From Diplonema japonicum (lineage: Eukaryota > Protista > Euglenozoa: Diplonemea): 64,000 nt of DNA. The position numbers and the translations under genes were made by a program. Shown in pieces: positions 1 to 64,000 of this stretch; within the stretch, counting starts at the first letter, position 1, and each line of letters opens with the position of its first letter. The stretch is taken from positions 434,001 to 498,000 of the forward strand of contig OZ025672.1 in NCBI GenBank assembly GCA_964019335.1, read 5' to 3'. Below the pieces are notes generated by a model. The model made no database searches. It saw nothing but the letters and a program-made list of their open reading frames with translations, and was not told the DNA's origin.

Positions 1-1752
1 CAAGATGGTTTGGTCATCGACCTGTGCGTTGCCGTCGGACCAGCTCATTATGTCGTCGTTGTTGTTGTTGTTGTTGTTGTTGTTATGTGAATGCTGTGTG
101 GGGACGGGTGGCCTTGCCTGCCTGCCTTGCGTTGTTGTGTCCCTTCCGTCGATGCCTCTCTGTGAGTCGTAGGTGTATGGGACTGCATTGCCACCCGCAC
201 CGCCTCGCATGTTCCTTCCAGGCGGCATTCCTAGCCTCTTCCCTGAAGAGCTGGCCCACTGGTAGTCTGCCTGTGGGTTCAGTGCTGAATCGATCTTTGC
301 CTTCTCCTCCATCGATGCTTGTTTTCTTACTTGCATATTTACACCCCCATCAGAACCTCCCATCACTGACAGTTCGTGTCTATCCGGTGGTTTGATGTAC
401 TTCATATTCTGCGAATCATCTAGCCCCGTCGACTTCCCCTTGAGGGTTGCCTCCACAAGATGGACCACCTCGCTGCTCTGTCCTTCTTGGAACTGCTCGA
501 ACTTCGCTCTTAAAAATTCGAACAGTGAGTTCACAAATGACCTGTCCGCTTTCTGCTCCAAAAGCTTCAGGTCGCACTTGCTCTTCATCGCTTCACAGAA
601 GTTATCCGATGAGACCTTCGTGGAGTCCAGCACCATGATTTTTGTTTTCAAAAAGTCGACAGTTTCATAGAGACCTTTGTCCATGTTCTCATGAATCATT
701 TCGAGGACTTTCTGTATGCTGGCCTTTCCTTTCAGTTCCCTTTGGAGCTCTAGGACTTGAACTGAAAAGTCGTCTTGGTCTTCCTCCTTCATTTGTTTGA
801 TACGGGTGCGGATGTCAGATTGTATTTTTGAACGAAGCTCTAGGAAGGGAAGCGAGTTGTGCATTATGTTTATTCGTCTGTCGAGTTCAGGTATCTGGTA
901 TTCGTTTTCCTCATCGTTGCGTGTTTCGTAGATCTGGGTAATCTCCTCGGTGTCCAGACACAGCACGTGGTAGAGGGCAGCCGATTTAGTTTCGGCATCT
1001 ACGAAGCGTGTGGTGCTGGCACTGTTCGATTCGTTAAGCTGGTATTTAATCTCGGTGTCGTTGGTGTCGATTATTTCCATCAGCTCCTTCTTGTCGAACT
1101 CTTGCAAGCGACGCATCGAGTTGAGGTTCTCGTCCAGCACGAGTTGCGCGTCTTGCAAATTCTTCGCAGTGAGCGACATGGAGTCCTGCACACGCAGCTG
1201 AGACGCGCGGTCCAGCGCTTCAAGCTGCTCTTTGAAGTTCGCTTCAATAAGAAGCTGTGACTCTAATATGTTCCGTTGCTGTTCCTCGGCTGTATCATCT
1301 CTGATGGGTTCCCACCATGAATCGAGAAGGCGTTCAACGTGAGTTTCAATGAACTGCCGGACTTGTGTTCCATCTGCGTTCTCAACGTCTGCGAGTCTTT
1401 GATTCGTCTGCGCCAACATCTGGTGCATGTCGCCCACTGAGTTGTTGAACTCCTTTGTCCCGACATACGCCTCTGGTAGTGCTTCGTACTTCTGGTGCAG
1501 ATTGGTGACCTTTGTTTCCAAGTCCATTCTGTGCCGATCTGCCTTCTGCAGGATATCCTTCAGCCTGATCCTGAAGTCGTCTTGCAGCTTCCTCAACTGA
1601 AAGAAGTCCTCTGTCAGCCCGCCTAGCATCTTTGTATTCATCGCAATATCATCATGCATGCTCTGCAGCAACCCTTGCAACCCGCTGATGTTCAAATCAA
1701 AGCTGAGCTTCACCACACCATCAGTCTTGAAGTCTTCGTCTTTTTTAGCCAT
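1..1752 (-). CDS. Coiled-coil protein, 3'-partial (runs off the window edge)
   Basis: ATG at 1752 (MAKKDEDFKTDG...); no stop seen in the parts of this frame I translated (1-900 and the 5' end); heptad-rich E/K/L/Q composition; poly-Asn from (GTT)n at 58-84. Absent from the ORF track, consistent with no stop in the window. Confidence 0.75.
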   Translation of the reverse strand, partial: MAKKDEDFKTDGVVKLSFDLNISGLQGLLQSMHDDIAMNTKMLGGLTEDFFQLRKLQDDFRIRLKDILQKADRHRMDLETKVTNLHQKYEALPEAYVGTKEFNNSVGDMHQMLAQTNQRLADVENADGTQVRQFIETHVERLLDSWWEPIRDDTAEEQQRNILESQLLIEANFKEQLEALDRASQLRVQDSMSLTAKNLQDAQLVLDENLNSMRRLQEFDKKELMEIIDTNDTEIKYQLNESNSASTTRFVDAETKSAALYHVLCLDTEEITQIYETRNDEENEYQIPELDRRINIMHNSLPFLELRSKIQSDIRTRIKQMKEEDQDDFSVQVLELQRELKGKASIQKVLEMIHENMDKGLYETVDFLKTKIMVLDSTKVSSDNFCEAMKSKCDLKLLEQKADRSFVNSLFEFLRAKFEQFQEGQSSEVVHLVEATLKGKSTGLDDSQNMKYIKPPDRHELSVMGGSDGGVNMQVRKQASMEEKAKIDSALNPQADYQWASSSGKRLGMPPGRNMRGGAGGNAVPYTYDSQRGIDGRDTTTQGRQARPPVPTQHSHNNNNNNNNNDDIMSWSDGNAQVDDQTIL

Positions 1753-1852
1753 CTTGGAACCTTGCCTGAACCTGGAAAATGTGATCCGTTGTAATAGGTT
1801 TCGGTTAAGAGGTAATTTTTGTTTTCTTTTCTTTTTTCTTTTTTTTTGTCAT

Positions 1853-3154
1853 TCAGCTTTCGAGCTCCGTAATGAGGTTAGAGAGCCTCTCCTGCAGAGA
1901 GGCCAAGGTGCGCCGCTTGCTGAGCACCGCAGGACTGGGCTGTTTAAGGTTGTCAAGTTTTTCTTTGTATTTAGGAACGTTTGCCTGGGACTGAGTGAGC
2001 AGGGAGGTCTCTAGGACCAGGTCGGGGGCGAGCGCGTCACGTTTCTGTTGTATCTCCTTGAGCTTCTTGCGGAGTTTCGTGGTCTCTCGTTTGAGTGTGG
2101 TGCGCGACCTTGTGATGGCTTCGGTTTCCTCGGCCAACTTTTCCTTTGCTTTCTGCAAGGGTTCGAGGGTGTCGGCGATCTCCTGTTTGATGATGCTGAG
2201 CTTGCCTTCATAATGTATTCTTTGTGCTTCAAGCTGTCCTTCTAAGAGACCGGAGTAGGCATCCGAGACACCTTCCAGGTGAGATTCAAACTTCGCATCT
2301 TCCATGTCAAGTGTTTCTTCATGCCGTGCTGAGGCATCACCACCGTCCACGCCTGCTACAGGCTTTCCGTCAATACGGTTTGCGACTAAACGATGTACGA
2401 ATCCGTCCCCTGCGTAGTCCCACACAGACCCGCTGTAAACCTCTAGGCAGTAGGTGTGTGCGGTTGTTCGATAGTGTTGCTCGGCGTGTGCTTTCTGGTA
2501 TCTCCCGCAGCCGAGGTCGCCGCATACCAAGCACATCCAAAGTGGGTCCACTTCGTTGCAATCCTCTTCTGAGCACTTCATGCCCAGTTCCTGCGGGTTA
2601 AACCTGCACACTGGGCATCCATTGGTGTGATCCCATTTCTGTAGACATATCATGTGTGCCGTGTGCCCGCACATTGTAGTCCACAACGCTCCATTATCTT
2701 GTTCCCCGTCTTCCGTTTCTTGTGCTACGTGTAATTCCTCCAAACACACCGGGCAGTTCTCTGCTGTCTCGTTGTTGTCCAGCCTTGGGAGTACACCACC
2801 TCCAGCCTCAGCGTCCACGCATCTTATGAAGAGGACCTCATTCCCCAACGCTGTCATATGCTTCCCGTTGTACTGCGCTCTGAAGGCCTCCGCCTTTTCT
2901 ACGCCTGAAAACCTAACTACTATAAAGTACTGCGCTTGGTTAGATTCGCAGCCCAGGATCCTGAAGGTCGCAATATCCGCTCGGTAGGTAGCGATGTGCG
3001 CAAGAACCTCCGTTGGCAAGATGAACTTTGGCACGTTCTCTACGCAAACCGTGTCAGAGCTTTGGCACACATGCAGCACACCCTTCCTGTGCTGCCCGGG
3101 GTTCCTTGGGTTCCCTGTGAAGTACGCGATGGTGTCATCCTGCCCGCCTGACAT
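1853..3154 (-). CDS. BRAP2: BRAP2/ETP1-like E3 ubiquitin ligase (BRAP2 RRM-like, RING, ZnF-UBP, coiled coil)
   Basis: CPVCLEEL...CGHTAHMICLQKW...CPVCR RING; LWMCLVCGDLGCGRYQKAHAEQHY...VWDYAGDGFVHRL ZnF-UBP; likely start MSGGQDD at 3154. Confidence 0.9.
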   Translation of the reverse strand: MSGGQDDTIAYFTGNPRNPGQHRKGVLHVCQSSDTVCVENVPKFILPTEVLAHIATYRADIATFRILGCESNQAQYFIVVRFSGVEKAEAFRAQYNGKHMTALGNEVLFIRCVDAEAGGGVLPRLDNNETAENCPVCLEELHVAQETEDGEQDNGALWTTMCGHTAHMICLQKWDHTNGCPVCRFNPQELGMKCSEEDCNEVDPLWMCLVCGDLGCGRYQKAHAEQHYRTTAHTYCLEVYSGSVWDYAGDGFVHRLVANRIDGKPVAGVDGGDASARHEETLDMEDAKFESHLEGVSDAYSGLLEGQLEAQRIHYEGKLSIIKQEIADTLEPLQKAKEKLAEETEAITRSRTTLKRETTKLRKKLKEIQQKRDALAPDLVLETSLLTQSQANVPKYKEKLDNLKQPSPAVLSKRRTLASLQERLSNLITELES

Positions 3155-3416
3155 GGATGCTTGCAACCCACACCTGTGGATTGTACTTGTTTCTCTTATT
3201 TTTTTGTTTTTGCCATATAACAATAAAAAAAGGAGAAAACATTTTCGGAAACAAAACTGAGAGTACACCGGGGGAGAAAGAAAAGAAAAAAAAAAGAAGA
3301 TAGAGATAAAGAAATCACTTGTGGATTGGATTGGTCAATCCTACCAAATTAAAAAGAAAAGGAAACTTACCATAATCAGCTGAGGGGGAGGAAGAAAGTG
3401 TAAATGGATATAAAAA

Positions 3417-3448
<32 letters not shown>

Positions 3449-3502
3449 AAAAAAAGAAGAAGAGAAGTGAATTTGACGTTGTTTTACCCTTCTGATAAAA
3501 AC

Positions 3503-4312
3503 TTACTCGCTCACCAGTTGGGACCCAATCGGTGGGACAGGGACACGGGAGTACCACATGTTGCGGAGTTGCTGAAGTTTGTCAGGGGCGATGATGGGAG
3601 CGGGCTTCTGGAGGTCTGCGGGCTGCCTCTTCTCCGTGTGGAGGGATTTGATGAGCTTTTGCTTCTCAGCTGCCTTCTGTCGGTAGCGCTCTGCTTCCGT
3701 TAGACGTGCAGTGTTGTAGGTCTGCATCACAGTGTCCCGTGCGGACTGCATCTTTTTAAGCCTCTCTTTACGCAACTCGAGGGTCTGGTCTCTGTTTAGC
3801 GTGGCCTGCTCAGTTCGTTTATGTGCAGTGTGCACCCATTCAGGTGTGGAAGGCCGTGCTTCTATCACCTTTCGCTTTGGAACAGCAGGCAACGGGGTGT
3901 TTTGCCACAAACACGACACATCGATCATTGGGACAAACCTACCGTGATGATCAGGGCATTTAAAGTACCGCACTCCTCCTAAACACCCGTCAGTGTCGCC
4001 TATGGGTTCTGAAAAGGCGACCCCAGCACAGGTTCCCAATGGGTCCGCCTCCCCAAGAAACATCAAAACACCGGGGCCTAGGTTGTGAACGAGCACATTT
4101 CGACCTACTTGTAGCTTGTGTCGGAGCTTTGACCCAGCAAGGCCGGCGGCTCTAACCTGCTCTTTGAACCCTTTTCTGCTTTCCAAGACCTTTCCGATCA
4201 TGCTTTCGTACACAGGTCGTGAGGCATCGAAAAGCCGTGCAGTCCCCCTTGACGATGACCTCACACCCCCGGGCGTCAGTTTCCACTTGCTTCTCAGTGG
4301 GTACTCATCCAT
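3503..4312 (-). CDS. CAP-Gly domain protein
   Basis: AGVAFSEPIGDTDGCLGGVRYFKCPDHHGRFV matches the CAP-Gly GKNDG..G.RYF.C motif. Confidence 0.75.
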   Translation of the reverse strand: MDEYPLRSKWKLTPGGVRSSSRGTARLFDASRPVYESMIGKVLESRKGFKEQVRAAGLAGSKLRHKLQVGRNVLVHNLGPGVLMFLGEADPLGTCAGVAFSEPIGDTDGCLGGVRYFKCPDHHGRFVPMIDVSCLWQNTPLPAVPKRKVIEARPSTPEWVHTAHKRTEQATLNRDQTLELRKERLKKMQSARDTVMQTYNTARLTEAERYRQKAAEKQKLIKSLHTEKRQPADLQKPAPIIAPDKLQQLRNMWYSRVPVPPIGSQLVSE

Positions 4313-4802
4313 GCAGGGATAACAGCAGCCCCCACACTGTGATAAATAGTTTCCAAAAGAGAACGAACAAAAGGAGAATATATAAAAAAAAAGAGAGAAA
4401 CCTAACCAAGTGGGGGGGGGGGGGCGGAAAGACGAATGAGGGGGTTCTTTTTATATTTTTTTTTTTTAAACTCGTTTTTATTCTTCCCTTTCAAAGTTCA
4501 GACACTCCCCCCCTCAAAAAAATATCTTTTGGCACAGACAAGAAAAGTGGTACAGGACTCGGTCAAAAAAAAAAATGGATATAGGTTATGTCGAAGAAGA
4601 AAGCGGACCTGAGCTACGTTGCGAGGCCATGGAGGTAGGGAGTGGGGGTGAGAAGAAGAGATTTAGTATTTTTTTTTTTTCGTTTCTTTTTTTTTCATGC
4701 GGTGAAGGGACATCATTGTGGCTTTGCGTAAGAGCAACACAAGAAGTCACTCCGTTTCGGATTCGGCTTGCAACTCCTCCAGGTGCGCCAGGTGCGAAAA
4801 AC

Positions 4803-6939
4803 TTACCAATCGCCAGAATCGTCTGAGTCGCTATCATCCCGTCTCTGCGCGATCATTTTATTTATCGCTTTTTTAGGTGCTGCTTTTTTTGGCTTCTCAT
4901 CTTCACTACTGCTGTCGTCCTGTGTTTCCATTTCAGCTTCCTTTCCTTGACCATACCTTGCTTGGCGCAGCTGGTTCTTTTTCCTTCTCTTCCTTCGGGG
5001 TTTCCTTCGGTGCTGCATTCTCTTCCTGGGGTATTTTTTTCTTTGATGGCCCAGTACTTCATACCAGCTTCCTGTTGAACGAACTCTTCAACATATGCTG
5101 CCCAGGAGGGTCCTCTGCAGGGCTCGGTTTCGGGCTCTCTGTCTTTAGGTTTGCTGTGCTTCTCAAGAGGTGCTGTCCTAGAACAGGGGTTTCAGCTTTT
5201 TCCTCTTCCTCAGCGTGTACTTTGCTAGTTTTCAATGTATGCTTCCCAAACTGTGGCTCCTCCGCGGGAGCCTGCTCCTTTTCGGACTTTGCGGGATCGG
5301 CATGTATGTTGCCCGTTGACTTCAGGAGGTGTTGTCCCAAGGAAGATTCCTCCTTCTGCGGTGCTGTTTCGGTGCCTTCGTGAATGTTGCTCGTCGACTT
5401 CAACATGTGTTTGCCGAACTGCTCTTGTTGTTCTTCTGCTGGTGTCTCTTCAGGCTTCTTCGTGATTGTGGCCGATCGCAGCTTTACTCTTCCAGCTGCC
5501 GCTTGCAGGGCTATCATATTCTTGGGTGCTGGTGCACCTGAGATACTGCCTGCACCCGGAGGGGGTGTGGAGGGGACGAGCATGGCAGGAGCAGGGCTTA
5601 TTGGTGCTGCCTGTACTGCATACGCAGGCTGAGCCGTGGGAGTAGTCTGAGCCTCGACAGGTACGACGACAGGTACTTCATGTGACTGCGCGGGCAAGAT
5701 GGCTAACCTGTTGGAAGAAGGGACGGGTGCTTGCATGCGCATGGCAACCGCTGGAGGAGCTGCGATGGCGAGGAGAGTCGATGGGGGAGGTGCCGGACGC
5801 GATGCACCTCTGCACCCTGGGGAGTCCCAATCGGAGTCGTCCGACTCAGAGGACCACCCGTCGTCCCCGAACACAGGCTCGTGCAGGGCAGGGGGCGCCA
5901 CATGGAGCTGTGCTTTATTCAGATCAGTAACAGATGGCAGTGCCGCGGTTGCAGGGACAGGCTGTGCCACTTCATTCTGTGCTTCCGGTTCATGCAGAGC
6001 GCCTGTTACACCGCAATATTTCGAACACCTTTTGAGCTGCAGGCATTCCTTGCAGAAGGCATCAAGCGACAGGTCATGGTCGACGGCAGCGTCGGCCACC
6101 AAGCGGAGCACGTCCTTGACAATCTTGTGGCAGTCATTTTGGAGGAGCATTGCGGTTTCGATGTCTTTGAATTCCAGTGCAGGGCCGTCAGGGTGCCATC
6201 TGAGGACTCGGAAGGGCGGACGATCTTCACCATTGACCGCGTACTGCAGGGACCCGTGCGCTGTGTGCATGGTGATGGTGTCACCGTCGTAGTCTTTGAA
6301 CTCAACAGAAGGGGTGTTGGGGATGCTGACGCCAAGCTGTACCTGCTTCACAACGGCCTCCAGTTCGACCACTCTGCGTTGCAGTGCCTCGACATCTGCA
6401 TTAGGCACAGGCGATGAATCATAAGGGGGCACAGGAGAAGGGGAGGCATACTGGGGCGTTTGGTAGGTTGCAGGGTACCCTTGTTGCGGATAAGCTGCTG
6501 GAATAGGCGGCGGGGCCTGTGCTGGATACACCTGCTGTTGCGGGGCCTGCGCTGGATACACCTGCTGTTGCGGGGCTTCTTCGCTGTCGCTGTCTGCCGC
6601 CGCCTTCTTCTTCTTCTTTTCTTTTTTGTCCTTTTTGTCTTTTTTATCTTTCTTTTTCTTCTCTTTCTTCTCGGGCTTTTCCGGTTTCGCATCAGGGTCC
6701 ACGACCCCATGGATGGAACATGTGTGGCACACCTTCTGTGGTGTATAGTACCCGAAGATAGGGATCACCATCGTTGCCTTGCAGTGCTCCGCACAATAGA
6801 CAAAGCCACACCCACGGCAGTGGTGCCGTCGCTTCCTGAGGCCGAATTTCACATCGCATCCAATCTCGTCACATATGAGGGCTTCTGTGTCGTCTTTCCA
6901 TTTTGGCCGTTTGGCCACTTGCGCAGGGGTGGCATCCAT
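4803..6939 (-). CDS. FYVE-domain protein with Pro-rich region, WH2-like repeats and C-terminal central/acidic (WCA-like) tail; exons 6939-5065, 5025-4957, 4919-4803
   Basis: WKDD...RRHHCRGCG..YC..HC...KVCHTC FYVE; GTATG..CAG introns 5064-5026 and 4956-4920 restore the frame to KKAINKMIAQRRDDSDSDDSGDW*. Confidence 0.8.
6511..6576. repeat. 30-bp tandem repeat (2.2 copies) encoding APQQQVYPAQ
   Basis: cggggcctg(t/c)gctggatacacctgctgttg repeated directly. Confidence 0.9.
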
Positions 6940-7481
6940 CTCCACCACCTGTCTCCTGGGTTGTGAGTTGATAAGAAGGGGAAAAGATCACAGAAATGAA
7001 CGTGTTTGTGAGATGAAAAAGGTGTACTGAGAACTAAGAAGAACTAGTGTGTCCCAAAACCCACGCCTATAGGGTACAGGTATAAATTGGTAGGGGGGGG
7101 GGGGGGGGTGCACATAACGAATGGAAAAGGTAAAAGAAAAAAAAAAGCCTAGTGGAAATGGACGCATCATTCCTTTTTAAAAAAAAGGAACATCTGTCAC
7201 GGACAGCCATCTTCGAAGGACAGGACAGGAAAGACTTTTTTTTTTCTTCTGGGGGTATGAGATGGGACGTGGAAACAAATTTGAAGGGGGGGGAAAAGAA
7301 ACTCGTTGGGTAGCAAATTTGCCAATAATAATAAAAAAAAAAACACGTGAAAAACTACAAAAAAAAAGAAGAAAAAGTGTATCTGTCCCTTTTCAAAAAG
7401 GGGATGGGGAGAGGAAAGAAAAAAAAAAGAAAAAGTAACGCGAAGCACCATAACGAATTATTTGGTAAGTGATGTGGCTAA

Positions 7482-8948
7482 TCAGATATAAGTGTCAGTT
7501 GGTTTACTAGGTGGGAACATGTCTAGAGGGTTAGCTGTAGGAGTATCTGGCTCGAGGGACGCCTGCGGGTAGCCTGGTTGTAGCAGTGTTTCAACGTCTG
7601 CAGCAATCCGCTGCAGCAGCTCAAGGGAGTCCGGAGGCTCGGACTTCACGTCAGCGCTGCTTGATGCGAACAAGAAGGCAACACTACGAACGACAATGGC
7701 AACACCAGCAAAGCACGCAATAATGATGAAAAGCCCCCAAAGATGCTGCATTTTAATCTGTATGTCAATGGTATTGTCATAAGTGCAGGCGGAGCCATAG
7801 TTATCCTCCATCATCGACATAAGTAACTTGTTCGTCTGCAGGCCCACAATGGCTTCTGTCACGTTCTGCGCGAGGTCCTTATTCGCAGCTGTCATAAGCA
7901 TCACCACGTATCTCGGGTTGAAAGCAATCTCAGGGATATGCTTCACTTGCGTGCAGAAGCCAAAGTCTCTTTGCATCTGCTTCAGTTCCAGTACGTTGGC
8001 CACCACAGCATCGACGGACTTGTCGGCTAGCTTGTCAAGACAAGACTTCCGTCCTTCAGCCGTAGCCTCCCATAGAGAAGACGGCCCGTCAGGTTGCACT
8101 ACCACCCTAGCATGCTCCGAGATAGACTGTCTTATGGCAGTTCTGTCGAAGTTGCAGACTCTAGATGTTTTGAGCTGTTGCATGTCCCGTGGGCCGTTCA
8201 GTGCCACTTTCTTCGCTGTCAAGATGGACGCGAGGTTTGCGGTGTACGTGGCCGTCACGATGAGAATGAAGAACAGGAACCCCACGCGGAGGAAGCGACC
8301 GACGCGCCCGTCCCTCCGCACACCGTCATACTCCATGCCACCCAGCAGGGAGCTCATCACGAAGTCGACACCCCTTGCTAGCCCCTTTGGCGATATGTCT
8401 TTCGTGTTGCTTTCCAGAACCCAGAACACAAAGGACAAGACGACGACGACTGTGAGAATGGCCATCCACACCTCCAGCGCAAAGGGCTCGAAGATGGACC
8501 ACATGTCGTTGTCCGTCGTGTCGGCACGCACCATCGCCGAGTAGGTGAAAGACACGAAGGGTTGCGTTGTCACGAAGTTCGCCTTCATCTCCGGCGTGAA
8601 AGAGCTAGGGGCCAGTTCATGCGGAAGCATTGTCACGACCCCGTCTTCAAGCAGTTTCAGGAGTTCTGCGTCTGTCGCCCCAGGCGGCGCTGGCACCAGT
8701 TCGTATTCATACCCCATAAACTCTGACAGTCTTGCATGCAGGTCAGGCACCAGCCCCGACCAACATGCCTTGCAGCTCACCTCCGAGCAAGGCCGTGTCT
8801 TGTCCCCACACCTGTAATCCTCTCCATGGAACCTCCACCACGGCTCCCTTGTGGCCGGCAGGATGCCTGCCTTCACTGTTGGATGATTTTTACAGCATCC
8901 TAAAGAGCCGGCTGTCGCCAACCCCAAGAACACTACTAGCGCTGCCAT
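7482..8948 (-). CDS. Ionotropic glutamate receptor-like ligand-gated ion channel
   Basis: Signal peptide MAALVVFLG; S1 TQPF..; WSIFEPFALEVW pre-M1; M3 ATYTANLA (SYTANLA motif); S2 and M4 LWGLFII. Confidence 0.85.
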   Translation of the reverse strand: MAALVVFLGLATAGSLGCCKNHPTVKAGILPATREPWWRFHGEDYRCGDKTRPCSEVSCKACWSGLVPDLHARLSEFMGYEYELVPAPPGATDAELLKLLEDGVVTMLPHELAPSSFTPEMKANFVTTQPFVSFTYSAMVRADTTDNDMWSIFEPFALEVWMAILTVVVVLSFVFWVLESNTKDISPKGLARGVDFVMSSLLGGMEYDGVRRDGRVGRFLRVGFLFFILIVTATYTANLASILTAKKVALNGPRDMQQLKTSRVCNFDRTAIRQSISEHARVVVQPDGPSSLWEATAEGRKSCLDKLADKSVDAVVANVLELKQMQRDFGFCTQVKHIPEIAFNPRYVVMLMTAANKDLAQNVTEAIVGLQTNKLLMSMMEDNYGSACTYDNTIDIQIKMQHLWGLFIIIACFAGVAIVVRSVAFLFASSSADVKSEPPDSLELLQRIAADVETLLQPGYPQASLEPDTPTANPLDMFPPSKPTDTYI

Positions 8949-9033
8949 GTTATGACTGACGGTCTGGTGTCGAAGGGTCACAAGAGAGGCATAGGGGGAA
9001 AAAAGGGAACAAATAAAATGCAAGTTAGGCTTA

Positions 9034-10083
9034 TCAGTGACTTTTGTATCGGTACACTGGTGCGAGGGTTTGGAGGGTGATGCGCTCCCTGCAGAGGGGG
9101 CACAGCGCGGAGGGCGAGCTTCTGCAGAGGCCTGTCACGCAGTCCCAGCAGAAAAGGTGGCCACAGATGGTGGCGGTGGTTGGTCCGTTATGGCGGTCGC
9201 GCATTCCAAGGCAGAGGGAGCATCTCCCAGCTAGCCCATCGGTGTCGTCGTCGTCTTCCTCTTGTGTATCGTCCGCAGTGTCCTGCTGAACGGGGGCCTC
9301 ACCGAGGGTCCGCCCAGGCCCAGCGCCTCCTCTGCGCTTTTTGAGGATACTCCTGACCACCTTGATGCCCTCCACGAACTGCTGTATGATGATCATCCAC
9401 CCTATCATCGTGTAGGACGACCTGCGTTATCACTTGAAGAACAAAAAAAAGGGGGAGGGGGCAACATACGTCCCGGGCATGGGCTTGTTCATGAGGAGCA
9501 TTTTGCTCTTTGCAACCCTATACGAGATGTAATAATATTCCCCGTAAAGGAAAAAGACAGCCAGGTGAAACCGCAGAAGCTCCCGGATAGTGGTTTTCAG
9601 CTGCAGCTGGCGGTGATGGACGTTGAGGGCAAAGTTTCTGAGAGAGCCCATGCGGTCGCTGTTGTCTCTCAAGTAGGTCAACCCTTTTGGGACCCACTTC
9701 TCAATTATGTAAGGGATGGTGCAGAAGAGAAGAATCTGAAGTGCACGAGAAGAACCGGATTGAGGCTCCATTCGTGTGGAGTGGATCTGCATGAGGTCGC
9801 AGTACTCCTCGCCCAACGTTTGCCTCCCGCCGCTTGTTGCCAAGAAATAATAAGCAACTCCCGCGGAAAGTTTTAACTCTTTTTCGTACCCGTTCACCCA
9901 TCTGCGAAAAAAATGTAAAAAAAGAGGGACCGCAACATACCGTGTGCCCAACAATCTAGTGAGCATGTCTTCAACATCTTCTGCTACATGCCTCATGTAG
10001 TAATCATCCTTCTCCGCTGCTCTCAGGATGTACGGTGCCGGAGCAGACTCGAATGACCACTCGGATTTCGGATTCGGTATCAT
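9034..10083 (-). CDS. PEX10: Peroxin 10 (Pex2/Pex12 N-domain plus RING); introns 9940-9902 and 9469-9422
   Basis: ILRAAEKDDYY, QTLGEEYCDL, HLAVFFLYGEYYYISYR, C-terminal CSLCL...CGHLFCWDC...CPLCR; GTATG..CAG introns join the exons in frame. Confidence 0.9.
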
Positions 10084-10488
10084 TATCTCCTCTCTTGTTC
10101 TTCCTTTTTTTTTTCTTTTTTTTTTTTTACTATGTGTCTGTGTGGCATGCATGCAAACAAGAACAAAAAAAAAAATTCTCTTTTTTTTTCTTTTTTTTTT
10201 CCTCTCTCCCTTCTCTCTATGCTACAATAAAAAAAAGTGTTGGTGGAGAAGGAAGACAAAAAAAAAAAGAGTTACATCCCTCTTTTTTTTTCTCTCTCTT
10301 TTTTTTTTTTTTTTTTTCTTTCATACGATGAGTGAACGAAAAATGGAAGTGGGGGAGGGGACGAAGTTCAGGAAGAGAAGGGTTAAAGAGGAGAAAAGAA
10401 GAAAAAAAAAAGTAAATGGGAGGCCGGGAGGACGAGGGAGAAGACACACTTTTTTTTTCCTTCCATCAGGATACCCCTTTCTTTTTTC

Positions 10489-11856
10489 TTAATCCACATC
10501 GTAAATAGCACCTTTTGCGTGAGGGGGGTAATACACCCTTTTTTGCGCTGGTGTAGGTGACACTGGGGCAGCACCGCCAGGTGAGAACGAGAAAAAATCA
10601 TCAAGATCTGTGACATCAACGTGCACGATCTCAATGGGTACATCTACTGCGACAACGGGTGAACTGGCAGGACCCGGCCCCATGGGTGTCGCCACACGCG
10701 CACACACTTCGAACGCAGTCACCTCAGGAAACACGGTACCAACAGCAATGTTCACCTTCAACGGGCCGTCACCTGGAAGGGTGTTTATTTCGTTTCATCC
10801 CATCCCTTTCCCCCATACCAGCAAAGGGATAACACGTCTGCTTCCATTCCACAGGGCATGAGAATAACGCAGGAGTGCCGGACCTTGCATCGACTTGATG
10901 CCGCCATTTTGCAGCAACTGTGAGGGATAAAAATAAAATAAAAAAAATAGAAGAACCCAACATTACATACCAACAGGCTTAATTCCTATCGAAATATGTG
11001 TGGCAGCGACAGGACCTGGGGGGAGGTCGCTTCGGGAAATGGAGAGAGAGAAGTGGCCCGGAGTGACGGAGGTGACAGAGATGCTTTGGGGAGGCGGCTG
11101 GACCGACACAGCGGACGGTTGGGGTGTAGAGGTGAGGAAGTCGAAGGCATCATCAGATTGCACGGTCACAGGGGACGCTTCCGACACGGTGGGCGTGGGC
11201 GTGGGGGAAGGTACTTGAGCAGCGACAGGGGACGGGTCCTGAGGGAACACATCATCTAACCGTGCTGGTTCCTCCTCTTCTCCTTGTTCACTTTCCCCCT
11301 CGCTGACCTGCTTTTCCTCTCCCTTTAAATAACACAGCGCCTGCTCTATATCGCCGTCTGCCAGCAGCAATGCAGACTGCGCAGTGTTGACAGGGTACCC
11401 CATCTCCACTAGCTTATCTAATGTCCCATCTTCAGACGCAGCCGCGGGCTTGGGGCTGGCTTCCTTTTTTACCGGGGTTTCTTTCTTTTGTTCCGTTGCT
11501 TTTTCCTCCTTCTTCACGATGTTGACGGTGGCCATCTTCTCCTTCAGTCCCGACATGGTTTTTGCGCCTGCTGTGGACATGGTTCCCAGAAGGCCTTTCA
11601 TCTTCCCTGCGATGTTTCCCATCATTGCCTCGCCCTTAGCGCTCAGCCCTTCTGCGGGTGGCGGGTCTGTGACTTTGAGCTGCGACTCCTTCGCACCCTT
11701 TTTCGACCCATCTTCGAATTTTATAATATATGTGTGTGGAGTGGTCAGCTTGTCGATGGCTGTCACGACACCCTTGCGAGACTCAGCACCGCTCATGCCA
11801 CTGAAACTGTTATTCACCGGTGCCCATTCCACCCAGTCATGCACCGCGAACGTCAT
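10489..11856 (-). CDS. Tudor/SH3-like + UBA + FN3-like protein; introns 10970-10918 and 10818-10773
   Basis: LDKLVEMGYPVNTAQSALLLADGDIEQALCYL UBA; spliced C-terminus has FEVCARVATPMGPGPASSPV resembling an FN3 F-G strand motif. Confidence 0.7.
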
Positions 11857-11927
11857 ACAGCTAGTGAGTGGCCTGTGGGGATGAGAAAGGAAGAAAAGGA
11901 AACAAGGAACATTTAAATATAAAACGC

Positions 11928-11943
11928 AGCGGTTATCACCACC
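11928..11943 (-). promoter_or_regulatory. Candidate histone 3' UTR stem-loop (GGUGGU-GAUA-ACCGCU)
   Basis: 6-bp stem/4-nt loop 85 nt after the H2B stop; stem conserved in the second H2B copy despite diverged flanks. Confidence 0.45.
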
Positions 11944-12028
11944 TGTGCCGTGGGGCGCAAAACATAGGAAAGGGAGAGGGAAAAAAATGAGAAAGAGTAA
12001 GGGGGTAAAGGAGGAGGAAGACTGCAGT

Positions 12029-12448
12029 CTAGTTCTTCTTGTTCTTGCTCTTGCTCTTGCTCTTCTTCGTCACGTCACCACCGCCGAAGGTCCCGACAGC
12101 GCTGGCACCAGCAGCAAGGGCATGGGTCGCAAGCTCCTTGGGAAGCTGCATCTTCACTGCCGCCATCACAGCCTTGGAGCTCAGCGTCTTCACCTGGGCA
12201 TGCGTGGTGAGGCGCCCCGCCTCTCCGGCGAGCCTGTCGAACAGGTCCACCACGAAGGAGTTCACGATCGCCATCCCCTTCGCCGTGATCTGCACCTTGC
12301 TGCCCTTGGTGTCCTGCGTCCTCATCAGCCTGTGGATGTACGTGTTGTAGCTCGCGTAGCTTGACCTCTTCCTCCTCTTCTCCCCATCCTCTTCCTTCTT
12401 CACCTTCTTCGATACCTTCTTCTCCTTCTTCTCCTTCCTCGCGGGCAT
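12029..12448 (-). CDS. H2B: Divergent histone H2B variant, copy 1
   Basis: SYNTYIHRLM...ITAKGMAIVNSFVVDLFDRLAGEAGRL...LPKELATHAL aligns to the H2B fold; basic N- and C-tails. Confidence 0.92.
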   Translation of the reverse strand: MPARKEKKEKKVSKKVKKEEDGEKRRKRSSYASYNTYIHRLMRTQDTKGSKVQITAKGMAIVNSFVVDLFDRLAGEAGRLTTHAQVKTLSSKAVMAAVKMQLPKELATHALAAGASAVGTFGGGDVTKKSKSKSKNKKN

Positions 12449-12601
12449 CTTTCTTTTTTGAAGGTTGAGGCTAAAAGTTGCTGTGTGTGCATGTGTGTGT
12501 GTGTGTGTGGTTAGGTGTTGAAGGTGAATTCAGAAGAAAAGCTAACGGACGGTGCTCTACGTGCACGCAGCCCAGAATAGGAGAAGAGTTAAAAAACTCA
12601 A

Positions 12602-12676
12602 ATTAACATGCAAGCTCCCTGAGACGAAAGCCGCATGCCCTAAAGGGGTGGGGGTATGGTCAGCACTAGGTATCTC
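12602..12676. repeat. Dispersed ~75-bp repeat with hairpin, copy 1 (copy 2 at 24070-24149)
   Basis: attaacatgcaa.ctccctgagacgaaagccgcatgccctaaa..ggggtgggggtatggt shared nearly identically. Confidence 0.85.
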
Positions 12677-12759
12677 AAACTCTACACTCTGCACTCTAAA
12701 AAAGGAAACTAGGGATCGTTACCTGAACCTCAAATGGGATAACATGACGAGTGTCAAGG

Positions 12760-13407
12760 TCAAGGATAAGAAGTACCTAGGCCAGTGTAGAGGGTGCGGC
12801 CCTGCTTCCTGAGAGCGAAGAGGACGTCTTCGGCCCGAACGGTCTTCCTCCCTGTGAGCTCCATAAGGGTCGAGGTGTCGGTAATCACTTCGTTCACGAA
12901 GGACGTCAGGATGCCCCTCGCCTCGTTGAAGGCCTCCTTTGAGATCCTCTTGCACCCACCACGCCTAGCCAGCCTCCTGATGCTCCCTTTCGTGATCCCA
13001 CGCCTCAGCCTACTCTGCACGAATACAATCCCACAAATTGCGTTGGAGGCAATTCCATGGAGCTCGCCACGGACACGCCTGGCAATGATGAGGTCTAGGT
13101 TGCTGAGGGTATGCTTCTTCCTGTGGATCTGCATCATGACAGCTGCCTGGAAGAGTTTGACCATGTAGCTCTCTGTTGCCTCCTGCATCGCCTCAAAAGC
13201 CGACGGCTTGAAGGACAGCCCTGCCTTGTATTTGTTCATGATGTCCCTCACCAGCCTCTGGAAGGGTGTCTTCTGCAGCAGCAGCTTCGACGTCTTCTGC
13301 AGTTTGAAGATCTCACGCAGGGCCACGGTTCCGGGCCTCCACCTCTTCTTTTTCGCTTCTTCGTTGCTCTTCTTCTTCCTCCTCCACCTTCTCACCATCT
13401 TCGGCAT
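12760..13407 (-). CDS. Fused histone H3-H4 doublet (H3 fold aa 1-115, ~20-aa linker, H4 fold to aa 215)
   Basis: [12 protein letters not shown]...PFQRLVRDI...ARRVRGE (H3) continues without a stop into [20 protein letters not shown]...[21 protein letters not shown] (H4). Confidence 0.88.
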
Positions 13408-13579
13408 TGTGTCTAATTAACAACTACCTGCATTCGATACTGCCCAGAGGACACAACGGGAAGGAATAAAGAAGAAACAAGAAAAGGGGGAACATAGTAG
13501 TTGGAAAGGGAGAAGGGGAAGAGGGGAAAGGAACCGAAAAGAAGCAAAAAGAAATACCAAAGGAGTGGGGGAGGGGGGG

Positions 13580-13718
13580 GCGTTTCCATACTTTTCAAAA
13601 TTCTTATGGAAACGGCTTCCTTCTTAAGGAAACATAAGGAAACGTTTCCGTTTCCGTATCCGTTTCCCTTTTTTTCAAAAAATGCATGGAAACGCGTTTC
13701 CATGCCAGCATAGCCCTG
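13580..13718. repeat. Array of GGAAAC/GTTTCC motifs with a perfect 22-bp palindrome (13684-13705); possible hAT-like transposon end remnant or regulatory element
   Basis: About eight GGAAAC motifs in both orientations; gcatggaaacgcgtttccatgc; reads CAGGGCTATG on the minus strand from 13718. Confidence 0.5.
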
Positions 13719-14114
13719 GGGGGGGGGGGGGGGGGGGGGGCTGGTGAGGTTTAGAAAAAGAAGCAGAAAAGAAGAGATACGGGGAGCACAGATCCAGTTC
13801 TATCTTTCTTTCATTATTCTTGGGGGGGGGGTTTCTTTTCTATTATTTTTTGTTTTAAATTTTCTTGCCTTCTCCCTTCCTTTTCTCGGAACAACAAAGA
13901 GAGAGAACAAAATTAAAATGGGGCTTTAAAAAAAAACTAAAATATTTAAGTTCGCGTCTTCGCGCTCACCAGCTAGTCCTTCGGGTTCAGTAAAGAAAAA
14001 AAAAGGAAGAAATCGCCTTTCGTTTCATTATAAGGCCTCCATTGAAGAAAAGAAAAAAAATGGGGCTTTGGTTGCAACACTATTTGGCGTTAAGTGTGCA
14101 GCGTGGTGGGGGGT

Positions 14115-17100
14115 CTATCTTGTGTTGTTACCCTTCTGCGTCGCTGCATTTTTATCGGCAGATGGGGTGGGGATACTTCGGGTAGGTTCGAGGTAGGTCG
14201 GCACGAACTTGTCGCTCCAGTCGTCTCTCCCCGGTGAACCGGTTGCGAGTCGCTGTTCGAGGATGAAGCGCACCTTGTCGTACGATGCGAATGTGGGTCT
14301 GCAGGTATACCCTCGGATCCGTTTGTTTGCACCAATGGATCGGAGGGAGGATGTCAAGAAAGGTTTCCCGGGGATAGGAGGGGGTCGTGCTTTCTTTTCG
14401 GCCACCTCTGACAGTTTTGTCAGAACTTTAGCTAGCCGGTTTGCACGCTTACGTACGTCAGCCGTATCTTCCAAGATGAGCTGTTTGGTCGTGGCCTCAA
14501 AGTCGAGTGCGAGCTCTATCCTTGAGACTGAACCATGTGGGCTCCACTGCAGCATGCGAAGCCATTTGAGCACTTCTGGGACAATCGTATCCCCTTGGAA
14601 GTGTTTCAGTCCGTTGTTCTTGTACCAATCCAGGCTTGGCACCGAGCACCCTCTTCCAACCAGCGGTCTGTTCCAAGGGAACCTTTCTACCGCGGCCTTC
14701 TTCGTTTCCTGCTTCGCGCTCACTCTCCTGATGATCGCAAGCAGCATCTGTTGTATTACCTCTGGCCGTTCCGTCTTACATTCCAGAGGGATGATGCCGT
14801 GTAGTGCAAGGCAGCGTGTGATCCCCTCTTGCCTGTATGCATGCATTGCAGGGGCGAACTCAGGTGCACCGCGTACCTCTTCGTGTGCCTTGCATTTCCA
14901 GAACGTGTGTATGGTGTACTCGTCTTGCGTGGTGAAGAGCGCCTCACACCCAATACATTGTACCTCTGGTTCGACGATCGGGTAGCTGCGGAACATGGCA
15001 CCCGTGATCATCCTCAAGCCAAGTCGTTCCTCTTGCACGGACCTGGCACTCTTCCACACCTCGTTAGTGCGGACTTCGTCAATTGCGCGGCCGACACCAA
15101 TAAAGGAGGGTCTGCCTTTGGCAACTGCGTTCCTTCTGATCGCTTTCGTCACTCGCCGTATCTCATGACCTCTGGCAGCTTTATGCACGCCCAAGAGGGC
15201 CCTGGCCCAAGGCCATCCGAGCTTGGCTGGTTCCAGAAGACGCAGGAGTGTTCCTATGGGACCAGCGGACCTCATATTCTTCGTGTACTTCTTCCGGATC
15301 TTTCTTGCACGCTTTCGTATTCTTCGATTTTCCGCTAGCCTCAGGACGGTGCCCGCCGTCTTGTAGGCAAAGGCAGCAAGAGGGTCGTGTGTGTGGCCCG
15401 GTAGTGCGATGTTCAAGAGCGCGCCCGATGAGCGCGTGGTGTTGTACGGACCCCACAGACAATCTGTTACAGCGATCCTAAGGGCGTCGATCTTCGCGTT
15501 TGACGGTGGGGCATATGGCGCACCGTATAAGGCAGCGGGTAGAATAGATTGGCTCACGATGAGGGCTTTCTTTGTAAAGGGTAGTTGTAACGCGGCCAGT
15601 CTCTTGGCTGTCTCGACCGCTTTCTCCACCCTCTTGTTGTCAGCCCTACCTTTCCTTTCCATTGACAGAGTGACTCCAAGGATCTTCACCTTCTTCTTCG
15701 TAGCAAACGTAAATCCACCCTGTCGTAGAGTTGACGTATACTTCTTCACGGTGCTGAAAGCAAGCGTCTTCTCGTGGTTCAGAGCCATCCCTGTGATTTT
15801 ACAGAACTCGGATACTCTATCAACAGCTCGCTGTACGTGTCGTTCTGACTTCCTGCTGTACATCGTCACATCATCGGCGTATGAGGTAGTTTTTGCCTTC
15901 GTCAAGTGTCCGATTTCTTTGACCATGATCGACAGCAGTGCGTTGATCAGAACGGCCGACAGCGGGCACCCCTGGAGGATTCCATTGTCCACGTGTAGCA
16001 CCTCGCCTACCCCAAGCGGTAGTTTTAGTCGGCGTTGCAGATTCTCATACACGTATCGCATCGGACGGGTGATGGATACGCTCAGGCCAAGGTCCTCTAC
16101 TAACGAAAGGGCAATCTCCTGCGGAACTCGATCAAAGCACTTTTGGAAGTCCAGCGCTAAGCCATACAGTGGCCTCCCACCTAGGAGTGCATCCTCTACC
16201 ATTGTCGATATGTCCATGAGGACATGGTCAGCTCCGTGTTTGGGCCTGAAGCCGTGCATGGTGGGATCGATCCATTTCTCCTGCCATTCGAGAACATGTT
16301 TGAGTCGGACACAGGCCCACAGGCGGTAAATCACACTGGTGACGGTGATCGGTCGATGGTCAAGCGGTTGGCCTGTACCATTTTTCGGGAGCATCGAGAT
16401 CAACGCAGTCATCACAGTGTCGGGCCAACGACCCTGTAGCTCAATAGCATTGAAAAGGTCCGCGAATGAGCCAAGAACATCGTCCGGCAGACAATGGAGC
16501 TCAGCAAAGCGCCACCCGTCAACAGCACACGCAGTCTTCTTCTTCGTTCTCGCGAGGACTACGCGCAAGTCCTGCACCGTAATCAGAGGACATGTCATTT
16601 CGGTGCGTTTGATGAACTGTCCGTAGGTCGCTTTGAATTTCTTGTACGACGGCTTGGTCTCTCCGTTTCCGAAGAGGCAGAAAACTTTCGCCCAATGCTG
16701 CTCCAAGGTCCTCAACATTTCGACTGCGTTAGCGGTGATCTGCCCACTGTCGCGCCGTACGGTTTGCGTGGTCTTCGTTTCTTGTTCCACCGTACCATCC
16801 TTTAAAAATGCCGTCACACGTTTACGGTCCGTGCCAAACTCTTCCGCAGTCCACCTCGCGTACTCCTTGTTCCGGTGTCTCTTGTTGCGGCTGATTATCT
16901 CAGCGTTCGACTTCGCAGCCCTACCCCTAAGCTCAGCCATCGCCGTGTAAATCTCGTCGTTACAAGACCAATCTTGGGGGTCGGGTCTCTCAGTCCATAG
17001 CTTCAGACGCACTGCAGTGGTGTACACGTTACGTATCTGTGCCCTCATCTCGTGCGACATGCATCCTATCGCGGGTGTTTCTTCCATTCGTCGGATCAAT

Positions 17101-18491
17101 GATTTAATCTTCCGCTTAAGGATCGCGACTTGGTTCTCTTTGCAGGTCGCTGCCCCACACCCTTCATGATTCGACGGTGCGGAAATCTCCCGAAGCACCG
17201 GTTGCCGCAAGTCTCCTCGCCCCCGCTGTGTGAGATCGGCTCCTAGGAGGTCCTCAACAGCGACGGCTAGGTATCGAATGGCCGAGTTCAGGTTAGTCAG
17301 CAGGGTAGTGTTGAAGATTCTGCGGTCGAACAAGCCAGGCGTTCCCGTGATGACGGTGTTCGGACATTTGAGCTGTCTGGGTACCTTGTACATGGGTACA
17401 AGTTGCCGCATGGCTGGTAACTTCAGCGTCACAGTTAGCGCTCGATGCGACGGCACGCCTATGTCTTCAGTAACACAGGACACAAGCGCTGCAGCAGCTA
17501 TGGGGTTCATCAGGATGTAGTCGGGTCTTGTGGCTGCAACGGCAGTAACGTAGGTGGGGCTTGGGTCCCTCCCTTGATGTTTTGCAAACATCGCGGATGC
17601 GTCCACCCAGTGCGTGTTAAGCGCATGTTGCAATGTAGGAGATGCATCGATTGTAGTGTTCATATCTCCAACTACAATGATCGGGACCTGGCCTAGCGAT
17701 ATCCGCAATCGGTTTAGGATATTGCAAAGTAAGGTTTCGCGAGCAGCGACTCCAGCCTTCGACTTATCAACATCGGCGTACAGGTTAACTACGTGTAACC
17801 ACCTGTTGCCTTCACCCATCGCGTACATTACATGTTGGAATCTCGTCTGCTGTCCAACATCCGGGAGGACATGCTGTTCTATGCAGGTGCCGGGAATACG
17901 GTATAATGTGGCGACGCCTCCCCTCTCCGCTAAGGTTGGGGATTCAACACCGTCCAGCATCAGTCCACGTTGCGGTTTCCCAAATATGACACGCCTCTGC
18001 GTCATACCCGGATCCCCCTTCATTGTTGTAGCCACTTGGAATTGTGTCGTAGCCGTCAGCGCCGTCTCCTGAACACACAGGATATTGGCTGTTACCTTCT
18101 TGAGGATGTGGAATGTGTTGTTCCACGAAGTAACGTTAACCGATGTTATCGTCACTGTGTCGCACGTTTTCGCATCACCTATCGATGTCAAGGGCGGACG
18201 CGGAACACTACCTTTCGTGCCTTGAGGTTCTCCCGCTGGAACGTAGAAGTCCTTCCATAATCCTGTCGTCTTCACCTTGAGGGATATCTTCTTGCATGGC
18301 GGGCCAGGGTTGGGGTGCACATCACCATCAGCTAACAGCCTGAGGAGTGCCTCCATCGCGATGTTTGAATATGCATGTTTTTGGTTGCATATTCGGGGAA
18401 GGGAGAAGTAGGGGCTCATGCTAAACACTGAAGGGGGGTAGCAGAGCAGGGGAACACTGATTGGGAGGAAGATCATGATACGGGTCCTCAT
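14115..18491 (-). CDS. LINE ORF2: 2A-like peptide, APE endonuclease, reverse transcriptase, C-terminal CCHC finger
   Basis: SVNVTS, LCVQET, VVGDMN, TRPDYIL, SHRAL (APE); HRPITV, LDFQKCFDRV, ILQGCPLS, YADD (RT); CIGC...HTFWKC; ATG at 18491 overlaps the ORF1 stop. Confidence 0.92.
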   Translation of the reverse strand: MRTRIMIFLPISVPLLCYPPSVFSMSPYFSLPRICNQKHAYSNIAMEALLRLLADGDVHPNPGPPCKKISLKVKTTGLWKDFYVPAGEPQGTKGSVPRPPLTSIGDAKTCDTVTITSVNVTSWNNTFHILKKVTANILCVQETALTATTQFQVATTMKGDPGMTQRRVIFGKPQRGLMLDGVESPTLAERGGVATLYRIPGTCIEQHVLPDVGQQTRFQHVMYAMGEGNRWLHVVNLYADVDKSKAGVAARETLLCNILNRLRISLGQVPIIVVGDMNTTIDASPTLQHALNTHWVDASAMFAKHQGRDPSPTYVTAVAATRPDYILMNPIAAAALVSCVTEDIGVPSHRALTVTLKLPAMRQLVPMYKVPRQLKCPNTVITGTPGLFDRRIFNTTLLTNLNSAIRYLAVAVEDLLGADLTQRGRGDLRQPVLREISAPSNHEGCGAATCKENQVAILKRKIKSLIRRMEETPAIGCMSHEMRAQIRNVYTTAVRLKLWTERPDPQDWSCNDEIYTAMAELRGRAAKSNAEIISRNKRHRNKEYARWTAEEFGTDRKRVTAFLKDGTVEQETKTTQTVRRDSGQITANAVEMLRTLEQHWAKVFCLFGNGETKPSYKKFKATYGQFIKRTEMTCPLITVQDLRVVLARTKKKTACAVDGWRFAELHCLPDDVLGSFADLFNAIELQGRWPDTVMTALISMLPKNGTGQPLDHRPITVTSVIYRLWACVRLKHVLEWQEKWIDPTMHGFRPKHGADHVLMDISTMVEDALLGGRPLYGLALDFQKCFDRVPQEIALSLVEDLGLSVSITRPMRYVYENLQRRLKLPLGVGEVLHVDNGILQGCPLSAVLINALLSIMVKEIGHLTKAKTTSYADDVTMYSRKSERHVQRAVDRVSEFCKITGMALNHEKTLAFSTVKKYTSTLRQGGFTFATKKKVKILGVTLSMERKGRADNKRVEKAVETAKRLAALQLPFTKKALIVSQSILPAALYGAPYAPPSNAKIDALRIAVTDCLWGPYNTTRSSGALLNIALPGHTHDPLAAFAYKTAGTVLRLAENRRIRKRARKIRKKYTKNMRSAGPIGTLLRLLEPAKLGWPWARALLGVHKAARGHEIRRVTKAIRRNAVAKGRPSFIGVGRAIDEVRTNEVWKSARSVQEERLGLRMITGAMFRSYPIVEPEVQCIGCEALFTTQDEYTIHTFWKCKAHEEVRGAPEFAPAMHAYRQEGITRCLALHGIIPLECKTERPEVIQQMLLAIIRRVSAKQETKKAAVERFPWNRPLVGRGCSVPSLDWYKNNGLKHFQGDTIVPEVLKWLRMLQWSPHGSVSRIELALDFEATTKQLILEDTADVRKRANRLAKVLTKLSEVAEKKARPPPIPGKPFLTSSLRSIGANKRIRGYTCRPTFASYDKVRFILEQRLATGSPGRDDWSDKFVPTYLEPTRSIPTPSADKNAATQKGNNTR

Positions 18492-20611
18492 CTTTGGCGA
18501 TGTGTGCTCTTCCCTGTTGCACACTTCTGATGTTGTTGTTTTTGTTGATGTTGTTGTAGAAGTTGTTGAGTTGCGCCTAGCTGTTGCACCATAGGCGCCA
18601 TTGCCTGCGCGATCAACCTTTGTACCACATCGGTAGCTCCAAGCGGGTCTTGGGTGGGCGGGGTCGGTTCTGGTTTCTTGGTAGCGGTAACCTGCTGTAC
18701 GGCCTGCTGCAGTTGCTGGATCTGTTGGACGATGGGTTTCAGTGCCTCTGCGATGATGCCGTTCACCATGTCCGCCCAGTTCGGTGGTGTAGGCTGCGGG
18801 GACGACAACGAAGGTTGTTGGGGTTTCCAGGCGCTCGTCGTGCCACCTTGGAACGTCACAGTCCCGCCGATCCCTACACCTTCCTTCTTCGCCTTCGGGT
18901 TTTTCGCCTTTGGGTTTTTCGCCTTCGGGTCTCTCGCATTCGGGTTCTTCGCCTTCGCCCCAGCCGTCTTTTTCGGTCTTTGGTTTACCACAGTCTTCGA
19001 TGTCACGTCGCCCTTCTCCGCGTCGGTCTCCTCCATCTTGGCGTCCACTCGGCGCTCGTTCTTCTTCCTTAGCAGTCCGATCCCACCGAACAGCGGCACC
19101 TCGAACCCGGGTGGCTCCTTCTGTGCTAGCAGCATCCACCTTTTGGTCGACCCTCTTAGGGATGACCGAGTCACCTCGACCGTCCACCCCCATGCAGCCA
19201 ACATCATCTTGAGCTCTGTTGGTCTCATGTCGCGTGGCACCTTCTCCAGATACCAAGCCTCCGTCTGCGGTGTCGCTAGACCCTTGGCTTCGAGGTTCTT
19301 CCGGAGTTCGTTCTCCGCTGTACCCGGCGCCACACGAATACCAACCCGCTGTCGCTGGTCCACCGCAACCCCAGCGTATTGCTGGTACTTCTGTGCCACC
19401 GAGACGGCCATCTCGAGTGTCATACCCTTCTTCAGCCACACCACGCTGTCAGAGGTCTCATCCATCGGCAGCCTTGCGGTGATCCCGTCCTTGCCACTCC
19501 TACCTAGTAGCTCCGGTGCTCTGTTGGATGCCACACAGACCGTGGTCTTCGCGCACTCCGGGTATACCCTCGGCCTGGAGAGGTCGAAGTCCTTACCTCC
19601 AACCCAGGTGGTGAACATTTTGTTGGCCTCATCCAACGAGGACTTCTTGTGTAGCGTGAGATGCACCAGCGTCGTGCACTTCTTCTTGATGGTTTCCGCC
19701 TGTCTTGCCATGGGGGCGAGATCGGACCAACCCATATGTGACATCCAAACTGTCAGTGATGTCGTGCCGGAGCGGTCTGGAAGGTCAAACGCGACTTGTT
19801 GCTTCTTGCCAGGGATCGCTGGTAGCGGTTGGCGGGAGATGAGAGTGAGGTGCTCCGGTTTGTGGTGCGACAGGTGCCATTCGCACGCTGCCATGTCTTC
19901 CTGCTCGACTAGCATGACACCACAGCAGTTTTCCGTCACACCGATGATGTCTGTAATGATCGGGAATGTCCAATCCAATTCGCGCAGCTTCAAGTTCGCA
20001 AATGTTTTCGGTGGGAGGGGTTCCTTCCCGGCGATCATCTCCGGGAGGGATGCGGTCTCCGGCCGTACCAGGACTGGGTTGGTCGTCAACAGGCCGTCCG
20101 GGCCGTCCGCGTCTTCCTTCTTCAGGGCGTAGTATTCACCCCCGATCTCAGCCAGCCAGCCGACTGGCACCCCCTGCGCGTGGCCAATCATCTGTGTAGT
20201 GATGACCTCCCCGTCCGTCTTGACGAGCCCAATGGGCGCGCCAATGCGCTCCGCGTAAGCGAGGATGGCGACTTCGTCGCCCCTTGCATTCCACTTCCTC
20301 AGGCTCGCGACGTAGTCGTCGAGCCTGACGGCAAGGAACCTCGCGTACAGCTCCTTGTTCGACTCCATCACCGACGCAACCAACTCGCGGATCGTCGCTT
20401 CGGCGCTTACCTCTCCGTGTCTGATAAAGGAGAGACAGCGAAATAGTTGTCCTCCTTGGTCACCGCATGAACGCAGGCGGAAACCGTAGCTCCTCACCTG
20501 CCCGTCGTACCACTTACGCACCTGATGTGCCCACCCCTTCTCGCTCGTCTCTTCGCGGCCGAAGCCCCCGGGCGGCGCCTCCGAGGAGGCGGACGAGCCG
20601 GGTTTTGTCAT
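18488..20611 (-). CDS. LINE ORF1 with N-terminal OTU-like domain, K-rich pentapeptide repeats and Q-rich coiled-coil end
   Basis: 707-aa ORF directly upstream of ORF2; GDQGGQLFRCLS...RGDEVAILAYAE...GGEYYAL resembles OTU; KAKNP repeats. Confidence 0.8.
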   Translation of the reverse strand: MTKPGSSASSEAPPGGFGREETSEKGWAHQVRKWYDGQVRSYGFRLRSCGDQGGQLFRCLSFIRHGEVSAEATIRELVASVMESNKELYARFLAVRLDDYVASLRKWNARGDEVAILAYAERIGAPIGLVKTDGEVITTQMIGHAQGVPVGWLAEIGGEYYALKKEDADGPDGLLTTNPVLVRPETASLPEMIAGKEPLPPKTFANLKLRELDWTFPIITDIIGVTENCCGVMLVEQEDMAACEWHLSHHKPEHLTLISRQPLPAIPGKKQQVAFDLPDRSGTTSLTVWMSHMGWSDLAPMARQAETIKKKCTTLVHLTLHKKSSLDEANKMFTTWVGGKDFDLSRPRVYPECAKTTVCVASNRAPELLGRSGKDGITARLPMDETSDSVVWLKKGMTLEMAVSVAQKYQQYAGVAVDQRQRVGIRVAPGTAENELRKNLEAKGLATPQTEAWYLEKVPRDMRPTELKMMLAAWGWTVEVTRSSLRGSTKRWMLLAQKEPPGFEVPLFGGIGLLRKKNERRVDAKMEETDAEKGDVTSKTVVNQRPKKTAGAKAKNPNARDPKAKNPKAKNPKAKKEGVGIGGTVTFQGGTTSAWKPQQPSLSSPQPTPPNWADMVNGIIAEALKPIVQQIQQLQQAVQQVTATKKPEPTPPTQDPLGATDVVQRLIAQAMAPMVQQLGATQQLLQQHQQKQQHQKCATGKSTHRQR

Positions 20612-20910
20612 TTTGAATGATTTGATAGTTTACCCAGTAACCCCCTTAAAAAAAAGTAGATCAATCTAGCCGGCAGAGCAAGGGGAACCCCCCCTGGTTT
20701 GTAACACCCATCACGGCATCCAGTGCACAAGAGCAAAAACTAAAAAAGAAAGGTTATCACTTCGGGGGGCCGAACGGGGGTTAAGGTATCGTGTGGCTTG
20801 CCACCATAGGGCAGCAAGAAGAGTTTGCTACTTTAAACAACACGGGGTGGGGGGGTACTTAAAAAAACAAGAAAAATCATTCGTTCGCTCGTAACCACAC
20901 CCTTGCCCAG

Positions 20911-20943
<33 letters not shown>

Positions 20944-22415
20944 ACATTTAAGGGTACCTGCGGTATGTGGTAGAGGACGCTTGAAGAGTCTCAACTTATC
21001 TCTTGATTGAACCTTTCTGCTGTGGTGTGGCCTTCGACCCCTCGTTCACCCTCCTCGGTACCTTAGGTATAAACCCCTCAACCGAGTTGGTAAAGACACA
21101 ATAGTTGCACAGTCTCTCAAGGACGTGGCGGGTTGCCGGGGAGGCGAATACCCATCGAGAGGAGTAGCCCCTTATGGAGCCGTTGTAGTAACCCAACATG
21201 CGTAGGAGTGGACAGAACTTACTGACGCAGCTGGAATAAGGGGCACTATGCGCTTACTGGATCACCGCGCGCTCTCTCAATGTCCTCACTCCCCTCACGC
21301 ACAGAAGAAAAAAAAAAGAGAAAAAAAAACACACTAAAACCTAACGGAAATAATGCTCAAATTATCTGAAAATTAAAAAAAAAAAAATACCGACCTCGAG
21401 AGAGAGAGAGAGAGGGGGGGGGGGGGGGGGGGGGGGGGTCTTAACTTCGTTCGTTACAGCAATGATGTCTATAATCTACATCAATATGCCTGTGGGGATG
21501 AAAATTAAAAATCTTTTAAAAAAAAATGAAAAATGTGTCGGTACTTAGCAGTAGTGCACGTGGTACAAGTACTGGGTGCTTACAAAGAAAACTGCACCAA
21601 GTCAATCTTTCTAAAAGATTTTTGCCGAGGCAAACCAGGTTTCCGGCCAAACTTCGGACTTTGCATTCTAATGGGGAAGAGCTTTGCGGCATCGTGGTTG
21701 ATGGTTTGTACCTCCCAGCCCCTTTTCTTCCTTCAGTATCCTTCTTTCTACCTGATAAATCAAGAGACGTTTACGCAAAGAAGAAAAGGAATAAAACCGA
21801 ATGGAATAATTTAAAAAAAAAACAAAAAAAAAAAACCCCGACGCATCTTATCTCTAAAACCCCTTTTGACTATTAGGACTGAAAAATGGAAGAAAAATTC
21901 TCAGCTAAGCCGACCTTGTAAGGGTGTTAGATATTGAGCGTTACTGTTAAAAAAAAAGGGGGGGTAGAAGAAAAAATACCCCCCCCCAGACTTTTTCAAA
22001 CCTGGGAAGGGAACAAAAAAAAATCTCACACACTACTTATTTGGTAGGTTGGCTTGTTCTTTCTGCGCACAAGCAGATTCTACAGATTTCGTACGTAAGG
22101 TGGACTCAAGAACCTGTATGGAAATAAAATAAAAAAAAGGGGAAAAAAAAACAAACACAGCCACCAAGTTATTATTAACCTGCCTCATCAAAGACCCCCC
22201 CCCCCCCCTTCCCTTCTGTGCAGAGGGAGAGCTTTCAGAAGGAAAAAAAAGGGGGGGGTGAGGTATAAAGAGCATGGAATTTAACTTAGATACTCAAAGA
22301 GGAAAGAAAAAAACAAAAGAAAAAAAAAAGATAGAGATAAGCCACCTCTGCCTTGTAAACCGAAAACTTAAAATTAACTTCTGTGGAATGAGGGGGCGGG
22401 GGAGAGAGAGTTCTC

Positions 22416-22453
<38 letters not shown>

Positions 22454-22456
<3 letters not shown>

Positions 22457-23014
22457 TCTACCAACGAGCGTCTTTACAGAGGCGATTTGAAAAAAAACCT
22501 TTTGCGCAAAGGGCTTTCAATGCAATAAGGCCCGGCCACTTCTCGCATCCGGGGGTCCTGCGCGGAAAATATGAAAAATATAAACTAAATGCTGCCCTAA
22601 CTTAACAAGAAAAAGAAAAAAGAAAAAAAAAACGCCAGCCCAAATTTACCCTGAAAAATCACTTCAAAAATGGCGCCCAGAAAGAGGCCAGAAGAGGACA
22701 TGACGAGTGATGAAAGCACTGATGGCTCATCCCTAGTATGCAGTTTTGATACGGACAGTGATTCTGATACGAATTCGACCGATTCCGAGTCACAGCAGGG
22801 TGATTGGACGGCAAAGCCGGAGCGGTTGGAAGGCATCCGGTTTCGTGAAGATCGGAATCCTTGTGGACCCCTGCTGTGGGCACCCTCTCTCTAGAATTGG
22901 GACATCTGGAGGCATTTCCGGGGGCATACAGCCCCGGCGTTGCGCGAGAATAGTTTTTTTTTGAAATTTTGAAAAATTACCCCCCTGGTGGGCAAAAATG
23001 GTCCGTTGGTATGG
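22454..23014 (+). mobile_element. Internally deleted piggyBac-like DNA transposon (561 bp)
   Basis: TTAA at 22450-22453 and 23015-23018; TIRs CCATCTACCAACG / CCATACCAACG; residual ORF 22670-22894 with an acidic N-terminus and W...F...GP like piggyBac transposase N-termini. Confidence 0.65.
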
Positions 23015-24069
23015 TTAAAGAAAGAAAATGACAAAGGGTGAAATAAAACTACCTACTTTATTATGAGCCATTCATTAACTTTTCCCCCCCGTAAGGGAGC
23101 ATTTCGTTCGAGAAAAAGAGAGAGAGAGAGAGAGAGAGAAAAGTGGAAACACAGGTTAAAAATCATAAGTTGTTTGGTAATAAATAGCTACTCCCTCCCC
23201 CCCCTCTTTCTATTTTTATTTTTATTAAAAAATGTCCAAGGTTCACTGAAGATGCACTGACCTGCATAAAGAACGGAGTTCCAAAAAAAGAACTTTCCAA
23301 AAAAAAAAAAGTTTCTTGTGGTCTCTAAGCTTCTGTACCTGGGCGCTTCTCGGGTTTTTAACGGATCCGGAGAGTTATAAATTTGTCAGTCATTACCAAA
23401 AATTTACAAGAACAAAAAAAAAAAAAAATAAGGGAGTGGAATGAGAAAAAAAAAAAAAGGCTTGATAGCTGCAACTTAAGGTGGCGTGCCAAGAAAAAAA
23501 AAAGAAAAGAAATACTACAATAGAACAGCTAAAGGGGGAGGAAACCCCTCTCGTGTACACTACACAATCCATGTGTGAAATAACTTTTACTGAAACTTTT
23601 TTTTTTTTTTTTTGGAATATGCTGGTTATAATATAGTGTACTGGATGAAAAGAAAAGAAAAAGACAAATAAATAATAGAGAAAAGGAAAAAGAAGAAAAA
23701 AAAACAAACAAACCCCCCCCCCCCCCCCCGTTGTTACTTGATTGGCCCCTATTCTCTTTTTTAATTTTTTTTCTTCTCTTTCCCAGGGGCTGATATGAAT
23801 AAAAAGTTGGAGAGCCCCCGACCACAAGGCATATTCTTTTTTTTTTTATTCCCCCTCTTTTTTTTTCCCCCCCTTCTTTTTTAAACCCCAATACCTCAGC
23901 TAGGCGAAAAGGAAAAAAAAAAAGTTTTTGCCGCCTTTCCCAGCTGGAGAATACATGTCTGAAGGAAAGCAGGGGAAAGGAGGGAAGAAAAAAAAAAGGA
24001 GGGGGGAAGCAAAAAAAAAAGGGAATGCCGGGGAGGTGGGGACACTGACAATAAAAAAAAAAAAATCAG

Positions 24070-24149
24070 ATTAACATGCAATCTCCCTGAGACGAAAGCC
24101 GCATGCCCTAAAAAGGGGTGGGGGTATGGTGGTCAGTACTAGGTCTCTC
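24070..24149. repeat. Dispersed ~75-bp repeat, copy 2
   Basis: Near-identical to 12602-12676. Confidence 0.85.
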
Positions 24150-24761
24150 CCATGTGGTGTTTCCGTCGCTCTAAAGCTCCTTTGTGTTGCAGCGAAATAA
24201 AACAATCGCCGTAACACCGTTTTATTATAAAATACCCCCATTTTGCAAAACTACCGGAAGAAGTCCCATGTAGCACTTGATCCATTCTACGGGGTGCTTG
24301 ATGAGGAAGGCCTTGTCCCCCCTCCATTCTATAGCTATGGTGGGTATTTTTTTTTTTTTTTCTCGTTCAGGTTAAGAATTGCCAAAAAAAAAAAATAATT
24401 CTTTTTTGAAAAGGTGGGCTTTAGCTGAATTATCTATAGCTGAACTATCTCTATGATCACGAGTATATGTGCATAGGTTTTTTATCAAAATATTGCTTTT
24501 TTTTTTTTGTGGAACAAAAAAAAAAGAGTTTCACAGGAGAAAAAAAAACGCACACGTTGCCAATGATCCCCCCCCCCCGCCGATTTCTCTTATTTCACCC
24601 CCCCCCCCCCACCTTCCCTCTTTTTTTTGAGAACCTAAAAAAAGAAGAGAAAAAAAAAAACAAGGTCAAGACAACCACTATGACATATATATTCTTTCCT
24701 CCCCCCCCCCCCCCCCCCATATCCCCTTCCCTTCAATTTTCTTTTTCTTTTCTTTCCCCAA

Positions 24762-26576
24762 TCACCCCACTTCTGCAATGTGGGGCAGAACCCCCCAAAA
24801 CCCTGAAATATCAAGGTGCACGGGGGCACCGTTCGCCGCCATTATTTCCAGGAGTTCGTTGAGAAGCGGGTTGGTGGGGTTCTTGGATGCGATGGAACGG
24901 CACCGATGAGGCCGCTCAAGGAGGTACTCCACCGCAGCCTCATTGAACTGTTCCAGAGTAGGGTTGGAAGGGAGGTCGTAAAGCCATTCCCCACCGCTGT
25001 CCGGTGTGTCCGTGGGGATAATCTCCCAAAGAAACGCCGGCGCGGTACTGCCCCTCTTCGGGTAGACCACCATCTGCAAGATCACCTTTACCTGAAACAT
25101 CATGCAAACATCCAACTTTACACTGTTATCACATAAAATAGGTTTGTTTATCTCCCTCCCTATACGTTGCAATGTGTGCCCCCACGCAGCCACCCTACCA
25201 ATAGTGCTGAACCTCCGCATGCCTTCACATCCTAAGTCTCCACATGAAGCAACCCCGGTGGTCACTCCAATGTGGATAAGATTATCCTTCATCGATTCTT
25301 TCAACAGCAAAGCTGATTGAACAGCGGCGGTTTTGTGGTTAACACAAGCCTTGATGGCGTTGAAGGAGGCTGTTAAACTATCACCAATGAATGTTTCCAA
25401 AATACCCTTGTACTTTATAAAGATAGACATTGCATTGGATGTCATATTGCTGTGCACACGGGAAAACACCACAAACGAGTCCTCTAGCGATTCAAGTGTA
25501 CCGCGGAGGTTTGTCACAATGACAGAAACTGTTTTTTTTTTCAGGTCGACGATGGAACGGTTGGATTGAACTAACGGGTTTGTCGACAGCGAACCAACGG
25601 AACGAAGTGACAAAGCAACGTTTGAAGTTATGGTTCGTTTTGTCGTGGAAGGTGTTCGCGCCATTGCCGACACCGTTGCGGTGGTTGTAATATCTTCCTC
25701 ATCGCAAGAGTTGTCGTGGATCGTCTTCAACAACAAACAAGATTGCGGCAGATAAGGACGGTACCCTCTCAAACTCCCCAAAATCATGTAAAAACACTCT
25801 CGAAGTTCTGATGGGAGATCCTCTTCACCCGTTAGTGTCGCTTCTGCTTCGTCAAGATTGAACTCGGACAAGGAAACCGCTATTTTCTTGGCCGCCTGAA
25901 TTGACGCGTGGATCAGAATCGTATCCTTCTCTGCTTGTGCTGTATAGATCCGTGTGAAGTAGTAACCGTACATAAAGAGAACCCAAAACATTGAAACTGA
26001 AACGGTTGTGAACCCCACCGTGCGTTTGCAAGGATAATCCCCAGAACATATAAACACTTCATTTCTATCGTTGGTCCCCGCCGTTCCAGGGAGATCATAC
26101 AGTCCAAACCTCAACACATCTTCAATCCCCGTCACGCATAACCACACTGTAATCAAGACCACTGCTATGTCACATGTAAACCCACGACGGCCGCACACTA
26201 CAAGGAAATTCACAGTAATTATAAGTTGCGGGAGTAACCGATGCCCCAGGGAGGCCCAGTACAAGTCCGCACAGAACAACGCGATGATGGTGAAGACAAC
26301 GCTGACCTCAGCTTGGCATTGCGACAGTTTTCTAAACACCAGGATCATCACGATGCCCCACGTTCCGTTCACCAAGAAGAACAGCAACGCGAAGTTGAGC
26401 AGGTTCAATTCTTGTGTGACGGCAAACTGCGCGCACATCATGATCTCCAGAAAAAAGACCGGCAGCATGATGTACTTCCGTCGCCTTTCATCATGTGTGT
26501 CGGTAGGGAGCGTGGCTCTTTCTGCAAAGGGTCGCAAGACTATATTCCAGATATGTTCCAACAGACTAAACGACAT
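24762..26576 (-). CDS. Multi-pass membrane class III adenylate/guanylate cyclase-like protein
   Basis: About 6 TM helices, then YRPYLPQS, SVIVTNLRG, ETFIGDSLTASF, IHIGVTTG..CGDLG...RFSTIG. Confidence 0.82.
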   Translation of the reverse strand: MSFSLLEHIWNIVLRPFAERATLPTDTHDERRRKYIMLPVFFLEIMMCAQFAVTQELNLLNFALLFFLVNGTWGIVMILVFRKLSQCQAEVSVVFTIIALFCADLYWASLGHRLLPQLIITVNFLVVCGRRGFTCDIAVVLITVWLCVTGIEDVLRFGLYDLPGTAGTNDRNEVFICSGDYPCKRTVGFTTVSVSMFWVLFMYGYYFTRIYTAQAEKDTILIHASIQAAKKIAVSLSEFNLDEAEATLTGEEDLPSELRECFYMILGSLRGYRPYLPQSCLLLKTIHDNSCDEEDITTTATVSAMARTPSTTKRTITSNVALSLRSVGSLSTNPLVQSNRSIVDLKKKTVSVIVTNLRGTLESLEDSFVVFSRVHSNMTSNAMSIFIKYKGILETFIGDSLTASFNAIKACVNHKTAAVQSALLLKESMKDNLIHIGVTTGVASCGDLGCEGMRRFSTIGRVAAWGHTLQRIGREINKPILCDNSVKLDVCMMFQVKVILQMVVYPKRGSTAPAFLWEIIPTDTPDSGGEWLYDLPSNPTLEQFNEAAVEYLLERPHRCRSIASKNPTNPLLNELLEIMAANGAPVHLDISGFWGVLPHIAEVG

Positions 26577-26639
26577 GCCTTTTTTTTTTTTTTTTTTTTT
26601 TGTTTTGTTTTGCCCGCCCCCTGCCCCACCCACGCCTTT

Positions 26640-26684
<45 letters not shown>

Positions 26685-26802
26685 TTACAAATATTTATCT
26701 TTCAAAAAATGATTTTATAACTATATGCAACTTGTGCCGAGCAAAAAACTTTCGCAGCTTTTTAAAAATCTTTTTTGCTCGTGCGAACAACAAAAAAGTA
26801 AA

Positions 26803-27855
26803 ATGCCGCCGAAGACTGCCAAAGCGGGTGGAGAGAGGGTTGGATCACCCACCTCCCCGCCTCCGTGCCAGACGCCAGGCCGGAGTGAGGCGACCCCTAA
26901 GAGAACCAGGGTCGACCGGCTCGTCGAGCAGGCCGTTCAGAGGGCCATCTCCGAGCTGCTCCCCACGGTTAGGGACCGGGTGGAGAGTTCGCACCTTGGG
27001 TCGGGACATCGGCTGGAACTCTCAGCCGACCGAGCTGATCGAGGGCCAAGCGCCGAGGGTACGACTGGGGTCAACCTCCCCGGAATTCGCGACGGAAGGC
27101 GCAGACGCCTAGCCTCGCAGTCTTCCGCACCACAGGACAACCCCGACACTCAGGCTCCCCCACCGCTATGGGGTCTGCAAGCCTTAGAGCCGTCGAAGTG
27201 GGCGTGGTTAGAGCCGGGCGAGCGCCCCATGGTGGTGGCCAACATCGCCATGCAGTACAGGCAGCTGACCGTCGGGCCCCACGCTTGGGAGGCAGGCATG
27301 CGGGTCAAGGACCTGCAGGAGATCGTAATGGCCATTGGCTGTCAAGACCCGGTGGAGCTAAACTCAACGCTTGTCCGCCTCGCCGAGCGAGCCATCGTCC
27401 GCCTGCAGGCCCTAGAGAGGGGCAGCAGGGACAACTGGGAGGCCGCCGACGCGATCCAGCAGGCGTTCGACGGGCAGTCGGTCCCTACTTTTTTGAGAAA
27501 GGGAGAACGCCTGGCCGAAGAGCTCACCCGTCGATGCAGGAAGCGAAAGCTCACGGACAGCGCTACAATGGGGAGGCAAAAGCCGCAGGGAAGGCAGGGC
27601 GTCCGGGGAGAACGAGGGCAGATCCCGCAGAGGAGGCAGGTCCGGATCGAGGGATCGGCGCAGGAAATGACAGCGTTGACAGCCTCTCCCCCTGCACCCC
27701 ACGTACCCCACGCCCCTTATCCAAACTCACATTTTCTTCCTCTCTCTCCCTCTCGACAAACAAACAATGTTCCCTCGCTAGGAAGGCCGAAAGTCACCGA
27801 ACTCCCGCTCACCGCGAAGCAGAAGGTCAGGGTCTCCCGGGAAGCCGACCGGCAC
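26803..27855 (+). CDS. Gag-like ORF of the YR retrotransposon (frame continues into the YR N-terminal domain)
   Basis: ATG at 26803 (MPPKTAK); position upstream of YR; basic C-terminal segment; function inferred from position only. Confidence 0.6.
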
Positions 27856-28667
27856 ATGAGGAGCGCCCTCAGCGAGCAGTACTGGGCCAGCATCACGTCG
27901 GTCTACAGACGTTTCCTGGAGTTCAGGAAGCACTGGGACGTCCCCTCCACTCCTTGGGCCATCATCCTTTTCGTCACCAAGTTGATGACACTGAACGACC
28001 TGAAGGTGCAGTCGGCGCTACAGTACTGCGTGAACATCAGGGCAGCCGAAGCCAGGTATGGACAGGGCCCCGTTCAGAGCAGAGCGCTCCGAGATTTCGA
28101 ACGCAGCCTCCGGCGCCAAGGGGCTTGCGGCCTCAGAAGCAGGCGATTCCTGCTACTCCCATACAGCTTCGGAGGGCAATGCGCAAGACATCGAGCGAGA
28201 AGGTTCGAACCGTCCTCGAACTCGCCTGGTATGGGGCGGCCAGGTGCTCGGATGTCATCCGCCTGAAGTGCAAGGACGTGACGGTCATGCCGGGACACAT
28301 CGCCGTGAACTGGTCCAACACCAAGTCGGACCCTTTTCGACTGGGCATCACGACGGGGGTGGCCGTCTCGGAGAGGGCCAGACTTTACATCGGACGCACG
28401 CTGCTGGAGGCTGGGCCGGACGACCTCCTGTTCGAAGGTGTGAAATACCCCCACGTGAACAGAGCAATGGGCAAAGCTTCGAAAGGCCTCACGGCCCACT
28501 CCATTCGCGGGGGCGCGCTTCACACGCTAATGCGTAGGGGGGCTGCGCTGGAAGAATTGCGGGCTGTCTCCCGTCACTCATCGACGACGGCATTGATGCG
28601 GTACCTCCCCCAGGCCGAGGTACACACAGTGAGGGCGACTGCAAAGACTTCTTCTTTGCTCAGGTGA
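27856..28667 (+). CDS. Tyrosine recombinase with an apparent 1-nt frameshift near 28125
   Basis: Helical N-domain (MRSALSEQYW...) in one frame; catalytic R (ARCSD), K (TKSD), HxxR (HSIR), H (SRH), Y (MRY) in the next frame. Confidence 0.88.
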
Positions 28668-28761
28668 AATTCCCTTTTTCTTTTTTCCGCAGTTCCGCCA
28701 AGGTCAGCCAGGGTGCTGACTACGACCCTTTGGACGGTTTCGAGACTTTCCCGTCGGCTGA

Positions 28762-30347
28762 CCCCTTCATGGATATGACGCAGAACCGCGTTTGTTTGGC
28801 ATCTCGCCTCCTGCCCAGCGGGGTTCAGACGGCGACATTGCGGCGATATCGAGAAGCAGGATCAGTGTCCCTGCCCTCAAAGAGTTGGACGAGCGTGGGA
28901 TCCTTGACGGTGTCGTCGATGTCATCTGCTGTGAACATGCTTTCCGGGGTGCGCTGAAGGAAGGGGCATTGACAGAGATGGAGGCTCCGAGGTACTTGAG
29001 GGGCACATCGCGGGGCATGCTTCGCCACCTCCCGACGCTCAGAGATTACGGAGGAGGAAAGTGAAGATCGACCACCCGAAGGTCATCCTCCCCCTGTTCA
29101 CCGTGCCAAAGAAGTCGGGAGATCTCCGTCCGGTTCAGGACGGCAGGAAGCTGAACCTCTTGATGAAGCCACCCCCCCAGATGTTTTTGCCGCCGATCTT
29201 GGAGGTGATCGAGCGCTTCCTACGCGCAAGGTATGTTGTGACGGCAGATGCGAGGAGTTGGTTTTACCAGTCCCCGCTGTCACCCGCGGTAGCGAAGTTC
29301 TTCGGGGCGAGAGTTTCTGGCTGGAGGGGTCAGTTCAGCACCGTGGTGATGGACGTGATGGCGATGGGGTGGAGTTGGGCGCCAGCTATCGCGCAGAGGA
29401 CCGCCACGGTGTTGCTGCCGGAGGAGCAGGGTGTGTGCTGGATTGACAACTTCTTCGTCCTGGCACAGAGCCGCGAGGAAGCTCTCGGGAGGTTCGGTTG
29501 CTTTTTGCAGAGGTGCGAGAAGGTCGGGGTGGACCTGCACTTCGACGAGGCTGGTGCGGGCGTGCCAAACCAGGAGTTCGAGGCTTTGGGGCTTGCTTTT
29601 GATCTTGTGTCCGCGCGGTACAGGATGGCTCCGAAGTGGGTAGAGAAGGTTCTGCAGGCTGAAGAAACGACGAAGGTTGTCGGCGACAGCAGGTGTACCC
29701 CGAGGGAGTTTTCTCGGCTATTCGGCAGGGTCGTCTGGCACCGGTACACAACCAGGCATCCTCTCTGTTTCCTTCCCCACGCCATCAGTTTCCTCCGCAA
29801 AGCCACATCCTTGGTAGCGAAGGAGCCGCAGAAGTGGGACGAGACCGTGGCCGTTCCCCCATCTACTGTGGCTGACGTGAGGCGTGCGCTGGCGGTGATG
29901 GCCAGGAACGCCTGGAGAACCCGACCAGACGAGTTACCTGAGAGGGTGGTGTGGACTGACGCTTCGTCGACTGCCTGGGCAGGGGTCATGCTGGATGAAG
30001 GCGTCGTGAAGCACGTGACGCAGGGAGAGTTCTGCGGACGGTGGGAAGCACGTCACATCTTCCTGAAGGAACTAGCGGCAGCCCGGGAAGGAGCTTTCAT
30101 GGCCCTCCGTGGGGGGTCCCGCTGCAAGGTATCGCTGATGGTCGACAACCTGCCTGCTGTGTACGCGATTCGGAAGGGGCTGTCATCTAGCTTCATGGGA
30201 AATAAGATAATTGCTGACATATACACTCTCGTAGAGGAGCGTCAGGCAAATCTCCACGTCCAGTGGGTTTCCACACACGAGCAGAAGGCAGACCCATTCA
30301 CGCGGGGCGTTGCGCACCCGGGGGCAAGATCAGGCCACTTCCTGTAG
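28762..30347 (+). CDS. Reverse transcriptase + RNase H of the YR element; N-terminus frameshifted (~29055), true start uncertain
   Basis: LFTVPKKSGDLRPVQDGRKLN, DARSWFYQ, MAMGWSWAP, WIDN (YxDD equivalent); RNase H WTDAS, HIFLKELAA, VDN, QKADPFTR. Confidence 0.88.
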
Positions 30348-31088
30348 TGAGAGACGCCTCCACGGCCCCGCCGTTACGGCACCGCGTTCCGCGGTCCCAG
30401 AGGGTCCTGAAGCGAACAACAAAGACATATAGTCATAAAGAATTATTTTTGTTACAAATATTTATCTTTCAAAAAATGATTTTATAACTATATGCAACTT
30501 GTGCCGAGCAAAAATTCACAGCTTTTTAAAAATCTTTTTTGCTCGGGCGAACAACAAAGACATATAGTCATAAAGAATTATTTTTTTTTTTTTCCCCTTC
30601 CCAGATAATAGATAGATATAAAATAGAAAATATAATATTTAAATATAAAAGAGAAGAAGAAAAGAATTGTGGAGACGCAAGGAGAACAGGAAAAAGGGAA
30701 ACAGGCAATTCAGATACAGAATTTGTGTGTGTGTGTGTGTTTTCTTTTTCTGTTCTTTTCTTTCTTTTGGCATGCCAGGCAGGAGATAAGAGAGGGGGGG
30801 GGGGGGGGGGGAGAAACAAAAAACGTAGGTAGTTGTGTACCATTTCTTCTTTTATTTTTTTTCCTTGTTTCTCTTTCCCCTTTCATGGAAAAGAAATAAA
30901 AGAAAAAGAAGAACGGGGAAAAAAAAGAGAAAAAAAAAAGGACACAATATTACAAGGGAGAACTAAGCTAGCCGTGCTTAGGAAGAAGAAAGGAGGGGGT
31001 TGTAGTGGTTTTTCTTCTTCTTTTTTTTTTTAAAAGAAATATTATAATCAAATAACATGTTTCATATATAGCTCTGAAGAAGAAGAAG

Positions 31089-31119
<31 letters not shown>

Positions 31120-31374
31120 CATTCTTGCTGCAGGCACTGGTGATGCGATTAGCATAATGCAATCAAAGCGAAGGGGTTTTGGGATAAGGAAACTTACCTA
31201 AAAATACGTTGCTCTCCTTAAATAAAAAAAATACTTTACATCACAGAAAACCCTCGCAAACCTTCCCCCCCCCCTTTTTTTCTTCTCTCTGAAGTGATAC
31301 TTCACACAGTTTCCCACACAAAAAAGGCAGGATTTCTGTACTGGGAGCAGATTTAGCAAAAGAAAAAAAAAAAA

Positions 31375-31670
31375 TGGGGCTTTGATTGCAACACTAGGTG
31401 GCGTTAAGCGTGCAATGAAGCACGAACTACCTACTTGATTACAGGGGGCGCTCCTCGGCCGAGCAGTAGCTTCTTCTGCGTTCCGTGTCGTGTCCTTAAT
31501 GCGTGCGGTGTGCTCAACCCTAGCCGGGGCGTCCCGGGTAACCAAGATTCTGCGCTCGTGCAGTTTGCTGCCTGTTCGTCACCCTGAGCATCTGCGTTAC
31601 GTTCTTCCACTCGGGCGCTACCGGTGATGACCGACGAGGAGGTCAACAGCGAACAACACATCTGATGTAC
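31375..31670 (-). mobile_element. Short element sharing the LINE 3' tail (SINE-like or truncated relative); 5' end uncertain
   Basis: 31375-31414 matches 14061-14100 at 36/40 nt, with the same adjacent A-run; upstream GC-rich ~250 bp not visibly similar to ORF2. Confidence 0.5.
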
Positions 31671-31732
31671 TTCTTATATTTCCATGTTATCCCCACCACC
31701 TTAAAAAAAAGACACTATTTGAAAAAAAGATT

Positions 31733-32350
31733 TTTTATTTCACTCTTCGTCATTTTCTTCACTCACTAGGGGTCATTATTTAACGCGAAATGGCCATTAT
31801 TTAACGCGAAATCGCCATTATTTAACTAGTTGAATAATGAGATTTTGCAGTTAAATAATGGCCCTTCAGAGTGGAAAAATGAGTCTCGCCGTGGAAAAAA
31901 ATGCACCCAACCCCTTGAAATTTTTTTTTGGGGTGGGGGTATTTTGACTATTTTTGGCCATCTGAGGCCATTCCAGCCCTTAAAAGTGGGGAATAAGTGC
32001 CTTATTTCCCCTTTAAATGCCACGGCGAAATAGCTACCCTGTATTACCTTAGGAAAATCCCCAAAAAGTTGACCTGCGTGAAAAAAAAAAAAAAAAAAAA
32101 AAAAAAAACTATTCTTTTAAGGTATGCGTTTTTGCGCTCACCGGCCGCGCTGCGCTTAGTCCCCCAAAAAAAAAAAAAAACAGCAGTGAAAGCAGTGAAG
32201 AGTGAGTGACTCAAATGACGAAAAGTGAAATAAAACGACTTACTTGCCGCCAAATGAGCCATTATTTAACCCTGCGGGCCCTCGTGCAAAAAAATTCGGG
32301 AACTCGAGTTAAATAATGACTCGTTATTTGTTGGCAATAAATAGCTATTT
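31733..32350. mobile_element. Non-autonomous repeat with asymmetric inverted repeats and terminal hairpins (Helentron/HINE-like), copy 1
   Basis: IR 31733-31755 vs 32213-32235 (22/23 nt); hairpins at the right end; homologous to 49999-50457. Confidence 0.6.
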
Positions 32351-32389
32351 TTCTACCTTCCCTCTTTTTTTTTTTTCCCCTTTCCCCAA

Positions 32390-34129
32390 TCACATGACGA
32401 CGCACTCCCTAGTAAGTTCTTTGCCATCTCGACTGGATATCCCGCTACAGTCCTTGGACTTGATACTGCTGAGGCTGATGCGGCGCGCCTTTGATTTGAA
32501 CAACGCTAGCTTCTCGCTTGCTGCAGTAGATATAATGTGCAGGGCATCACCTGAGCCTTCAACATAACCTTGAGTAACGAGGGGGTAGGTGGGAAGCAAG
32601 GGCCGCGGGGTGAACCCTTCAGCATTGATGTCCGAACACCCGTGGTAATACACAGCCTGACAGTCCCAAGTAAAATCGGAATCTCTCGCTTCTAACCAGC
32701 GTTTGTCAGTGGACAGTTTTGTGTGGATATCTGCAGGCGTGGCATGGACACCTTTACTGACCCTAACATGCCGTGACTCTATCACATCGCTGAAACCCCA
32801 TAAAACGACTAAAATGTGTAAAGGGTCCGTGTCGTACATCCCACACCACCGGGTGATTTCCTTGAGAAGCTTGATGTCGGCAAAGCGCCCGCCTGAGCGC
32901 ATGTTCTTGATGGCGATGGCTTTCAAGGCGTATCGTGTAGCGGGTTTCACCCATATCTTGCCTTTCCGTTTTACCCTGTGAAGTTTATGGGGGACCCTTG
33001 TGATTTCGCATAGTGAGTACAGCTGGTTGACAATTATGTCTGCAGGGTCGTCTCTGCTGAGCTTCCACACCCCTCCCCTGCCGTCAATGAGGGTGCATCG
33101 TGAAGAGTCGAATTTCAAATCGCGGACGGAGCATATTTTTTTGTCGCGCTTGTCGCTGACGGTTAGGACCCCGCCTTTTTCGTATTTGAAGGTAATGCGT
33201 CCAGGGGTGGTTCGCAGTGTGCAGCTTACAGGGGGTTGCTTGGGGCGTCGGATGTTGTGCCACACGTTGCACTCGTCCAGTAGCTTTCGAATTGTTTCAA
33301 CAAGCTTTTCAACCCCATCCTCTGGAAGCGTCACGCTTTTGTTTATGTCGATGAAACGCAGCTTCTGCGCTGCCACGTCGTACTTCACAGTTCGTACGTC
33401 AGGCCGGCTTTCTCCGTTGACCTTGTACCTTTGGGTAAAAAAAAAAAGAATTAAATTCGGACGGGGGGGGGAGGGGGGGGATTCATACGATAGTCCGCCG
33501 CACTTCCCGTTTGCAGGTTTCAGTGAAATTTCATTACCGCTGGTGGGGTCCTTGAACACTACTGTGTGGGTTGACAAGGTGAGGTTTTTCTTGTGTTTGA
33601 ACTGGTCTCTTCTAGACAGTTTCCGTCCTTGTTGTGGAACGGGGGACGGTGGTTTCGTTTTGGTATCGTTTTCCGCGCTCCCTGTGTACAGTGACGAGGT
33701 TTTTGGTATCTTCAGCTCCGAGACTAGAGTGTCTTCATTTACCACTGGTTCTATCTCCACTTCCTCTTCTTCTTCTTCTTCCTCCGTTCCTTCCCTTACG
33801 TCTTTCTTGTTTTCCTCAACCATCTCCTCAGGGAGAGCCGCCCGTAGCGTTGTGCAAGGCAGTGTTCGCTGTTCACCGTTTCCGAATTCTACTGTCACCT
33901 TTAAAAATGTTTTTTTTTTAAAAAAAAAGGGGGGGTGGTTATATATATATACCCTTCCTTCATCCATGTCTAGTTTCACCACCTTGCCAGTTCTTCCTTT
34001 CAGAGCGGAGCCCTGGCCTACTAGGCTTCCCTTGACTCTCACATCCATTCCAATTTTCATGACAGCTTTGCTCAACGAAGGGGGTGAAGCGAGAACAGGT
34101 GTTGACGCAGCCAGAGGATCGCTTTCCAT
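32390..34129 (-). CDS. Uncharacterised protein (KOW/SH3-like N-domain plus two copies of a ~80-aa domain shared with the FYVE protein); in-frame introns 33952-33899 and 33488-33429
   Basis: Long ORF; homopolymer-rich GT..AG inserts of 54 and 60 nt whose removal gives GRVTVEFG and GGLSYKVNGE. Confidence 0.7.
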   Translation of the reverse strand: MESDPLAASTPVLASPPSLSKAVMKIGMDVRVKGSLVGQGSALKGRTGKVVKLDMDEGRVYIYNHPPFFFKKKTFLKVTVEFGNGEQRTLPCTTLRAALPEEMVEENKKDVREGTEEEEEEEEVEIEPVVNEDTLVSELKIPKTSSLYTGSAENDTKTKPPSPVPQQGRKLSRRDQFKHKKNLTLSTHTVVFKDPTSGNEISLKPANGKCGGLSYESPPSPPRPNLILFFFTQRYKVNGESRPDVRTVKYDVAAQKLRFIDINKSVTLPEDGVEKLVETIRKLLDECNVWHNIRRPKQPPVSCTLRTTPGRITFKYEKGGVLTVSDKRDKKICSVRDLKFDSSRCTLIDGRGGVWKLSRDDPADIIVNQLYSLCEITRVPHKLHRVKRKGKIWVKPATRYALKAIAIKNMRSGGRFADIKLLKEITRWCGMYDTDPLHILVVLWGFSDVIESRHVRVSKGVHATPADIHTKLSTDKRWLEARDSDFTWDCQAVYYHGCSDINAEGFTPRPLLPTYPLVTQGYVEGSGDALHIISTAASEKLALFKSKARRISLSSIKSKDCSGISSRDGKELTRECVVM

Positions 34130-34447
34130 TTTTTTTGTGGTCCTCTCACTTTTATTTAATTTTTTAAAAGGGGGGGGAAGAAGAAGAAGAAACTATTAAG
34201 AGAAAAAGAACCCCTTTTCGTCTTCTTCCCTCCACCTCCCCGCTCTCTCTCTCTCTCTTCTCCATATTCATATCAACCATGGTACTGGCCAATAATTAAA
34301 AGGGGCGACGTGCTTTCAAACAACCGCCCCCAAAAGATGTACAGTCTTTCTTTTTTTTTTTCCAACGTTTTTTTTTCTTTTTAAAGAAGGGGATAATGCA
34401 ACAGAAGCGCAGAACGGGGGGGGGGGGGTATTTTTCTTCCCCCCTCT

Positions 34448-35240
34448 TCAAAGCTTACTTCTACGGGCACTATCCCTCATTTTCGCATCTATTTTATTCT
34501 GAATATGTTTCTTGAGATTTTGAACGGATTTCGCCTGCTTCGCGAGGATCAAGTTGACCACCTTGACCGGGATCCACCCCTTGGGATGTATTTGAGCAAC
34601 ATAAACTACCTTGCATTTATTTTCCCCATTAGGCCGCACTATGAACCCTGTTGTCAAAATCTCGCCCCGAATAACACCAGGAAGCGGCCGTGTCACAGGA
34701 GGGTCCACAGACAGCGCTTTGCATATGAACGATCCGTCAGCCTCATACCGCTCACCTATTAGGACCTCGAAGTCACGAGGGCTGATGAGCAGAGGCGCAG
34801 GGCTGCGAAAGGACATATGTCTGTGGAACACCTCAAGGGTAGGGTCATCCTTTATTTTGTACGCCTGCAATTCTCGTCCGCCTGTGAACAAATCGTCCCA
34901 TAACCTGTGGAATATTGGTTTTTTTTTTTTTTTTTTTTTTTTTTTTCCCATACACCCGCTCTGAAAACCCCAGCGCGCTCTTGAACTCAACTACCGAAAC
35001 ATCTACTTCGAACTCTCCCAACAACATGTGAAGCCCTGTACCTGGGGTAACTCTTGTGTAAGTCCTGACGCCGCCCTGTGTGATGTTGAGTGTGTGGAAA
35101 AAAAAAAAAAAAAGAGGGGGTTTTTTTTATACCTCGAAAACATTTGGCTTCCCGCACCCCGTCCGGGTTTTCGGGTGTGCCAACTTCCGCAATTCTGTGA
35201 AATCAGTCGCCGTTACCAAACATTCTTTCAGCGGCGGCAT
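34448..35240 (-). CDS. START lipid-binding domain protein; introns 35132-35076 and 34953-34905
   Basis: ERVLWDD, ISPRDF, IRGEILTTGFIVRP, VVYVAQIHPKGWIPVKVVN. Confidence 0.85.
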
Positions 35241-36068
35241 TTTTTTTTTTTTTTTCTTTTTTTTTTTTAAAACGCTGGGCCGAGTCGAGGGAACAAAGTG
35301 TTTTAAAAAAAAAAAAAACTTTAATATCACGAACACGGGCGGTGTTCAAGGGGAAGAAAATAAAAGGTCAAAGGAAATGGAAAGAAGAGAAGGGAAAAAA
35401 AAAAAAAAAAAAGGAAAGAAGGTACAAGCATACCGAGAAAGGTTAAAAAAAAAAAGACAGGAAAATTCCCTGTGTGTGGGTAGTGTTTTCTTTTTCAGCG
35501 GCCCTCAGATTCAAAAAACGTTATAAAGTGATTTCTGATTTTTAAACTTTACAGAATTAAATAAAAAATCGATGTCACATGCAAACTCCGCGCGAGAGCC
35601 AGGCCCCTAGAAGAGGCACCCTTCAATAGGGTCCTCGTAATAAAAAAAACATAAAAATAAAACGGAAAAGGGGGGAACGGCGAAATGAGGATCTTGGAAC
35701 TGGCATCCCCTCCTCACCTTGAAAAAGAAAATCCCCCCTCCCCTTTTTTTTTGTTTGTTGATCTTTTCCCCTCTGGTTCGAGATCTGAGACGATCGGCAC
35801 GGAAGAAAAAAAAAAGAAAAAAAAAAAGAAACGTAACGACACGTAATTTTCAGGAAAAAAAAAGCGCAATTTTTTTCTTCTCTTCCCTCCCCTTCCTTTC
35901 CTTGAAACAAACGAAACAAAAATAATGGAAGAAACGAAAAAAAAAATAGAAAAAAAAGACAAGCAAACGTTGTTTTAATAAAAAAAAAAAAAAAAAAAAA
36001 AAAAAAACACACACACACACGCTAGCACACGGATGTTACTGCTTCAAAAAAAAAAAAAAAAAAAAAAA

Positions 36069-37262
36069 TCAATTCTGCTGCAAAAGCCTTGAAATAGTCC
36101 AAGTTTGCCAGTTAAGGTCCTTCCACCTGCCTGGATCGTCTAAACAATTTTCCTTGTTGCAAACACCATTGAAAAGAGCAAGCGGGTTCACCCCGTACCC
36201 CGTAGCAGGGTCGTACTGCTGGAAGGTAAGCTGAGGACGCTCCATTCTCCAGAAGAAATGCTCACCCTGCGTAGTGTCAACATCATAGCTATAGGGCGGC
36301 AGCGTGGCCTTCCTCCAGGTAACACAGCTATCGTTAGAGAACACATAAACAGCTCTAATGAACCCACTGGGGCACATCCCGTGGATCAAAATGTGAAACC
36401 CGTATTTGTCTTCCCAGATAAAGGGGTCTTCACCAACGCCTGCAACGCAAAGATCCGGGTCATTCTTAACAACGGGCTTTCCTGTTATCAAAGCATAGCT
36501 GCTGTTCCACGACGTGGCACGTGCGACACCAATCAGTTCGTAATGCCTTCCAGAAGGCGAGCCTTGGAACGCCAACGTGACGCTCCCGTCAGGGTGGAAA
36601 TGCGGGGAAGGATTTGTGAATGACGTGCGGAGTTCGGTCGATGCATTTACTGTCTTTCCGTCAAAGTACAACGTGGATATCTTCCAAGGTCCCCTTAGGG
36701 ATGCCGACACTGCCATTGAGATTCCGGTTTTAATATCGCTCTCGTTATGGTATGCCTCACCGTGTGTAATTTCGGCTGAAGGTGCAGCCGTGGTGTTTGC
36801 GCAGATTTTCGGAGTTGCGGAGTTCCCCGACCCGATGAAATATATGATGAAACCTTCGTTTTTCGGGAGTTTTCGAATAGTTGGGTTGTGTGCAAACGGA
36901 AGGACCACGAACTCTTGGAACACAAATGGGCCGTTGACTGTCTTGCTTGAAGCGCGTGCGATGGCGGAGTTGCTTCCGTAGTCCTCCAGGCCGCACCCGT
37001 TCAGCATCTGTGCGTAGAACAGATGGTACTCCCCGTCCTCATAAATTGCGTTGCCGCCCCAAGACGCGTTGCCCTCTACGTGGTACCCTGAGCCCCAGTC
37101 CATGGGCTTCACAAACTTCAACACCTCGCACCTTTCTCCTTCCCACTGCGGTTCGCACTTGCATTTTCTATCAACGCACTGTCCGTTCAAACTGCACCCC
37201 ATTGTGTCCTCGCACGCCATCGCCAACCCGATGCACGCCACTGCCGTGACGATTCTCATCAT
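36069..37262 (-). CDS. Secreted EGF + GH43-like beta-propeller glycoside hydrolase
   Basis: Signal peptide; CSLNGQC...CKCEPQWEGERC EGF; SWGG, YHLFY, HNPTI, TNPSP, EDPFIW, ERPQL. Confidence 0.75.
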   Translation of the reverse strand: MMRIVTAVACIGLAMACEDTMGCSLNGQCVDRKCKCEPQWEGERCEVLKFVKPMDWGSGYHVEGNASWGGNAIYEDGEYHLFYAQMLNGCGLEDYGSNSAIARASSKTVNGPFVFQEFVVLPFAHNPTIRKLPKNEGFIIYFIGSGNSATPKICANTTAAPSAEITHGEAYHNESDIKTGISMAVSASLRGPWKISTLYFDGKTVNASTELRTSFTNPSPHFHPDGSVTLAFQGSPSGRHYELIGVARATSWNSSYALITGKPVVKNDPDLCVAGVGEDPFIWEDKYGFHILIHGMCPSGFIRAVYVFSNDSCVTWRKATLPPYSYDVDTTQGEHFFWRMERPQLTFQQYDPATGYGVNPLALFNGVCNKENCLDDPGRWKDLNWQTWTISRLLQQN

Positions 37263-37325
37263 TTTTCTTTTGTTTCCTTTCTTATTTTTTTTTTTAAGGG
37301 GGAAGAGAGAGGGGGGAAAAGAGAC

Positions 37326-37955
37326 TTACGCGTTCAAGCGTTCTAAGCAGGCGTCGACAGCAGTGCTGTGTGTCATGAGCATGGCGGCGATTTCTCTGCA
37401 GCTTTCGCCGGATATCTCTGTTGTTGGGTCCGCAGCCGCTGCTTCGAGGAATGTGAGCAGCGACACAGCATGCGGTGCGGGAACGCAAGGCGCTGAAGGA
37501 AGTGACTTGAGAAGGTCGGTGACAGGGGGAATAGAAATATCCAATGGTGTGAGGTTTGAAGGGTTGCGTGAGTGGGGGTTCGCGCCTGCTTTGAGGAGAG
37601 CTGCGGTGGCTAGGAGTGAGCCAGATGAGGCAGCTGCGTGCATAGGGTAGTTCCCGTTGCTGTCGGGAAGGTGTACAGATGCGCCCAGTCGTAATAACAA
37701 TTTTGCTACGCCGCTGCCGGGTTCCCCTCTCCCACAGCATACCATCAAAGGGGTCTCCCCGTCCTCAGCCTCTGCGTCCACCTCAAGCCCGTGGTTCGCG
37801 AGCTCTTCTACTATAACCTCAGCACCACTCCATGCACCCCAATGCAACGCTCCCCACCCCTTCTCATCTGTTTTCTCTTTGTCGGCACCCTCCTCAATCA
37901 GCCTAGCTACCGTGCAATAATCCCCGTCACTGCATGCTTGCAGAAATGGATCCAT
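37326..37955 (-). CDS. Ankyrin repeat protein
   Basis: GWGALHWGA, GETPLMVCC, GNYPMHAAA, LTPLD repeats. Confidence 0.85.
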   Translation of the reverse strand: MDPFLQACSDGDYCTVARLIEEGADKEKTDEKGWGALHWGAWSGAEVIVEELANHGLEVDAEAEDGETPLMVCCGRGEPGSGVAKLLLRLGASVHLPDSNGNYPMHAAASSGSLLATAALLKAGANPHSRNPSNLTPLDISIPPVTDLLKSLPSAPCVPAPHAVSLLTFLEAAAADPTTEISGESCREIAAMLMTHSTAVDACLERLNA

Positions 37956-37966
37956 CCCTTGGGTCC

Positions 37967-37997
<31 letters not shown>

Positions 37998-38709
37998 TAA
38001 AAGGTTGCGAGTAACAGGGTGGGGGAAGAAATATAAACACGAGAAACAAGGAGAAATCTAAAGGGAGCGGGATGGGAATGGAAATATAAAAAAAAAGAAC
38101 AGAAAAAAGCTTCGGAGGGGGGGACAACAAAAAACATAACGCCTCCGTTTCCTTCTTTTTTTTGCTGTGCTTAATTTATTTGTTTTCTAAATATTCTTCC
38201 AAAGACAGATGCGATGTCCCTCGTTCACTTCCACACAAGGTGAAGAAAGGAGAATAAAAGAAGAAAGAAAAAGGATGGAATGAAGAAGAAAAAAAAAAAC
38301 TCTTCTTGCTTTCTACAAACCTATGACTTGTTTAACGACAAGAAAAGGGAATGGGATGGCGGGGTGGCAACTTTATTTTACTTTTCTTCTTTTTCTGTCG
38401 CAGCAATGTTACCAGAGGGTGGGGGGGGTAGTTTACAATGACAGAGTGGAAGGGACGGGGAGAAAAAAAAAATCCTTAGACCAACATTTAGCGACAAGGG
38501 AGGGGGGAAGGTGGCACCCTTTTTTTTATTTTGTTTGGGCATTTGTTGTCGTTCTTTAGTTTTTCTTTTCTTTTTTTTTTTTTTTTTTTAAAAGGGGAAG
38601 ATCTCTAACATCATACAGAAAAAAAAAGGAAGAAAAAAGAAAAGGTAAGAACAGAGTCCGAAGGATGGGGAGAATGCTTTTTACAAAAAAAATCTAGTTT
38701 AAACAAAAT

Positions 38710-41106
38710 CTAATGTTTCAAACTTTTACGCCCCGCGGTCCCTCGGCGAGTGCTGGGGGACTGGGATTTTCGTGGTCGGGGTGCAGTGGCGGATCTGTTT
38801 TTTTTTTTTTTTCCCCCTATCCTCTTCACATACCCAATGTCCTGTGTATGGTTGGTCCTGCCCCGTTCTCCAGCTGGCGCAACAGCGCCTTTCCGGCGGC
38901 CAAGAGAAGCAGTTCTAGATATTTTCTGCTTGGTGATGGTAGAGATGCCAACATGGGTTGGTGCCTTCGGGCGTGCGGCTTGCCCTGTTGTAGCAGGAAC
39001 AGAGTCCCTTCCCCGAGGGAGAGAAGGAGGAGAGCTGATTTTCGGCATGTGCACCTCAGGTCTGATGTTGGACATCCTCAGCTTTGAGAAGACCATGCCG
39101 GGCTGCACCTTGTTCATGTGTCCGTTCTTCACCTCGAAGGTGGCGCTGTCGCTGACGACGTACCTCTGGGTCACAAGCGACCCGTTGGCCCACTCGCCGA
39201 GGATCACATTGTTGCCCTCTTGCTGTTCACCTGGTCCGTGCTTCTGCCCCTTTGCCCAGCACCCATCGTACACAACTGTCTTACTGATGTACCTCCCCTG
39301 CCCCTCCATGGCGTCCGCCTTCCACTCCCCTTCGTAGGTCGACCCGTCAGCCCATGTTTTGTACCCCCACCCGTCCATCTTCCCGTTATTAAACGCGCCT
39401 TTGTACATGCTCTTGTCCGCTGCCTTGTAGACCCCCTCGCCGTTCAGCTCGTCGTCCGCCCACTGGCCTTCAAAGAGCTCCCCGTGCGGGCTCACCAGCC
39501 TCCCTCTCCCGTGTCTCAGATCGTTCGACCACGCGCCCGTGTACTCCTTTCCGTCCGAGTACACAAAGACACCTTCGCCGTGTTTTTTGTTCGCGATCCA
39601 CTGTCCTTCGTACTTCTCGCCATCGGGCCATGTCCACACACCCGCTCCGTGCCTCCTCCCACAGCTGAAAGATCCTGTGAAGACGCCACCGCACGCCCAC
39701 TTGTAAACACCCTCCCCGTCGAACTGGTCCTCTTTCCATTGCCCTTCGTACACGTCGCCGTTTGCCATCATCAGTGCGCCAGTGCCTTCCCTCTTGTCCT
39801 CCTTCCAATGTCCTTCGTAGGAGTCACCGTTGGCGTACCTGTACACACCATGGCCGTGCTGCTTCTCCTTCACCCACACACCAGTGTAGCTGTCACCGTC
39901 TGGCCATGTCCGTGTCCCCTTGCCTTCAAAGAAGCCGTCGTTGAAGTCGCCCGTGTCGATGATGCCCTCGTGCCAGTGGTACACACCCTTCCCGTCGTAC
40001 TTGTGGTTCTTCCACTCGCCCTCATACACGTCACCACCAGCCATTTTCAGGGCGCCCCGGCCTTGGCGCAGCCCGTCCACCCACTGCCCTGTGTACGTGT
40101 GGCCTTCCGAGTACTCGAAGGTGCCGTCTCCGTTCGGTCGGTCGTCCTTCCAGCTGCCGTCGTAGATGGCCCCCGATGTCATGGCGAGCTTGCCCTGCCC
40201 CTCGCGTGAGTCGTTCAGCCATTCACCTTCGTAGACATCGCCTGAAGTGTAGGTGAAGGTCCCCGTCCCTGTCTTCTTGCCCTCCGCCCATGTGCCGACG
40301 TAGTGGTCGCCAGACGCGTACGAGAACTCACCTTCGCCGTGTTTCTTGTCGCATGACCAACCTCCGGAGTAGCTGTCGCCGTTGGTCCATGTGCGTGTCC
40401 CCTCGCCATGGAAGTACCCGTGGTCGAAGCTGCCTTTGTAGAAGTTGCCTTCCTTCCACGTGTATTCACCGTCGCCGTGGAACTTGTCGTTGTACCAGGT
40501 GCCCTCGTAGATATCCCCGGAGGACATGGTGAACCGCCCGTAGCCCTGGCGGATGTCGCCCACCCAGTCGCCGTCGTAGGTGTCGCCTGAGTGGTAGGTG
40601 TAGCGACCGCGGCCGTGCTTCTTGGATTCCTTCCACCCGCCTTTGTAGGACTCACCGTCTGTCCATTTTCGTTCGCCTTCACCGTCGAAGTTGCCTGATT
40701 TGAAGCCACCTTGATGCACGGTGCCGTCGGCCCACATGAAGACTCCTGTGCCGTCCCGTTGGTTCATCTTCCATGTTCCTTCGTACGTGTCGCCTTGGGA
40801 CGTTGTGCAGGAGCCCGTTCCGTGACGCTCATCAGCCACCCACTCCCCTTCGTACATCTCCCCGTTGTTCATTGTCAGCTTTCCATGCCCGTCCCTCTTG
40901 TTGTCCTTCCAGGACCCTGTGTACACGTCGCTGTTGTCGTACGTCATGGTGCCTTGGCCCTCCCTGGCAGACTTCAGCCCCCCTTCGTACACTCCTTCCG
41001 AGAACTGTATGCGCCCTTCGTAGGTGAGGTTCTGGTTGTTGTTACTCTGCCACCGATTACCCGTCGGGTATGAAGGAAGGTATGGCTTCTCTGGAGTGGA
41101 CGGCAT
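38710..41106 (-). CDS. MORN repeat protein (~25 repeats)
   Basis: Tandem 23-aa YEGEW..D..HG.G repeats with a basic tail. Confidence 0.92.
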   Translation of the reverse strand: MPSTPEKPYLPSYPTGNRWQSNNNQNLTYEGRIQFSEGVYEGGLKSAREGQGTMTYDNSDVYTGSWKDNKRDGHGKLTMNNGEMYEGEWVADERHGTGSCTTSQGDTYEGTWKMNQRDGTGVFMWADGTVHQGGFKSGNFDGEGERKWTDGESYKGGWKESKKHGRGRYTYHSGDTYDGDWVGDIRQGYGRFTMSSGDIYEGTWYNDKFHGDGEYTWKEGNFYKGSFDHGYFHGEGTRTWTNGDSYSGGWSCDKKHGEGEFSYASGDHYVGTWAEGKKTGTGTFTYTSGDVYEGEWLNDSREGQGKLAMTSGAIYDGSWKDDRPNGDGTFEYSEGHTYTGQWVDGLRQGRGALKMAGGDVYEGEWKNHKYDGKGVYHWHEGIIDTGDFNDGFFEGKGTRTWPDGDSYTGVWVKEKQHGHGVYRYANGDSYEGHWKEDKREGTGALMMANGDVYEGQWKEDQFDGEGVYKWACGGVFTGSFSCGRRHGAGVWTWPDGEKYEGQWIANKKHGEGVFVYSDGKEYTGAWSNDLRHGRGRLVSPHGELFEGQWADDELNGEGVYKAADKSMYKGAFNNGKMDGWGYKTWADGSTYEGEWKADAMEGQGRYISKTVVYDGCWAKGQKHGPGEQQEGNNVILGEWANGSLVTQRYVVSDSATFEVKNGHMNKVQPGMVFSKLRMSNIRPEVHMPKISSPPSLPRGRDSVPATTGQAARPKAPTHVGISTITKQKISRTASLGRRKGAVAPAGERGRTNHTQDIGYVKRIGGKKKKNRSATAPRPRKSQSPSTRRGTAGRKSLKH

Positions 41107-42039
41107 TGTTACTTTATTTCTATTTTTTTTTCTCTATTTCCTTCCCCTTCCTCCTCACCCTTTTCCTAGGTTTTTTTTTTTTTTTTTTTTTTTCCCTCCC
41201 TTCACAATGTAAAGAAGACAAAAAAAGGAAACACACAAACAGAAAAAGAAAAAAAAAAAAAAGCGGGGTGGGGCAGACTTCTGTGGTTGTGGGTTGGGCA
41301 CGCGAAGAGTGAAAACAAAAAAAAAAACAAAAAAATATTGGTGGACAGGAAAAACGGAGGGGGGGAGCAGGGGGGGGAAAGAAAAAGAGGGGTTACTCTA
41401 GAGGAAACAAAAAAGAAATAAGCGAAAGAAAGAAGGGAACAAAGGAGAAGAAAAAAAAAAAACTCTCAAACTTGCAAACCCTTGATGCATCTTCTTCCTT
41501 TTGGTCGCTTCTTTTTTTCCCATTTGTTGTTTGTTTCTCTTCTTCCTCTTTTTTTTTTTGTGAAAAAAAAAGAAAAAAAATCTCCATTTTAAAAGGCCCT
41601 ACCAATAAGTACTCTCAAATCAGAAACAAGGCTCACGCACTCACTTCACATGAGTAGTGGAAAGGGGGCGGGAGGGATGGAAAAAAAAAAAAAAAAAAAA
41701 AGGCGGAATACCAATTTTCAGGGAAGGAGGGTCTGAAACCAACCACCTGGCTCTCCTGGATTTTCAAGGGGTAAAAAACAGTTAAAAGAGGTAAGCTATT
41801 TCTTCATTTTTTTCTTCTTTTATTTTTTTTTGTGATTCTTCTCTTTTAAATTCGAGCCTCCCTTTTCTTTTTCATTTTTTTTTTTTTTTTTTTTTCACGA
41901 TGGTATTAAAGAAAGGCCCTCTTTTCAACTGTGCTAAATCGAGCTTTTAGGGAGAGTTTTTGACAACAGAAGAGGCAGGTAGGAAATAATAGGGGAGGGA
42001 CTATTTTTTTCATCCCCCTCATTTTTTTTTTTTTTTTTT

Positions 42040-42111
42040 CTACGCCACCTTCTTGTACTTGTTCATGTAGATGTAAGCCATAATCACCGCCAGGATGGCG
42101 AAAATGAGCCA

Positions 42112-42151
<40 letters not shown>

Positions 42152-42527
42152 CCCCATACTTGCTCCCTTCACCACCAGACTTGTTTGTAAGGTCCTCATC
42201 AGACATGAGGGTGGCGCCCTGAAGTTTACCAATGCAGTACTTCTTCATCAGCTCCCTGGCGTTGCTGCCGTGGCCAATCTGCTTGAACTCTTCCGTAGCG
42301 TCGGACCCAGCCTTCTCCAGAAGAACCTCAGCACCACCAGGGTGCTGGCTCATATATTTCTTGATTTTGTACACCCTTCCCCCGATGGCCAACCATGGTG
42401 CCTCGTGGCTGTTGTGCTTGCTGAGCTCCTCCTCAGTGATCTCCTTCAGCTTCGAGTCGTCGTTGCAGACAAGCTCCTCGTCGGAGTCCTCGGTGGTAGG
42501 GACCGGCTTCGAGTCGTCAGTGGTCAT
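42040..42527 (-). CDS. CYB5: Tail-anchored cytochrome b5; intron 42159-42113
   Basis: HPGG and IGHG heme motifs; splicing yields the TM anchor KWLIFAILAVIMAYIYMNKYKKVA*. Confidence 0.9.
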
Positions 42528-42825
42528 TTTTTTTTTTTTTTTTTTTGTAAGTGATTAAGTTGATGAAAAATACTGGGATGGGTTGAATTCTTTTTTTTTT
42601 TTTAAAACACAACAGGTGGTTGGCAACGACAGAACAAAAAAAAAAAAGAAGAAAAAAACTAGTTTGGCGCTCCATTTGTTTGTGCGCACGAGCGGAATTT
42701 TACCTAATAAAATAGCTCATTACGCTGTCATCAACTAGTTTTTAGTCTCGACAATAATATTGTTAAAAAAAAAAAAAAAAAATGCTCTATGGGTGGTTTT
42801 TCCTTCTTCTTTTTCTCTCCCATTC

Positions 42826-42905
42826 TCATCTATTCCGCCGAGGTGCTGCTACGATCTCAACCTTTTTTTGTTGCCGTGAACTGCTTCGATGCCTTCGTGT
42901 TGAAT

Positions 42906-42940
<35 letters not shown>

Positions 42941-43923
42941 TGGAAGTACAATACACACCTGGTTGGCTGTGCGGCAGGGGGGCTTGCAGATCTTTTCCGT
43001 GTGCCCGCCTTCCCAATGTGTTGGATGATGTACTCCAGCTCTTTGATCTTCGCAGATAGCTCAGCCTTGTCCTCCATAAGCTTCCGGATCTCCGACTCGG
43101 ATACCTTGCACTTGGCAACACACACTTCGAGGTTTTTGTAGATATTATCAGCGAGTTTTGAGTTGAGCGCTGCGTATCGTGCTTTTTTCTGGCTCTCTGC
43201 CAGAGAGGCTGAGAGGGCAGCGAAGCGCCTGTTGGATGCAACAAGGGAGTTTTCAAGAGATCGTATCTGTCGCTCCTTGCGCACTACGCGGTCTTCAAAA
43301 GTGCTCATTGGGGGCTTCGGACCTGCCTCCCTCTCTTTCAGTAATGTGTGTATCAGCCGCAGGTCGTCCTCTCTCACGCAGAGGAACGCAGCGTACATCT
43401 CTTCGATGTGTTCATCATACAGCGCCACAATGGCCTCCAAGCTCTCTTGCGTCACCATCCCAGTAGGTATTATCATATCTTGCACGGGTTGCTCTTGTTG
43501 TTTGTGTACCTTTGCTTGTGCTGCTTCGCTTCTCTTTCGCAGCTCTTCCAACATCCTCAGCTCCTCTACTGTCTCGTACTCCTCATCCGTCCCATCTGGC
43601 ACGTCCTCCAGTACCTCTGGAAGCGGCATCGGCCTCCTCACTGTTTTCTCCTTGTACGGTATTGGTACGTGCTTCCTCACGGTTGGCTCTTTTGCTTTTT
43701 CCCTTGCCTGTGTCTTCGCCACCCATGCCATTGTTGGTACACTTCGTCCCCGTGTTCCGTTCTTTCCACCGCTCTTCACCTTCTCTTTCTCCGCATGTTG
43801 CTTTTCGTTCATCCCCGATCTAATCTCTGCCTGGTACTGCTTGATCACGGAGGGAACAAATTTCAGCCCTTCGCTCTCTTCAAGCAGCTGCAGTTCTTGT
43901 CGTAGCCGCGGCGACAAGTCCAT
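42826..43923 (-). CDS. Coiled-coil protein; probable in-frame intron 42958-42893
   Basis: 365-aa charged ORF; the poly-Phe stretch is bounded by GT..AG. Confidence 0.65.
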
Positions 43924-44003
43924 TGCGGCCTGTGGTGAGGGTGGGGGTGGAACGCTTTTCTGAGAATTAAATAATAAAGGTAACTACATGTTCACGTAGT
44001 CAA

Positions 44004-46331
44004 TCAGGTCCTCCCGAAAGGGTTGACGTGTTTTGTACACAGCTTAACGGCCTTGTAGGGGCTCTTGCGATGGAAAGACGCCTGGCCCTGGTCATGGGTG
44101 TATGTAAAAGTGTGGGCACGAGTGCCCTGGTGATGTCCTGTGTAGGTACTAGGTGACGACACTCCTCGGAAGCCGAGGGGGTCACAATCAGACTGGGGTG
44201 GCTGGTGTGACTTGGACGGCCGGTATGGTCTCGGGGTGCACCACCAGCCTTCCACAGGGCGTATCTGGTGTGTGCTGGGCTGCGATGGCGACAGGTGGTA
44301 CCTCATTCTGCAGGGCAGCCTGCTATCAGCGTACCAAGCTGGCACACTCACCGTCGTCTTAGCCTTCCTAACGCTCTTCACCTTCCTAACGCCAGTCTCT
44401 TTTGCCTCTCTGAAGAAGCTCTGTTCGTCCTCAAGGCTCCCAGCATCGGAAACGTCAAGGAGGATGCCTTCTTTGTCATTCCTCACCCATGATGCCTTAG
44501 AGCGGATGGTAGCAGGTGTGGCGGGTCCACCCGCGGTGCTGAAAGAAGCATTTGGGTTGCTCTCCAGCCATGCTGTGCTGAGCAGCACCACTGCACAGCT
44601 GCCTGTGACAGCAGCAGTTGTGACTATGTACTCCACCAGCCAGTATGGCATGTCCATGGTTGACCCCAGTGGGATCCCGTCCAGGGCCTTTGAGTACCCT
44701 GCACGCCAGGCAACAATGGCTACCAGTGTCATGACGGGTACTAATGAATCCAGCACGTAGTCAGCGATGATGTCCGCACAGAGGGCGTCGGCCTCGGCGA
44801 GGATGTCCCATGTGCAGCCCTCCTGAGTGTCCCAGAAGTAGTACAGCTCGTCACCCGGTTCATGGGAGGTCTCCTTTGGCACCCGCTGGATGGGCTTGCT
44901 CTCCTCGTAGAAATCGAGCAGTGCCATGCGCAACGTTTTGATGAAGTGCGCTGAAGGACCTACGAAGACGTCGGAAGGCTTCTTCGGCGCTACGAGCTGC
45001 GAAGCAAGAGGCTTCTTTGTCTTCTTTCTTTTGGCACTGTACCCGCTTTTCTTTGCGCTCCGGTTCACCACGGACTGCCCGGCCTCTTGCAGCAGCGACG
45101 TGAAGTCGTCTATCTTCGTGCTTTCCATGTTTTTCATTACAGAAAGCGCTTTCACGTTTCGCTGGGCACGCCGCTCGTCTTTTGTCATCTCAGAGAGTTG
45201 CACGTTGGTGTCGTGGTCTTCTTCAATGGTTCGTTCCTCTTTGATGAGGTCGGCCATCTGTGTCTCGGCCCCCTCCTTTGCCAGCAGCAAGGCAATGCCG
45301 TCCCTGGGGTCAGTGATGATCTCGCTCGTCGCAACACACTTCTCTATGATGTACTGCATGGCCTTCTTCTCCATGCGGAGCTGCTTTAAGGAATACTGGA
45401 AATGAAGCTCCGTGGCGCGACCCAGGCTCTCCTTCACCCTGCTGACAATGTCTACCTGCTTTTCGTCAATGCTTCCCTCTTGCACGCGTTGGTTGTAGTC
45501 CAGCTTGCCTTTAGTAGCAATGTCCCCAGGGACCCTCTTTTTCGGTGTCTTGCGCTTTTTCCCTTGCATCTCTTCGTATCTTGTTGTCTCTTCTGCAGTC
45601 ATCACGGGCTCTTCTTCTCGCCACTTCTCCTGCAGGGCTTTGATCGTGTCCTGAAGCTTCTCGATCATTCTTGCTGCAAGGAACCGACGCCGCTTCGCGT
45701 CCTCAGACCTCGCCGCGCCTTGCTTCCCGATGGCATGCAGCTCTGCTCTGTACTTCGAGATGGACGCTTCGATGCGCCGCTCCTCAGCGCGGCATTCCTG
45801 ACGGAAGGCTTCAATCTCAGCAACCTTCTGCCGCACGGCTTTGTCAAGTTTTGTGTTGATGAGGAGTACTTTAGTTGCATCGTCCTTTTTGCCGCTATTC
45901 TCGGTTCCGGTGGTAGAGATGTCTGTGAGGAGTTCCTCGCGTTCGGAGCGGAGGGCATCTTTGTCGCGTGCATCAACAGCATCGGAGGAGAGAAGGGACG
46001 AGACCTCCTCAAGGCGTGTGCAGGTTCTCATGAACTGCTTGCCGGGGTCCTCCTCCTTATCCAAAGAAACGTCCTGTGGTTTGCGTACCCCTATTTCCCT
46101 ATCAAGCCGGGTGGTCAACACCGAATCCTGCGGTGCAAGCGCCACCTCATCCACAGTATACCACACCAGCTCCATTGAAGGCCCCCTCACAAGGAACGGC
46201 TTGCGCCCCACTGTTTCTAGCACAACTTCTCCCACTTCGCCTACTTGTATTGAGCCCTTCTTCGTCCTGTCCTTCAGCACTACCATGTCTCCCTTCGAAG
46301 GCTTCCCATTAGGCACACCATGTTGACTCAT
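44004..46331 (-). CDS. Large coiled-coil protein with N-terminal SH3-like domain; 3' exon structure uncertain
   Basis: 775-aa ORF; KGDMVVL...GEVGEVV...PFLVRGP...WY N-domain; possible intron near 44265-44300. Confidence 0.65.
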   Translation of the reverse strand: MSQHGVPNGKPSKGDMVVLKDRTKKGSIQVGEVGEVVLETVGRKPFLVRGPSMELVWYTVDEVALAPQDSVLTTRLDREIGVRKPQDVSLDKEEDPGKQFMRTCTRLEEVSSLLSSDAVDARDKDALRSEREELLTDISTTGTENSGKKDDATKVLLINTKLDKAVRQKVAEIEAFRQECRAEERRIEASISKYRAELHAIGKQGAARSEDAKRRRFLAARMIEKLQDTIKALQEKWREEEPVMTAEETTRYEEMQGKKRKTPKKRVPGDIATKGKLDYNQRVQEGSIDEKQVDIVSRVKESLGRATELHFQYSLKQLRMEKKAMQYIIEKCVATSEIITDPRDGIALLLAKEGAETQMADLIKEERTIEEDHDTNVQLSEMTKDERRAQRNVKALSVMKNMESTKIDDFTSLLQEAGQSVVNRSAKKSGYSAKRKKTKKPLASQLVAPKKPSDVFVGPSAHFIKTLRMALLDFYEESKPIQRVPKETSHEPGDELYYFWDTQEGCTWDILAEADALCADIIADYVLDSLVPVMTLVAIVAWRAGYSKALDGIPLGSTMDMPYWLVEYIVTTAAVTGSCAVVLLSTAWLESNPNASFSTAGGPATPATIRSKASWVRNDKEGILLDVSDAGSLEDEQSFFREAKETGVRKVKSVRKAKTTVSVPAWYADSRLPCRMRYHLSPSQPSTHQIRPVEGWWCTPRPYRPSKSHQPPQSDCDPLGFRGVSSPSTYTGHHQGTRAHTFTYTHDQGQASFHRKSPYKAVKLCTKHVNPFGRT

Positions 46332-46440
46332 TACCTGCGAGCAGTGAGAGTGGAGATCTTCTCTTTTTTTTTTTTCTTCTTTTCTTATCCACCTTACAAG
46401 AAATGGTCATTGAGCTTCAAGTGTAAAGCTAAGGTCGTCT

Positions 46441-48231
46441 CTACTCACGGATCATTGTCAGCTGCCACAGATCGGATGTTTTCATTGTTTGGTTTGCACC
46501 GCCCCATATCACCATAAATTGTGTGGACACCTGGTGCGGGATGGTGCCGCGGGACATCAGCACACCGCTGTAATGGTATTTGGCGCGGAGCTCTTGACGT
46601 TCCATGGCAAGCACCAAGCGTAGGGCTGCAGGGTCTTCCAAGGGGTACGTGGTGGTGGGGTTGGTATTCGTCTGTGATGGTATGGTGCGCGAGTCCTTCA
46701 TAAGGCGTGTGACGTCTGTGTCTGTCACAACGCACGCCATGTGCTTCCACCGCACGGAGGGCACAGTGGCCTTTGTCTTCTTCGAGGACTCCAGAACGGC
46801 AGCCGACCAGTTCCCCGTCTGCACACTGAGGATCCAGACCGTGTCGTCTACGAACTTGCTGTTAAGCTTCCCACCGTGCACCACCACGTTGTCGTCATAG
46901 GGAACAGCCACATGCCCTGTGAGACACCCCATCACACCCTCTTTGACCTGGAAAGGCCCGCCAACCTCCTTTGACCCCTTGAGATGTTGCCACCTTAAAG
47001 TCCTTGTCATCAACGTCCACGTTTCATGTGCATTGTGCCCCGTGCCTCCTACCATAACAACCATGTCCCCTATCGCCACTGCTGTGTGCATCATCCTCGG
47101 AGGTGGCATGGGGTGGATCGTGCGTAGAGGGTACCACTGCTTCTTCGACCCCTGCACCCCAAGAAAGGTGCATGTCGACAAACGTAAAATGCAAGCGGCC
47201 GCTTCATGGAGGAGGGAGAGGTCTGTCTGCGAGGTCTTCTCCTGCACAACTACTTTGAGTGTGATGGACAGCGGCTGGTGCACCACCAATGTCCTGACGT
47301 CAGCAAGAGTGAAGGAACGCCTCCCGAACTCCCCAGCGGGGCCCTTCTTATTATCTGCCCATAGCATGTCTTGTATATAGGTAGCGTACGTGTGTGGATC
47401 GCTGTCGCAGGGCAGCGAGGCGTTGAGCTCGCCGCGTGGGTTGTGGTCGTAGATGTGGAGGTCGCCCAGTACTTCGTAGTCCTTGCTTTCGCCGCCGTGG
47501 ATGAAGATTCTAGTTTCGACTGCCGCCATGGCGAACATCCAGCGGGGCTTGGGTTTCAGACCGCATATCTCCTGCTGTGTCCATGCCATGGTGACGACGT
47601 TGAAGGACCATAGGTCGTTGAAGTACCGCCCGATGGCTATGTCGGCACCGCCGAACAGAACCATCTCATCGTCTGACACCAACACAGCAGTGTGGCCGGA
47701 CCTTGGGGGCGGCGGTGTGTACGAAGCACCTTTCTTCGAAAAGGTTTCTGCAAACTGCGCTATGTTCTTGAACTGGTTCGCATTCCACGACAGCGACGGT
47801 TCCTCAATGGAGGTTTCTGCGTGCGAGAGAGCAGTCCATTTTTTAGTCCGCATGTCGTAGACCCACGTCGTGTTGCAGGCCGTGATGTCTGTCACGCCAC
47901 CGAACAGAACAAGTTTCTGCCTTGCAGAAAAAGCGGTCAATGAACACCCTGTCATGGCTGGGGGGCAGCTCTTCGGTTGCCCCTCTACAGGCACAATAGG
48001 TCTCTTGTACATCATGGGCGTCCATTTCACACCTTTCTCGTTCACGCCCCCTACCGCCTCGTCTTCTTCGGCGAGGCCTTCCTCTGCAGACTCCTCGTAC
48101 ACCAGGTCTTCATCTTCATTTATCTCCACAGCAGATTTTGACAGCATCAGGTCCATTTGCGAAGTGGCAGGCATCAAGGAGGGCGCTGGCACCAACTCGT
48201 GGTCGTCGGTTTTAAACTTGACTTTCGTCAT
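46441..48231 (-). CDS. Kelch-repeat protein
   Basis: LVLFGG, PPPRSGHTAV, MVLFGG..YFNDLW, FIHGG, PPPRMMHTAV, VVHGG, VIWGG. Confidence 0.88.
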   Translation of the reverse strand: MTKVKFKTDDHELVPAPSLMPATSQMDLMLSKSAVEINEDEDLVYEESAEEGLAEEDEAVGGVNEKGVKWTPMMYKRPIVPVEGQPKSCPPAMTGCSLTAFSARQKLVLFGGVTDITACNTTWVYDMRTKKWTALSHAETSIEEPSLSWNANQFKNIAQFAETFSKKGASYTPPPPRSGHTAVLVSDDEMVLFGGADIAIGRYFNDLWSFNVVTMAWTQQEICGLKPKPRWMFAMAAVETRIFIHGGESKDYEVLGDLHIYDHNPRGELNASLPCDSDPHTYATYIQDMLWADNKKGPAGEFGRRSFTLADVRTLVVHQPLSITLKVVVQEKTSQTDLSLLHEAAACILRLSTCTFLGVQGSKKQWYPLRTIHPMPPPRMMHTAVAIGDMVVMVGGTGHNAHETWTLMTRTLRWQHLKGSKEVGGPFQVKEGVMGCLTGHVAVPYDDNVVVHGGKLNSKFVDDTVWILSVQTGNWSAAVLESSKKTKATVPSVRWKHMACVVTDTDVTRLMKDSRTIPSQTNTNPTTTYPLEDPAALRLVLAMERQELRAKYHYSGVLMSRGTIPHQVSTQFMVIWGGANQTMKTSDLWQLTMIRE

Positions 48232-48367
48232 TTGTGTAATCTGAGTGGTAGTGGGAACAACGATTTGTAGGGGGGGGGGGGGAGAAAACTTAAAAATTAT
48301 TAAAAAAAACTGGTTTTTTTTCTTTTTTTTTTTCCTTCCTTTTCCTTTTTTTTTTTAAACTTCAACT

Positions 48368-49351
48368 CTACTTGTCAGACAAGGCTCTGACTGTGTAAAC
48401 TTCTTCAAGCAGCGACTCGGCGTCTCGAAGCTCTGCCATGGAAATGGGTCTGCTTTGATACCGAGGGTTGGCCGGGTTGGTACCTCTTCCGTCAGCAGCT
48501 TCTCTATGAAACGTGGTGTGCGTAGCAGAGGTAGATGCGCCACTTATGTCGCGAGAGCTGTTTGCAGGGCGGGGTGCGGTCCGGCGGGTGATGGGGAAAT
48601 GCTTCGGGATGTACGGGTTGGCAGGGGTGCTCCCTTCAATGTCCAAACTGGTGAGAGAAAAGAGTGGTCGGTCGCTCCTTTGCGACGGCAGTCTTTTGGG
48701 GTGGAACCCCGGATTGTAAGTGGCGGTTGATATCCACTCTTTCAAAGCAGCAGCACCACCTTTCTTCACCTTCTCAGGAACATCATACACATACTTAGGA
48801 GACAACGGGTTTGACTCAACATCCCCACACCGTTCACTATGAGCAGGCTTTCTGTTGATGTCATCACAACGTAACAAAAAACTACCTTCAGTCTGGGAAC
48901 GAGAAGGTGCAGGTTTTGATCCATCGACGTCGGAGTAGTCTAGAAACCGCCGGCTTGCCTCTGGTGCACGGGGCTTCAAATGTTGTTTTTTATACGATGT
49001 GATGTCAGCGCAGTACGGCACCTCGTGGAGGTGCTTTACATCAGGGGTGGCTGGTTTTTCACAAACAGGCAGTTTGTAAACTGGCATCAATGGGTTCACC
49101 ATCCTGTCGGCACGGAACCCTGTTCTCGGTCGAGCCCCTCTAATGTCCCCACAGTTCAAACAACTGTCGCCTGCTTTTTTCGGCTTTTTGGGTATAAGAA
49201 CAGAGCATTGCGCCCCTGTGATGTCTGCGGTCACCAATGAGGCACGGCTGTTGAAATGCTTCTTCCCGTGCCACGTACCTGCCTGCGCTCCTGGTATGTC
49301 AGCAACACACAACCCGCCCCTGACTAATGGGGGCTGGCTACCTATTGCCAT
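48368..49351 (-). CDS. Uncharacterised protein with DIxGA and NPLxPxY repeats (possibly flagellar microtubule-associated)
   Basis: ADIPGA, ADITGA, GDIRGA, LDIEGS, RDISGA; NPLMPVY, NPLSPKY, NPANPRY. Confidence 0.6.
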   Translation of the reverse strand: MAIGSQPPLVRGGLCVADIPGAQAGTWHGKKHFNSRASLVTADITGAQCSVLIPKKPKKAGDSCLNCGDIRGARPRTGFRADRMVNPLMPVYKLPVCEKPATPDVKHLHEVPYCADITSYKKQHLKPRAPEASRRFLDYSDVDGSKPAPSRSQTEGSFLLRCDDINRKPAHSERCGDVESNPLSPKYVYDVPEKVKKGGAAALKEWISTATYNPGFHPKRLPSQRSDRPLFSLTSLDIEGSTPANPYIPKHFPITRRTAPRPANSSRDISGASTSATHTTFHREAADGRGTNPANPRYQSRPISMAELRDAESLLEEVYTVRALSDK

Positions 49352-49998
49352 CTAGCTGGCTGAGGTGGGAAAATTTTAAAAAAAAGGGGGGGGAGAGAGA
49401 AAAAAAAGGTCGTGAAGAACCATAAATAAGAAAGAAGAGAAAAAAAAAGTGAAAGGGAAAATATAAAAAGCAAAAAGAAATTGGGGGGGGGGGGTGAACA
49501 AGAAAAGAGGGACAAGCAGATCATGCAGTTTAAAACGAAAGGGGGAGGGAGGGGGCAAAAAGAAAACTGTTCTTTGATGACTTACGTCCTTGTTAGTCGC
49601 ACGAGAGTTTAAAAAAAAAAAAACTCCCTGAACCGATCAAGTTGCATAAGGTAAATATTCTTTTCTTAGAAAAATAAAAGGAGAAGACGCGGGGAAAAAA
49701 ACTGAGCGTATCATACGCAGGTGTTGCGTTGCCAAGTTCATTCTGCCCTTCAGACAGGGGCTTACTTTGGCAAGATGCATTCTCAGCGACTGGTTAACCC
49801 CGCAGCAATGGTGTTCACATCCCCTTTTTCTCTCTCTTTTTTTTTTTTTTAGCTCTGCGTTAAATAATGTGAGGCCTATAGACCTTACTAGAGGCAGTAG
49901 AATATTGCGGGAAAACAAGCGTGCTAAATTCACACTTTACCCTCATGGGTTGTGAGATGAGTTCTTCATTTTCTTTTTTTTTTTTTTTTTTTCCCCCC

Positions 49999-50457
49999 TT
50001 TATTTCACTCTTAGTCATTTTCTTCACGCACTAAGGGCCTCGTAATTTAACGCGAAGCAAGTTTTTGTCGTGGAAAAAATGTACTCAACTCCTCGAAAAG
50101 TTTTTTTTTGGGGGGTGTATTTTGACTATTTTTGGCCATCTGAGGTCATTCCGGCCCTTAAAAGTGGGAATAAGTGCTTTACTTCCCCTTAAAATACCAC
50201 GGTAAAAAAGCTATATCCCGTATTACCTAAGGGAAATCCCCAAAAAAGCTGACCCCGTGTGAGGAAAACAGCAGTGAAAGCAGTGAAGAGTGAGTGACTC
50301 AAATGACGAAGAGTGAAACAAAACGACTTACTTGCCGCCAAGTGAGCCATTATTTAACACATTGTTACTGCTTTTTTTTTACCCCCCCCTTTTTTTTGCA
50401 ATTCGGGAACGCGAGTTAAATAATGGCTCGTTATTTGTTGGCAATAAATAGCTATTT
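49999..50457. mobile_element. Helentron/HINE-like non-autonomous repeat, copy 2 (internally shorter)
   Basis: Collinear similarity to 31733-32350 including both ends. Confidence 0.6.
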
Positions 50458-50910
50458 CTTTTTTTTAAAGAGGCGAGAAAAAGCAATGCATACACACAAA
50501 CACAAAAAAAAAGCCACACTTTTTTTTTCTTCTTTTTTTTTTTCTTTCCCCCTTCCTCTTCGCTTTAGCTGTTCCCAAGAAAAGAAAGAAGAAGAGAAGA
50601 AAACAAAAAGAAAAGGGGGGGGAAAAAAGAAAAAAAAACTACGGACCTGAACAAAAAAAAAAAAAAAAAAAAAAAAGCTATTTTACCGACTAATGAGATG
50701 GCATAATAACCTGGGTTTCAGGGGTCTGTGCACGGCCGGACACTGGGGTATCCTTATGCAGAAAGAAAAAAAAAATTAAGGGAACGGTTTTAGTGCCCAC
50801 CGACCCAAATTGGTGTAGTCCGTTGTCCCTGATCTGGAAAGGGAAAAAGGGAGAACGAGAGTTAAAGCATGCCTCACTAGGCGGTAGCGGAATAAGTAAG
50901 GCGATTAGTG

Positions 50911-51065
50911 TTACACGGAACCGGCAACGGGAGCCCTTGCATCCTGCAACATCTTCGACCAGTAAGCCCTGTTTGAAGAACAATATTCGTTCGCGAAGCT
51001 AAGCTCAGGTAGGAACTCTGACATGAGCTCGAACAACGGCGATACGATGTAGTTGATGAAGGAGA

Positions 51066-51106
<41 letters not shown>

Positions 51107-52840
51107 CCCCAAAAAACACACCTGCCCGTTAGGAAAATCGGTCGCATGCCTCCCTCTATCCATGAACGGCGACACGGGAACAAACAAATTCAGTTCTGCG
51201 TCGCCCTGGATGTAAAACTCTTCTGCAATCCTGTCGGCCCATTGCGCGTAAAGATGCAGCGGTCTAGAGCAGTTTGAAATATCAGCGGTCTTCACAGCCA
51301 TAGAAAGACACAACCGCAGGTCATCCCTCCTATTCAGCGGCGCCACAGGATCACGAAGCCTCCGTTTGAAATTAGAGACAATTTTTGCGTGCGAACCCAT
51401 GTCCGTGGAGAGGATCATATCTAAAGCAGTGTCACGAACTGTCTTACGGGAATCCGTAGTGAGGGAAGACAGGATGTCGTGGTCAATATGCCGGAGCCCT
51501 TCGAACACGCATGACGAATGGTGGTTTTCTAGAACCGACCTGTCATTGTAGAGGGTAGCCAAGTATGATTTCGTCCGTATGTGGAAATTGTTGTTTAAAC
51601 CGGGATGGTCATAGTCGTGGGCAGCGGCAGCAACTAAAGCAGCAAGATGGTCGATGGGCTTCATACACATCGCTTTTCCCAAACCGTTCACGATTATAAA
51701 ATGTGTGATTTGCAGAACATCGGCAGCATGGAGCTGATTGTGGTACGCGTTTCTGTGGTATCCGGCGTGGATGCCCTGCCAGAAATTCACCATCACTTCT
51801 TCGTCGATGTTTAACAGATTCGGTAGGTCGTATCGGTAACACAAAGCAAGACCCAAGTACAGCAATGCTCCACCGTTTGTCACTTTGTCTAACTTGAAGA
51901 TGTCGAAATCCCATTCGTCCATGTGTTTAAGACATTCGGAAAGAGCTGAATGTTCGTTGTCATGCGAGTTGCCTTGAACAGACTTAACGGCGGTGAGAAA
52001 CTTGGTGTTGATTAGCATTGGGGTGGGGTGATGGACGTCCGCGAAGCTGTTGTGGAGAAACGGTTTCGCACCGCCTTGATTGTACAAAACATCGAGGATG
52101 TTCTCGCGAGAGGTGAGCCTTCTGAAGGATTTCTGAAGATTTGAATTTGATACATCGATTGCTTTAGTCAGGGAGAGAGTGGTTACGTGGAGATGTTTAA
52201 CCTCCACTTCTATCTCATCTGCGTGTTCGGTAATTTTTTCGGTTTCGGATTCAAGTTCAGAAATACGTGCTTCTACCGTACACAAATGAGGAGAAGTCGG
52301 TTCAGGAGAGATGCATAATGACAACCCTGGTAAAATAAAGAAATTGTAGATGACTGTTTGCGATGCGGAACAAGTTGTCAGTAGTTCAACGGGGAAAACC
52401 GATGATGAAAGATCTTCCTCACAGTGAAGTTCAATTCGACCTTCGTCTTCCATGTCAATGCTTGCGTAGAGGCCTTCCCCGCACTGCGAGAATTTTTTAA
52501 CGCCTTGCTCGTCATTTATGAAGCTGCCCTCGAACACGAACGGATCGTGTTTAATGTATAATTTTGCGACGAAATCGGAGTCCGTCTGGCATATCATCAA
52601 CAATTTTTCATCGCTATTGGCGAGGGACACCTGCCCAATGGCAGTCACCGTCTGCCCGATTCTTTGCGATTCCTCCTGATCAGTATCTGTATCTACCTTG
52701 TTATCGCGGGGCTTCTTCCCCACTTCATATGTATCTTCCACATAGGCATATCGATATTTTCTTGTGATCGAAACGCTGTCTTCTGAGTTGTATCTGCTCT
52801 GCCTATCCTGTTTCACCGCGTGAGACACCGCGCACCCCAT
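50911..52840 (-). CDS. Class I cyclic nucleotide phosphodiesterase; intron 51121-51067
   Basis: YHNQLHAADV, HDYDHPG, SVLENHH, ILSTDM, KTADISN, EFYIQGD, GQ|ISFI; N-terminal MGC. Confidence 0.92.
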
Positions 52841-53039
52841 GGGTGCACGTGTGGTCCTCACACTTCCTTTATCGTCTCGTTTTTTTTTTTTTTTAATTTT
52901 TTATTTTCCCCCCTTTTTTTTTGGTGTCAATGATAGTGGGGGGGGGGGGGGGGAATTTTTTTTTCTAAAAGAAAAAAAAAGGGGGGGAAGAATGAAAAGG
53001 TATGGAAAAAAAAAAAAAAAAACTACAACCGAATTGAAA

Positions 53040-53082
<43 letters not shown>

Positions 53083-53704
53083 GGCTTCACCAAAGTAGAC
53101 TTTTTTATTCATTCTTCTTCCTTTTTTTTGTTTCCTCCTCCAAATAAAGGGGGGACAGGTTTTTTTTTTTTCTCTCTCTTTTTTTTCTGGGGGAGATGGG
53201 AGGGGGAAGGGGGTTAAAGTATAAGGGGAAAAAAAAAGGGGGAAAAAGACATATAAGTGGGAGGGTTGGGGAGGGAGAAGGAAGGGCTGTCACATCTTTC
53301 AATGAGGCGCATCTCTATTCCAACAGGTTTTGCATCTATTGAAATACATATTTTTTTTTCTTCTTCGAGAAGGGTGGCGTGGTTTTTTCTTCTTTTTTTT
53401 TCCCTCTTTCTAACAAGGATTTGGAAACATTTAAAAAAAGGGGGGTTAAAGATAAGTAAAATAATAGAAAACGATGTGAATACACTCTAACACAAGCTCT
53501 GTTTTGGTTTTCTTTTTTTTTTTTTTTTTTTTTTTCCCATGGTTCACAAAAAATCTTCGCTTTTACTTATTTCTCTTTTCTTTCCTAGGTGTGTCAATTA
53601 TTGATGCCAAGCATCATTATCTTAGATGTGCAGTACATTGTCTAGATTTAAAAAAAAAAAAAAAAAAAAAGGAACACGAGCATCCATCTTCTCGAAGAAT
53701 TTCT

Positions 53705-53745
<41 letters not shown>

Positions 53746-55389
53746 TTTACTTTTCCTTGCTCTCTTGCTATTTATTTCATTCTTAAACAGGGAAAGGGAG
53801 AAGGGTCAAATATAAAGAGACAAACTTACATACCCACGAACAAGAGGAGGAGGAGGGGGAACTAACAACAATTTTGGTTTCTAAACCAGCAGGAGCTTTT
53901 AATTTCATTCCTCCTTCCCTTTTCTCTCCCTTCAGTATAACTTACAGTACTAAGTTGAAGGGGTGAAGAGTAAGAGAAAAGGAATCTGAACGGGGACATT
54001 AAAAGAAAGGGGGTAATATTTAAAAAAAATGGGGGGGGAGAAATAGAAAAAACTTAAACCAATCTCCTCCTCCTGTTTCCACACTTTTTACCCCCCCTCC
54101 TTTTTGGGACATTTTATTGCCCCCGTGTTCTCTTCCCCGGTGCCCATTTGGCTACCTGTCTTCTTTTTTTTTTTTTTTTTGCAATAGAAAAAAAAATGTG
54201 AGGAGGAGGGAGAAGAGAGAGGGGGAAAGTGATCCCCTTCTTGTCTCAGGAATACTTTCTTTTTCCTCTTTTTTTTCCCCCCCCACAGACCTCGTAAAAA
54301 AAGAAAAAAAGAAAAAAAGAGAAAAAACTCGTAAGAGGCCTATGGCACAAAGAGGGCGGGGGAATGAAAAAAGAAAAAAACGGCAAACTGGGAGCGTCAA
54401 AAGGGGAGGGAAGAAAGGAATAATAGAAGAGAAACAATTCATTATGATGGGGAAGAGGAGTCAGCAATGACCCACCAAAGGATAAAAGAAAAGAAAAAAG
54501 TAATAAAATCGAAAAGTTTTGGAGGCGGATGAAAAAAAAAAAGAAATTGTTGCTTCTTTTTTTTTTTTGTCCCCCTCCCCGAATCAATGTCTCTCCCTTA
54601 GGATCGGACGAAAAGAAGAATTCCATTTTTTTTTGTTTTTTTTTTGTTACCCCTGCATTTTTTTTTATCCCCAAAGAAGATAAATGGGGTGAAATTCAGT
54701 GATTTCAATTTTTTTTTTTTTTTTTTTTTGCTCGCCCCTTTATTTATTTTCTTGTGGGATTCAGGGAGAAAAAAAAAAAAAAAAAGAAGAAAAAAAAATA
54801 ATCCATAAAGTTTCAGTGCAGGGGAGTGCTCACTGCTGCAAAAAAGTTGGGGGCAAACTTCCTTTCTGAAATACTGTAAAAGTACAGATTCGTATCGATG
54901 AATGCTGGACTTTCAAGAAGCAAAAAGCTCTTTCAGTGGCCTTTAAGAAAACCCGGTAGAAAACCCAGTCTGGCAAATCACCTGACACCTTAAAAACTTT
55001 ACAGCACTTTTTTTTTTCTTTATGTATACCATGAACTACTTGTGAATGTTTTCATGCTGCTACTACCCAGAAGGGAATAATAAAAAAAATTTTTTTTGTC
55101 AAAAAAAAAAGGGAAGAAAAGAAAGACACAAAAAGAGGATTCTGTTCTTATTTTCATTACTTCCTCTGCCCACCCATGTTGGCAAAAAACCCCCCTATTT
55201 TTTTTTTCCCGCTATTTTTTTTCTTTCCCTTCTCCTCTTTCACATGGCACCGAACAAAGCAAAACAAAGGGCAGAGGTGGGATGATAAGATTAGCAGTAA
55301 GTAAAAGGTGGATCATTGTAATGAAGGCCAATCTATTTTTTTTTTTTTCTCCTCTTCCCCTATGGGGCATAAATGTCTTATTTTATTTA

Positions 55390-57856
55390 CTGTAAAACAA
55401 AAATCACCGGAAGATAAAATGTCCGGAAGAGAAATTGTCCGGAAGATAAAATGTCCGGAAGCTCTGGCGGTCCGGATATTTTTTCTTCCGGACATTTTTT
55501 TCCCGGGACCCCCTTTTCTTTTAAGGGCTGGACCCGAAAACGGATGAAACTAGTTTCTGTAGCAAGAGAAAAATCAAACGAAAATCAGAGAGAATTGAAT
55601 TACGGACTTTTCCAAGAACTAAAAGATACCTCAGATCCTGATTGTTCGCTTCTACCACAAACTTGTCGAACCGAACCACTCCTTGTGCTTGCTTTAGGGT
55701 TGTTCTTGTGCTTTTTATTTCTCATTTTCCTAGCCCCCTAAACACATTCCAGACGCTTAATCTTTCATTAAACTTACTCTTCATTAACTTTTTCAAAAAT
55801 GCAACAGGGCACTTTGACTAACTGGGTTGGCAAGCGTACCTTTTTGGATGCTGGCAACTCCGGCCATCTTACCCCCAGGGAAGTGCAAGAGATCAACACC
55901 TTGCACGCCGCCAAGAAAGCAAGAAAGCCTCCGAAGCTCAAGCTTGCTGAGGCTGAAAAGGCCAAAATAGGCCGCTACGCAGCCACCTATGGTACCACGG
56001 CGGCCCAGCGCTGGTACCGCGCGAAGGAAGACATCACGGTGCCAACGTCCAGTATATCAGACTGGAAACACCGCTTTGGTAGCTCCAAGGTCGATCCCCC
56101 TGCCGCACCCGTTACTGCGGGTCGCAAGCCTCTTCTGAACGAGGAAGAAACAACCAAGCTCTTTGCTTGGATCCAGGTGCAGAACGGAAGGGGGGTGCCG
56201 GTAGCAGCGTCGGACATCTGCCTGTATGCAGAGGGTCTCCTGCGCTGCAACCCGCTGCGGAAGGAGAACCTCGAGGCGTTTGGGGGAACGGTGTCTTTCT
56301 CCCAAGCCTGGGCCAACCAGCTGTGCTCCAAGCATGGCATGACAAGCCGCCGCCCAACAACAGGGAAGTCTAGCAGCCTCAATGACACCCAAGCAGCAAG
56401 GAGGTTCGCAGAGTACGTCGGAAGGACCATCAAAGAACATGGGATCAGGCCAGAGTTGACCTGGAACATGGACCAGACGGCGCTTCCCCTGCTGCCGCTG
56501 GGGAAGAAGACGAAGACTAAAAGGGGTTCCAAGGTTGTCAAGGTTAGGGGCTTGGGGGACAAGCGTGCCGTCACCGGACAGTTTTGCGTTTCCCTGTCTG
56601 GTGGCAAACTGCATCCGCAGTTAATTTACACAGGAAGAACAGAACCAGCCCGCTGCAGGAAATATCCTGGGTCCGTCCCTCGTGTTGCACACCCCCCAAA
56701 AGGCTGGAGTTTAACAGCTTCGAAATCCCACTGGGCCACCCAAGAAACGCTTCAGCTCTGGGTAAAACGTGTCTTTCTCCCCTGTTGCTATAAACTTATA
56801 AAGTCATCGGGCTGGGCACCCAACGAGCCCATCTTGCTCATCCTAGATGACTACAATGGCCACACTACGGATGATTTTGTGAACTTGTTTTTAGAAACAA
56901 ACGTTCACTTAGCTTTTGTCCCTCCAGGCCTCACCTATTTGTGCCAGCCCCTGGACATAGGACTGAACGCCTCAATGAAGGCGACAATCAAAACCAAGTA
57001 TAAAAAGTGGTCTATGAGGAGGCTGGACAAGTATGTGGAAGAAGGGAACCGTCAGGAAGGGTGGACGGTACCAAGTACAAGTGAGATAAAAGGACCACAT
57101 CTGAGGTATTTTTTAAAAAATAAACTAAAATAATTCAACTTGCCCTCTTTTTTCTGCCAGGTGGGTTGAAGCAGCCTGGGAGCATGTCAGCAGGCAAGCT
57201 ATACAGGCAAGCTGGGCCCATTGTTTCGGGCGTTTTTTAGAGCCCTGGTGGAGTCCTGCTTGGGAGAATTCTCTCATTGCAGCAGCATACTGTGGTGTGC
57301 TTGCCGTTGCAGCGACGTGCTGCGGAGATGAAAAGTGGGATGAAGAGTGGGAAGAGTGGGAAGACCAGCAATATGCCAAGCTTGCTAGGCAGCTGGAAGG
57401 GGCCAGAGAAGTGTTGGATGACACGATTGTCGTGTCATCTGACACAAGTACGGTTTCCGCCGCTTCTTGGGTGGACGAAGCTTCGTTTTCCGTTTCTTCT
57501 TCTTCTTTTTCTTCGGTAGAAATGCTCCCCCCCTTGACCCAGCAAAGACTTGCTGAGGCCGAGGCCAGGCGCACTGCCAAGGCTGCGAAGGCAGCAAAGA
57601 CGGACAGGTAGGACGTTCCTCACCCCCTTTTTTTAGTTTTATTTTTGCCATTTTTAAGACTCTTGCAACAGAAACATAAGTTTTTCCAGGGAAACATGCA
57701 GCAGACAGGGGGGGGGACAGTGCGTAGGGCAGGCTAGGTACCCCCTTGAAAAGTGCCCCAAAAAAATGTCCGGAAGATAAAATGTCCGGAAGAAAAAATC
57801 ACCGGATGTTTCGGCGGTCCGGATATTTTATCTTCCGGTGGATTTTTGTTTTACAG
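55390..57856 (+). mobile_element. Apparently intact pogo-superfamily (DD35D) DNA transposon, 2467 bp
   Basis: TA at 55388-55389 and 57857-57858; ~38-bp TIRs CTGTAAAACAAAAATC(C)ACCGGAAGATAAAAT.TCCGGA; subterminal CCGGAAGA repeats. Confidence 0.92.
55799..57611 (+). CDS. CENP-B-like HTH + DDE_1 transposase; intron 57106-57160
   Basis: WNMDQT, LILDDYNGH, QPLD with 35 residues between D2 and D3; splicing restores RWVEAAWEHVS...SW and an acidic tail. Confidence 0.9.
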
Positions 57857-58282
57857 TATTTACTTTATTTTATAACTTAAAAATGTCAACAAAAAACTTT
57901 TGTCATTCATTTTTTTTTTTTTTTTTTAAATGGGGCACTACTGCAAAGTGTGACATGAGAGGGTGGCCTTCGAGAACATACACCTTTGTTCTGTCCCCCC
58001 CCCCCCCCCCCCCTCTTTCTCCCCATTTTGTCTCATTTAGAAAAAAAAGAGTAATAGGTATGGTTTCCTCTGCTTATTTTTCAAAAAAATTCTTCGTTCT
58101 GTCTTTTTTTTGTTTTTGTCTTTTCTTTTTTTTTTTAAACTCCTTGTGAAAAGTGAATTTAAAAAAAAAAAAAAATGGGCTACAACTACATTTTTTTTTT
58201 TTTCTGGAAGAAAAAAAAAAAGAAGGGGGAAAGGGTGGGGGAGGGAGAGAACGTCTTTTTTTTTTTTTTTTTTTTTTTTTCC

Positions 58283-59116
58283 CTACGACTTTGCACAACT
58301 TCTCGACCCAAGGACAATTAAAACACCAAATATAACAGCAACAACAGCATAGGCTATGAGAATACCAACATTGACAGAGCTGCTGGAACCGTCGCTTTCA
58401 GGGGCATTATCACCGGTGGTTTCCTTCCAGACCGTTTCGAAGGCAGAGTTCCAACCGAAGGCCATGATCGCAGCAGCCTCGCCCTCAAACATGTTGCACA
58501 GAGGGTCCGCAATTTTGTTTTCAAGCCCGCAGCATGGCTGGCCGAGCGCGCCTGGGCAACACCACCCAGACTCCTTTACCTTTTGTGTCAACATGATGAC
58601 ACCTATCGCCAAGGGGACTGTGAAGGCGGCGTAGGCAAAAGCAACCACAATCCTTGTCCCGTCGGAACCAATCTCGGCGAAGAGCTGCACGAAAAACTCG
58701 TTCCAAGCAGCACCGCAAATGAAACCGAAAGTGATTGGCGTCCAGATGACAAGCCCAACCAAGAAATAGTTCAGAATCCCAACAGGGATGAAATGGCATG
58801 ACGATTTGCACGAAGCCGACTGCCACGCGTCGTATGACTTGAAGATGATGATGAGCACCACGACCAGTCCTAGAGTCAGGGCAATCGCGATACCCAAGAG
58901 TGGCCAAGGGTCTTCTACAAGCTCAATGACGTCACCCCACGCAGCTGCCGAGAGAAGGCAGAACGAAACTTTGAACAAAGCAGTCAATGCGGTCCCTTTC
59001 TCACCCCCCGCTTGCTTCGCTTTTGGCTCCACAACCAGCTTCAACGCCGCCAAAACGTAAATCGACAACAGCGACACCAGCACTGCGTACAGTACAATAA
59101 TCCCAGCAGGGCCGAT

Positions 59117-59176
<60 letters not shown>

Positions 59177-59325
59177 CTTTGCTTTGAGTCATACTCCTCG
59201 AAGGTTGCCTTCATCGCTGCGTTCAGAGCCAACGCACCCACCATGCCCATGGCAGCAGAGCTGAGCTGCTTCAAGGTTGTAATGGCATCGTCTTTCCCGG
59301 GGATGCAGCGCTTGAGGGTTTGCAT
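58283..59325 (-). CDS. Multi-pass membrane protein of unknown function; intron 59194-59118
   Basis: About 8 hydrophobic helices with repeated AW(G/N) motifs; GTATG..AAG intron joins TFEE|IGPAG in frame. Confidence 0.7.
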
Positions 59326-59421
59326 TTTTTTTCCTTTCTCTTTTCTTTGTTCCCTTTACTTTTGGGAGTGTCTGTTAATAATTTTGTATAGATAGAAATA
59401 AAGAATAAAAACATAATTCAC

Positions 59422-59437
59422 GGCGGTGATTACCACC
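59422..59437 (-). promoter_or_regulatory. Candidate histone 3' UTR stem-loop (GGUGGU-AAUC-ACCGCC)
   Basis: 87 nt after the H2B stop; same stem as 11928-11943. Confidence 0.45.
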
Positions 59438-59524
59438 CGCGCCCTAGCAGTGCTGGGGACGCAAAAACAGGGAGAGGGAGGAATGAGAAAGAGTAAGGGG
59501 GTAAAGGAGGAGGAAGACTGCAGT

Positions 59525-59944
59525 CTAGTTCTTCTTGTTCTTGCTCTTGCTCTTGCTCTTCTTCGTCACGTCACCACCGCCGAAGGTCCCGACAGCGCTG
59601 GCACCAGCAGCAAGGGCATGGGTCGCAAGCTCCTTGGGAAGCTGCATCTTCACTGCCGCCATCACAGCCTTGGAGCTCAGCGTCTTCACCTGGGCATGCG
59701 TGGTGAGGCGCCCCGCCTCCCCGGCGAGCCTGTCGAACAGGTCCACCACGAAGGAGTTCACGATCGCCATCCCCTTCGCCGTGATCTGCACCTTGCTGCC
59801 CTTGGTGTCCTGCGTCCTCATCAGCCTGTGGATGTACGTGTTGTAGTTCGCGTAGCTTGACCTCTTCCTCCTCTTCTCCCCATCCTCTTCCTTCTTCACC
59901 TTCTTCGACACCTTCTTCTCCTTCTTCTCCTTCCTCGCGGGCAT
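59525..59944 (-). CDS. H2B: Divergent histone H2B variant, copy 2
   Basis: Three nt differences seen from copy 1 (one S->N, two synonymous). Confidence 0.92.
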   Translation of the reverse strand: MPARKEKKEKKVSKKVKKEEDGEKRRKRSSYANYNTYIHRLMRTQDTKGSKVQITAKGMAIVNSFVVDLFDRLAGEAGRLTTHAQVKTLSSKAVMAAVKMQLPKELATHALAAGASAVGTFGGGDVTKKSKSKSKNKKN

Positions 59945-60167
59945 CTTTCTTTTTTGAAGGTTGGGGCTAAAAGTTGCTGTGTGTGCATGTGTGTGTGTGT
60001 GTGGTTAGGTGTTGAAGGTGAATTCAGACCCTGCGCGGGTCTTCCCTTCGCTGAGATATCGATAGTTGGTTGTCATCAGAAAGCAAACATATAATACAAA
60101 TACAGCAGGGCAGGGGTTTACATTATGTCATTTTTATTTTTATTTTTCTTTTACATTTTTTTCCCCC

Positions 60168-60617
60168 CTACGACAGCGATCCTCCGATGAGTTTAGTAGA
60201 GTGCTGAGCCAACACGGCCTTGTTCTGGTCACGAAACGCTTGCAGCCTTGCTTGGGCTAGGGTGGTGTTTTGTACCGTTTGGGAGTGGTAGCTGGCTGCG
60301 GACTGCAGGAGAAGGTCCTGACTGTCCCTGTCCGCAGTGTGCTGGATATAACTGTTATCTATGTCCCGTTGCGCACCCAGCAACGCCCCAAGCGACCGTT
60401 CCACATGGCGCACCGAGGACACTGCTCTCACGGCAGCCCCTTCAGATATGATGGCATCATGCCGCCTCAAGGCCTCCTGCTTGCGTTCTTCTTTAAGATA
60501 TTGCAGCACAGCTTCTTCTTTGTACTGTGTGTATTTCGCATGTTCCTCGGCCCTAAGAACTTCTTCCTCTGCCCGGTAGGCTTCTTCTAAGCATTTTATG
60601 TAAGCTGCCTCTCGCAT
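60168..60617 (-). CDS. Small coiled-coil hypothetical protein
   Basis: 149-aa helical ORF on the coding strand with host-like composition. Confidence 0.55.
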   Translation of the reverse strand: MREAAYIKCLEEAYRAEEEVLRAEEHAKYTQYKEEAVLQYLKEERKQEALRRHDAIISEGAAVRAVSSVRHVERSLGALLGAQRDIDNSYIQHTADRDSQDLLLQSAASYHSQTVQNTTLAQARLQAFRDQNKAVLAQHSTKLIGGSLS

Positions 60618-61297
60618 TTCTGAAATGTGGAGAAACGACTGTTTCGCGCCGATAGTACAGAGTATGCAGTATTAAGGAAAAATAAGTATTTAAAAAAAAG
60701 GGGGGAGGGGGAAGGGTAATGGGGCGTTTTCTCTCTTTTTTTTTTCCCCTCCTTTTTTTATTTTTTCCCCCCGGTCCAGCTAAAAAAAAAAGAAAGAAAA
60801 CAAATTGGTTAGGCTGTTAAAAAAAAAATGGGGGGGTTTTTTTAGAACAAGAATAAGAAGAAAAAAAAACACACACACTAAAATTTCTTTTGTTTGTTAT
60901 ACCCGAGAGGGGAAAGGGAATTTAATCTAGGAAAAAAAAAGGGGGGAAAAAAGGGATGGTGGGGGATTAAAAAAAAGGAGGTACTACACACTTTAATGGG
61001 GAATATAAAAAAGAGGGAAACAAAAAGCCCTCCCCCCCCCCCTTTTTTTGGGGACACACTTCGTTAGGGATAGGTGAACAGAGTACTGGAAATATAAAAT
61101 AAAAAAAAAAGTTCTAATATCCACCCCTTCCCCATTATTCTTGTCTATACATCCCTTTCCCCCCCCCCCCCCCCCCCGATTATTTCCCACTTTTTCTTTT
61201 TTTAAACTCAGTCCTCTGCTCACCCCCCCTTTTTTTCTTCTCGTGTAACTCTAATATTGGATTTTTTTTTCCCCCACCTTTAAAAAAAAAAAAAATC

Positions 61298-61880
61298 CTA
61301 TTCCTTTTCTTTTTCCTTGTCGTTGCCATCTTTCTCGTCTTTTTTGTCGGAGTCCTTCTGTTTGTCTTCTTCCTTTTCTTTAATGAACTTCCCCGCACAT
61401 TTGTCAAACAATGCATCCACGACCTTGTGTAAATTCTCAAGAGTTTCCAGGGAATCAGGGTACAGGGCGTCTGTAAGGTCTGTTTCGTGGACTATAAGAC
61501 AGTGGTACGCCTGGTCAAGAATACCCAGCAGTTTTTCGTCCAGAATCATCTGGGAAAGCTTGGCCTCTATGAGACCAGCATCTAATTTGATCAGCCCGGC
61601 AAGGTGCGAGATTTCCACCCTCGAGTAAGGCTCGACCACCCTGGACAAGTGCTGCTCTAACAGCTTGTTATACAAATCCGTAAGATGTGTCTCTGCAATC
61701 ACATCTGCCGCGAACACGTCCTCGTAGGACTTCCTCACGTCGTTGAACTGGTGCAGATCCCTCACTTTGTACGCCTCCGCGATTTCCTTCATGGCGAGAA
61801 CCGCTCTGAGGGTCCGGTACTGTAGAACATTCTTCTGCTGCAAAACCTGCGAAAGGTCCCCGATCGAACCGTCAAGAATC

Positions 61881-61912
<32 letters not shown>

Positions 61913-62719
61913 CAAAATTCACACCTTACACATCAACATGTACTTCAACGCAGCTTCAGACTCAACATTGTGCTCCCCCGTGCAGTGGTAACCCTCGAAC
62001 GCCTCGAAAAAGTATGAGTAAGCAACCTTGAAATCCTTCTCCTCAGCGGCTATGACACCACTCTGCATATCAATCTCCGCTTGGGTCAGCGGTGCGATGT
62101 AAATTGTATGCGCCGCCGTTCTAGCTGCAACAAGACCAGCCTTTGCCTTGGACTGGTTCTTGAGGACATAATACAGCCTTGACTCCAGCACGTGGATGTC
62201 AACAAGCATCTGTTTGTCGTCAAGCTTGCGAACCTCTCTGAGCAACGCTGAGACACCGCTCAAGGCTTCTGTGTACCTTTTCAGTTGGAAACGGAGATCG
62301 CCAAGTCGTGTCTGCAGACGCTGGCGAAGGAAGGACCGCTTCTCCTGACGCGACCAGACGATGAACTCCTCAACAAGGTTGACCTGCTCCTCAAGAGAGC
62401 ACCCGCTGGCCGACACCATATCGAAGAGCTTCCTTACAATCCTAGCAGTGCGGCTCTTTGCAATGACCCCGAAGAACGGCCTCACATCTACTAAAAGCTG
62501 CTTCATACCATCGACATCGTGCTTCTCCACAAGCAGTTTCCCGTAAGCATACACAGCACCCTCTCTTGCCTTCACCGCCTTCACATCTTCCCTCTCACAC
62601 TCAGCCAAGATAATCTCAGCCAACGCAACCTTGTCGCCTTTCTCTCTTGCCTCCTGTAGTTTCTCCTCCAATGGGTGTAGCTCCTCCTCCTCCCTCATCT
62701 CTACATCCCCGTCTGTCAT
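61298..62719 (-). CDS. RPN6: 26S proteasome lid subunit RPN6/PSMD11; intron 61924-61880
   Basis: EKRSFLRQRLQ, KLDDKQMLVDIHVLES, DFKVAYSYFFEAFEG, ALKYMLMCK|I, PCI domain EPYSRVEI...KLSQMILD. Confidence 0.95.
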
Positions 62720-63666
62720 TTTTTTTTTTCTCCCCCTTTTTTTTTTTTTTTTTCTTTGGACTTTTTTTTTATTTTGGTGAGGAAAATAAAAAAAGAGAAA
62801 CTTTTTTTTTTAAAAAAAGGAGACAACCACATCAACTATATGAAGGAAAAAAAAAAAAAAAAAAGAATGAAAATAATAATAATAATAGGGAAATGGAGGT
62901 GGGAGGAAAAAAAAAAAGTGAGGAACAGGGGGAATGTGTGTGTGTGTGTGTTTGTGTGTGTGGTGAAGGTGAAGTTAGGTGTGAAAAAAAAAGGAAGAAA
63001 AAAAGTGATTGTATGAATTTGGAAGGGGAAACGGTGTTTTTTTTGGGGGGGTATCAAGCAAGGCTTCTTTTTTTTTTTTTCGATTCCTCCTCCTTTTCTT
63101 GTGTACCACGCGGCGGTCGTCGCTTTTTTTTATAAGTCCCCCGCAGCAATGCAAGAAAAAGGACGGAGGTGGTGACGTAAAAATGGGGGGTATTACAGAG
63201 TAAGAAAAAATAGCAAACTCGCGGAAAAAAAAAGGGGGGGAAGAAAACACTTTTTTTTTTCTCTCTTTCAGGGAAAAAAAAAAAGGAAAAAAAAGTATTT
63301 TTACCCAACCAATTCAGTTTTTTTTTTTTTTTTTTTTTTTTTCCCTTCGTTTTTTTCTCTCCTCCTCCTTAAAGGAGGAGCCCGGGCACCCAACCAAAAA
63401 AAAAAAAAAAAAAAAAAAAAAATGATTTTGTAAAGTCTGGGGGAAGGAAATTAAGAGGAGACACTAAAATGGGGATAGGGAGGGGAACAAAAAAACCAAC
63501 GTCCTGGTTTTTGTCTTTTATTTTCTTCTTGGCGCCAAGCCTGTTCTAAGAAGGACACCGTGAACCGGACACTAGGGCGAAGAAAAAAGAGGAAAAAAAA
63601 GAGGGCGGGGGGGGGGGGGGGGGGGAATAGAAATGCTGAAAACTATTGCGGGTGTTCTTAAATGGT

Positions 63667-63705
<39 letters not shown>

Positions 63706-64000
63706 CGAAGGAGGGGGGAAATTTTCAAAGAAACAATTCGCGCCGTTCGGGAAAATTATGTATTTATTTACTATTATTTTTTTTTGCTGTTGTTTCCTGC
63801 TTTTTTCCCCCCCCTTTTTTTTCCTCCTCTTTTTCCTTTTTTTTCTTTCCCCCCCCCTTTTTTTTAATGATTAGAAAGTTGAAAGGTGGGGAAAAGGGGG
63901 GAAGGGAAAACATAAAAAAAATCTATGAGGGTAAGGTTTATTCAAAATTTCTCGTTTTTTTTTCTTCTTTTTTTTTTTCTTCTTCCCTTTTTTACCGATC

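Follow-up and report, generated by a model that had tools for sequence, protein, structure and literature searches.

The minus strand of the 64-kb window (by which we mean the whole 64,000-nucleotide stretch of DNA analysed) carries at 13407..12760 a single intronless ORF of 215 aa, with no internal stop, in which an H3 histone fold is followed by an H4 histone fold. This arrangement had been described in a first-pass annotation made from the letters alone, and profile matches agree with it: the H3 fold occupies residues 11-115 (Pfam PF00125, E 4e-31; PDB H3, E 1e-26) and the H4 fold residues 136-208 (PDB H4, E 6e-20). The further remark that there is neither a stop between the folds nor an in-frame methionine at the start of H4 also holds. 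From its N-terminus, the protein consists of a shortened basic tail of 21 aa with 7 lysines (13345..13407, minus strand, as are all the following segments; delimited by alignment to P0009 and P0010), an H3 half extending from alphaN to alpha3 (13063..13344), 13 of whose 94 positions differ from D. japonicum H3, a linker of 20 codons (13003..13062), a tail-free H4 half (12787..13002), which differs from D. japonicum H4 at 17 of 72 positions, and a new C-terminus, TGLGTSYP, replacing the AVA of the parent (12760..12786; parent alignment, compared by eye). The linker ([20 protein letters not shown]) is hydrophobic and its GC3 is 0.55 versus about 0.81 in the folds; it has no second copy within the 64-kb window and, by eye, no resemblance to the H4 tail or to H3 3′ UTR loose ends. 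With 48 K+R against 16 D+E, the protein is very basic. It thus has the two histone folds in one polypeptide that define a double histone fold, and RNA spans the linker (see below); we consider the existence of the fusion as confirmed.

Directly downstream on the same strand lies an H2B gene (12029-12448, -), which is multi-copy, of high depth and probably the canonical H2B. A second H2B gene (59525-59944, -) is 98% identical to it over 564 bases, with one amino-acid difference, and lacks an H3-H4 upstream; a search of the whole 64-kb window for H2A motifs gave none. On the other side, a long open ORF of a non-LTR retroelement (14115-19193, -), with endonuclease and reverse transcriptase, lies upstream on the same strand, its end being about 700 bases from the fusion ATG. 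The gene is also flanked by two short repeats of very high depth, one at 12591-12676, with a second copy at 24059-24149, and the other at 13580-13695, which is MITE-like, with 16-base inverted arms. Two more transposon regions, at 27039-30347 (+) and 55772-57133 (+), comprise ORFs for a tyrosine recombinase and, next to it, a reverse transcriptase, and a DDE_1 transposase, all in the orientation opposite to that of the host genes; by its arrangement, the recombinase and reverse transcriptase pair is presumably DIRS-like. A search of 11800-14300 against Rfam gave nothing above chance (4 matches, all under the gathering score).

Evidence for transcription comes from two sources. The EukProt set for D. 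japonicum contains a protein, EP01064_Diplonema_japonicum_P036145 (P0003; from a Trinity ORF named complete), which is identical to the fusion at 214 of 215 residues, T47A being the sole difference; on this basis the marine diplonemid D. japonicum is regarded as the host. The second source consists of sequencing runs, of which 6 of the 21 listed were compared, all as contigs rather than reads. In X3, a spliced, RNA-type run, a 184-base contig (12954-13137) bridges the linker with 0 differences, reaching 49 bases into H4 and 75 into H3; together with 12616-12824, 12795-12972, 13123-13188 and 13159-13321 it forms a series of pieces that match without a difference, the first of which extends into the 3′ flank, thereby delimiting a putative 3′ UTR at 12616..12759 (-). 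In X10, the piece 12954-13042, with 1 difference, falls short of a bridge across the linker. A third run, X11, coded as a different organism (B) and guessed to be RNA, has a 297-base contig (12830-13126) that does bridge it, with 21 differences and 0 gaps; its depth is 4.35 and few of the 21 differences are among the rows listed. The DNA-type runs X2 and X4 leave the middle of the linker without cover, but their records were filtered, so that this hole is not evidence. Unspliced contigs from X3 and X11 thus cross the linker, with the transcriptome protein as an independent witness, and it is supported that the fusion is transcribed and left unspliced across the linker.

The claim that the linker contains no GT..AG interval of host intron size needs to be amended. 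A GT..AG of 60 nt does span it in frame (nt 334-393 of the coding sequence); its donor, GTCCGT, does not fit the host pattern, since the four GT..AG introns spliced in X3 in neighbouring genes are 39-53 nt long and begin with GTATG in 4/4 cases. Introns of D. japonicum have been described as 98% canonical with a median length of 41 nt, in the part of that report available (PMC12621601). Excision of the 60 nt would, moreover, still yield a fusion. At the 5′ end, cover in X3 and X10 stops at about 13413, close to an AG situated five bases before the ATG, which makes 13408..13414 (-) a candidate trans-splice acceptor; this is not proof of one, because a second component of the DNA-type run X4 stops there too. 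That X4 component, ending at AG 13413, could mark a retrocopy boundary. Depth in X3 is about 14 over the 5′ tail of the fusion versus 236-387 over its body.

Both halves resemble the histones of the host. Among the 120 best relatives listed for the H3 half (1221 matches of 1279 candidates), the top places are taken by stand-alone H3 from D. japonicum, at 85% identity, and from D. ambulator, at 79%, followed by other diplonemids; for the H4 half the nearest are the H4 of D. ambulator and D. japonicum, both at 76% (30/30 candidates). The folds are 52% and 58% identical to human-type histones, and about 25-50% identical to divergent H3-H4 doublets. Separate trees, which had been proposed as a check, agree in showing both halves as diplonemid and host-derived: the H3 half (52 rows) groups with D. 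japonicum and D. ambulator with support 99/95, within a diplonemid-like clade supported at 100/100, and the H4 half (55 rows) falls within the diplonemid-like clade at 98/99, with the bootstraps of both trees not yet settled. The H4 half branches there as sister of all 12 other diplonemid-like H4s and not beside its presumed parent, P0170; pairing it with P0170 is not rejected by the AU test (p 0.47), while placing it with four divergent doublets is (p-AU 0.0002, under a constraint that also forces those four together). Judged from its sequence, the fusion arose by the in-frame joining of H3 and H4 gene copies from the host itself. Of the two origins that had been put forward, host gene fusion or viral transfer, the first is thus borne out and the second, given this parentage, is not supported. 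Neither half branches outside the eukaryotic clades and neither viral DNA nor viral neighbours surround the gene: a scan of 31 ORFs in the window gave ordinary eukaryotic genes and transposons wherever there was a match. None of 9 candidate stretches in viral contigs and none of 160 in metagenome contigs is related, and the latter contain 0 exact matches to the linker motif. A euglenozoan H4 motif was carried by 0/148 new representatives. In the EukProt search, made with residues 100-215 as query, there were 4 matches among 136 candidates, 1 of them covering the whole query, and P0003 was the only fused protein among them; no fused ortholog from another diplonemid was thus seen in that set.

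The canonical tail motifs ARTKQTAR and SGRGKGG are absent from the fusion, as had been noted, but they are also absent from the stand-alone H3 and H4 of diplonemids and their loss is, for this reason, not a property of the fusion. Nor is the protein ‘tail-less’, since it keeps the 21-residue tail with its 7 lysines. Compared to the parent H3 tail of about 43 residues and 14 lysines, this tail is likely, from the alignment, to be an in-frame-deleted version. What is specific to the fusion is the halving of the H3 tail, the loss of the 35-residue H4 tail, which is replaced by the linker, and the new C-terminus. By eye, and by comparison with a loose end at 12787, TGLGTSYP reads as the frameshifted remnant of the canonical H4 end, the old stop being now out of frame. 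It is the only visible frameshift and it comes after the last residue of the fold; the frame survives both the tail deletion and the junction.

The positions reported at the H3-H3′ bundle (H113, D123, L126I, I130V) are as stated in the alignment to the parent, where L126I pre-exists, so that I130V alone is new in the fusion. Residues R40, R42, T45, R49, R69, R72, H113, T118, D123 and R131 of H3 and R35, R36, R39, R45, R78, K79, T80 and R95 of H4 are kept, and presumably have DNA-binding and interface roles. New changes in H3 are clustered in L2-alpha3 (Q99H, N102S, H103N, N107I, I112V). We also considered known H3 variants. A cenH3 is expected to have a loop 1 insertion, and both cenH3 and H3V to have lost the conserved glutamine of alpha1 (PMC7052976). 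The fusion has no insertion in loop 1, where there is no gap relative to canonical H3, and retains the alpha1 glutamine (PFQRLV); we therefore rejected its identification as cenH3/CENP-A or as trypanosomatid H3.V.

The relation of the fusion to the canonical genes can be approached through contig depth, which gives no copy number and is a poor measure of expression; the estimates of copy number and the sister locus discussed here are drawn from it. In X4, canonical-type H4 and H3 have depths of 137 and 176, where single-copy stretches have 12-18. In X3 the fusion has 236-387, and canonical-type letters as much as 19,000-155,000. Roughly, stand-alone H3 and H4 persist at about ten copies, with in the order of 100-fold more RNA depth, the fusion amounting to about 1%. 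With many stand-alone H3 and H4 genes beside it, the fusion ranks as a minor paralog, and the wholesale alternative nucleosome that had been envisaged is therefore unlikely. The same runs hint at a close relative. In each of X3, X10 and X4 there is a variant of 12795-12972, 176 bases long, that departs from it by 13 differences plus a 2-base gap, as well as a joint that skips 13005-13134 (130 bases). The X4 depths of this variant (18.5) and of the exact piece (17.7) are both at the single-copy level, which fits a second, degenerate sister locus with a 2-base gap elsewhere in the genome; the 130-base skip probably belongs to that same copy. Since the frameshifted sister also appears in RNA-type runs, at a similar depth (176 versus 250 for the fusion in X3), the presence of RNA is no demonstration of function. 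The sister has canonical letters at 12882 and 12905, while the bridging contig of X11 has, as judged from depths, those of the window; because of these shared letters, we read the X11 copy as a probable, gap-free ortholog of the intact gene at 7% divergence, on sequence grounds.

The evidence on selection is mixed. As against the 13/94 and 17/72 changes that separate the fusion from its parents, the stand-alone H3 and H4 of D. japonicum and D. ambulator differ at 7 and 0 positions over the same spans. For codons 29-83, in the H3 half, pN/pS comes to at least 0.34; for codons 136-202, in the H4 half, it is about 1. Both are rough values, calculated from the numbers of differences and including synonymous changes of the parent branch, and the piece used for H4 has 2 gaps. 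The location of the changes tells another story. Only 6 of the 30 fall in the 77 of 166 columns that do not vary among the diplonemid-like histones compared (9 and 11 sequences; Fisher p=0.001), and only 1 of 30 in the 46 columns that are broadly invariant (p=0.0003); for H4 alone the broad-column test is not significant (p=0.12), and these p-values are approximate, the sequences compared being related. Changes in H4 are conservative (mean BLOSUM 0.76 vs -0.47, p=0.0008), those in H3 not significantly so (p=0.17). The open frame by itself is weak evidence, since neutral drift would leave it open with a chance of 0.09-0.25 for 70-41 substitutions and the ORF had been picked for being open. A dN/dS near 1 had been named as an outcome that would speak against the fusion as a working protein; the H4 half comes close to it, and it is the placement of the changes that argues for constraint. 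The overall pattern suggests relaxed or redirected selection under which the fold is kept.

Structure prediction, which had also been suggested as a check, gave a model that folds as a double histone fold. It was obtained with a 15-row subset of the alignment, as combined alignments misplaced H4 or the alpha3 of H3, and has pLDDT 70-85 in the folds and below 50 in the linker (mean 61.8, pTM 0.56); from the single sequence, AlphaFold reached a pLDDT of 44.6. Residues 47-207 of the model match the histone doublet of Methanopyrus kandleri (1f1e) with Z 11.0 and rmsd 2.9 over 128 aligned residues, and the model matches the Melbournevirus protein 7n8n_A with Z 10.1, values of 10-11 being within the range flagged for helical bundles. 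With Foldseek, matches to the PDB are weak and of high rmsd (best E 4e-4). In structural comparison with viral proteins, the fused H3-H4 of Medusavirus stheno (BFVD A0A7S8BDF4) ranks first, with E 4.9e-7 and 21% identity. Probably the model leans on memorised histone structures. The length of the spacer, 20 residues, lies within the range of 13-23 found in seven divergent H3-H4 doublets (among the best 150 of 14,994 matches), and it is by comparison with these doublets only that it appears adequate for a handshake. The two folds are predicted to handshake intramolecularly as an H3-H4 pair. Prediction of a homodimer, in which the alignment was not used, scored 0.10 against a mark of 0.32, which is evidence neither way.

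Reviews had treated fusions of this kind as unconfirmed in eukaryotes. According to the accessible part of Talbert et al. 2022, no eukaryotic core-histone fusion was confirmed, and the cases from animal databases that were checked turned out to be mis-predicted splicing (PMC9145170). More recently, Ranaudo et al. 2026 described animal H3-H4 doublets (HSIH-DHF) from BLAST and AlphaFold analyses of predicted proteins; in the portions of the article available to us there is no transcript test, and the words ‘transcript’ and ‘Diplonema’ do not occur in its supplement (PMC13520046). These animal proteins are, as far as that text goes, similar to ours in being eukaryotic, of about 220 aa, in the order H3-H4 and predicted to form a pseudodimer (PMC13520046). 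The fusion differs from them in being intronless, in keeping alpha3, in its new linker and lack of an H4 methionine, in the RNA that crosses the junction and in the divergence of both halves. Five canonical-like doublet models (P0195, P0197, P0201, P0204, P0205) have an H3 broken before or in alpha3 and an H4 with its start and tail kept; by their sequences they bear the signature of mis-splicing, which the Diplonema fusion does not. Where such an error occurs, normal start and stop codons are retained around the predicted intron, and here there is neither an H3 stop nor an H4 methionine. With 85% and 76% identity to the host H3 and H4, the fusion exceeds the 60% identity to nucleosomal histones that is the lower limit of the HSIH-DHF class, as given in the available parts of Ranaudo 2026 and, for Miyake 2026, through PMC13088155. 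A search with human queries at these cut-offs would miss it, because it is only 52%/58% identical to human-type histones.

Other known systems share one or another of its features. Medusavirus stheno has a fused H3-H4 in the same H3-then-H4 order, according to the part seen of PMC9145170, and the giant-virus doublets, such as the H4-H3 of Marseilleviridae (PDB 7n8n), likewise have two core-histone folds in one chain; in contrast to these, the fusion is cellular, recent and host-derived, a minor paralog rather than the main packaging histone, and only 21% identical to the medusavirus protein. The seven divergent doublets from the representative library are probably viral; one has a 40% full-length match in a contig of a giant-virus MAG (L010), while two other viral scans gave none that was full-length. 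The M. kandleri doublet, also an intramolecular histone-fold pair and the best structural match of the model, is archaeal, of HMf type, 18% identical and of independent origin. H3.V and H4.V of T. brucei are euglenozoan variants of H3 and H4 which, from the excerpt available, occur in one nucleosome, where a tail change alters the DNA ends (10.1101/2025.09.24.678203); they differ in being separate proteins, shown in nucleosomes. In H3V the glutamine of alpha1 is missing (PMC7052976), whereas the fusion, which descends from canonical D. japonicum histones, retains it. A microsporidian H3-H4 fusion was not borne out by a search of the literature. Nor did our searches of the accessible literature find a published report of the Diplonema fusion; the word ‘histone’ has 0 occurrences in the D. 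japonicum genome note (PMC13598402).

In sum, the gene encodes a eukaryotic core-histone doublet, derived from the host and supported by transcripts, which is young and minor and for which the evidence on selection is mixed. We lean, with some reserve, towards the reading that it is a young variant, retained by selection, and that it enters a few nucleosomes as an obligate H3-H4 pseudodimer. The protein would fold on itself into an obligate H3-H4 pair, whose four-helix H3 surface would pair mostly with a normal H3-H4, since canonical H3 and H4 appear to be in large excess, and normal H2A-H2B would then be added. The resulting nucleosomes would be asymmetric, one side having no H4 tail, half an H3 tail and the linker. 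Because of the covalent link, the variant H3 would be restricted to the variant H4 as its partner, and by analogy with the H3.V/H4.V of trypanosomes the fusion might mark a special class of chromatin. It is conceivable too, although we would not wager on it, that this is the first verified eukaryotic core-histone doublet working in chromatin, that tethered H3-H4 re-evolved from a host's own genes within one genus, and that the tether lets the two halves co-evolve rapidly as a locked pair.

The main competitor is a young, functionless chimera in decay, transcribed and processed owing to its same-strand cluster and a kept start codon; its open frame would reflect a brief or past constraint, and it would be following its broken sister. 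We consider this rather unlikely, despite a number of observations that suit it: the pN/pS of about 1 in H4 and a pace of change far above that of the parents, the occurrence of the 2-base-gap sister in RNA-type runs as well, the non-LTR element and short high-depth repeats on either side, the hydrophobic linker with its low GC3, and the lack of a fused ortholog in the other diplonemid proteomes searched. What it explains less well is the scarcity of changes in the invariant columns (p=0.001 and 0.0003), the conservative nature of those in H4 (p=0.0008) and the absence of frameshifts inside the folds, with a gap-free probable ortholog in X11 at 7% divergence. Selection could also maintain the protein for a role outside nucleosomes, either as a soluble H3-H4 mimic for chaperones or modifying enzymes or as halves released by cleavage of the linker. 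The C-terminus of H4 is changed and that of H3 extended, in regions which we take to be important for chaperone binding and H2A docking, and the new changes cluster in L2-alpha3 of H3. The known eukaryotic double histone folds have, in the sections consulted of PMC13088155, non-nucleosomal roles, and the Sos-type folds described there lose their DNA-contact arginines. The fusion, unlike the latter, is very basic and keeps the arginines that contact DNA in histones, and we find this role quite improbable.

An artefact, whether a chimeric assembly or an RNA spliced or trans-spliced into separate H3 and H4, could draw on the in-frame 60-nt GT..AG across the linker, on the fact that none of the contigs among those listed spans the whole coding sequence, and on a transcript assembly that crosses a stretch shared with canonical H3. 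It has to contend with the independent transcriptome protein, with the contigs of X3 (0 differences) and X11 crossing the unspliced linker, with the absence of a methionine for a separate H4, with many private changes in both halves and with a donor that misfits 4/4 local introns, all of which leaves it very improbable. Transfer of a giant-virus doublet to the host chromosome is largely refuted and, to us, scarcely credible. In its favour, the best viral structural match is Medusavirus stheno and, of the atlas clusters ranked by features, the first (score 0.91) is 96% viral, resemblances that we attribute to the shared architecture. Against it are the 85%/76% identity to host histones, compared to about 25-50% to the divergent doublets, the position of the H3 half with Diplonema (99/95) and of the H4 half in the diplonemid-like clade (98/99), rejection of a grouping with doublets (p-AU 0.0002), the 0 of 9 related viral stretches, and neighbours that are eukaryotic genes and transposons. 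Viral histone repeats, according to the part seen of PMC11222145, branch outside the eukaryotic clades.

If the favoured reading of a kept, nucleosomal variant is true, a proposed ratchet against histone fusion would be escapable in a lineage with non-canonical tails, and tethered H3-H4, a proposed intermediate in the origin of the nucleosome, would have re-evolved in a living eukaryote. The fusion offers a transcript-supported case in which the parent genes are known, with a broken sister as internal control and a probable ortholog, and allows one to test whether a eukaryotic nucleus tolerates a fused H3-H4 devoid of the H4 tail. The idea that tethered histone folds drift together has been expressed in the accessible part of PMC10919886, and joint drift could be tested directly here. 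Even a decaying chimera would demonstrate that fusions of this kind come into being and are expressed.

The canonical H3 and H4 of diplonemids (P0009, P0010, P0016, P0139, P0170) have themselves diverged strongly: their tails are rich in lysine and non-canonical, and there are changes at R63, R83 and C110 in H3 and at Y72 and H75 in H4; on the histone genes of Diplonema papillatum, our literature search found one review. Three H3 entries filed in EukProt under Petalomonas cantuscygni and Entosiphon sulcatum (P0128, P0134, P0138) fall in Diplonema clusters and are probably contamination.
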